Source: the human T2T-CHM13v2.0 reference genome, Homo sapiens
NCBI RefSeq assembly: GCF_009914755.1
Contig: NC_060941.1
DNA length: 64,000 bases
Direction: 5' to 3' (one strand)
Below the pieces are notes generated by a model, which was not told the DNA's origin, did not search any database, and saw only the letters and a list, made by a program, of their open reading frames with translations. Made by a program: the position numbers and the translations under genes. Positions 1 through 64,000 of this stretch are shown piece after piece. Positions within the stretch are counted from its first letter, which is position 1, and each line of letters opens with the position of its first letter.

Positions 1-1299
1 CATGCATGAGGGGTTCCTTCTGTGCCTATGGACTCACCTAGCATGGGAGACCTGTCTGAAGAGTGACTTTTTTGCTCCCAGTGAAACAAAGAGTAAAAAA
101 GATCCGATGACATCTTTGGGTCAGGGCGCACTGGCAGGAGGGTGTCTCCACACAGGGAAGACTCAGGTGGCGGGTACTGTGACCATCCATGTCTCTTTCT
201 GAGTGGGGACCTGCCAGCAATGTGTCCCTTAGATATGCAGAAACTGGCAACCGAGAGAACTTCCGTCTTTCTGTCTCCTGTCGTCTGAGTCCTGGGATTC
301 TGAGTCCTGAGATTCTGATGATCAGAAGGCCCAATGGGAAGCCCTGGGCCTGTACAGGAAGCGGAGGCATTTCTGCGACACCTCAACTCGATAGGCCAGC
401 TGGCATCATCATAATAGTGCCTAATTGATATCACTAGTTAAATCAGCTACAATGACCACCCCTGGGCCTCCCCCGATAGGAGGCCCTCAAATGCTGGGTG
501 GTCCACGCTATTGAGCCCGGGTCTAGAGTTGGGCAGGGAGAATTTAAATTCTGGCTTCCCTCTTACTAATGGAAAGACTATGGGGGAAATTTATGCAATC
601 AGTTTATTTATATGTAAACTAGGATTAATAACAGTGGTTGTGAGGTTTTGGTGAGGGTGCAGAGTGATTGCTCCATAAATGCTAGCAGCTGTCTTGTTTC
701 ATGCTCGGGACCTGTGCTTTAGTTTTCTCCAGAGGTTTCCTACCTATTAAGTCACTCGGGAGGCTCAGTAACCCCAGAGGATTGGCAGGACATGTGTTTT
801 TAATCTTTGGTTAATGGTTGTGGAAACTGAGGGACAGGGAGATTTAGGTGGCTTGCTCCAGATCATCTATCTCATTTGTGGCTAATGCGGGATGCTCAGG
901 CCCGATTCCAGGCAGGGTCTCTTCTACATGAAATGGGCCTGGACCTCCTGGCAGGAGAGAAAAGGCCAAATCTGAGGACCATCTGGCCAGGCCTGGCCTG
1001 GCGTGACTTAGCCAGAAGGAAGCAGTTGCCTATTAACTCCTTGGGACCCAGTTAACTGGAAAAATTGGTCTGACATCGAGGAACCACCTGCCGATGGTGG
1101 CTGCCGTGGAAGGCTGGCAGTGGGGGTGACATTTCTACTCTCCAGTCACACTGTCCTAAATGCCAACTGATTCCTTAGGTGGTCCTGCCCCTCAATATTG
1201 GGGTGAATTGATAGGGATGGGAGGAGGAGGAAGAGGAGAGTCAGAAACATGGGAAGGTCGTGCCCTTCAATCCTGACCCCAGTGCTTTCCTCTGTTTAG

Positions 1300-1321
1300 G
1301 GAGAAAGAACCTCTGAAGTAA
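1300..1321 (+). CDS. PRCD: PRCD last coding exon (photoreceptor disc component), C-terminus (R)EKEPLK*; exon continues as 3' UTR to 1380
   Basis: Acceptor ttcctctgtttag ends at 1299, then G GAG AAA GAA CCT CTG AAG TAA, matching the recalled PRCD C-terminus ...SSGREKEPLK. Donor cag|gtaggg at 1380/1381. Earlier exons lie upstream of the window. Confidence 0.9.
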
Positions 1322-1775
1322 GCCCTCACCTCTGCAGGTGGGGCTCAGGCCCAGAGACTGGGATCAGCTGGCTCAGGCAGGTAGGGCAGGGCTGGGAGCC
1401 GGGGAGGGCAGAGGGCAAGGCTTGGGACAGGCAGGAAGCAACAGGCAAGTCCCGGCCATGTGGGAGGATAGCAGGCAGTGTTCAGCTCTTGCCACTGATG
1501 GAGGTTCAAAGTAGGCGGATGGACTCATGCCTTTGGCTGCTACCTTGAGCCTGTTGTGGTCCGGGCCATGGGGCAAGGATGAGTTTGAAGAGAACCAGGT
1601 GTAGTTTGACCACATTTTCTAGGCTTGGGGATGGCGAGGTGGTCGTGCTGGGGCATGAGGGCAGTGTCGGAGGACGCCCAAGGGAGAGGCGGTGCTCGGA
1701 AACATCCACTCTGAAATGCGAGTCCCATCCCCAGGTGTGGGAGAAGTGCTGATCTGTTCTGGTTTTCTGTTTCAG

Positions 1776-1868
1776 CTCAGGTCCTGGTTCGTCCCCTAGC
1801 CCAGGAGGATGCTGTGGGAGCTGCAGCAGCGGCAAGAGGGAGAATGGGGGGAAGCAGCACTAGAGAAG
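1776..1868 (+). other. PRCD: PRCD non-coding 3' UTR exon (probable)
   Basis: Acceptor ttttctgtttcag ends at 1775 (alternative AG at 1779-1780); donor aag|gtagac at 1868/1869. Boundaries inferred from splice signals. Confidence 0.6.
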
Positions 1869-2159
1869 GTAGACGCCTCCCTCTCAGCCCGGGACCTGCC
1901 AGTCTCCCCTTCCCCCAGGCCCTGGGTGTGGGCTCCTGAGCAGGACCTGGCTGGGCCTGGCAGAAAGAGCAGACGTGCTCGCTGCTCTCGGACGGGCTTC
2001 CTTCCCTCTGAGTTCCTGAGGCTCCTCTGAGGGACTGCTGAGCCTGAGAAAGCCTAGGATGAGGGACTTGCTGGGTCCACCAGGCTAATTCTGGGGCAGC
2101 CAGCAGCCCAGGCAAGAGGCAGGAATAAGTAAGGAGTGAGGAGACCCCAGAAGCAAGGG

Positions 2160-2335
2160 ACGGCTGATAGCTCACATTTACTAAGCAAGGGCTTCCATTC
2201 ATTCTGTAATTTAATCTTCAGTCACCCACAGAGCCTGGTAATGTTATTATCCACAATTTCTAAATGGGGAAACACAGAGACAGGTTAAATAATTTGCCCA
2301 ACATCACCTAGCTAGGAAGTGGAGGCTCCCAGGCT
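2160..2335 (-). mobile_element. MIR SINE fragment
   Basis: MIR-core-like aatggggaaacacagagacaggttaaataatttgcccaacatcacctagctaggaagtggag. Confidence 0.65.
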
Positions 2336-2549
2336 CACACTGGAGCTGCAGAGCCCACGCTCCTACCCACCATGGCAGGCGGCCTCCCCCTGGAACCTAA
2401 CAGTTTGCAGGGGTTGGGGGTGGTTTGCTGGCCTGGCCAACTGCCTGTCAGCCCAGGAGCTATTCTGTTAAGCCGCCACTTGTGGTCCGAGGTGCTGGTG
2501 TCGGTTTGCCACAGTGGCACTCGCTTTTGTGTCATTTGCCTTTCCCCAG

Positions 2550-4125
2550 TTCCCAGAGCTCATCCTGTCACTGGCTGCTCTGCTGAAATTATCAATAAGA
2601 AATGCCAGTTGGATCTGTGACATGTCTGCCTGCAGCTGGATGGGAGCAACGGACAGCTTGTCCTCCGAATGTGTTTTCTGTATGTGTGCAAGCGCGTGTG
2701 TTCCAAACGGGCAGTAGCGTGTGGGAAGGAAAAAGCCTGACACTTGTTTTTATCAATTTGCTGATGCTCAGTCCCGGCGGCTGCCTCCTTTGCCCCCAGC
2801 TGCTCTGCCATTTCTCTCTTTTCAATCCTGCATGATCCTGAGCAGAGATAAAAGCAGATTTCCGCTTCTGCTCCCAGATCCAGGAGCAGACCCTGCAGGC
2901 AGCTGCTCCTGATGTCTCACAGCTATTAGTCTTCAAAAACCCCCCGTGCCTCTGTGCACACGCGTCTCTCCTCCCCAGCCAGCCCCCCTCCCAGCCCAGC
3001 GGCGATGTCTCTGCCTGGCTGGCCCGTGCCCTTGACTTCCAGGCAGTAGAAGATGGAGTTCTCTAGACAGCAGCACTTCAGCCGCCACTCTGCCTCTGAA
3101 GGGAAGGAAGGGAAAGGGTGAGGGATGCCGCAGAGCAGAGGGAACCGCTGGGGAGGCGCTCAGGGTGGGGGAGGAGGTGCACCCCGCTGGGGAGGGCCTG
3201 CTGGTACCTCGGGGAGCCTGGCTGGGGTGTGTGCGAAGGCAGTTCTGTGGGAGCCTCTCAAAGTAGGGCAGGCAGGAGGCAGGGGGAAAGTCACACTAGG
3301 GAAGGAGCCTGCAGAGGCAAAGCCAGAGCGCCAGCCTGACCCAGGCCGTGAGCCCGTGATCGCCTGTCTCAGCTCCTGTCAGCCTGTCTCTCTCTTTGGA
3401 GGCATCGGCCTTCCTGGTGACAGGCCTGTCAGGCTGAGGGCCAGAGGGCACTGTTCCCGGGACCCAGTCTGTGTTCCCCGATCCTATCTGCATTTATTCT
3501 CTATTTGCCATGTTCCTGTCACCTCATCCTTGCTGCCATTTCCGAGTTGCTCATCTCCTTCCACTGGTCTGAGGAATTGTCAGGCCAAGGTCATGGAGCT
3601 GGCTCACGGCCCAGACGCACTTCCCCAGGGCAGCGCCCCTCCACGCCACTGTTCCGAGAACCTGCGCAGGAGGTGGTGGCTGCTCCAGGGATCCATCCAG
3701 AGGAAGGGCGGGAAAAAGAGAGGAAGGGGCTGCTGGCGGCCAGCGGGGCTGTGGCTGCCTGGGCTTGGAGGTTGCCTGGGCAGCTGGGGTGCCGTGTGGG
3801 CCGGGTGGGGGGGCTGTCTCCCCCAGGGAGCAGGCTGGCTTTGGTGGGAGCAGATTGTGTTTACACCTTCCCCGCACACCCAGCCCACGCTCGCCTCTTA
3901 TTCCCGGGGCCTCTCCCACCCCTGGGCTCTCTGCGCAGTCTGCACATTTGCAGCTCCTGCTGCAGAAAGTTACCTCTCTCAGCCTAGAGCTCCCCACAGA
4001 AGGCTCCTGGGACCCGGGTGCCCCTTCCTTGGCCCACTGGCTCCCATCACAGGGCTTAGTGTGAAGCTCAGGGCAAGGGTGGACCTTTAAATGGGGGAAT
4101 TAAATCCTGACTATGACACTGTCCC
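2550..4125 (+). other. PRCD: PRCD terminal 3' UTR exon (probable)
   Basis: Acceptor ttgcctttccccag ends at 2549 (alternative AG at 2555-2556); ATTAAA poly(A) signal at 4099-4104. Confidence 0.5.
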
Positions 4126-4309
4126 CACTGAGGCTGAGTCCTTTTTCATCCCTTTCCTTGCAAAGAGCCGCTGCTTGGGAATGGGAGCAGGAGTGCTCAG
4201 GGGCTTGGGAGAGGGCAGATAAAGGGCAGCTAGAGAGGGAGAGCTGAGCCAAAGGGTGGGGTCCCTTCTGGTCTAGGGTGCTGGCTACTGTGAAATAACA
4301 AGAGTCCAA

Positions 4310-4510
4310 GAGCAAGGTGTCCAGAGTCAGAGCTCCTGGGTTTGAACCTTGTTCCACCAGCACATCCTACCTCTGTGGCCTGGGTAAGTTTCTGAACACC
4401 TCTGTGCCTCAGTTTCTTTAGCTGTAGGATGGAGATCCTACTGGTATCTGTCTCTTAGAGTTGTAAGGGTTGATTAGATAACGTGTGGAAGATGCTTAGC
4501 ATGTTGGGTA
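4310..4510 (+). mobile_element. MIR SINE fragment
   Basis: gagtcagagctcctgggtttgaacc...ctctgtgcctcagtttc core. Confidence 0.7.
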
Positions 4511-5179
4511 AGTGTCCCATATATGTGAGCTGGCACAATCCGGTTTGCACTGTAAATTACTGAACAGTGGTAGATTCAGGACGGCTAGAGTTCCTCACAT
4601 CCTCACTCTCTGGTCCTTCCTGCCGTCTCTCCACATACACAGAGCTGGGCGACCGGTAGTTCTGCAACAGATCAGAGGATGGCAGAGGGTGGCATTGCTG
4701 GGGTGGGGAAGCCCCCTGTAAGCCTGTACTGGAGAAGACCACCACTGCCTCTCTGTGCCCAGAACCATGTCCCAACCTCCAGTGGTGACCTCGACCTGGA
4801 CAGCGCCACTCCCAGCTGGCTCTGCTTCCGGAATGAACCTCAGCTCCTTGACAAGACGGGAGGCGCTGCCCTGCTGTGGTACCTTCCTCCGTGTGAATGC
4901 TAATCTCTCTGCTGGGGGAGCCTGAGTGACGGGGAAAGGCTGCTTGGAGCTGCAGGGCGGCTGAGGGCAGCAACCAGGAGCAGGGAGGTGCTGCTCCTGT
5001 AACTGAGGCTCAGAGCGGCTGCCAGTCTCTCCTGGAGACTGGAGCATGACCAGGGAACTAATGAGGCGGTGGGGGTGTGGTGGGAGCCAGGGAAGTAGCC
5101 ACTGCAGCTGTGGCTGTCCACTGTCACCCTGGGGTGTAGATGTCACCTTGGGGAGTACCCACCCATTCCAAGTGTGCAG

Positions 5180-5222
5180 TTGTGTGTGTGTGTGGTTGTG
5201 TGTGTGTGTGTGTGTGTGTGCG
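5180..5222. repeat. (TG)n microsatellite
   Basis: Directly visible interrupted TG run. Confidence 0.95.
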
Positions 5223-5469
5223 CGCAGTCCTGGGCAAGGGCAAACAGTACAGGTGGTGGGCCAAGACTAGATGGGTAGGGCACAGTGCCCACTATGAGAC
5301 AGGCACAATGGCGAGAGAGCAAACCCTGCTGGTTCCTCAGGCTCCCGTAGCCTCTCTGTGGGGGGCCTCACTGTTAGGAAGAAGCCCAAGACCTAGAGCT
5401 AGAGGAAGATAATGCTTCTTTGTGAACCTCAGAAGAACAGTTTGGTTCGCACGGAAGCTTATGTTAACA

Positions 5470-5700
5470 TAATGATGATACTAATCGTATGATTAATAAC
5501 CACTAACATGCATTGGGCGCTTACTATGTGCTAGGCACTGTGCCAGCTGCTGTATTTTACGCACTGTTTCATTTATGCGGCAGGAACTGTTATCATTTAT
5601 CCAATAAGGAAAGTGAGGTTCACAGAACTTGCTCAAGGTCACTCATAGCTGGCAGTGAAGCCAGGACCTGAGCCTGGGAAATCTGACACCAAAGCTTGGG
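5470..5700 (-). mobile_element. MIR SINE fragment
   Basis: gcgcttactatgtgctaggcactgtg...aaggaaagtgaggttcacagaacttgctcaaggtcac. Confidence 0.7.
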
Positions 5701-6377
5701 ATAGAGGGGGCCCAAGTCTCGAGTTGGGGGCCGTGAGGAAATTTTGATTGTGACCTGTCTACAAGGCACAAGGAATGGAGCTGTGGTCCCGCCCAGCCTG
5801 CCTTTGCAAGTGGGCTGGTGTTGGCCAGGGTCATTGCCACCAATCTGTCTTCAGGAACTCACATTCAAGGGCAGACCAGACTCTAGGCCCTGAGAAGCTG
5901 GTTCTTGCCTGCCAGGTGAGGGGGAGAGGAGAGCTGCCCCTTTAGGACCCCTCAGTCTTCCTCAGGAAGGATGTGGTGGCCTCTGGCAGGGATGACAGAC
6001 AGCGAGGTCATCACCCACAGTCACTGCAACTGCCACTCTGTTGCCTCCTTCAGCCAGGGGCAGGGCCCTGGGGAGAGGACAGGATGGCAGCCAGCAGCCC
6101 AGCTGGAGATGCGGAGCCTGGTGAGGAAGGTTGTTTTGATTTGTTTTTGCAGGGGGAGGGTGCAGGGCATGGAGACCAAGGAGGTGGCTTTCAGGGGGAT
6201 CCGCTGACAGTGGGAAGCCAGTCCTTGTGCCTAAGGAGCACAGACCCTCTCTGTGTGACACATGTGCCCCCTAGTGGGGATGATGACTGTAGTGGGGGAC
6301 TGAGAAAATTTTTAAAAATTTACTAACAGACTCAGCCTGTGCACCTGGGGAGGAGAGGCCAATCCTGTCCCTATGTG

Positions 6378-7062
6378 AACACACACACATTCACACACAC
6401 ACACACACATATTCACACACAGAGACACCCACATTCACACACACAGACACACACACACAGAGACACATACATTCACACACACACATACACAAACACAGTC
6501 ATATACCTATACAAACATATAATACACACACAGACATACACACAGTCACAGAGACACACATTCACACACACACACACAACACACATTCACACACACACAG
6601 ACATACACATATACATATTCACACACATACACATACACACAGACACACATAACACATTCACACACACATACACATATACAAACATATTCACACACATATA
6701 CACACACATACACATAAACATACACATACATACACATTCACACACACATTCACACATACACATGCATACACAGACATACACATATACGAACATTCACACA
6801 CATACACACAGACATACATGTACACACACAAATAAAACAGACACACAGAAACACACACACATAATCACAGATACACATGCATACACAGACATACACATTC
6901 ACACATACACACACACATATACACCGACACATACACATTTACACACATACAGACATATACACTTATAGACACACATAGCATACACATACACACAGTCACA
7001 CACACAGATACACATAAACATACATACACACAGAGAGACATACACATACACAAATACACACA
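6378..7062. repeat. Long degenerate (CA)n/(CACATA)n low-complexity tract (~690 bp)
   Basis: Directly visible; source of the spurious His/Thr and Cys/Val ORFs. Confidence 0.95.
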
Positions 7063-7729
7063 GTATCATATGCAGAGGCAGAAGCCATTTGAACTAAGCA
7101 TTAAAATAAATTAATGTGTTCATTTGGTCATTTATTTAACAAGCGTGTCCTGGGAACCTGCAATGTACAAACCCTGTATCAGGTGTCAGGAGTGACACTC
7201 GAGGAGAGACAGACCCTGCCCTGCTGGTTGGTCCTATAGGAAGGCCCCAGCCTAGGTGGCCTAGTTCTGCCAGCCCAACCCTGCCTGTCCCTGTGACCTT
7301 TAGTTCTCTGGACCTCGGTTTCCTCATTTGATAAACATTTGTCAAGCCCAGGTGGGCTGGAGTGAGGACGCAGAGGACTAATGATCTCCTCAGGAAAAGA
7401 ACAGTTTAGTAAAATGAAGGGGATGGACCAGAAGCTCTCTGGGGGCCCCACCGACTTTCCCAATCGAAAGCAACTGTAATGAACTGTGTCTGGAGTGCTG
7501 TGTGCCAGGCACTGTGGATCCAGAAACGGATTAAGACCTTCTGCCACAAACAACCAGAAAACTGGGCAAGATAAAAGCAGCAGACACTTGACAACAGGCA
7601 GCACACAGGACAGTGACCCCATGACTGCCTCAGCTTCTGCCTGGAGACAGTTCCCTGACTGTGCCTTGGGGAGGGGAAACCCAAGCGGACCACAGTGGCT
7701 TTGCTAAGGTGAGGAGGAGACAGAATCAG

Positions 7730-9460
<1,731 letters not shown>

Positions 9461-10928
9461 AGTTAGAAACAAAACAAGAATGAAGAATGATGCTTGTTTT
9501 GCTCACCATCTAGCAGAAAAGCCAGACATACAAATAATCATCAAACAGTGGGATGAGTGTTCAAAGTATGTTGAAATAACACGAACTCCCATTTATCAAG
9601 TGCTTACCTTGCGCCAGGCGCTGTGCTAAGTGCCCCGAAGCACTGATTTAACGAAGTCCCGTGATGTTTGGATGATCCTCCTCCTCCTCCTCATTTTACA
9701 GATGAGAAAATAAGACTCAGAGAGAAGTGAGGTGACCTTTGCCAAGGTTACTCAGCTAGAATCAGCAGAGCTGGGACTTTCCTCCAAGTCCTCCTGGGTT
9801 GCAGACAATGTGCTAATCCACCTGCCACCAGGAAGGTGCCACGATGAAACAGCTCGGGAATTGTTGCAGCGTCTCAGTCAAAACTTCGCAGGAAGTATTT
9901 AAGTACAAGCTGGAATTTGCAGAGCAGAGAAGAGAATGCAGTGAAGGGACTTTCAAGGCAACAGGAACAAACACCACCACAAGCAAAGGTTATGCAACAG
10001 CTGTGAGAAGGCAAGGGTTTCTGGGCATGGAGAGACATGCCCAGGAAATAACAGAAGAGATCCATGGAGCATTATATCGTCTTCAAATTCATTTATTTTT
10101 ATTTTTAAAAAATCAATTTTTGAGTAATACTCTAGAGGCAGTGGCTCTGCCAAGCAGGGAAGTCAAATGCATCGCTTTTTTTCCTGTACACTGTTGGCAA
10201 GCACAGATAATCCACAACTCCAACGCCATCTATTCTCAATGCGTAGGGTCTGTGTTATATTTCTCCTCTTCCAGAAAGTTAAAGCTCGGTGAAACTTAAA
10301 GCAGTGATCCCAGGTTTTTAAATTTTTATATTTTTACTTTTCTTCCATCTGCCTGGTCATCTGCATGATCCCAGCTTTCTGAACAGGATTTGTGACACTG
10401 TTTCACGGTCCTAAGAACTCTCAGGAAAAAATCCTCTATGTTTTCATGACAGGTTTTCTAGGTGGGTGAATTAAAGTCTCTGGAGTTAAGCAAAAACGGT
10501 CCACTGTCATAGCGTAATTTTTTTAGGAAACATGGCATGGTGGCTGAGACCATGGGTTTTTAGGCTGGATTGTTTGAGTTCAGATCGCAGTGCCTTCACT
10601 TATGAGTTCCTTTAACCTTTCTGCACCTTGACTTCCTCAGCTGTGAAATGGGAAGGTGGGGGGTTGGGGGATAATGACAGGGCTGTCATGAGAATCAGAT
10701 GAGACAGTGAATAAAAGGTGCTTCCAGAGTACCTGCCACAGAGTAAACACTTCATATACACATAGCTGTTATGATTTCCGGAAGGAGGCTTGCACACATG
10801 AGCTCATTTTCTGTATTCTGCCATGATCCATTCTTCTGGGAAGAATTATTTTTAAAAGATATCATTTAGGATGATTTGACTGAAACAGAACACCCAACTT
10901 AAAATGACTTAATAAGATTTCTTTTTAA

Positions 10929-11244
<316 letters not shown>

Positions 11245-11272
11245 TAAAATCTCACATTTTGTAATTCACTCA

Positions 11273-11722
<450 letters not shown>

Positions 11723-12344
11723 GAAATGTATAAATGTGTCTCTGAATCAAAACGAGGTCTGAAGTTCAGGGGTGTTGGGACTGGCGGTTTCTGCGGGTCA
11801 GCAGCATCACTGAGGACTCATGTTCTTTCTTCTCTCTACTCTGCCATCGCAGTCCTTCAGCTCCTACTTAATGGAAGCCTCGCAGATGCAAGATGGCTCC
11901 AGCAGGCCCAGCATCACTTCTTCTCAGTGTCCCAAAGCCAGAAGAGAGGCTGTTGTTTTTAAAAGCAGGAAAACTTTCCTAAACTTGGCCAGAATTGCAT
12001 CACAGACCCTTTCCTAAAACAATTTCCAGCAAAGGGAATAGACTTACCATGTCTGGTACAGATGAATCAAGGTTTGCCCCTGGGGGCTGGGGAGGGGCTT
12101 GTCCCGCTGAAGCAGACTCTTGCCCAGCAGCTGAACGGAGCCTAGGTTCACCAGACGGAGGAAGAGACTGGCCACTAACAGTGCCTGACACACAGATGTG
12201 CTTCCTGTGATATCGCTGCTGCCACCGTTCCAAATGTAAGCAGTTGGCTGTCTGGGATACTACCTACCTTCTTTTGTGTTCTTATTAATAAAATTAAAGA
12301 TTGCTTTCTGGGTAGAGAAATTAACCTCAATATTCTAAAGACTG

Positions 12345-12700
<356 letters not shown>

Positions 12701-13647
12701 TAAACGCTGTCAGTGACCACCCCAATACAGCAGGCCAGCTGACTGGATTTTCCCTTTGTACTCAGAGCCTGGGTCCCTGAAAAGCGCTGGGGACTTTTGC
12801 TTTCCTGTTTGTAAAGAGTCACTAGACTGTGACTCTTTCCATGTCAATAAATAGAGGTCTGCACTAGCCTGGTATAAAGGCTGTATAATAATTCCACGGT
12901 AGGTAAAACTCAAATGTCCTAGCTCTCACCAGCAATGAGTGCAAATGAGATCACAGTAACATCCACATTTCAGTCTCAACAGCTCTGAGCCCTTGCTGGC
13001 TCATTCAGGAATTCTGATGCATTCTCTGAAGTCCCCCTAGTTATTTCTGGGTTGGCTGCACAGTGTACTTTACATGTGCTCGGCACAAGGCCTCTCATTG
13101 TATTTCGCTCCAGCCTCTTGGCCACTGCCCAGCTGCCCTGGCATCCCCATCTGCCATGAACCTGCTGTTGGGGAAGCGATGTCCAGTCAGGTGTGAAAGC
13201 AACTTGGTGGCCTGCGGCAGAGTGAAGAGCTGTAAAGAATGGCCCTCACTATACACTGGGTGGCATCCAGGCCCAATACAGCCCTGCTAGAGCCCAGAGC
13301 CTCCATCTTCCACACATCAGCTCTGCAGCCTCCCATCCTCACTCTTCCTGCCACGAAGTGGCTCAAATGGCAGAGCAGGTGCCCATTGTTCCCCCTTTCA
13401 ACCTCATTTCTGATTTTGTCCCCAACCACCCCTACAAACACATGAAAATCTTCTTCCTTCTCCCTTCCTCCCCGAAAACAAAAGTCCTTATACATAAGGT
13501 CACCTTATTCATTAGTGGTAAAAGCATGGATTCTACAGGCTGGGAGCAAACCCTGACCCTGCCAGTTACTGGTTATGTGAATTTGGGCAAGTTACCGAAT
13601 TTCCCAGTGCTTCTGTTTCCTTATCCGTAAAATGGGGACAGTGATAG

Positions 13648-14497
13648 TGTTACCGGAGAGGAGTCCTGATCCAGACCCCAAAAGAGGGTTCTTGGATCTT
13701 GAGCAAGAAAGAATTTGGGATGTCTATAGACTAAAGTGAAAGCAAGTTTATTAGAAAAGTAAAGGAATAAAAGAATGGCTACTTGGCCAGGCATGGTGGC
13801 TCAAGCCTATAATCCTAGCACTTTGGGAGGCTGAGGCAGGCAGATCACTTGAGGTCAGGAGTTCGAGACCAGCCTGGCCAACATGGTGAAACCCTGTTGC
13901 TACTAAAAATACAAAAATTAGCCGGGCGTGGTGGCGTGCGCCTGTAATCCAGCTACTCGGGAGGCTGAAGCAGGAGAATTGCTTGAACCCAGGAGGTGGA
14001 GGCTGCAGTGAGCCGAGACAGCAGCACCACTGCAGCCTGGGTGACAGAGCGAGACTCTGTCTCAAAAAAAAAAAAAAAAAAAAGGCTACTCCACAGAGCA
14101 GCCCTGAGGGCTGCTGGTTGCCCATTTTTATGGTTATTTCTTGATTATATCCTAAACAAGGGGTGGATTATTTACGCCTCCCATTTTTAGACCACATAGG
14201 GTAACTTCCTGATGTTGCCATGGCGTTTGTAAACTGTCATGGCGCTGGTGGGAGTGTAGCAGTGAGGACGACCAGAGGTCACTCTCATCGCCATCTTGGT
14301 TTTGGTTTTGGTGGGCTTATTTACTGCAAACTGTTTTATCAGCAAGGTCTTTATGGCCTGTATCTTGTGCCGACCTCCTGTCTCATCCTGTGACTTAGAA
14401 TGCCTTAACCGTCCGGGAATGCAGCCCAGTAGGTTTCAGCCTCGTTTCACCCAGCTCCTATTCAAGATGGAGTTTTCTGGTTCCAATGCCTCTGACA
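13648..14497 (-). mobile_element. MER41A solo LTR (ERV1) inserted in a MIR and interrupted by an Alu (~13785-14082, +)
   Basis: Reverse complement runs TGTCAGAGGCATTGGAACCAG...CCGGTAACA, matching the recalled MER41A consensus; 4-bp imperfect TSD atag/gtag; lacks the GAS-bearing segment of MER41B. Confidence 0.85.
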
Positions 14498-14899
14498 GTA
14501 GTACTTCATCGCATTGTGAGGATTAAACGAGTTCATACATGTACAGAAACCAGTATAGGGAATGGCACCTGGTAAGTGCTATGAAGTATTAGCTATCATT
14601 ACTATCTTGTCTACAGTAGGTCACCAGCCTGCTAGCAGCTTTTGGGAAATTCCACACTTAGAATTCCCACTGTAAGTCTCAAATGAAAGGAACTATGTTT
14701 GCAGGGATAGAACACATTCTTCCTTTCAGTATTACACAAAATAACGTGTCTTCAAGGGTAAGGTAGAGAAACCTAATGGCCAGAATTACTGCTGAATGAA
14801 TTAATGATTATTTGCTGAAGACTTACTGTGAGCATAGCAGGTAAATACCAAACCCTGCACTGTTAAGAAATTAAAAAGAAAAAAATAAAAATAAAAAGA

Positions 14900-15820
<921 letters not shown>

Positions 15821-15939
15821 AAATGAAGCCAAGGTGTTTGCCTGAAAAATAACACTCAGAAGAGCAGTGGGTGTTACATCATTCTCCGTTCTTTTCGTAA
15901 TTCAGCTCGTGACACTTGCCTTTTTTTCTCTTCTCGGAA

Positions 15940-16950
15940 TGCCCCGGGCCCCTGGGCAGCCGCGGAGGCCGAGCCCCGTCGCTCTCCAGCGCTCCTTGCC
16001 GCCCGCGCCTCGGCTTCACCGGCCTCGCCCCAAACTTAAAAACACCTGAGCAGGAGGTTGAACGATTCCCTCGGAATCTCTCCTCTTCACTAACCCAGCG
16101 AACCACCCCAAATGCCCCTATCCTCCCCCAAATAAAATCCGCAGAGCAATTAACAAAGATACTCGGCCAAGCCCCGGTTTCCTCATCTGTCCCTGCCCCC
16201 TCGAACTTTCTGTGCTTCCCCAGTCTCGACCAGGGACAAACTGTGCTGAAGCTCAATGACTTTCTGGCAGAAGTGAACCTCCAGCTTCGTTTTCTGACAG
16301 CCGTGGTTCTTCACAGGCCTGGTTTCCCACTCCGGACCCTCCACTGCCCCTGGTGGCGGCCACCATCTTACCCCCAGCTCCAGGGTCGCGCTGAGGACGC
16401 GGCCAGCCCCCAGCCGCCGCAGTTTTGAACTACATTTCCCACCAGCCCTTTCTCAACATCGCGAGAGTTCCGGAGAGATTGCCGAGAAGACTTGCGCGCA
16501 GGGGCGGTCTCGCGTTCTTTTCGAGGTCGGCCGCGTGGCTGGAAGACATGGCCACTCCAGTCGGTGTTGAGCACGGCGAGCAGTCTCAGGCCTTTAGTGA
16601 TGATGGTAAGGCTGCCTGGGTGGGAAAACGGGGTCTTCCTTGACACGACACTAACATACTTGGCTTCCCTTCCTCAGAGACGAAGTGGTGACGATAATCT
16701 CGGTTTCTCCCTCATAGGGTGGTTAGGAGGGTTAAAAGTACTGGATGAGAAAATGCTTTCCAAACGTTGAGAAAATGTTACTATGTGAAGGGAGAGAGCT
16801 CAAGCCCGTCCTCGGCGTCATAGGGCCGGCTTCTGCGGGGGAGAGCGCCTAACAACCTGGGCAGCCCCGTGCGCCTCCGCCGCGCGTGTGCTGAGCGTCA
16901 TGCCCAGGGGTCTTCGGTGCCCGCGCACGGGCAGACTCTGACGATGGTGG
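15940..16950 (+). promoter_or_regulatory. SNHG16: SNHG16 CpG-island promoter
   Basis: CpG-dense; ACTACATTTCCCA (ZNF143/THAP11-type) at 16429-16441; TGCGCGCA (NRF1-like) at ~16493-16500; GC box at 16501-16507; pyrimidine initiator/5'-TOP CTTTT at 16517-16521, typical of snoRNA host genes. Confidence 0.8.
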
Positions 16951-17537
16951 TTCTTAATTCAGCATCAGGAGTGTTAACGTGTGAAGACGTGATTCCGCTT
17001 GGAGTGTCTTGAGGACGGCCCCAATCGGTAGTTCATATTTAGCTTTACAGATAGGAGTCAATAGGATTGTAAACTTCTGGAAAGCCGTAGTTTTAACAAC
17101 GAGCCTTTTTTCCTCCCCCAGAGGCCTTTCTTTGTTTGGCATCTGCAGAGACGGTGAAAAGCAGAGCTCCAGGTTGAAGGATCAGAGTAATAGATGGAGC
17201 CCTTAACATGAGTAAGAGTGGGTGCAGGCAGGGCCTGAGTGGTCACTAGAAATGAGAAAGCACAGTTGGTGCCATCACATACATTCACCTCCTGCTTTAT
17301 TCTGAAGTTCAAGTATGAGAATACGTGTTGACATACAAGCCAGCTATGGTAAGAAATTACTCAAAATTCAGAATGCTAATTATTTTAATGATAAAAATGA
17401 GTAGCGTCTTTGCCCGTGTGATTTGGGGCCACTAGGTGTCATTGTAACCAGCGTGGATCCTCGTTAGGGCATGCAGGGATGAAAGAGACATGGCAAATGA
17501 ATTTTGGATCGCTAGGATTTAGGAATCTTTGTTATTG

Positions 17538-17617
17538 GCTGAGCTGAGGATGATTTAAAGTTATCCCTGTCTGAAATGGTATCTTTTGTGAGGAGGTCTG
17601 ACTTGCTGAGGCTCAGC
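17538..17617 (+). ncRNA. SNORD1C: C/D box snoRNA SNORD1C (snR38 family, 28S rRNA 2'-O-methylation guide)
   Basis: Terminal stem GCTGAGC/GCTCAGC; C-like AGGATGA; guide AGTTATCCCTGT before D' CTGA (17571-17574); D box CTGA at 17606-17609; guide complementary to LSU rRNA ACAGGGAUAACU. Confidence 0.9.
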
Positions 17618-17748
17618 TGTTTAATACAAATCTGGAGAATAAACCTTAAGGTGGTTTCTGTTAGAATGAAGCCTGTTATCCTTCTCTTTTAGATTAAAGG
17701 TGGTGGCTGTGGCCTTGAAAACAGTCATGTGAAAACTCATCACCTTAA

Positions 17749-18752
<1,004 letters not shown>

Positions 18753-19085
18753 TATCCTACAATGCATACAACAGCCTGCATGAGGAATAATTGATCCACC
18801 CAGTATGTCAGTAGAGCTGAGGTTGAGAAACTCCTGTATACCACACGTTAGGCTAACTAGAGATCTGAGCTCTAGTCTCAGCCTATTTTCTCACCAGAGT
18901 CTTGTTTCTTCATTTGTGAAACAGGGTTAGTGATTTCCAAACTTGATTATTACATCAGAGCCACCTACAAAGTGTTAAAATATACACATTCCTGGGCCTC
19001 ACCTCCAGGCATGGGTGAGAATGGCTCTGGAGTGGAGTCCAGGAATCATGTGGCCAGTCCAAGAGCAAGTGGGTAGTAACTAGAT

Positions 19086-19325
19086 CAGGGGTGTCAATCT
19101 TTTGGCTTCCCTGTGCCACATTGGAAGAATTGTCTTGGGTCACACATAAAATAAACTAACACTAATGATAGCTGATGAGCTAAAAAAAAAAATCTCATAA
19201 TATTTTGAGAAAGTTTACAAATTTGTTGGGCTGCATTCAAAGCCGTCCTAAAGTTTACAAATTTGTGTTGGGCTGCATTCAAAGCCGTCCTGAGCCACAT
19301 GCAGGCTGTGGGTTAGACAAGCTTG
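19086..19325 (+). mobile_element. MER30-like hAT DNA transposon with internal ~40-bp tandem duplication
   Basis: caggggtgtcaatcttttggcttccctg...gttagacaagcttg; duplicated aaagtttacaaatttg(tg)ttgggctgcattcaaagccgtcct. Confidence 0.7.
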
Positions 19326-19367
19326 AAGTAGATGATCTGATCTGTTTTTAGTGCAAGGATTTTATTA

Positions 19368-19739
<372 letters not shown>

Positions 19740-19855
19740 AGTCACATGCTTGCTCCACAAAGAATTTGCGTGAGGGAAGTGAACAATTTGATGAGAAAAA
19801 AATAGTTTGCGTGTGCTGTGGCTGTTAGTGCTATGGTCCAGCAGGTTGGTGGGAG

Positions 19856-19939
19856 CTGAGTCCATGATGATTTCAAGTTATCCCTGTCTGAAGGCAAAGA
19901 AAGGCCTTTCTGTGTGGAATTTGAATATCTGAAACTCAG
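19856..19939 (+). ncRNA. SNORD1B: C/D box snoRNA SNORD1B
   Basis: Stem CTGAGT/ACTCAG; C box ATGATGA at 19864-19870; guide AGTTATCCCTGT + D' CTGA (19888-19891); D box CTGA at 19929-19932. Confidence 0.9.
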
Positions 19940-20382
19940 TTTCCCAAGTTTGCCTTACAGAAATTTTAAGTTACTTGAGAGTTACTCTGTGTGTATCTTC
20001 TTAAGTAGTTTTTTTTCTTAATTTCTCTTCCCAGGTGCAGTCAGCCTCAGTTTCCAAAGCCGGAAAAGGATCCTCTAGTAGCCACGGTGTGGCAGCTGCT
20101 CTGAACCAGGACCTGGACCCGGACCCAAAGTGCCATGTCTTTAATGTGAGTAAGTAGACGAACTGGTAAACAGGCTTGGTTTGGTTTGGGGGAGTGGTAA
20201 TCTTTTTTGCTTCCCCTGCTCTGGACTTAAAGCAATGGGGGCAGGGAGACTTTAGTAGCATTTTGTTGCTAGGTGTCTGCAATAAGAGACGAAACTGAAC
20301 TGCTTTGCCGGAAACAAGTGAAATGATTGCTTTCCTGTTTGTAAGCTTTGTTTACATCTTTCGTATCCGTAAGAAGTCCCAC

Positions 20383-20450
20383 AAGCCTATGATGGTTAGT
20401 TATCCCTGTCTGAAAATCTGGACTGAGGGAAATAATCTATTCTGAGGCTT
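20383..20450 (+). ncRNA. SNORD1A: C/D box snoRNA SNORD1A
   Basis: Stem AAGCCT/AGGCTT; C box ATGATGG; guide AGTTATCCCTGT + D' CTGA (20410-20413); D box CTGA at 20442-20445. Confidence 0.9.
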
Positions 20451-21044
20451 AAGGGTTTGGCTCCATGGTTTTTTTTTGTTTTTGTTTTTTTTCCCCTTTT
20501 TTTTTCCCTCAGCATATCCTGCTGAGAGCCCAGTCTAGAGCATCATTCCTCTAAAACGTGAAAAGCAAATGAGTGATTGTCCTGCTTTCTCTAGTCCTTT
20601 GATTATGGCTCTGAGGATACAGGCTGTATGAGGTGGCAGGAATGCACAAGTACCCAGGATTTGATTTATGCCCTTATTGTGGAATGAAAGTGCTTGTTAC
20701 ATATTTCAAGAAAATGAATGCGCTCTTAGAAACAGATTGGAATGTAGGATGTATGCCAGCTTGTGGCAATGAGAATGCTTAATGACTCTGACCTTGCCTC
20801 TGCTCCAGGGTCCTGACATTTAGGGGAAACCACGGCTGTTTGGTTTCTATGTGCTTTGTTAAGGACGCCAGGGAGGTCTCCTAAGTTTGTAGCTTAGATC
20901 CTGTCTGAATGTCACGACTGGCATGTGAGCAAGAAAGAAACCAAGTGGTGCTGGAGAGTGGGGTGCCCAGCTTTGTTCCCACTGGAATGCCAGGCTTGAA
21001 GTGCACACAGATTGCCTTTCTTTTCTGTTGAAAGGGGAGGTGTG

Positions 21045-21353
<309 letters not shown>

Positions 21354-22338
21354 GAAAGGGGAGGTGTGTGCAAACTCTTTGTATTTAAGGTTGTGTTTTT
21401 GCTGGACACCAAAGAAGCTGTATTCTGGGTGAGATTTAATGAGCCTAAAAACTGGCCCCAGTAGTTTACAGCCTGCAAGTAAAACAGTGAAAAGGGTAGC
21501 TTATCAAGTGGTTATTGTCTGCTGAGTGGACTTGACTACAGAACTCAAGTAAACCATAAGATTTGACTTGAAATGTTTCTATCCAGAGGGAGTGCTTTCT
21601 GATAGTTGTTTACTGGCCTCTTACCAGAAACTGCTCCCTCAGAGATACTGTCTCCTTAAAATGAGTCATCCTGGATCTCCACCAGCCTGCACCAAAATGG
21701 TGTGATAGTGCCCCGTTACGCTCCCCCAACGCGCACATGCCTGCCGGTGGTGAGAGTGAGTGCTCTTGGACTGACTGCCTGTTCTCCCAAATTAGTTGTT
21801 ATATAGCATTCAGTTTTGAGTCACTTCCTTGGCTGTTACTTCAAATTATTCTTCTGTTTTATAGGTTAGCTCCCAGCGATGCCAGATGGGATCAGCACAG
21901 CCCTGCCTCTGCTGCTAATTGTTCCTCTAAAGTAATCGCCATGCGTTCTTTGGGCTTCATCTTTAAAGGAATGAAGCAACTGAGATTATTCTGGAAAACC
22001 TTTTGGCAGTTAGTGAAATTAGAGTACAACTAAGAACATTTTCAGACCTCCACTGTGGATGACCTGGGTATAATCTCACAAATCGATGGGACTGCAAGGA
22101 TTGTAAACTGAAATGAACATGATTATACTCTGTTGGAAGAGCCTAAGAGGAAACTGATGCCATGAGTTTCAGAGAGTAATGCTTAACCCCAGTTACACAG
22201 GATGCCGTCTTGTGTTTCCTCTTGTTTAGTTACCCACTACAGTGATTTTGTGATCTGCTAATGGGTTGCCACCCACAACCATTGCTTTAGCACTTTTACT
22301 TCAAATCAATGAAGGATTGATAAAAGTTCTCCTGGTGT

Positions 22339-22428
22339 CTCCGCAGAGTGCCTTCCAGGAACAGATCTTTGCATAGAATATCAGTGGTTTCCTTTTTTGT
22401 TTCAAATAGTGGTCAGAAAATACCCAGT
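22339..22428 (-). pseudogene. Decayed partial copy of ST6GALNAC2 exon 9 inside the SNHG16 last exon
   Basis: Manual alignment to 24882-24975: about 74/90 identical plus one 4-nt gap; translation WVFSDHYLKQKRKPLIFYA vs [19 protein letters not shown]. Confidence 0.85.
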
Positions 22429-22489
22429 GTTGACTCACCAAGGCAATCAGCTTCCTTTTTCCCTTTTTTTGTTTTTTTTTTAACATTTT

Positions 22490-23169
22490 ATATTTTTGCT
22501 TTATTTTATTTTATTTTATTTTATTTTATTTTATTTTATTTTATTTTTTGAGACGGAGTTCCACTCTGTCGCCAGGCTGGAGTGAAGTGGTACAATCTTG
22601 GCTCACTGCAACCTCCACCTCCCGGGTTCAAGCAATTCTCCTGGCTCAGCCTCCTGAGTGCTGGGACTACAGGCGCGTACCTTCTTTAGTAGAGACTGGG
22701 TTTCACCATGTTGGCCAGGATGGTCTCTATCTCCTGACCTTGTGATCTGCCTGCCTCAGCTTCCCAAAGTGCTGAGATGACAGGTGTGAGCCATCAGACC
22801 CAGCATTTTTTTTTTTAATTTAAATTTAAATTTTTTTTCATTTTTTTGAGAGGTTTTTTTTGTTTTGTTTTGTTGTTGTTGTTGTTGTTGTTTTTGAGAC
22901 AGTCTTGCTCTGTCACCCAGGCTGGGAGTGCAGTGGCATGATCTCTGCAACCTCTACCTCCCAGGTTCAAGCAATTCTTGTGCCTCAGCCTCCCAAGTAA
23001 CTGGGACTACAGGTGCACGCTACCACACCTGGCTGATTTTTTTTGTTTTAGTAGAGACAGGGTTTCAACCATGTTGCCCAGGTTGGTCTCAAACTCCTGA
23101 GCTCAGGCAATCCACCCGCCTTGGCCTCCCAAAGTGCTAGGATTACAGGTGTGAGCCACCACACCCAGC
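22490..23169 (-). mobile_element. Two antisense Alus within the SNHG16 last exon (~22490-22804 with (TTTTA)n tail; ~22853-23169)
   Basis: Alu consensus, reverse orientation. Confidence 0.9.
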
Positions 23170-23311
23170 TATTTTTTCTTTCGTTTTTTAATTTTAAAGT
23201 TGGGGGGGGTCTCAATTTGTTACCCTGGCTGGTCTCGAACTCCCGGACTTAAGCGATCCTCTGGCTCCAAGCCCACTACCAGTCTCAGGTTTCTTTACTA
23301 AAAGATCACTA

Positions 23312-23437
23312 CCTTTTTTTCTCTTATCTGCTGCCATGTGAGATGTGGCTTTCACCTTCCGCCATGATTGTGAGGCCTTCCCAGCCACGTGGAACTGTAA
23401 GTCCAATAAACCTCTTTTGTAAATTAAAAAAAAAAAA
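23312..23437 (+). mobile_element. THE1/MST (ERVL-MaLR) LTR fragment ending in poly(A)
   Basis: ttccgccatgattgtgaggccttcccagccacgtggaactgtaagtccaataaacctc followed by an A run. Confidence 0.75.
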
Positions 23438-24070
23438 TCACTATTTAAGATACTAGGATGGATTGTGACTGTTGAGGAGTACTTACATATCCTACATTTG
23501 ACTACATTATTTCCAAACCAAGTATTCCATCCAAAGGAACATACTGCTATCATAGAGACCAAGGAGGGACTGTTTAAGGTTGCCAAGGTGAAGCGAGCTG
23601 AGAGGCTTTGTCCTCGTGCCAGTAACTCTGAAATCTCTCTTAATTCCTGCTGTCCAGGCAGCAGAATGCCATGGTTTCCCCAAGTAGGTAGCTGCTTTAG
23701 CAGTTAAAGCCCAAATGTCTGTTCTGTTGATCAGAGGTCTCTGAATTTCTGAAGTGGTGTTTCGTTTCTGGTGACTGAGTTAATCCTTTACAATCCCTCT
23801 TGTAAAGTGTGCTAATAGAAAGAATCCACCTTTCAAAGCTGCAGAACCAGACCGTGCCCTAAATTGACCAACGTAACTGATGTGCCTCAGGAAGTCTCTT
23901 GCCAGCTGTCCCTGTGAAGACCCCCCTCCTCCCCCCCCAGCTGCTGCCTTGCACACTGAAGCATCTCAGACTGTGCAAAGCCGTGTAGTCATCAAGACAG
24001 TAAATCCCAGGGCTTGGTTAAGTGCTGTGTGATAACTTGTTTGGATGAGACTTAACTTAAAACCACTTAC

Positions 24071-24076
24071 AATAAA
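24071..24076 (+). terminator. SNHG16: SNHG16 polyadenylation signal AATAAA
   Basis: Canonical hexamer at the end of the last exon. Confidence 0.7.
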
Positions 24077-24136
24077 CTTGGGAAACTACCGTCAGCTGAG
24101 TTCAAATTTACTGACGCCATGATATGAGGATGAAGG

Positions 24137-24142
24137 TTTATT
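24137..24142 (-). terminator. ST6GALNAC2: ST6GALNAC2 polyadenylation signal AATAAA (distal; a proximal one is at 24381-24386)
   Basis: TTTATT on the + strand ~700 nt past the stop codon. Confidence 0.7.
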
Positions 24143-24838
24143 ACCTGGTGACATCATCCTGTTGGTGACAAGGTGGTGATACATCTCTAATGGGACTTCA
24201 GGCAGGCTGCCAAGCAACTAACCCCCATCAAGTGCCAGACCCTCCCAGTGTTCTGAGAGTCATCTCCATGCTAAACAGCCTGCGTTTTATATGATTTCTC
24301 TACCCAGCCAAAAAAAAAAAATGGTCCATCATGTACGCAGTTATCTAGTCTTAAGTTATATTCTGGCTTTTTTCTCCCACTTTATTATGGAGCAGAAGTA
24401 AGCCTATCATGTTCTTAGAAAGGCTCTTAAGAGGTGTCCTGGAGTCCTTGAATCACTTTAGCATCTGGGGTAGGATGTGCCACCAGGAGGATTTGGGCTG
24501 GAGCGTGTGTGTTTGCCTTTGACCTGGACTGCTGTCTGATCTTGCTGAACACTCCACCGACATTTCCTAAAGTTGCTCAGTGCCAATCCAGCAAAGCAGT
24601 CCATTTTCCCTTGGCCAAGATTGAGATGTATTGTTTTAGATACAGAAGAGTTCTTGGATGAGCCAAGGACAAGCTGGGGTGTCCTATATTGAACAGACCT
24701 CGATGAAAATCTTGAATTCACCCCAGTGCCCTCTGTTGGCAAGGGAAGGTGAAGATTGAAAAGTTAAAAAAGCTTTTGGCCACTTGAGAGGATCAGGGCC
24801 GCAACTCTTGAAGAAGCAAAGGGCTCAGTGCATTGGGG

Positions 24839-25006
24839 TCAGCGCTGGTACAGCTGAAGGATGCCGGCCTTGTGCAGGTCCCTCCACAGGGCAGCTTCCA
24901 GGGACAGATCGTGGTTTGCATAAAATATCAATGGCTTCATTTTTCGTTCGAAATAGTGGTCGGAAAATTTCCAGTAGTTGCTTGTGATGAATCCATAGGC
25001 ACTGAC
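24839..25006 (-). CDS. ST6GALNAC2: ST6GALNAC2 exon 9 (VSAYGF...YANHDLSLE...LYQR*; end of sialylmotif S, motifs III and VS)
   Basis: Acceptor ccag|GTCAGT; 168 nt; GT29 motifs HY and HxxxxE. Confidence 0.96.
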
Positions 25007-25310
25007 CTGGGCAAGGATAGTCGCTGGATTAGTATTTGTTGAGCGTCTAGTGTGTACAGACACTTGGGTGAAGTGACATGAGTTTAGAAAGGTGTCCGTC
25101 TGCTGAGGTGAGGATAATGGTCTAGGGCTTATTCCCACTTAGCAAGTGGGGAGATGGATTCAGGGGTGACTCACTGTGTCCCCACTTGGCATAGCTGGTG
25201 ATTGCCAGAGCTGGATTTGGAATTCAAGGGTGGAGGCAAAAGCCCATTACTACTCTCTCCATCCTAACTGGGGACTGCAGTCAAGACACTCCTGCATCAG
25301 AATAGGAAAA

Positions 25311-25573
25311 GGCCCTGTGTGGTGGCTCACGCCTGTAATCCCAACACTGGGAAGCTGAGGTGGGAGGATCACTTGAGCTTGGAAGTTTGAGACCAGCCTG
25401 GGCAACATGGTAAGACCCTGTCTCTACAAAAAGTAAAAAAAAAAAAAGAGCTGGGCGTGGCAGTACATGCCTGTGATCCCAGCTACCCAGCTACTTGGGA
25501 AGCTGAGGCAGGAGGATCATCACACCACTGCACTTAAGCCTGGGTGACAGAGTTGAGACCCTGTCTCAAAAAA
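25311..25573 (+). mobile_element. AluJ SINE
   Basis: Diverged Alu. Confidence 0.85.
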
Positions 25574-25921
25574 GAGGGAAAAGATTTAGGTGTGAGTTGT
25601 GGAGAGGCATTTGGCCCCCAGCTCTCCATACCAGCTTTAGCATGGGTCACGGCCTCTCCTTGAAAGCTGCTGCTTGGCCCCTGCCTCCATGAGCTTCACG
25701 TGGGTCATATCCCATCAGGAATGACTCTTAACGGTGATTTCAAAGTAGTTGCATGTGGGAGGCTAAACCTGCTGCCCTACCCCAGCTCTAGGATGTCCCC
25801 ATAAAAGAATGTCCCTATTTGGCCCAGTATGTTGAGGACTTTGGCTTTCACAAGGGCAGTTTGATGATTTGAGCCTTAAATACCATACTGAGTGGCTGCC
25901 TTGGAGAAGAGTGAAAGAAGG

Positions 25922-25985
25922 AAGCCTGGGGCAGGTGTCAGGAGCCAAGGCAAGCCTGAGGCAGGTGTCCGGAGCCAAGGCAAGG
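25922..25985. repeat. 30-bp tandem duplication (2 copies, each with a CAGGTG E-box)
   Basis: aagcctg(g/a)ggcaggtgtc(a/c)ggagccaaggc x2. Confidence 0.9.
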
Positions 25986-26185
25986 CTGGCCCAGGACCTG
26001 TCCTTCAAAGGCCCCAGGGTTGTGGGCAAGGAAGTGAGCAGTACCAGCAGCACTCTTGGAACTGGGGATTCCACGAACAGAGGCCAAGAGTCCCAGCTCC
26101 GAGGTAAGGGATATCAGGGGATCCTGTTGGGTTCTGTTATCCTGTGTTCTGCCGGCATGGGCTTCTGGAAGAGAAGGCCTCTTAC

Positions 26186-26285
26186 CTGGTCACAGGTATG
26201 CAAAGCTGTCAGCAGCATGAGAGCCCCGGTACTAGGCATATATAGGTCTCCAAAATGTGTGTTAATCAACTTTGATTTCAAGAAC
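26186..26285 (-). CDS. ST6GALNAC2: ST6GALNAC2 exon 8 ([33 protein letters not shown]; sialylmotif S)
   Basis: AG/GT boundaries, 100 nt, PSTG...C motif. Confidence 0.96.
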
Positions 26286-26877
26286 CTGGAAGCAAAAAGA
26301 GACATTTCAGCTCACTAGCTTGATGGCTATCATCACACTTCACAACTACACATTCAAATAGGTGGGAAAACTTCAAAAACTGAGGGCCTTCTACTCCAGT
26401 CAGTTCTTTATTCGGTCCAAGTGGACTAAATACAAAGATCTTTGAGACCTTAGGTAAGGTTGGGGGAGGGGGTGGTGAGAAAGGAACCACAGGTTCCCCC
26501 TTTTGGCAACAGCTTGTTTTCACCCCAAGCTACTAAGTAACCACACTGCCAAGGGCATAGGTGGCCTGTTTATTTAGCCTGAGACTGCAGTTTCTCTCTA
26601 CTCCACATCTTGATTAAGTAGGAATCACGTGTGAGGGACAGGGAGCTCAGACCCTGTGACCGGACCCACACAGTCCAAGAGTGAGGCCAGGGTGTGACCA
26701 CGGGCTCTGCCCTCAGGCCTGAGTTCACATCGAGCTGTGCCAGGCCGATCACCTGACCTCTCAGAGCCTGTCTTCCTCTGTAGCACGGGACTAATTAGAG
26801 GGGCTTCATTTGCCTCCCCACATCCACACACCCCTCTCCAACTGCTCCCTGCCCTGGGATTCGAGCCTCTGGTCCAC

Positions 26878-27040
26878 AGCAGGGTTTCTCAGTCTCAGTG
26901 CTGTTGACACTTGGGGCCAGGTGCTTCTTGTGATGTTCAGCAGCATCCCTGGCCTCTACCCACTGATGGCACTTGCCCCCACCACCCTTGTGACAACCCC
27001 AGACGAGGACCATATGCACATCCACATTGAGAACCCCTGG
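26878..27040. mobile_element. MER20-like DNA transposon
   Basis: cagggtttctcagtctcagtgctgttgacacttgggg...ttgagaaccc terminal inverted repeats. Confidence 0.6.
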
Positions 27041-27445
27041 CAGGAGGGAGGGAAGGGGGTTGAGGCTGGTCCCCGGGTTCCTTCCGGCACCTTGTGTTGG
27101 CTGTGTTTGGGCCTGAAGGTTCTGATGCCCTGCTGCTGACGGCGCCACTGCTGCTGTGCACCTTATGGTCCCAGCTCCCAGTCTGTGCCTTTGTATAAAC
27201 CTCCTTGAGTTATCCTGAGTTTCCTGTCCATTTCCTGGTGACTGACATATATCACCCTCCCTCTATCAAGGTGCTAAATAAAACAGTAAATGAAGTGACA
27301 GTGCTTTGCACACAGCACTCGGGACAGTGGAGCTCTGGTTATCGGTCAGTGCGTGGGGCTCGTGCGAGGGCGCTGACTGGATGTGGGTGGGTGTGTAAAA
27401 GGGGGAAGGAAGGGGACGCTGTTCTTCAGGCACCCCACTCCGTAC

Positions 27446-27529
27446 CTTTCTGTCAGGTAGCTGATGAAGTCCGGATGTAGCAGCTTGAATTTACTGGCAG
27501 AGGCTTCTGGTCCAAAATAGGCGTGCGGC
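27446..27529 (-). CDS. ST6GALNAC2: ST6GALNAC2 exon 7 ([27 protein letters not shown])
   Basis: cctag|GCCGCAC ... GAAAG|gtacg; 84 nt, in phase with neighbouring exons. Confidence 0.96.
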
Positions 27530-28381
27530 CTAGGACCCATGATAGAAGTGGACAGAGCGCCCAGAGCCGTCGTATTGCAAGGGGGAGATGGAGGGGAGGG
27601 TCAGGGCGCCGGAGTAGCCGCGGTACCCTGAGCGGTAGGAGCGGGGCTGGGAGTAGTAGCGGGAGAAGGGGGTGTAGAAGGTGGCAGGCAGCACGTTGGG
27701 GACCACGTGCGGCTTCCCGCTCACCAGGACCTCCACGGGCGGGGTGTAGGAGAGAGAGGAGGGGGGCATGAACAGACCGGGGGGAGTTGGGAAGGGGCAG
27801 TTAAACTGGGGGTGGTGGGGGGGCGGGGGAAGGAGAGGTAAGTAGAGTGAGTCAGGAGGGGGTGGGGGCTTCCGGGCAGGGCAGGGAGAGGGACAGGCAA
27901 AGCATGGGTTTTGGGGAAGTGGTGCTGTGGGGGGCTGGAAAAAGGGGGGCTCCTTCAGAAAGCGGGGCACATAGGGGGTGATATAGGACGGGATGTTCTG
28001 AATTGGCCCGATATAGGAAGATGAGGTGGCAGGGCTGTAGAAGGAGGACTTGGGGGGCACAGCGGGGGTTAGGGAAGGGTTTCGAGAGAGGGATTTGAAA
28101 CCAGACTGGGAGGGAGATTTGGAGGTGGGTGGGGTGGGGGTTTGGGCAGCCCCGCGGGGCACGTGTTGGACCTGAGGACTGGGGTTCAGGGACGAAGTCC
28201 GGGAAGAGGGCTGTGAGGCATTTGGGGTGGGAGGGTGGGAGGGGGGCCGGGAGGAAGAGCCCCGAGTGGGGGAGGGGGAAGGGGCAGGCTGCTGGCCTGG
28301 AGGGGTGACAATGTTGTTGGAACGGGACTGGGAGGGAGACTGGGTAGGGGATGGATTAGGGGTGTGGGAAGGGGAGCTCAT
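27530..28381 (-). CDS. Candidate nested gene: 283-aa Pro/Ser/Tyr-rich protein in ST6GALNAC2 intron 6
   Basis: Non-repeat ATG-initiated ORF; in-frame TAA 6 codons upstream; 14 Tyr codons with no internal TAA/TAG; the stop TAG is the last 3 nt of intron 6. Confidence 0.6.
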
Positions 28382-29297
28382 TGGTGTTGGGGAGGCTTAG
28401 GTCCACCCGATGTCTCTGAGGCAGCCCCTAAGGGCCCAAGCCCAGCGTGTCACAAAGCCCAGCTCAGACCAGCAGTGGAAGCAATTGTTGGGTAATCACC
28501 AAGCGGGGGTGGGGTGGGCCTGGCTTTAGAACCCTTAACCCATAAGGACCACCTGTAAAGCTGCTCTGTGGGGGGTGGGGAAGATGTCCTCAGCGAGACG
28601 CCGAGATAGGAGGGCTGGTTGTCTGGGCCACAGCAGTGGCGTCGATTTTTAGGGACCTGATCTCAGGGACAAGAAATTGTCTCAGAACCCCCGGGAGGAG
28701 GTTCAGATGAGGGTCAGGTCGTGGCTCAAGAGAGCTGGACCCAGGCCTGCTGTGCAGGAAGGTGGGAAAGAAGACAAAGGGCCCATTGTTTCCGCCTCTC
28801 AGGACACTGGGCCTCGAGTCTGCTCTCCCGTTTCATGGGCATGACCCTGGGAAGGATGCCCAGCAGGAGGAGTGGCCCAGACTGGCCCCAACTCTTGTTT
28901 CCAGCACAGTGTGCTCAGTGGGACAGCGGACCCAGCCCAGTCTGTGACCCGGAGCCGCTGGCGGCTGGGCTGGGCAGGGAGAGTGCAGCCCAAAGCCGAG
29001 AAGCCAGACCTGCTCACCCCATTCAGAAGAGCTGCCTCTCCCACCCCCAGCCCACTGCCCCCAGAGGGCTACTGGGAACCCGGAGGGTCACCTGGGCTTT
29101 CCAGGGGTAGACAAAAAGTAGAATTTCCCAGTGCTGTTATGTGAATAATTGGGGATGATTGAATTCTTAGGGCTTTTCTTACTGCCCTTCACCCACCTCC
29201 TCTTACCCCATGATGGGCCCTGGGAGCAAAAAGGAGATAACCACAGTGTCCCTTGCCCCTCTGCCACGCCCCACACCACCACGGCCTGGCTGCTCAC

Positions 29298-29401
29298 CTG
29301 TCCCCTTTATCTAGGCCCTCAGGGACAGGCACGCCCAGAATGGCCGATCTCAGCATCACATAGTCGCGGATGTCTGAGGGGATGAAGATATACTGCAGGT
29401 C
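29298..29401 (-). CDS. ST6GALNAC2: ST6GALNAC2 exon 6 ([34 protein letters not shown])
   Basis: gacag|GACCTG ... GACAG|gtgag; 104 nt. Confidence 0.95.
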
Positions 29402-29569
29402 CTGTCAGAATAGAGACAATGAGCCCAGAGGGGAACCAGGACATGTTTAGCTCCTCAGTGTGGACAGCCCTCCACCCAACCTTGCCCCCTGAGCCGACTG
29501 GAGAATTTCCCTTAAATACCTTTCATTCCCACCCAGAGGTGCTGTACTGGTTTCAGTGTAGGTCCACAA

Positions 29570-30018
29570 ATCCTCTAATGCTCCTTCAGGAGGTGGCACC
29601 CAATTGCCATCCCCTGGAGTATGGGCTGGACTTAGCGACTCATGCACAGGATTTTTCTGATAAAGAGGAAAGTGATGGTGTGTGGCTTAGAGACTAGGTC
29701 ATAAAAGGCACTGTGGCTTCCTTTACGTTCTCAGATCACTCACTCTGGATGAAGTTAGCTGCCATGTCGTGAGGACACTCAAATAGCCTACAGAGGGCCC
29801 AAGTGGCAAGGGCCCGTGAGACGCCATCTTGATGTCAGCTCCAGTCAAGCTTTTGGGTCTCTCAGATGATGCAGCCCATCATCTGCACCTGGGCCAAAAC
29901 CTCCCACTAAGCTCCCCACAAATTCCTGACCCATTGAAACCACAAGATAGTCAATATTTGTTGTTTAAAGCCACCAAGTTTTGAGGTCATTTGTTACACA
30001 GTAATAGATAACTCGTAC
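29570..30018 (+). mobile_element. MLT1-family (ERVL-MaLR) LTR
   Basis: 3' end ttgttgtttaaagccaccaagttttgaggtcatttgttacacagtaatagataactcgtaca. Confidence 0.7.
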
Positions 30019-30043
30019 ATGTACTGTGGCTACACTGAAACTA

Positions 30044-30397
<354 letters not shown>

Positions 30398-31369
30398 TCA
30401 GTGTGGCATAGACACTATGGTAGGACACTCCTTAAGCCCCTGGTCAGGGGAGGAAGCTTCTAGAAACCCAACTCAGCTTCCTCCGGCACTGCAGATCCCC
30501 TTTTCCTGAGATCCCCTAACCCTGTGGCTGTGGCACCCACAGCCCCTGAGGAGGGAAGCTTTGAGTTAACGGCCTTTGGGTGTGGGTGGAGGAACCTGGA
30601 GGCCAGCAGGTAGGGCCAGATGCTAGCTCGCATGCAGTGGCTGCCACCTGGGACACGTCCCTCAGTGTCTCTGACCCTCAATTTCCCACACAGGGCTATT
30701 GTGAGATTTCAAGAGGCCACACATCATTCTTCCAGGGGCCAGTGTGGGGAAATGGAAACAACCCCAGCGCTGGGGTCAGAGGGTCCTAGATCTAGATGGT
30801 TCCAGCTGGGTGACCTTGGACATGTTCCTGAACCTCTCAGCGTCCCTGCTTTGTCATCTGGAAATGGGTACACGGGTCCCACTCAGGGCTGCTGTGGTGA
30901 CCGTGTGTGTGCCCTGTAACATGCTGGGAGGAGGAACTCCATAAATCCCCTTCCCCTGGGAGTCTGAGCTCCCCAAAGAATGCCAGCTCTCGAGGTGGGG
31001 GGTACTCTGGGTGCAAATCCTGACCCTACCGCTGACTCACTGAATGAAAGGCACCAGGCTTTTATCCCCACACCAGTAAAACCATGGGTTGCACGGTCTC
31101 TGTAAAGTGCCTGGCAAGTCACAAGCGTTGGGTAAATGCTGGCCATTCACATCCCATACTGCAGAGGAGTCCCGTGACGCCTGAATCAGCAGGGAGTCCG
31201 GGACCAGATCCCCCCTCACCTTCAGTGGCTGTATCTTGCATCCAGAATCCTGGCACCCCCTCAGCATCCACTGGACCAGGGTGTGTGAGCCCTGTGGCCC
31301 CCACTGAGGGGACTCCAGGAACAATGGTGCCATTGTCAACCACAATGGCATGCCCGCCAGAGGCCTCAC

Positions 31370-31508
31370 CTGTCCTTGTGGCACGGAGGTGAAGCCCAGA
31401 TTCCAGTAGGAGACGAGGGAGTTCTTCATCGTGTTCACAGTGAAACCATAGAAGGAAGTCTTGGTGCCCACATCGCGCTCGAAGCCTTTGATCACAGCTC
31501 CATTGAGT
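31370..31508 (-). CDS. ST6GALNAC2: ST6GALNAC2 exon 5 ([22 protein letters not shown]...PQGQ; second half of sialylmotif L)
   Basis: AG/GT boundaries; 139 nt; DVGTKT motif. Confidence 0.96.
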
Positions 31509-31927
31509 CTGGTTGGCACAGAGGCCCATCAGTGTCTGCGGTTACACCAGGCCGTCTGTTCTGCTTCCATCTCCACGGCTCTGCCTGGCCTATCCCCCTG
31601 CCTCTGTATGACCACTCCTTCTGCCCATGGCAGTACCAGTGCCCAGTTGTCAACCAGACCCCCACTCCTCCAGACCTCAAGGGGTGACGCCCTGTGAGTG
31701 GGTAGAGCTGGCCCTGGCGGCTGCTTCCTCCTGGGTCCCCTGCATGGGCACCCATGCTCCGTCCTCAGGGCCTACTGTTTGTTTTTGCCTTGTCCATGCC
31801 CGTGTGCTGGTCACAACTGCTGAGCCGCCCAGGCCACTGCTGCCATAGCCCACTGCCCCTGGGGGAGACACCCCCACCCTCCAGGCAACTCTCCCTCCCG
31901 CCCCTCCCCAGCTCCTACCCCTCATAC

Positions 31928-32096
31928 CTGAATACATAGTCATGGGCATCGATGTTGGGACCCTGGCGGGACCCATTCAGAATGCCTCCGTTGCCCACCA
32001 CGGCACACCGGATACACTTTGGAGGGGTGTCCCTGGGCGGGGCAAACAGCTTGGCACTCTCTGAGCCGTTCAGAAGGCTCAGGGTGGAGGCGATGA
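31928..32096 (-). CDS. ST6GALNAC2: ST6GALNAC2 exon 4 (IASTL...CAVVGNGGILNGSRQGPNIDAHDYVF; sialylmotif L)
   Basis: AG/GT boundaries; 169 nt; CAVVGNGG motif. Confidence 0.96.
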
Positions 32097-32368
32097 CTGT
32101 GGGTGCAGATGGGGAGCAGCCATGAGGAGGGCTGGCATCGGGGGCACCTGGGGCCTTCCCTAGGCTGGTTCTGGTGCCCCATCTCCCCTGAGGCCTGACC
32201 CTAGCCCCTCCCAAGAAGCACAGAGGGTGGGAGGGGAAGGAGATGTCTGTGGGGGGAGAATTGAAAAGCTGACAGTGGAAGAGGGGGCTTGGCGGCCTTC
32301 ACTTGTCTTAAGAACTTGAATACCTTATCTTCTTAAGACTGGTGCTAGAGAAGTGAGCTCAGGGCTTA

Positions 32369-32999
<631 letters not shown>

Positions 33000-33097
33000 T
33001 CACCAGTGCTATGAGGGCAGAGAGGCCTGGCCTACTTCAGGGCAAAGAGCAGGAAGCTAAGGCAGAAGGCAGGTGAGAGACAGCGGGCGCGGGTTAC

Positions 33098-33272
33098 CTT
33101 GGTGAGAGAGCCCCCGCCAGCCATACGGGGCTTTGTGTTGGCTCAGGCGGTCCCAGAGCGCTGGGGTGAAGAGGTCCCCCCACAGCAGCACTGGAATGGA
33201 GAGATTGAACAGGCCACGGAAGTGGGGGTGCCGCTGAATGGCCAGGTGAAGCAGGTGTCGGCAGGCCTGGCC
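33098..33272 (-). CDS. ST6GALNAC2: ST6GALNAC2 exon 3 (GQACRHLLHLAIQRHPHF...PYGWRGLSHQ)
   Basis: cacag|GGCCAG ... CAAG|gtaac; 175 nt. Confidence 0.95.
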
Positions 33273-33311
33273 CTGTGGGTGAGAAGGTGAGGGCTGAGCC
33301 CCGTTAGGTAG

Positions 33312-33707
<396 letters not shown>

Positions 33708-34029
33708 CCATCCTTGCATTTTTGAACTGAGCTGGCAGCTAGGGGGTCTGGGAACTTTCTGGATTTAGCCTGCCTAGCTCTTCCTCTCCCAGAGGCCATG
33801 TCCCCTTGGCCTGGTGGTTCTGGCCTCACACTCCTTCATCTCACGCTTGAGCAAACTCTGGGGCATTTTCTGATGTATGGGTCTGACCTGCCTGCCCTTT
33901 GGTGGAGTAGTTTCAGCCTGGGCTGAGCTGAGGCTGTCACCCTGGATGCAAAACCCTAACCCTACTGGTACTCGCTGTATAATTTGTGTGTGAACAGGCT
34001 GCCAGGAAGATCCGTGATAGTCTTTCTTT

Positions 34030-34425
34030 CCAGTGGTGCCTTTAGGGAGTGGAAGTGTCCCCCCAAAATTCATTACCCAGAGCCTTGGAATGTGACCTTA
34101 GTTGGAACTAGGGTCTTTGGAGATGGAATTAGTTAGGAGGAGGTCATATAGGGTGAGGTCAGGCCCTAACTAGCATCCGTGGAAAGAGGCCGGGTGATGA
34201 TGAAGCAGGGATCTGTGCGATGCACCATAAGCCAAAGAGCAGTGGAGCCGCCAGAGCTGGGAAAAGGCAGGGGAGGCTTTCTTCGAGCCTTCGGAGGGAG
34301 CGTGGCCCTGCCAGCACCTTGATTCTGGGCTTCTGGGCTCCAGAACTGTGACGATTCAATTTCTGTGGATCGAAGCCCCCCAGGCTGTGATCATTTGTTC
34401 CAGCAGCCACGGGGAAGGAACACAG
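34030..34425 (+). mobile_element. MLT1-family LTR
   Basis: gaatgtgaccttagttggaactagggtctttggagatggaatt...ctccagaactgtgacgattcaatttctgt. Confidence 0.7.
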
Positions 34426-34694
34426 CACCTCTGTACTTGTGGGCCTTGAGGGAGGGTGAGGTCAGGAAACAGGCCCCAGCCTTGTCTGCCCGTGACCCCA
34501 CAAGTTCAGAATCACACACAGTCATGGCCTGGGTGGGCCTTCTATTACTCCTGAATGGGGCTCTTTGTTAAGCCATTCGTTTGATCAAAAGACAAAGCAG
34601 GAAATAGCTGTACAGTAATTTCTGCTATAATGCAACTTATGAGTGGCTAAATATCACCATGCTATGCAAAGCTATGCAATCATGATCATGGGGT

Positions 34695-36679
<1,985 letters not shown>

Positions 36680-37487
36680 TAAGCTCTAGCATGCAGTGAA
36701 ATCTTTCTCCTAGAGGCCCCAGTCAGCATGTCCCATTTTAGTCTCTTGGGCATGGAAAACACCTCTTAAGCCTGTATTAATCCAGAACAACACAGTCATC
36801 ATCCTGCTTATCGGCAGCACATGGAGCCAGGGTGGGGTGGAGTGGGATGAGGTTGGGGAGGTTGTATCGCGCAATGGTTCTGAGCCAGGTTCCAGACAAG
36901 AGGCTCAAACTCCAGGACTACCTCTTACTACCTAAGCGGGGTACTTAACTTCTTGGTGCCTCATTTTGCTCATTTGTAAGGGCCACATTCTAGGGTTGCT
37001 GCGAGGCTTCCGTGAGAGAACGCAGGTAAAGTCCCAAAATTAATGCTGTCTGTTACTTACGGTTATAAGGCAGGGCCCTGAAGCTTCTCAAACCTTCTGG
37101 GCAAGCAAGGGCATCTTTTCAGAGCTTGGAGTTTGCTCCAGGGTGAGCAGTTTAAATGTGACTTTTATAGGAAGTAGATATTTTGAGGAGTAGAATATAA
37201 AATTCACAGGACTATTTAAGATACAATCTTAAGACTCCAAAGAACTGTTCAGCTGGCTACACCCCATGAGTACATATTTATTCATCCTTCTCTGCTGTTG
37301 GGCCACAAGAAACCCTATTGGTCAGGTCTGAGAGGCCCTGAAGGGACGGATGCTCAGCTGTAACTTAGGGCGTTCCAAAGAGCTCCTGCCCAGCAATCTC
37401 ATGAGAGTGTTCTCGTTTGCTCTTCTTCCCTCCTCCCCACTAATTTGAGGGTGCTCAAAACTGCCACAGGGTAGTCGACCACTCTAC

Positions 37488-37548
37488 CTTTCCTGTCCAA
37501 GAATTCGATGCCTTGGATTGAAAGAATGCTTCAAATGATGTGGTGTCC
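37488..37548 (-). CDS. ST6GALNAC2: ST6GALNAC2 exon 2 (DTTSFEAFFQSKASNSWTGK)
   Basis: tttttcccccag|GGACACC ... GAAAG|gtaga; 61 nt, restores the frame between exons 1 and 3. Confidence 0.92.
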
Positions 37549-38280
37549 CTGGGGGAAAAAGCAGAAAAAAGCAGGGGTCAGCAGCTCTGACCTACCCCTT
37601 GGAAGCTTTTGGACTGACCGACCCCCTTAGCTCTAGGGGCGGACAAAGTCTGTCTGTGCCCATCGTGGTGGCTCACATCTGTAATCCCAGTGCTTTGCTG
37701 GAGTACAGTGGTGCAATCTCGGCTCACTGCAACCTCTGCCTCCTGGGTTCAAGTGATTCTCCTGCCTCAGCCTCCTGAGTAGCTGGGATTACAGGCATGC
37801 GCCACCACACCCAGCTAATTTTGTATTTTTAGTAGAGACGGGGTTTTTCCATGTTGGTCAGGCTGGTCTCGAACTCCCGACTTCAGGTGATCTGCCCACC
37901 TTGGCCTTCCAAAGTGCTGGGATTACAGGCGTAAGCCACTGCGCCCAGCTCTGTGCTCTTATTCTTGCCATGTCTTTCTCTTTAGGCACACAGGATACTG
38001 TCACTTTCTTATGTTTTGCCTCACTGTGTAAACTCAAAGATCAAGGCGTCCCTCAGCAAGTGGCAGAAATGTGGAGTTTATAGGAACAGTGAGATGGTGG
38101 CTTAAAATATATGAAAATAGAAAAGATTGCCAGCCACCTGGAACTGTGACCATCTGAAGGATCTCCCTGACAGGGCCCCAGAGGCAGGCATTAGGTCTGA
38201 GATGACTGGGCCTTCCTTCCCCTTTGTGTGGGTCACGCCCACCACTCCTGAAGTACAATCCTGGTTAAGGTTATGGCTCT

Positions 38281-38672
38281 TGCTATGGTTTGAATGAGTC
38301 CCCCAAAGTTTATGTGTTGGAAACTGAATCCCCAATGCAACAGTGTTGAGAGATGAGACCTTTAAGAGGTGATTAGGTCACTTGGGCTCTGCCTTCATGA
38401 ATGGATTAATTTGGTTATTGCAAGAGTGGGTTAGTTATTGTGGAGTGGGTTCCTGATACAAGGATGAATCCAGCCTCTCTTCTCTGGAGCATACGTGCTC
38501 TCTTGTCTTTCTGCCTTCCATCTATGAGGATGCAGCAAGAAGGCCCTCTCCAGACACAGACCCTATGACCTGGGACTTCCCAGCCTCCAGAACCATAAGA
38601 GGTAACTCTCTGTTTTTTGTAAATGATCCAACTCAGGTGTTCTGTGATAGCAGCACAAAACAGACTAAGACA
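38281..38672 (+). mobile_element. MST-family (ERVL-MaLR) solo LTR
   Basis: TGCTATGGTTTGAATG start and CAGACTAAGACA end. Confidence 0.8.
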
Positions 38673-38870
38673 GCTCTGAAACCTCACTTCCTGGGTTTGC
38701 AACCTGTCTCCACCACTTGGCTGCTGTGTGATCTTGGGCAGTTGCTGAACTTCTCAGAACCTCAGTCTCTGCATTTATACAATAGGGATAATCATATTGA
38801 GCTCCTTTGATTGTTAGGAGGGTTCAAACAGAGACTGTATGTTAGCACATATAAAAAGTGTCCTCTAGGT

Positions 38871-39490
<620 letters not shown>

Positions 39491-40590
39491 AAAAGAAAAA
39501 TGTGTTCTCTAAATATTATTTTTACCTCCTAAAGGAGGAAGAGAAAGGATCTTGCTGTGTCAGCCTCTATTATTAGTGTCCCTTCTAGAGGGCAGTAAGG
39601 GGATAGTGTTACTATCCCCTCCCAATGCCCAATTCCCAGGCGCTAGGTGGCCCCTGAATCAGGGCAGAAGGAAAACATGAAGGAAGGAATAGGGGTCCTT
39701 ACCCTTTCAAAAGGTGGCCAGGCTTCTCTCAGACCCCTCCCTTCACCCCAGCAGCCACAGGTGGAGGGGACTCTGGGTTGGCAGCTTGCAAGAGAAACAA
39801 AGGTCTCTTGTTACCTGCTTCTAGGTGCTGAGATGCCTGAGCCACAAGGGAACCCAGGATCTGCCTCCCTTTGGTTTCCAGGTTTCCTATAAGACCCTGG
39901 AGGGACGGCCCAGAAAGAGCAGAGTTGATCCCTTCCCCCATCCCTCCCTTGCCCCTTGGACTGTCCACTTGTCTGCCCACATAATCCCGTAGTTCCTGCT
40001 CATGAGCACAATATGACCCCCTCTGGGAAGGAACTAGGACGGTGGTGCTCAGCCTAGGTTGCCTATGAGAACCCCCAGGGAGGCTTGAAAAACCCCATTG
40101 CTCAGCCCCGAAATCCTGAGATTCTGATCTGACTGTTCTGGGGTCGGGGGAGGGCATTGGTGAGTCCAGTCCCTACCCTCCCACCCCAACCAGGTGATTC
40201 TGCTGTGCAGCCAGGCTGGAGAGCCTGACGGAGGAGCTGCGGGACAGGGCAGAGTTGAGACGGGTGGGGGACAGGGGTAGAGCTGTAAAGGAGATGATGG
40301 GGAACCCCCAAGTTCAGTTTTGCTGCCCTGAACTACCCACCCTCAGGGAGGCCTGGTGTGACTTTAGAGTATCCCTGGTGCTCAGCCACTTCTCCCAGCC
40401 CCGCTCCTACTGATCCTTCCAGCCCCTCCCTCTCAGGAATCCAAGTGCCTGGGACACCTGGGAGGGCGTAGGAAGGGGACCAGCCTGCACATGCCCTTCT
40501 GGGAGGTTTTACCAGCCTGAGGAGGTATACAGACCATGTGCTGCGTTTTTCAGAAAGCTAATTTTACTCACAACTTAGATCATATTCTCT

Positions 40591-43372
<2,782 letters not shown>

Positions 43373-43579
43373 GCAAGCACCCTTTGTTCTAAGAGTGCTG
43401 GACTCCTGATCACTGGCAAGCTGTTTCACATTGTTCTGCAACTTTTGGTGTATCCTTTGACAGCATCTGTGGAGACCAGATACTTATTTTGTTTTCATCC
43501 CGTTAGCCCCCCAGCAAGGTTGGTAGGGGGTGCGCAGATGGAAAAGCTCCAGGAAGGGAAAGGCTGGGGCTGGAGGCCT

Positions 43580-45100
43580 CTCCCTGAGGCTGCCGGGCCC
43601 TTCCCTCCTCCCAAACCCAGACTTCGCACGGCTTGGTCCGCCTTTCTTAAGCTAAGCGAAATCGTTTTGCGGCTTCTTCAGTCACCGGAACCACCACCTG
43701 CTAGAGGCCGGCTCCCAGGTTCTCCTCGTGGGACACCCAGGAAAGTGCCTAGGGAGGAGGAGGGAGTGGAGCGCAGGACGCGGCGCGGGGAGGAGAACGC
43801 GGATGGAGCCAGGAGTCACCCCTCTTTCCCTCGGGCGCCCGCCTCTTCGCGGATCGCGCCCGCACTGGGCTTATCCAGACACGGCGAGCGGAAGCCGGGG
43901 AGAAGGGAGCGGGCGCGGGGCGGACAGAGACCGCAGCGGGCGGGAAAGGCGACTGGCCGCGGCCCGACGGAGGGTCCCCGCGAAGTTGGAAACCGGAGAC
44001 TTGGGCCCCTGCCCAAAAAGCAGAATCTGACGTTACCGAGGGAGAGTTCCCGACAAAAAAGGAAGTTTTTATCTGCTTCGGGGACCCAGCCAGATTTCGA
44101 CAATAGAAAGTGTACTTATCAGGCCGGGGAGGACTTCACCAACAAGGGGCACCGGGGCGGGTCGCCAGTGCACAGGGGCGAGGTCTTCCTTGGACCCAGG
44201 CAAAGGCCGCGGGGTCCGGGCAGCGCGAGGTCAAGGCTGGGAGAGGGTTCTGGCGACAAAGGGCCGCGGCCGAGTCCTCGCTGAGAGCTGCCCCAGAGGG
44301 GTCCACGCGGAGGTTGGGCTGAGGGCTGCGGGCCGCCGGGGAGCCCTGGGCTGGGGACCCTCCCCGCGCCCTGGTCGCCCCTGCGCCCTCCCGCTCTGCG
44401 CTCGGCAGCCCCTACCTGGCTCCGGCCGCTGGCCCCGGGTACCGCTGCACCGCCGAGAAGTACAGGGCAAAGAGGAGCCCCGAGCAGGCAGCCGTGAGCA
44501 GGAGCAGCAGCCAGAAGAACGACCCGCGCGGGAGCCCCATACAGCCCCGGCCCGCGAGCGCCCCGTCCGCTGACGTCCCAGGCAGAAGGGAGAGAACCGG
44601 GTGGGCCGGGTGGCACTTGCGGAGGCGGCCGTCTTGCCCTGCCCCGCCCTGCCCGCCGGGTGCCTGCGGCGCCTGCCCGCCCGGCAGCTCCCTCTCGGCC
44701 CCGGCTGAGTGGCCAGAGGCTGCCGCACCCTCGGGAGCTGGGCGGCGGGTCCCCCGGGGCTGGAGTGTCGTCCCGGCGCCCAGAGCGCGCGCTCCTTTGG
44801 CCCTGCCCCCTGCCCGGGGGACTTCGGCAGCGGCCACTCCTGCCACTGCGCTCTCTCCAGAGCCCAGCCCCGGGAGGCCGCCAGTCTCGGGTTGGGCAGG
44901 GCGCTTTCCTCGCGCCGTCCGGGGCTAGCTAGGCGCGGGTAGACGCCGCCACCTGCTGCGCTGGCTGCGCTCTGCCCTCTGCGGGCCCGGCACTCGGCCT
45001 CTAGACTCTGTGGCGGGTGGGCGGCGGCCGGGAGGAGATGTGCCCGGCTCCCTCCAAAGGACCCTCAGATCTGTCAGTCTGCGGACGCCAGGACAGCTGG
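43580..45100 (-). promoter_or_regulatory. ST6GALNAC2: ST6GALNAC2 CpG island/promoter
   Basis: CpG-dense region spanning exon 1; GC box GCCCCGCCC at 44641-44649; CTCF-like GCAGCAGGTGGCGGC (minus strand) at 44945-44959. Confidence 0.85.
44416..44540 (-). CDS. ST6GALNAC2: ST6GALNAC2 exon 1 coding part (MGLPRGSFFWLLLLLTAACSGLLFALYFSAVQRYPGPAAGA; type II signal anchor). Gene product: alpha-N-acetylgalactosaminide alpha-2,6-sialyltransferase 2
   Basis: ATG at 44540; donor CCAG|gtagg; 125 nt. Exons 125+61+175+169+139+104+84+100+168 = 1125 nt in one continuous frame. Confidence 0.96.
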
Positions 45101-45329
45101 GAGGGGGCGGGCAGGGTGGAGGAGCAAAACCCGACAGCTCAGTCTCTGGGCTGGCGGTAGAGGGGGGAAAAGGGGGTGAGGTGGGGAGCTTGCCGTGATG
45201 GGTTTCGTGGGGGAGCTAAGGCTGTCAGCGCTTATTTGGTAACCATCCAGGGTGGCCAGTCCCCTCAATCGCATTGAGTTCCTTTCACAGAACGAGGCCA
45301 GTCAGAGAGACCACCTGAAATGTTCAGCA

Positions 45330-45662
45330 CAACGGGTTCCCAAACTTATTGGCACCAGGGACTGGTTTCCTGGAAGACAATTTTTCCACGGAGGGGGGTG
45401 GGGGTGGGGGGGTTGGGGATGAAACTGTTCCACCTCAGATCATCAGGCATGAGTTAAGATGCTCTCATAAGGAGCCCGCAACCTAGATCCCTGGCATGCG
45501 CATTTCACAAAAGGGTTCGCACTCCTTTGAGACTCTAATGCCGAGGCTGATCTGAAGGAGGCGGAGCTCAGGCGGTAATGCTCCTTCCCCCTCCACTCAC
45601 CTCCTGCTGCGATGCCCTGTTCCTAACAGGTCTCGGACCAGGCTTGGGATTGGGGACCCCTG
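45330..45662. mobile_element. MER1-family hAT DNA transposon
   Basis: cccaaacttattggcaccagggactggtttc...gaagacaatttttccacgg ... ttggggacccctg. Confidence 0.75.
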
Positions 45663-46294
45663 GTCTAGCAGGCTCCAGCATCAGAAAGGGCTGGGAAGCT
45701 CAGCACCCGTGCTCTCTAAGTGGAACACTCCCTGGCAGTGAGTGATGGATGAGATGGGTGTGCTTCAGTGGCCACTGTTCGGCAAGCTGTGACATGCGGC
45801 AGGCTGTGACATGCCCCAGACTCCCAACTGTCAGCAGGCTGCAAGGATGAGAGGGACCTAGGCTACCGTGTCACGTGCCTTTGGCTCTAATCTGTTCTTC
45901 ATGTATCGGAGGAAGTCTGGGTGCAGCAACAGGTGCCTGTCTGATTGCAAGGCTTCCCGAAAACCTCCCAGGGCCTGGGCCTGTGGTCAGGAATGGCCAT
46001 TCAGTCCATCCAGTCTCAGTACTCCTACCAAGTCAGGGTCACTGGAGGTCACTCACATTGGGCCAGTTCTTTCCTTCACCCCAAGACTGCTCAGCAGAGC
46101 CAGACTCATCTTGCTACCCCGCAGATGGGCACTACTTGGAATTTATGGTGTCACGACTTTCATTTCAATCTTTATGGGTTTACTTGTCAAAATTCCTGTA
46201 GATGTTACTTATCCCCTGATCACTGGCTTCTCACATTTCCTCAGACCTTCTCTCTGTGCCCATAAATATCCCTCCTAGCCCTTGCTCTCAGTAA

Positions 46295-50774
<4,480 letters not shown>

Positions 50775-50879
50775 TCATTGTTGGGGCTGTATAATGGGGA
50801 TATGAGGGTGCATTACAGTATTCTCTCTACTTTTGTATATATTCGAAATTTTCCCTAACAAAAACCTAAATTTTTCTTT

Positions 50880-51450
50880 TTAGCTGAAATATGCTTCATT
50901 AGATATTTCAAAACTATAAGGTTATCCTTAACTTCAATCAAAGTCTTTAAAAGTATATATACATGCTTTTCACATAAGATGAACTATGGATTACGGATTT
51001 GCAAAACCAAGAGATCAAAACTTCGAGTACTCTATGTTCTAAAACAACCACGTGTAAGCATTTTGTAAAAACATATTTTTACTAAAATCAATTTATTTCT
51101 CAGTATCTGAAACTGGCATGAATGTCGAGCAAGTTCCTAATCAAAATGTATTAGATGTTCTAATTATGTGTCAGAGGCTGTTTTTGTCATTTCAATCAAA
51201 ACCATTTTTAGATGATTGATTATTTTATGAAAAAAAGCAATGATGAAAATTGTTTCAGTTGTATTTCAAGAGTTTATAAAAAGACAAATTTATGCATTGA
51301 ATTGAAGCTGAGTAGAAACCGAGTTTGGAAAAAGAAAATACGTTGATGGCTTAAATTTGAATATGAACCGGATATTCTAGATCAGTCAGAAAATGGATTA
51401 TTAGCACTTGAGATTCACGAAATTAGAGCCTACTGCTTTTCAGGGTTTAA
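50880..51450 (+). mobile_element. AT-rich probable hAT (Tip100/Zaphod-like) transposase fossil
   Basis: Broken translation IFTKINL/SQYL..GMNV...KKSNDENCF...LSRNRVWKKKIR*WLKFEYE resembles hAT transposase segments (pattern recall only). Confidence 0.4.
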
Positions 51451-51567
51451 GAAGTTTCTTTTTTATTTTTTTTTTTATAAACTCATTAATGGGAAGACTT
51501 TTTTTTTAACTTCTTGAAAATGTCAACATTTTGAAAAAAATGTTATTTTATCATAAATGAGAAACTA

Positions 51568-51860
<293 letters not shown>

Positions 51861-51894
51861 AAACCATTTTTGTTTAATTTCATTTCTACATGGT

Positions 51895-52450
51895 CGTCAA
51901 ACGTGCCTATCCAATGAAGCCTTCATAGAAGGCCCAAGAAGACAGAGTTTGGGGAGCTTCTGGATAGCGGAGCATGTGGAGGTTCCAGGAGGGCAGGGTG
52001 CCCAGGAAGGGCATGGAAGCTCCGTGTCCCTTCCCCATACCTTGCCCTATGCATTTCTTCATCTGTATCTATTGTGATATCCTTTACAATTAAACTGGTA
52101 AACATAAGTGTTTCCTGCCTCTGTGAGCCACTCTAGCAATTTAATTGAACTTGAGGAGTGAGTCATGGGAACCCAAATTTATAGCTGGTTAGTCAGTAGC
52201 ACAGGTAATACAACCCCTGGGGGTTGTGATGGGAATTGGAAGTGGGAGGGAGCAGTCTTGTGGGACTGAGCCCTCAACCCGTGATCTGATGCTGTCTCCA
52301 GGCGGATGGTCTCAGAAGTGAACTGAATTAGAGGGCACCCAGCTGGTGTCCGCTGCAGAATTGATTGCTTGCTTGTTGGTGGGGAGAGATCTGCACACAT
52401 CTGGTCACAGAAGTCTTCTGTGTTGATTGTTGTTGAGTGAGAGCAGAGGA
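51895..52450 (+). mobile_element. MER21-family LTR
   Basis: gagcttctggatagcggagcatgtggaggttccaggagggcagggtgcccagg...cagctggtgtccgctgcagaattgattgcttgcttgttggtgggg. Confidence 0.7.
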
Positions 52451-52774
52451 AAAATGCGTGTAGGAAATGCGCACGAAGGAAATGTGCACGTGTGGGAGGG
52501 TGGGGCAGGGCCGGGAGCCGGATCCTCATCTTCCCTGGGAGACATCAGTAGATAATCTAAAACATAATTGTCAACGCACACATGTAATTTCGAAGTATGG
52601 AGGTAAATGCCAAAGGCTCAGCTGGAAGATTTGAAAGTGGCTGACTCTGCATAGATGAAATAGCAGGAGAGTAGCTGGGGACTACCAATTTTGAAAAACA
52701 ATATTCTCTCAGGGAATTCACAAGTTGAATTTTATCCTCAGGCCCAGCATCTAGAAAATAAGCCCAAGCTCTGA

Positions 52775-53333
<559 letters not shown>

Positions 53334-53837
53334 CCATTGTTTTCTTTATTCCCCATGTTCCATGTTTTCTTCTTTTATCATTTCCTTCTTGTTTGAAGAG
53401 CTTCCTTTAGTTATTCTTTCAGGGCAGTTCTTCTGGGGACAATTCTCTTAGTTTTCTTCATCTTGTCTGGACGCTACTGCTTTCCTTGGGTCAGTCTATC
53501 TTCGTGGCAATACCACATTGCCTTAATTACTTTAGCTACGTAAACATCTAGATATGTGTGATGTAAGCCCTCTAGCTTTGTGGGATTTCTTCAGTATTGC
53601 CTTGGCTATTCTTGGCCTTTTGCATTTCCAAATGTTTTAGAATCAGCTTGTTATTTCTACAAGAATCCTCTTGGGATTTGGTTGGGATCACATTATAGGT
53701 TAATGTGAGTAAATGGGATATCCAGAAACATTATATATAGTTCCATGTATTTGGGTTAATTTCTCAATAATATTTCATAGTTTTCAGTATGCAATTGTGC
53801 TCATTTTTCCGTAAATGTATACCTAGGCGTTTGGTCC

Positions 53838-54609
<772 letters not shown>

Positions 54610-54706
54610 TTATTTTTTCATTGCTGACATATAGAAATGCAATGGTTTGTTTAATTACCTGTGTATTGAGATTTTGCTAAATTCACTTTTAAATTTATGT
54701 ATTTTT

Positions 54707-55882
<1,176 letters not shown>

Positions 55883-57387
55883 AAGATAAACAGAGTTTCT
55901 TACAACTGTGCATGGATAGATCAAGAGTCCACTGGGCTGGTGGCAGATCCCTGGTGGCAGCAATACAATGGCGTTGTCCCAAATGGACAGTTCCAGCAGC
56001 AAGATCTTGGATGTAGTCTCACTGCCTGGTCACATGACCACTTATTTGAAGTCAACTTTATACCTTATGAAAGCACTCAGAACTGGATTAAGAAACAGAG
56101 GACGTAACTGAGACTTTATGTGTGTGTAGGCGTGGGTGTGTGGTGAGGGCAGTGCCACCCAGTGACCTCCAGCTGGTACTCTGAAACTGTGCATGCCTCC
56201 CCAGCCTCCAATCTACTCTGGCTGAGTCCTCTTGGGAAACTCCCAGAGGCTGCACATTCCCCCAGAATGCAAGACCAGGCAAGCTCTCCTTTTTGCTGCT
56301 GGTCCCTAGTGACAATCTCTCACCTCAGCACCAAAACAAAGCAAGTCCTCACCTGCTCCTTTCCCCAGGGAGCCCTGGATCTCAGATGTACTTGCCAAGT
56401 CCTGTGTGATTGCCTCCCTGGCTGCTGTCTTACTTCAGAGAGGCAGTTGTGGGGACAGACAGAGTCAGGGACATCTGCTCCAGCCACTGTTCCCCGAGAA
56501 TCCCGTAGCTGGGTTCCCTTGGAATAAAAAAAGGAAGTGGGGAGGAATGCCAAGGAAGAGGACACTTCGAACATCTCTGAGCTTCACACACTCCAAACGG
56601 CAGTAGAGCACTTAGGAGAGGGGACTCCAAAGCCCAACAATCTCAGCTCTATTTGTTAACCGTGTGAACCCAGGGGAAATTACTTAGACTCTCTATGCGT
56701 CAGTTTCCTCATCTATAGCACAGAAATGATGATAGTACCAACTTCATGAGGATTGCTGTGCTCATTAAATGTGCTTGCAACAGTTCTGGAAACAGGAAGC
56801 ACTATACAAACGTTGGCTGATACAGTCCTGAACAGACTGAAAAGTGATGTGTTGGGGACAGACCTAGGCCTTGAGAAAGACTGGGCTCTTTGTGGAGGAA
56901 GAACTACACTGCCAGGCATTGGACAGGGGAAGAGCTGGACTCTGCCTGCAAATCTGGTGTCACCAGATGTGTTGGATTGCTGACAAAGATGGCATTGAAT
57001 GCACAGCCCTTTGCAATGTGACTTGGTCACTCCTCCTAACAAGAGGCTGAGTCTGTTTACCCACCTGCAGAATGTCGGCAGCTGCATGGGTAACCCCAAG
57101 CCAGAGCAGAAGGAAGCTGATCCCAGTACAAATTGCTGATCTGTAAAATCATAAGCAAATACATGGTCATTCTTCTAAACCTTCAGATTTTGGAAGACTT
57201 GGAGGGCAGCTTCACAGGTAGTGAAGTTGTTCTTGGGCCCTGTCTTTAGGGTAGAGCTGCTGCTTACACCTGGGGAGCCCCAGGAGTGGTGACATTTTCT
57301 TCCTGGGCTCCAACAGGTGCCTCATGATGTGCTGTTTGTTCATCCCTTACCCACAAAGATGGAAGCTGTTATTTCTTATATCACTTC

Positions 57388-60058
<2,671 letters not shown>

Positions 60059-60146
60059 ATACAGTCAACAGGACATGTGAGGACTGCCATGGAGACCAGC
60101 ATGAATGCAACACTATCCTCTGAGTACACTTTAGACTTTCCATTAC

Positions 60147-60875
60147 TATCACCAGAAAGGGGTCCCAATCCAGACCCCAAGAGAGGGTTCTGGGATCTCA
60201 TGCAATAAAGAATTTAGGGTGAGTCCAGAGTAAAGTGAAAGCAAGTTTGTTAGAGAAGTAAAGAAACAAAAGAATAGCTATTCCATAGGCAGAGCAGCCC
60301 CAAGAGCTGCTGGGTGGCTATTTTTTTTATTTATTTTTATTTTTAGTAGAGATGGGGTTTCATGGTGTTAGCCTGGATGGTCTCAATCTCCTGACCTTGT
60401 GATCCACCCGCCTCCGCCTCCCAGTGGGTGGCTATTTTTATGGTTATCTCTTGATCATATGCTAAACGAGGAGTGGATTATTATGTTTTCCAGGAAACGG
60501 GTGGGGATTTTTTGGAAATGAGGTTTCCTCCCCCTTTTAGACCATATAAGGTAACTTCTGAACGTTGCCATGGCATTTCTAAGCTTTCATGGTGCCGGTG
60601 GGAGTGACTTTAGCATGCTAATGCATTATAATTAGCATATAATGGGCAGTGAGGACTATTAGAGGTTACATTTGTTGCCATCTTGGTTTTGGCTGGCTTC
60701 TTTACTGCATCCTGTTTTATCAGCAGGGTCTTTGTGACCTGTATCTTGCGAGCTCCTATCTCACCCTATGACTAAGAATGTCTAACCCCCTAGGAATGCA
60801 GTACAGCAGGTCTCAACCTCATTTTACCCAGTCCCTATTCAAGATGGAGTCACTCTGGTTGAAGTGCCTGTAACA
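60147..60875 (-). mobile_element. MER41B solo LTR (ERV1) with a short internal Alu fragment (~60321-60424)
   Basis: Homologous to the MER41A at 13648-14497 but with the extra GAS-bearing segment and the TATGCTAATTATAATGCATTAGCATGC segment; 4-bp TSD TTAC (60143-60146, 60876-60879); Alu fragment TSD tgggtggctatttt. Confidence 0.85.
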
Positions 60876-60995
60876 TTACTAACACAAATATCTGTCCTGC
60901 TTCTGAATCTCTCTTGATCTCTCCAATGCACCCTCGACCCAGGAGCAACTTTTGGACCCTTTGCCTACTCCTCACTGCAAAAAAGAACAAGATCA

Positions 60996-61406
<411 letters not shown>

Positions 61407-61659
61407 TTAGTTGTCTAAGTCCCAGGCATGTGAGAAAAGAGGAAAAATAATGTTAAATCCGTGAGTAACTGTGTGAGCCCTTGCACCAGTGACTCTGAAA
61501 GGCGGAAGAGAAAGAGAGACTGGGGTTGTTGAAAGATAAATTATGCTGCAACGTTTAATGGATAAGCCATGGTTTACCCACCGGTAAAACACTCAATTCC
61601 TGGCCCAGGCTTTGAATCATTGCAAGGGCACTCCTTGGGAAGAGGACATAGTTGGAGGC

Positions 61660-62071
61660 TGTTAGTCTGTTTTTACATTGCTATAAATACCTGACAGTGG
61701 ATAATTTATAAAGAAAAGAGGTTTAATTGGCTCATTGTTCTGCAGGCTGTACAGGAAGCATGGTGCCCACATCTGCTTGGCTTCTGGTGAGGCCTCAGGG
61801 AGCTCTTATTCATGGCGGAAGGTGAAGTGGGAGCAGGCATGTCACTTGGAGAGAGAGCAATAGAGAGAAGGGAGAGGTCCCAGACTCTTAAACAACCAGA
61901 CCTTGCATGAACTAACTGAGCAAAACTCACTTATCACCAAGGGGATGTTGCTGAGCCATTCATGAAGGATCTACCCCATGATCGAATCACCCCCCATCAG
62001 GCCCCACATCTAACATTAGGAATCATGTTTCAACATGAGGTTTGGAGGGGACACACATCCAAACCATATCA
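61660..62071 (-). mobile_element. MSTA-type (ERVL-MaLR) solo LTR
   Basis: aatttataaagaaaagaggtttaattggctca...catccaaaccatatca. Confidence 0.85.
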
Positions 62072-62136
62072 GAGGCCGTAGAGTTTGGAAGCCTGAACTT
62101 GCACTTGGGGTTTTTGGTCTAAGCTGGAAGGAGTCA

Positions 62137-63685
<1,549 letters not shown>

Positions 63686-64000
63686 CTAGATAATACCATG
63701 TGACCATATATAAGAAAGGGATGTCTGTTTCGGCTGTTTCAGGGTTGGGCTTATTCCCAGAATTAGAGGCAACTGTGTGAGTTAAAACCACCTAGAAAGG
63801 CCTTCGTATTAGGTGTCCTCTCCCAGAAGTAGAGCCTGAGCCAGGAATTTGGGGCATGTGGTTTACTGAGGGAGGGCTCATCAGGAAGCATCTATAAGGG
63901 AGAGAAGAAAAGGATAATCAAGTGAAGTCTCAGGTAAAGGCTTGGCTTGACCTGCCAAGATCTCAAGCATAGATCCCAACACAGAATTGTCCTGTCCCCT

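What the first reader, a model, noticed from the sequence alone, without database searches (positions are those of the whole stretch)
22339..22428. SNHG16 last exon carries an antisense fossil of ST6GALNAC2 exon 9
Seen: 22339-22428 aligns to 24882-24975 in the same orientation (about 74/90 identities by hand). A 4-nt deletion removes the His codon of sialylmotif VS (ANHDLSLE) and shifts the frame. Because SNHG16 is on +, its mature RNA has ~90 nt imperfectly complementary to ST6GALNAC2 coding mRNA even though the genes do not overlap. Inference: a remnant of a tandem duplicate sialyltransferase absorbed into the lncRNA, possibly allowing lncRNA-mRNA pairing with its neighbour.
Basis: partly seen in the sequence, partly recalled or inferred. 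Interest (0 to 1): 0.7.

Follow-up and report, generated by a model that had tools for sequence, protein, structure and literature searches.

The report
Dead sialyltransferase exon inside SNHG16
The last exon of the non-coding RNA gene SNHG16 contains a decayed backwards copy of the final coding exon of its neighbour ST6GALNAC2; it is a genuine evolutionary leftover and most likely has no function.

Summary
Window 22327-22432 (perhaps 22313-22447) is a decayed copy of the coding part of ST6GALNAC2 exon 9 (24870-24980). It has 85 of 106 aligned bases identical plus 1-nt and 4-nt deletions (blastn E 1.4e-17). The 4-nt deletion removes the catalytic His codon of sialylmotif VS and breaks the frame.

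Genome-wide, ST6GALNAC2 exon 9 is its best match after itself and a chr9 retrocopy of SNHG16. It lies inside SNHG16 exon 4, antisense. That retrocopy shows the spliced RNA carries it.

No other ST6GALNAC2 exon remnant exists nearby. Only 1.7 kb separates the relic from the end of ST6GALNAC2, so it is an orphan exon, not a visible whole-gene duplicate. Mismatches fall evenly over codon positions, as in neutral decay. Divergence suggests an age near the placental radiation.

The predicted SNHG16/ST6GALNAC2 RNA duplex is strong (-124 kcal/mol; about -63 after opening costs), but that follows from the similarity. I found no evidence of pairing or function, in print or here.

A second orphan relic, an 86% copy of ST6GALNAC1 exon 7 with its intron flanks, lies at 45763-46038.

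Verdict: a real, apparently undescribed, probably neutral relic. Interest is low to moderate.

The parts
22327..22432 (-). Core of relic 1: a decayed copy of the ST6GALNAC2 exon 9 coding sequence (residues ~328-365, sialylmotifs III and VS). It is read on the minus strand, so it is antisense within SNHG16 RNA. A 1-nt deletion lies between 22428 and 22429, and a 4-nt deletion (loss of the motif VS His codon) between 22367 and 22368.
   Evidence: 85/106 identical, E about 1e-17. tblastn 15/25 residues, E 3.9e-6.
22313..22447 (-). Possible full extent of relic 1. Weaker similarity runs towards both ends of the exon 9 coding part, with an 8-mer match at 22313-22320. The 5' side ends at the T-rich tail of an Alu.
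   Evidence: Alignments, and sequence read. The weak ends are not significant on their own.
24870..24980 (-). Parent segment in ST6GALNAC2 exon 9 (coding part 24839-25006), equal to mRNA nt 1036-1146.
   Evidence: hub annotation.
21865..24094 (+). SNHG16 exon 4, the long terminal exon that contains relic 1 at mature-RNA nt 771-876. Its end is 29 bp from the convergent 3' end of ST6GALNAC2 (24123).
   Evidence: Hub annotation. One search gives the positions in the mature RNA. One search shows the chr9 retrocopy joins exons 1-4 and includes the relic.
22449..23203 (-). Alu block inserted directly beside the 5' side of relic 1, followed by other repeat debris to about 23420. It was already present when the chr9 retrocopy was made.
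   Evidence: Hub mask list; sequence read (the retrocopy aligns through it).
45763..46038 (-). Relic 2: an orphan genomic copy of ST6GALNAC1 intron 6 end, exon 7 and intron 7. It lies 1.2-1.4 kb upstream of the ST6GALNAC2 start. The splice donor GT is changed to AT and the exon has a 1-nt deletion.
   Evidence: 85.7% over 203 columns, E 1.7e-59; its only other genome match is ST6GALNAC1 at 86%.

Best explanation
Window 22327-22432 (perhaps 22313-22447) is a non-coding relic of a local, DNA-level duplication that copied at least the coding part of ST6GALNAC2's last exon to a spot about 2.5 kb downstream. The offset was about 1.5 kb before later repeat insertions. The copy has decayed neutrally since roughly the time of the placental radiation. 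It lost the catalytic His codon and its reading frame. It is now passively transcribed, in antisense orientation, as part of the long repeat-rich terminal exon of the snoRNA host gene SNHG16. As a result, mature SNHG16 RNA carries about 106 nt of imperfect complementarity to the ST6GALNAC2 mRNA. I judge this to be a by-product with no function of its own. Shown: homology, parentage, orientation, inclusion in the spliced RNA, and the absence of other remnants. Inferred: the mechanism of origin, the age, and neutrality.
For: Homology: blastn E 1.4e-17 and 85/106 identical. Parentage: the relic is closer to ST6GALNAC2 than to ST6GALNAC1, 91/138 vs 63/138 and 82/107 vs 54/107 on core columns. A genome search with the relic's peptide gave 5 matches: itself, the chr9 retrocopy, ST6GALNAC2 exon 9 (E 0.0015), and two at noise level. 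The forward search with the exon 9 peptide gave 6 matches, including the relic at E 0.0033. Orphan status: there were no other exon remnants in 1-24122 or in the 104-kb extended region apart from relic 2, and no colinear flank similarity in 20500-24122 vs 24123-27600. Neutral decay: identities by codon position are 28/35, 30/36 and 27/35, so there is no third-position excess. Of 25 sites where the relic differs from ST6GALNAC2, the independent chr2 pseudogene has the ST6GALNAC2 base at 12, the relic's base at 4, neither at 3, and a gap at 6, so most changes lie on the relic's branch. Not a functional sialyltransferase exon: the frame is broken, the His is gone, and none of the 67 PF00777 genome matches falls on it. 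In mature RNA: the chr9 retrocopy joins SNHG16 exons 1-4 at 98.1% over 935 columns and includes the relic with 2 differences in 161 nt. Precedent in the same locus: relic 2 is another orphan exon copy.
Against: Neutrality is inferred from one genome only; I could not examine other mammals. The codon-position test rests on 21 mismatches and has little power. If a 1.5-kb unit had been duplicated, some 3'UTR similarity might still be detectable, yet none was found. So the copied patch may have been short, or the relic may be older than estimated. The predicted RNA duplex is strong, so a pairing effect cannot be excluded on physical grounds. One paper reports SNHG16 and ST6GALNAC2 falling together in one patient group and proposes an Alu-based SNHG16-promoter contact (PMC9716354, discussion passage).
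Confidence: 0.72

Rival explanations
1. Functional trans-antisense element. The relic lets SNHG16 RNA base-pair with the motif III-VS coding region of ST6GALNAC2 mRNA. This would alter its stability, translation or editing, as described for pseudogene-derived antisense RNAs.
For: The predicted duplex is -124.2 kcal/mol, against -39.8 +/- 5.1 for 300 shuffled targets and -204.7 for a perfect complement. It was the best of 1764 tile pairs between the two mature RNAs. The net value is about -63 kcal/mol after local opening costs of 30.5 and 30.7. The relic is in the spliced RNA.
Against: The energy follows by construction from 80% identity. The decay pattern looks neutral. In the 7 papers that name both genes I found no report of such pairing in the passages I read from 3 of them. 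None appeared in the listings of 17 papers with SNHG16 and sialyltransferase, or in the 8 with SNHG16, 'RNA-RNA interaction' and duplex (passages of one read). Supplements of interactome studies were not searched.
Confidence: 0.06
2. Last surviving exon of a complete tandem ST6GALNAC2 paralogue whose exons 1-8 were later deleted.
For: The locus is a tandem array (ST6GALNAC1, ST6GALNAC2) and holds a second orphan exon copy, so duplication followed by loss has occurred here.
Against: No remnant of exons 1-8 was found. Only about 1.7 kb lies between the relic and ST6GALNAC2's 3' end, so a large and precisely placed deletion would be needed. There is no third-position excess to suggest a period as a working exon.
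Confidence: 0.13
3. Decayed alternative 3'-terminal exon of ST6GALNAC2: a tandem exon duplication that was once spliced from exon 8.
For: It has the same strand, lies just downstream of the current last exon, and covers about the same coding span.
Against: No splice acceptor or polypyrimidine tract is recognisable on its 5' side, where the sequence is purine-rich in the coding sense and abuts an Alu tail. All 120 listed mammalian ST6GALNAC2 proteins align over the same exon 9-encoded segment, and none shows an alternative version of it (3 of the 120 end differently or early, P0043, P0059 and P0094).
Confidence: 0.06
4. 5'-truncated processed retrocopy of ST6GALNAC2 mRNA that landed next to its parent, or a chance similarity.
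For: The match is confined to exon sequence. A processed pseudogene of this gene does exist on chr2 (named ST6GALNAC2P1 in PMC10225777).
Against: The exon 8 sequence is not adjacent, nor does it appear after the Alu block. Landing by chance within 3 kb of the parent in the same orientation has odds of roughly 1 in a million (my estimate). Chance similarity is excluded by E 1.4e-17.
Confidence: 0.02

Closest known systems
ST6GALNAC2P1 (chr2 pseudogene of the same gene)
   Same: It is also a dead ST6GALNAC2-derived sequence, with similar divergence from the parent on the same columns (75/96 vs 82/107 identical).
   Different: It is a processed copy that runs through several exons without introns (residues 133-372 contiguous, with stops). 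It sits on another chromosome and is named in print (PMC10225777). Relic 1 is a single exon, next to its parent, and neither listed in the hub's RefSeq table nor found in my searches.
lncRNAs that are fossils of former protein-coding genes (Hezroni et al. 2017, PMC5577775; loss relics, PMC10195156)
   Same: A lncRNA exon carries recognisable remains of a coding exon.
   Different: In those cases the lncRNA descends from the dead gene and is read in the same sense. Here the relic is antisense, and the host is a snoRNA host gene with its own promoter. Neither SNHG16 nor ST6GALNAC2 occurs in the main text or held supplements of either paper.
Pseudogene-derived antisense RNAs acting on the parent mRNA (for example the PTENP1 antisense RNA or the snail NOS pseudogene; recalled, not checked here)
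   Same: An RNA carrying pseudogene sequence complementary to the parent's mRNA, acting in trans.
   Different: Those cases have experimental evidence of an effect, and this one has none. Here the complement is a 106-nt, 80% match embedded in a 2.5-kb RNA known for other roles.
Convergent-gene natural antisense pairs
   Same: SNHG16 and ST6GALNAC2 converge, with ends 29 bp apart (hub table). Read-through of either would give perfect antisense overlap.
   Different: The annotated transcripts do not overlap. The complementarity discussed here comes from a duplicated exon, not from shared DNA.

Membership tests
Functional GT29 sialyltransferase coding exon (Pfam PF00777) | Open reading frame continuous with the domain | tested here: not met
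   1-nt and 4-nt deletions break the frame relative to exon 9.
Functional GT29 sialyltransferase coding exon (Pfam PF00777) | Sialylmotif VS with the catalytic His (H....E) | tested here: not met
   The His codon is removed by the 4-nt deletion. The role of the His is taken from PMC10225777.
Functional GT29 sialyltransferase coding exon (Pfam PF00777) | Match to the family profile | tested here: not met
   None of the 67 genome matches to PF00777 lies on relic 1 or relic 2.
Duplicated-gene (non-processed) pseudogene fragment of ST6GALNAC2 | Significant similarity to the parent, closest to this parent among paralogues | tested here: met
   E 1.4e-17. 91/138 identical vs 63/138 for ST6GALNAC1. 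The reverse genome search supports this.
Duplicated-gene (non-processed) pseudogene fragment of ST6GALNAC2 | Intron or flank similarity showing a genomic rather than mRNA source | tested here: inconclusive
   No flank similarity was detectable for relic 1. The genomic source is argued from its position next to the parent and the missing exon 8 junction. For relic 2, intron flanks are clearly copied.
Processed (retro) pseudogene | Adjacent exons joined without an intron; poly(A) tail; dispersed location | tested here: not met
   There is no exon 8 sequence beside the relic or beyond the Alu block. It lies 2.5 kb from the parent.
Whole tandem gene duplicate | Remnants of several exons in colinear order | tested here: not met
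   Only exon 9 is represented.
Trans natural antisense RNA pair | Extended complementarity between two mature RNAs | tested here: met
   106 nt, duplex -124.2 kcal/mol, net about -63.
Trans natural antisense RNA pair | Duplex formed in cells and an effect on the target | not testable with these tools
   No interactome or perturbation data are at hand. Nothing was found in print.

The most novel reading that the evidence does not exclude
The relic is kept because it tethers SNHG16 RNA to the ST6GALNAC2 mRNA. It would form an imperfect duplex of about 100 bp over the motif III-VS coding region that tunes the mRNA's stability, translation or editing. Under this reading a snoRNA host gene would regulate its neighbour through a captured dead exon of that neighbour. 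The second relic upstream of the ST6GALNAC2 promoter might be a related regulatory capture.
Probability: 0.06. Interest if true: 0.55.

Novelty: new member of a known kind. Interest (0 to 1): 0.25.

Why it matters
As it stands, this is a small annotation point. There is an unlisted orphan pseudo-exon of ST6GALNAC2 in SNHG16, and a second one, from ST6GALNAC1, upstream of ST6GALNAC2. Together they show that the ST6GALNAC1/2 locus has repeatedly made short local copies of single exons.

It has practical consequences. Probes, primers, siRNAs or antisense oligos aimed at the end of the ST6GALNAC2 coding region may touch SNHG16, and the reverse. Short reads from this stretch, and from the chr9 SNHG16 retrocopy, can be misassigned. 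Correlations between SNHG16 and ST6GALNAC2 should be read with this in mind.

If the pairing were real, it would add a clear, testable case of a lncRNA acting on its neighbour through a captured pseudo-exon.

Tried and rejected
- Other ST6GALNAC2 exon remnants. tblastn and blastn over window 1-24122 and 44600-64000, and over a 104-kb extension reaching ST6GALNAC1, found none apart from relic 2.
- Flank homology. Sensitive blastn of 20500-24122 vs 24123-27600 gave only Alu-to-Alu and short A-rich hits besides the relic.
- Pfam scan of the genome. Both relics fall below detection.
- Genome DNA search with exon 9. It found only itself, so that tool does not see 79% matches. I therefore relied on the peptide searches.
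- Search for an intact closer paralogue in the protein database with the relic's 41-residue open frame. No candidate was found, which is weak evidence because the method is word-based. A first try with 28 residues was too short.
- Placing the relic among 120 mammalian ST6GALNAC2 C-termini. The best identity, 15/25, is with primate sequences and the lowest is 10/25. The informative sites are few and prone to recurrent change, so this is not decisive. The second peptide was cut in the wrong frame and is ignored.
- Dating by shared residues: rejected as unreliable.
- I did not use structure prediction, the complex predictor or RNA family scans, because they do not bear on a dead exon.

Full report
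**The observation**

I read both stretches and aligned them. They are clearly alike in the same orientation.
- blastn of the ST6GALNAC2 coding sequence, assembled from the hub's coordinates, against window 1-24122 gave one strong hit. It covered 22339-22432 at 78.8% over 99 columns, E 1.4e-17. The other 11 hits were 12-18 nt with E 0.96 or worse.
- tblastn matched residues 326-350 with 15 of 25 identical, E 3.9e-6. The other 4 hits had E 1.7-9.9.
- The best local alignment spans 22327-22432 vs 24870-24980. It has 85 of 106 aligned pairs identical, a 1-nt gap and a 4-nt gap.
- A review of GT29 enzymes places the catalytic His in sialylmotif VS (PMC10225777, passages read).
- Weaker similarity suggests the copy once covered nearly the whole coding part of exon 9, about 22313-22447. 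Those ends are not significant on their own.

**Whether there is a better source elsewhere**

The window lies in a searchable human assembly.
- A DNA search with 131 nt around the relic gave 2 matches: itself, and a 98% copy on chr9.
- The chr9 copy is a processed retrocopy of SNHG16. Exons 1-4 are joined. Mature-RNA nt 19-947 align at 98.1% over 935 columns. Nt 1014-1763 align at 96.5% over 762 columns in the opposite orientation. That layout is what L1 twin priming produces (recalled).
- So the chr9 copy is a daughter of SNHG16, not a source of the relic. It also shows that the spliced RNA, relic included, existed in the germ line.
- A genome search with the 55-residue exon 9 peptide gave 6 matches:
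  - ST6GALNAC2 itself
  - ST6GALNAC1 (58%, E 4e-15)
  - a chr2 pseudogene (50%, three stops)
  - the relic (60%, E 0.0033)
  - its chr9 daughter
  - one noise hit
- The reverse search with the relic's open frame gave 5 matches: itself, chr9, ST6GALNAC2 exon 9 (E 0.0015), and two noise hits.
- The genome DNA search cannot see 79% matches, since exon 9 found only itself. The peptide searches therefore carry this point.

**Parentage**

| Comparison | Identical / aligned |
|---|---|
| Relic vs ST6GALNAC2 exon 9 (joint alignment) | 91/138 |
| Relic vs ST6GALNAC1 exon 9 (joint alignment) | 63/138 |
| Relic vs ST6GALNAC2 exon 9 (core columns) | 82/107 |
| Relic vs ST6GALNAC1 exon 9 (core columns) | 54/107 |
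| ST6GALNAC1 vs ST6GALNAC2 exon 9 | 100/168 |

The copy was therefore made long after the two genes split.

**Is it part of a larger duplicate?**

- No other ST6GALNAC2 exon remnant was found in window 1-24122 or 44600-64000. None was found in a 104-kb stretch extended to include ST6GALNAC1, apart from relic 2 described below.
- A more permissive blastn of 20500-24122 against 24123-27600 found only the relic as a colinear match. The remaining 11 hits were Alu-to-Alu or short A-rich words.
- Geometry matters. The relic is on the minus strand like its parent, so exons 1-8 of a complete copy would have to lie between 22447 and ST6GALNAC2's own 3' end at 24123. That is about 1.7 kb, and about 755 bp of it is masked as repeats (hub table; Alu ends read).
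- What is visible is thus an orphan last exon. A whole-gene duplicate would need a large later deletion.
- A retrocopy would need the exon 8 sequence next to it, which is absent. It would also need a very unlikely landing beside its parent.

**Decay pattern and age**

- Identities by codon position are 28/35, 30/36 and 27/35. There is no third-position excess that would point to a spell as a working exon. With 21 mismatches the power is low.
- I used the independent chr2 pseudogene as a third lineage. A review calls it ST6GALNAC2P1 (PMC10225777). Of 25 sites where the relic differs from ST6GALNAC2, the pseudogene has the ST6GALNAC2 base at 12, the relic's base at 4, neither at 3, and a gap at 6. 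Most changes are therefore on the relic's own branch.
- The Jukes-Cantor distance to the parent is 0.28 on the core columns. For the chr2 pseudogene it is 0.26.
- Using the usual estimates of neutral change on the human lineage (recalled), this suggests an age around the placental radiation, with wide error.
- I compared the relic with 120 mammalian ST6GALNAC2 C-termini. These were the best 120 of 194 proteins with E <= 0.001. The highest identity, 15/25, was with primate sequences and the lowest was 10/25. This is too little to date the event.

**The proposed pairing**

- SNHG16 RNA nt 771-876 and ST6GALNAC2 mRNA nt 1036-1146 are predicted to form a duplex of -124.2 kcal/mol.
- For comparison, a perfect complement gives -204.7, and 300 dinucleotide-shuffled targets give -39.8 +/- 5.1.
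- The duplex was the best of 1764 tile pairs between the two mature RNAs.
- Opening the two segments in their local context costs 30.5 and 30.7 kcal/mol. That leaves about -63.
- Pairing is therefore physically possible, but any 80% antisense copy would score this way.

**What is in print**

- 7 papers name both genes. I read passages in three:
  - One proposes an Alu-based contact of SNHG16 with the ST6GALNAC2 promoter and reports both genes lower in one patient group (PMC9716354).
  - The other two mention the genes separately.
- Searches for SNHG16 with sialyltransferase gave 17 papers; I saw the listing only.
- SNHG16 with 'RNA-RNA interaction' and duplex gave 8 papers. Passages of one (PMC11260338) describe miRNA sponging.
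- Two systematic papers on lncRNAs derived from dead genes mention neither gene, in text or held supplements.
- I therefore found no description of this relic and no evidence for function. Supplements of RNA interactome studies were not searched.

**A second relic**

- Window 45763-46038, on the minus strand, copies ST6GALNAC1's intron 6 end, exon 7 and intron 7. It lies 1.2-1.4 kb upstream of the ST6GALNAC2 start.
- Identity is 85.7% over 203 columns, E 1.7e-59. It has a 1-nt deletion in the exon, and the splice donor GT is changed to AT.
- Its only other match in the genome is ST6GALNAC1.
- Because intron sequence was copied, this is a genomic patch, and it looks younger than relic 1.
- It shows that this locus makes short single-exon copies, which fits the reading of relic 1.

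**Verdict**

A whole duplicated gene is not shown, and the functional idea remains an untested possibility. The most likely account is a neutral pseudo-exon that happens to lie in SNHG16's terminal exon.

Noticed in passing
window 45763-46038 (minus strand): An orphan 86% copy of ST6GALNAC1 exon 7 with its intron flanks, lying 1.2-1.4 kb upstream of the ST6GALNAC2 start. The splice donor is mutated and the exon has a 1-nt deletion. It is not in the hub's gene table.
   Followed up: yes
L002 (G000:C9:115376323-115379453), about 1442-3131: A processed retrocopy of SNHG16 at 96-98% identity. Its 5' part (mature nt 19-947) is inverted relative to its 3' part (nt 1014 onward), and about 66 nt are lost at the junction. 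This layout is expected from L1 twin priming. It already contains the Alu block of exon 4.
   Followed up: partly
L005 (G000:C2:84039481-84042600), about 1500-2308: An intron-less ST6GALNAC2-like pseudogene with several stops, covering residues ~96-372. It matches the ST6GALNAC2P1 on chromosome 2 named in a 2023 review.
   Followed up: partly
window 24094-24123: SNHG16 (plus strand) and ST6GALNAC2 (minus strand) converge with annotated 3' ends only 29 bp apart. Any read-through of either would give perfectly complementary RNA, a far stronger antisense relation than the relic.
   Followed up: no
window 27530-28381 (minus strand): The annotated single-exon gene LOC122455342 (testis-specific serine/proline-rich protein) has a coding region that ends exactly one base before ST6GALNAC2 exon 7 (27446-27529). 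This is an odd abutment of two coding annotations.
   Followed up: no
window 22495-22545: A (TTTTA)n microsatellite in the tail of the Alu that abuts the relic, inside SNHG16 exon 4.
   Followed up: no
protein P0001: A 916-residue predicted protein from the thrush Turdus rufiventris holds two sialyltransferase C-terminal units. It is probably an annotation that fuses the tandem ST6GALNAC1 and ST6GALNAC2 genes.
   Followed up: no

What the first reader, a model, noticed from the sequence alone, without database searches (positions are those of the whole stretch)
27530..28381. Nested 283-aa gene candidate in ST6GALNAC2 intron 6 whose stop codon is the host splice acceptor
Seen: a same-strand, non-repeat ORF fills the 3' half of intron 6. 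An in-frame TAA lies 6 codons before the ATG. The last codons ([12 protein letters not shown]) overlie the branch/pyrimidine region, and the TAG supplies the AG of exon 7. The protein has an SP/TP-rich N-terminus, then a complex aromatic region ([63 protein letters not shown]). It has 14 Tyr codons and no internal TAA/TAG, hard to explain by C-richness alone, though pyrimidine skew contributes. Inference: an independent protein from an intronic promoter that uses host exons 7-9, or intron-7 AATAAA signals (26569-26574, 26407-26412), as 3' UTR. The composition is reminiscent of germ-cell proteins. It may already exist as an unnamed gene model; I cannot verify this.
Basis: partly seen in the sequence, partly recalled or inferred. 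Interest (0 to 1): 0.85.

Follow-up and report, generated by a model that had tools for sequence, protein, structure and literature searches.

The report
Known testis gene nested in ST6GALNAC2
The open reading frame is a real, conserved mammalian testis and sperm protein gene inside an intron of ST6GALNAC2, but gene annotators found and published it in 2019, so it is not new.

Summary
A 283-codon ORF lies at 27530-28381 on the minus strand and fills the 3' 48% of ST6GALNAC2 intron 6. Its TAG (27532-27530) supplies the AG acceptor of exon 7.

It is a real coding gene:
- Near-full-length orthologues exist across placental mammals and in koala.
- All 31 aligned sequences share the start Met, and 26 of 31 share the end column.
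- Identity to human is far above a neutral simulation.
- Peptides were reported from human testis and boar sperm.

It is already known:
- RefSeq annotates it as LOC122455342.
- Mudge et al. 2019 (PMC6886504, Supplemental Data S2) list it as AC015802.6 / ENSG00000284526. They print the same 283-aa sequence and describe testis expression.
- They also note that the stop codon overlaps the conserved splice acceptor.

The protein is basic, rich in Pro and Ser, and predicted disordered. It has no Pfam family, no PDB relative and no human paralogue. In boar sperm it is phosphorylated at conserved Ser/Thr-Pro sites.

The transcript start and 3' end remain undefined here. Interest is low.

The parts
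27530..28381 (-). Single-exon coding sequence of 283 codons plus TAG. It equals RefSeq LOC122455342 (testis-specific serine/proline-rich protein) and GENCODE AC015802.6 / ENSG00000284526.
   Evidence: Searches give the ORF and its translation. One search shows the identical 283-aa sequence printed in PMC6886504 Supplemental Data S2, at GRCh38 chr17:76568797-76569648 (852 nt, minus strand). One search finds the orthologues.
28379..28381 (-). Start codon ATG. Its context is weak: C at -3 and A at +4.
   Evidence: One search shows the sequence. In alignment A1, 31 of 31 sequences start at this Met column, and the first 22 residues are almost invariant.
28397..28399 (-). In-frame TAA, six codons upstream of the ATG. 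It closes the frame on the 5' side.
27530..27532 (-). Stop codon TAG. Its AG (27531-27530) is the 3' splice acceptor of ST6GALNAC2 exon 7.
   Evidence: plus the supplied gene table (exon 7 is 27446-27529). PMC6886504 Supplemental Data S2 makes the same remark. In A1, 26 of 31 orthologues end at the same alignment column.
27533..27620 (-). The last ~29 codons. This stretch also carries the pyrimidine-rich 3' splice-site region of intron 6, so it has a dual use. Residues 275-279 are nearly invariant.
   Evidence: Searches show the sequence. One search gives conservation (R275 S276 V277 H278 F279 in at least 90% of 31 sequences). The dual constraint itself is inferred.
28382..28542 (-). A 161-nt stretch free of ATG, directly upstream of the start codon. 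It is a candidate 5' leader if transcription starts inside intron 6.
   Evidence: the six upstream intronic ATGs lie at 29211, 29022, 28842, 28836, 28786 and 28543, with none between 28542 and 28382. No CpG island, TATA box or CRE half-site was found in 28300-29297. The position of the start site is not shown.
29294..29296 (-). TGA that ends the ST6GALNAC2 reading frame one codon into intron 6 when that intron is retained.
   Evidence: the exon 6 frame reads ...KGDR* and the stop begins at 29296.
27446..27529 (-). ST6GALNAC2 exon 7 (84 nt), immediately 3' of the nested stop codon. Any nested mRNA that runs on would carry it as 3' UTR.
   Evidence: Supplied gene table. Its role as 3' UTR is inferred.
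26407..26574 (-). Two minus-strand AATAAA signals in intron 7 (26569-26574 and 26407-26412). They are possible but untested poly(A) signals for the nested mRNA.

Best explanation
The ORF is the already annotated single-exon gene LOC122455342 / ENSG00000284526 (AC015802.6). The databases I searched hold it only from therian mammals.

The protein is 30 kDa with pI 10. It is 24% Pro and 18% Ser and is predicted to be intrinsically disordered. It is made in testis, kept in mature spermatozoa, and phosphorylated at several conserved Ser/Thr-Pro sites.

The coding sequence occupies the 3' half of host intron 6 and ends on the host acceptor AG. The protein can therefore only come from an RNA in which that acceptor is not used.

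Most likely mechanism (inferred, not shown): a testis-specific transcript starts inside intron 6, within a few hundred bases of the ATG. It therefore has no upstream donor to pair with the acceptor.

Most likely role (inferred from composition, sperm retention and the company it keeps in the boar data): a structural or scaffolding component of sperm accessory structures, regulated by proline-directed phosphorylation. The exact location and role in sperm are not known.
For: Identity with the known gene:
- The supplied RefSeq table has the same coordinates.
- PMC6886504 Supplemental Data S2 gives the same 852-nt span, the same 283-aa sequence and a top rank of 14 among PhyloCSF candidate coding regions (PCCRs).
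- It also records conservation 'mammals', mouse ENSMUSG00000110170, and 'all sources support testis expression' in both human and mouse.

Conservation:
- 57 database proteins match at E <= 0.001, and 40 of them cover at least 90% of the query.
- Species include primates, colugo, rodents, lagomorphs, carnivores, cetartiodactyls, bats, shrews, elephant, tenrec, armadillo and koala.
- I aligned 30 of the 57 hits with the human protein (A1). All 31 share the start Met, 26 of 31 share the end column, and 62 columns are invariant.
- Identity to human over aligned columns is 0.69-0.97 in placentals, with 1-10 in-frame indel events each.
- A neutral substitution simulation without indels gives mean identity 0.44 (maximum 0.54 in 4000 runs) and an open frame in 0.13% of runs at 0.45 substitutions per site. 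That distance is my recalled figure for human-mouse neutral divergence.

Synteny: 6 of the 57 hits are automatic gene models that fuse the sequence to ST6GALNAC2 (PF00777), in a bat, a dolphin, a rodent, donkey, rhinoceros and tree shrew.

Protein evidence:
- Two human testis peptides in Supplemental file 6 of PMC6886504 map to residues 62-76 and 77-88.
- Boar sperm proteomics (PMC8322956) reports accession A0A286ZJB1 as 262 aa, 45.8% coverage, 10 peptides and 60 PSMs.
- Four of its peptides match the pig orthologue P0024 exactly by eye. They correspond to human residues 41-61, 77-88, 129-140 and 178-192.
- One phospho-Thr has 100% localisation and 63 PSMs. It falls on the Thr-Pro-Pro that is invariant in 31 of 31 sequences (human T83).
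- Human has 20 Ser/Thr-Pro sites, and 8 of them are kept in 31 of 31 sequences.

Disorder and lack of a family:
- AlphaFold2 on A1 gives mean pLDDT 50.9 and pTM 0.11.
- Pfam gives 0 families and the PDB profile search 0 hits.
- The human genome holds one match, the gene itself.
- An exhaustive profile search of 1.84 billion representatives gives 6 hits. Five are among the proteins, and the sixth (P0058, 63 aa) matches the C-terminal end of the profile.

Intronic start:
- With intron 6 retained, the host frame stops one codon into the intron.
- Six ATGs then follow, three of which open 27-38-codon upstream ORFs.
- The last 161 nt before the ATG have no ATG.
Against: - I had no expression, CAGE, long-read or Ribo-seq data. 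The transcript start and 3' end are therefore not shown.
- GENCODE derived its model from a retained-intron ST6GALNAC2 transcript and labels the locus 'cotranscribed with ST6GALNAC2'. That label does not favour an independent promoter.
- No TATA box, CRE half-site or CpG island lies upstream.
- If the mRNA ran on and spliced exons 7-9, the exon 7/8 junction would lie 84 nt past the stop. By the 50-55 nt rule (recalled) such an mRNA would be a target of nonsense-mediated decay.
- I could not compute dN/dS, because no orthologous DNA could be fetched. The coding-selection argument rests on protein alignments, my simulation and the published PhyloCSF rank.
- The orthologue set consists of predicted proteins, so species with a broken copy would not appear.
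- The labels in boar supplement file 3 are unreliable. Two peptides listed there under A0A286ZJB1 are not in P0024, and the phospho form of a peptide unique to A0A286ZJB1 in file 1 is labelled SRPK2 there. I used files 1, 2 and 5 only.
- One mouse sperm phosphoproteome supplement did not contain the one orthologous peptide I searched for.
- The role in sperm is inference. No localisation or knockout study was found.
Confidence: 0.9

Rival explanations
1. Bicistronic or cotranscribed reading. The protein is translated from ST6GALNAC2-promoter transcripts that retain intron 6, so there is no separate promoter.
For: PMC6886504 Supplemental Data S2 gives model status 'existing transcript', biotype 'retained intron transcript of ST6GALNAC2', and 'cotranscribed with ST6GALNAC2' in the 'Bicistronic?' column. 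No recognisable core promoter motif lies upstream of the ATG.
Against: In such an RNA the ribosome would first translate host exons 1-6 and stop at 29296-29294. It would then cross 915 nt holding six ATGs before reaching the nested ATG, which has a weak context. Efficient reinitiation after a long ORF is not expected (established knowledge). Yet the pig protein is abundant enough for 60 PSMs in sperm. A 'retained intron' transcript model can also begin inside the gene, and I could not see the structure of ENST00000640006.
Confidence: 0.2
2. The sequence is an alternative coding exon or C-terminal extension of ST6GALNAC2, not a separate gene. Several automatic gene models in other mammals predict this.
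For: Six of the 57 hits join part of the sequence to sialyltransferase exons (P0045, P0048, P0049, P0054, P0055, P0056).
Against: - In human an in-frame TAA precedes the ATG.
- The host frame stops one codon into intron 6.
- The nested frame differs from the host frame in exon 7.
- The N-terminal 22 residues and the start Met are conserved in 31 of 31 sequences, which an internal exon would not need.
- The fused models each take a different piece of the ORF, as expected of prediction artefacts.
- The boar accession detected in sperm is a 262-aa, 28-kDa, pI 11.1 protein, not a ~42-kDa enzyme.
Confidence: 0.03
3. It is a chance ORF in C-rich intron DNA, or a conserved non-coding element such as a splicing regulator that merely happens to be open.
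For: The strand is 49.6% C. Sequences of the same composition stay open in a given frame in 1.3-3.5% of simulations. The 3' end overlaps the splice-site region, which is conserved for its own reasons.
Against: - The frame is open from the same Met to the same end in 26 of 31 aligned mammals, despite 1-13 indel events per species against human.
- Identity is far above the neutral expectation.
- The published PhyloCSF rank is 14.
- Peptides come from human testis and boar sperm.
Confidence: 0.01

Closest known systems
GENCODE AC015802.6 / ENSG00000284526 / ENST00000640006, the same gene as RefSeq LOC122455342 (NM_001395979.2, testis-specific serine/proline-rich protein)
   Same: It is identical. 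It has the same 852-nt span, strand and 283-aa sequence, and the same published remark that the stop codon overlaps the conserved ST6GALNAC2 acceptor (supplied gene table).
   Different: Nothing differs. My analysis adds detail on orthologues, sperm phosphorylation sites and the upstream reading-frame logic.
Mouse ENSMUSG00000110170. Its conceptual translation is GenBank ACL12360, from Platt et al. 2009, J Proteome Res 8:1431 (PMID 19186949)
   Same: It is the orthologue named by PMC6886504 Supplemental Data S2, and was reported in a study of mouse sperm phosphoproteins. A Mus protein in my search (P0006) is 79% identical over aligned columns.
   Different: I could not read the 2009 paper, which is not held. 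I saw only its title, in the reference list of PMC7582274. What it says about the protein is unknown to me.
Pig UniProt A0A286ZJB1, reported as 'St6galnac2' in boar sperm phosphoproteomics (PMC8322956)
   Same: Four peptides assigned to it match the pig orthologue P0024 of the nested protein. In supplement file 2 it is an 'Uncharacterized protein' of 262 aa.
   Different: The paper names it alpha-N-acetylgalactosaminide alpha-2,6-sialyltransferase 2 and lists its function as unknown. The label appears to come from the locus, not from the sequence. The model is 24 residues shorter than P0024, with an 8-residue offset at the first mapped peptide.
Plant extensins and LRX proteins. Automatic annotation uses these names for several orthologues ('extensin', 'leucine-rich repeat extensin-like protein 5', 'vegetative cell wall protein gp1')
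   Same: Only the composition is shared: runs of Ser and Pro.
   Different: No Pfam family matches, including any extensin or LRR family. The exhaustive profile search returns no protein outside this mammalian family. The names are compositional artefacts.
Other novel coding sequences listed as cotranscribed with a host gene in the same table, for example AC119676.1 in the HIVEP3 5' UTR
   Same: Both are conserved coding sequences found by PhyloCSF inside existing transcripts of another gene, and both are marked 'cotranscribed'.
   Different: The HIVEP3 case is a 26-codon upstream ORF sharing one start site with its host. This case is a 283-codon ORF inside an intron, downstream of most of the host coding sequence, with testis-specific expression.

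Membership tests
Annotated gene LOC122455342 / ENSG00000284526 | Same genomic span and strand | tested here: met
   The ORF lies at 27530-28381 on the minus strand, which equals the RefSeq coding part in the supplied table. The GRCh38 span in PMC6886504 S2 is also 852 nt on the minus strand.
Annotated gene LOC122455342 / ENSG00000284526 | Same protein sequence | tested here: met
   The 283-aa sequence printed in PMC6886504 Supplemental Data S2 reads the same as the translation, compared by eye.
Conserved protein-coding gene (as opposed to a chance ORF) | Reading frame kept across distant species, with in-frame indels only | tested here: met
   All 31 sequences share the start and 26 of 31 share the end. 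There are 1-13 indel events per species against human.
Conserved protein-coding gene (as opposed to a chance ORF) | Codon-level purifying selection (dN/dS below 1, or a positive PhyloCSF score) | not testable with these tools
   No orthologous DNA could be fetched. Published PhyloCSF candidate rank is 14. My protein-level simulation is an indirect substitute.
Conserved protein-coding gene (as opposed to a chance ORF) | Peptide evidence | tested here: met
   I read this in published supplements and did not re-analyse spectra. There are two human testis peptides and four boar sperm peptides matching P0024.
Sialyltransferase family 29 (ST6GALNAC2, PF00777) | Match to the Glyco_transf_29 domain | tested here: not met
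   Pfam scan of the 283-aa protein finds 0 families at E <= 1. PF00777 appears only in fused gene models.
Extensin / LRX proteins (names given by automatic annotation) | Sequence homology to plant extensin or LRR domains | tested here: not met
   Pfam finds 0 families. The profile search of 1.84 billion representatives returns only 6 proteins, none from outside this family.
Independently transcribed nested gene | Own transcription start inside the host intron | not testable with these tools
   No expression data were available. Sequence logic favours it, while the GENCODE label 'cotranscribed' does not.

The most novel reading that the evidence does not exclude
The shared TAG/AG may make host and guest mutually exclusive on any one pre-mRNA. 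Using the exon 7 acceptor destroys the nested message, and keeping it yields the sperm protein. A testis-specific start site inside intron 6 would then act as a switch that turns a sialyltransferase locus into a sperm-protein locus. The product may also be a therian-specific, disordered, proline-directed phosphoprotein of sperm accessory structures that is needed for normal motility or fertility. Neither idea is excluded by my evidence, and I found neither in print.
Probability: 0.15. Interest if true: 0.4.

Novelty: already known. Interest (0 to 1): 0.1.

Why it matters
As a discovery it adds little. The gene, its testis expression, its mammalian conservation and its stop/acceptor overlap were published in 2019 and are in both RefSeq and GENCODE.

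Three smaller points have some value:
- The protein still has no HGNC symbol in the supplied table. I found no functional study in the searched library. It is therefore a conserved sperm phosphoprotein of unknown role.
- A published boar sperm study reports this protein under the name of the host sialyltransferase. Several mammalian annotations fuse the two genes or call the protein 'extensin'. These labels can mislead later work on sialylation in sperm.

Tried and rejected
- **Orthologous DNA for dN/dS.** Scans of genome contigs (9 pattern matches, none confirmed) and viral contigs (12 pattern matches, none confirmed) gave nothing. No dN/dS was computed.
- **Pfam.** 0 families.
- **PDB.** A profile of A1 gave 0 hits at E <= 1, so the protein is not a named chain in any solved structure by sequence.
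- **AlphaFold2.** The model has low confidence (mean pLDDT 50.9), so I ran no fold search.
- **ESM Atlas.** The best feature score of 0.75 is below the level the tool calls a lead.
- **Paralogues.** The human genome holds only the gene itself, so the paralogous ST6GALNAC1 has no related sequence.
- **Literature under the RefSeq names.** 'LOC122455342' gave 0 papers. 'testis-specific serine proline-rich' gave 0 papers, but the search cannot match a slash, so the exact RefSeq name could not be searched.
- **Literature under the Ensembl and GenBank identifiers.** The 3 papers found were seen only as search listings. Their titles suggest differential-expression studies in cancer or cell-line data.
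- **'ST6GALNAC2' with 'spermatozoa'.** 8 papers were found. The rat epididymal-fluid paper concerns the true 41.9-kDa enzyme, and the boar vesicle paper lists ST6GALNAC2 among sialyltransferases. Neither bears on the nested protein.
- **Wright et al. 2016 (PMC4895710).** The main text mentions neither ST6GALNAC2 nor a 283-aa locus.
- **Platt et al. 2009 and a 2012 review by the same group.** Neither is held.
- **Mouse sperm phosphoproteome supplement (PMC7582274).** The one orthologous peptide I searched for is absent.
- **Core promoter motifs upstream of the ATG.** None found.
- **Complex prediction.** Not attempted, because no partner is proposed.
Full report
**1. The observation**

The minus strand of the window carries an ORF from the ATG at 28381-28379 to the TAG at 27532-27530, with 283 sense codons.
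- An in-frame TAA sits at 28399-28397, the sixth codon before the ATG.
- By the supplied gene table, ST6GALNAC2 exon 6 is 29298-29401 and exon 7 is 27446-27529. Intron 6 is therefore 27530-29297 (1768 nt), and the ORF fills its 3' 48%.
- The last two bases of the stop codon (27531-27530) are the acceptor AG of exon 7.
- The two minus-strand AATAAA signals in intron 7 are present.
- The ORF is not a tandem repeat. Tandem Repeats Finder gives only 3 arrays of 19-24 nt.

**2. Is the ORF more than chance?**

By length alone, only weakly. The sense strand is 49.6% C.
- Under independent base composition, a 283-codon frame stays open with probability 0.02.
- First-order and second-order Markov simulations of the same composition stay open in the given frame in 1.3% and 3.5% of 5000 trials.
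- They stay open in any of the three sense frames in 3.7% and 10.3% of trials.
- The other five frames of the same stretch hold 3-16 stops.

The decision has to come from comparison with other species and from protein data.

**3. Conservation**

A search of 5.8 billion proteins returned 57 hits at E <= 0.001 among 2103 candidates.
- Forty hits cover at least 90% of the query.
- Named species include orangutan, tamarin, lemur, slow loris, colugo, mice and voles, jerboa, squirrel, guinea pig, kangaroo rat, rabbit and pika.
- They also include bear, cat, whales, deer, pig, alpaca, shrews, bats, pangolin, elephant, tenrec and armadillo.
- One marsupial is present: koala, at 37% identity over 95% of the query.

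I aligned the human protein with 30 of the 57 hits. I left out unnamed metagenome-derived records, fragments and fusions. The result is alignment A1.
- All 31 sequences begin at the same Met, and 26 of 31 end at the same column.
- The five exceptions are one armadillo model marked partial, guinea pig, and three bats that end one to four residues earlier.
- Sixty-two columns are invariant. The first 22 residues are almost unchanged even in koala.
- Identity to human over aligned columns is 0.69-0.97 in placentals and 0.48 in koala.
- Each species differs from human by 1-13 indel events, and all of these keep the frame.

As a control I evolved the human coding sequence in silico without selection and without indels.
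- At 0.45 substitutions per site, mean protein identity is 0.44, with a maximum of 0.54 in 4000 runs.
- The frame stays open in 0.13% of those runs.
- The figure of 0.45 is what I recall for human-mouse neutral divergence. It does not come from a call.
- The Mus protein P0006 is 0.79 identical, with 6 in-frame indel events.

One caveat applies. The orthologues are predicted proteins, so a lineage with a broken copy would simply be missing from the list.

I could not obtain orthologous DNA, so I computed no dN/dS.

**4. Synteny**

Six of the 57 hits carry the sialyltransferase domain PF00777. They are automatic models that splice part of this sequence into ST6GALNAC2, in Pteropus, Lagenorhynchus, Scotinomys, Equus asinus, Ceratotherium and Tupaia. 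Each model takes a different piece of the ORF, which fits prediction artefacts. They still show that the sequence lies inside the ST6GALNAC2 gene in those species.

**5. It is already known**

The supplied table lists LOC122455342, 'testis-specific serine/proline-rich protein', NM_001395979.2. Its single coding exon is exactly 27530-28381 on the minus strand.

Mudge et al. 2019 (Genome Res 29:2073, PMC6886504) list the gene in Supplemental Data S2 as a 'New discovery'. I read passages of the main text, passages of supplement files 3, 4, 6 and 8, and part 1 of 12 of file 4 for the column headers. The entry reads as follows:
- Name AC015802.6, at chr17:76568797-76569648 on the minus strand.
- Top candidate rank 14.
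- Model status 'existing transcript', and earlier biotype 'retained intron transcript of ST6GALNAC2'.
- ENSG00000284526 / ENST00000640006, 283 aa, one coding exon.
[quoted passage not shown] - Contemporary RefSeq annotation 'absent'.
- 'Bicistronic?' column: 'cotranscribed with ST6GALNAC2'.
- Peptide support 'Kim et al'.
- Comment: a conceptual translation of the mouse locus was deposited as ACL12360 in a 2009 study of sperm proteins (PMID 19186949).

The printed sequence is the same 283 residues. The rest of that comment cell was cut when stored (563 characters), and file 1 of the supplements could not be searched. Either may hold more history of the locus.

PMID 19186949 is Platt, Salicioni, Hunt and Visconti, J Proteome Res 2009, 8:1431, on capacitation-associated phosphorylation of mouse sperm proteins. 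I saw only its title, in the reference list of PMC7582274. The paper itself is not held.

**6. Protein evidence**

Supplement file 6 of PMC6886504 lists two peptides from testis samples for this locus. They map to residues 62-76 and 77-88 of the ORF, and both are flanked by tryptic sites.

A second line came from a search for ST6GALNAC2 in sperm papers.
- A boar sperm proteome and phosphoproteome study (PMC8322956) names 'St6galnac2' among its ten most multiply phosphorylated sperm proteins, with pTP motifs.
- The accession behind that name, A0A286ZJB1, appears in supplement file 2 as an 'Uncharacterized protein'. It has 262 aa, 28.1 kDa and pI 11.1, with 45.8% coverage, 10 peptides and 60 PSMs.
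- Four peptides assigned to it in files 1 and 5 occur letter for letter in the pig orthologue P0024 of the nested protein. They correspond to human residues 41-61, 77-88, 129-140 and 178-192.
- None of the four resembles the sialyltransferase. The sperm protein reported there is therefore the nested protein.

Phosphate positions in the boar data:
- In the 77-88 peptide, phosphate is localised at 100% (63 PSMs) on the Thr that aligns with human T83. That residue is part of a Thr-Pro-Pro invariant in 31 of 31 sequences.
- In the 41-61 peptide, the best-localised site (99.4%) aligns with human S48.
- A phospho form of the 129-140 peptide is also listed, with 19 PSMs.

The labels in file 3 of that paper look shifted. 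The phospho form just mentioned is labelled SRPK2 there, although the same peptide is unique to A0A286ZJB1 in file 1. Two peptides labelled A0A286ZJB1 in file 3 are not in P0024. I therefore did not use file 3 labels.

A mouse sperm phosphoproteome supplement (PMC7582274) did not contain the one orthologous peptide I searched for. This says little, because the protein may not have been in the search database that study used.

**7. What kind of protein**

- Size and charge: 30.3 kDa, pI 10.0.
- Composition: 24.4% Pro, 17.7% Ser, 6.4% Thr, and only 4 acidic residues.
- Phosphorylation motifs: 20 Ser/Thr-Pro sites, 8 of them kept in all 31 sequences.
- Conservation covers both halves: the Ser/Pro-rich N-terminal third and the aromatic C-terminal part.
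- AlphaFold2 with A1 gives mean pLDDT 50.9 and pTM 0.11, with two six-residue helices only. The protein is predicted to be disordered.
- Pfam gives no family, and a PDB profile search gives no chain.
- The human genome has no second copy.
- An exhaustive profile search of 1.84 billion cluster representatives finds 6 proteins. Five are among the proteins, and the sixth (P0058, 63 aa) matches the C-terminal end of the profile.
- ESM Atlas gives nothing usable.

In the databases searched the family appears only in therian mammals. Missing gene models in other vertebrates could hide older members.

**8. How it is likely expressed (inference)**

Any RNA that encodes the whole protein must leave the exon 7 acceptor unused.
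- In a transcript from the ST6GALNAC2 promoter that retains intron 6, the host frame reads one more codon and stops at 29296-29294.
- Six ATGs follow before the nested ATG, at 29211, 29022, 28842, 28836, 28786 and 28543. Three of them open upstream ORFs of 27-38 codons.
- The nested ATG has a weak context. That route looks inefficient for a protein this readily detected in sperm.
- The 161 nt before the ATG (28542-28382) contain no ATG.

I therefore favour a start site inside intron 6. I found no TATA box, no CRE half-site and no CpG island there. GENCODE labels the locus as cotranscribed. Expression data are needed to settle it.

The 3' end is also open.
- If the RNA continues and splices exons 7-9, the exon 7/8 junction lies 84 nt beyond the stop. 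By the 50-55 nt rule (recalled) this would invite nonsense-mediated decay.
- The alternative is polyadenylation at the intron-7 AATAAA signals, roughly 960-1120 nt downstream of the stop.

**9. Verdict**

The gene and its most striking feature have been in print since 2019 and are in both major annotations, so novelty is 'already known' and interest is low.

What remains open is the transcript structure and the role of a conserved, heavily phosphorylated, disordered sperm protein. I found no functional study of it in the searched library.

Noticed in passing
window 27530-28381 (-), with protein P0024: A published boar sperm phosphoproteomics paper (PMC8322956) reports this nested protein under the name of the host enzyme, 'St6galnac2, alpha-N-acetylgalactosaminide alpha-2,6-sialyltransferase 2'. 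Four peptides of its accession A0A286ZJB1 match the pig orthologue of the nested protein. The labels in supplement file 3 of that paper appear shifted: the phospho form of a peptide unique to A0A286ZJB1 in file 1 is labelled SRPK2 there.
   Followed up: yes
proteins P0045, P0048, P0049, P0054, P0055, P0056 and the names listed: Automatic annotations in several mammals fuse parts of this ORF into ST6GALNAC2 models. Others name the stand-alone protein 'extensin', 'leucine-rich repeat extensin-like protein 5' or 'vegetative cell wall protein gp1'. There is no Pfam support for any of these names.
   Followed up: partly
protein P0054 (Equus asinus isoform X3) and P0055 (Ceratotherium), aligned to window about 27700-27750 (-): These predicted isoforms join ST6GALNAC2 exon 6 directly to the last ~70 residues of the nested protein, in the nested reading frame. 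Many species have Ser where human has Thr213. Such a Ser codon after the Tyr codon could create a pyrimidine-tract-plus-CAG acceptor inside the ORF, which human lacks. This is inferred from protein sequences only, and no DNA of those species was seen.
   Followed up: no
protein P0057 (unnamed metagenome-derived record, 345 aa): This is a ruminant-like copy with a scrambled N-terminal half. Its stop codon is replaced by Trp, and it reads on into the ST6GALNAC2 exon 7 frame. It is either a low-quality contig or a degraded copy.
   Followed up: no
window 29294-29299 (-): The exon 6 donor of ST6GALNAC2 reads AG|GTGA. Retention of intron 6 therefore ends the host protein after a single extra codon.
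   Followed up: yes
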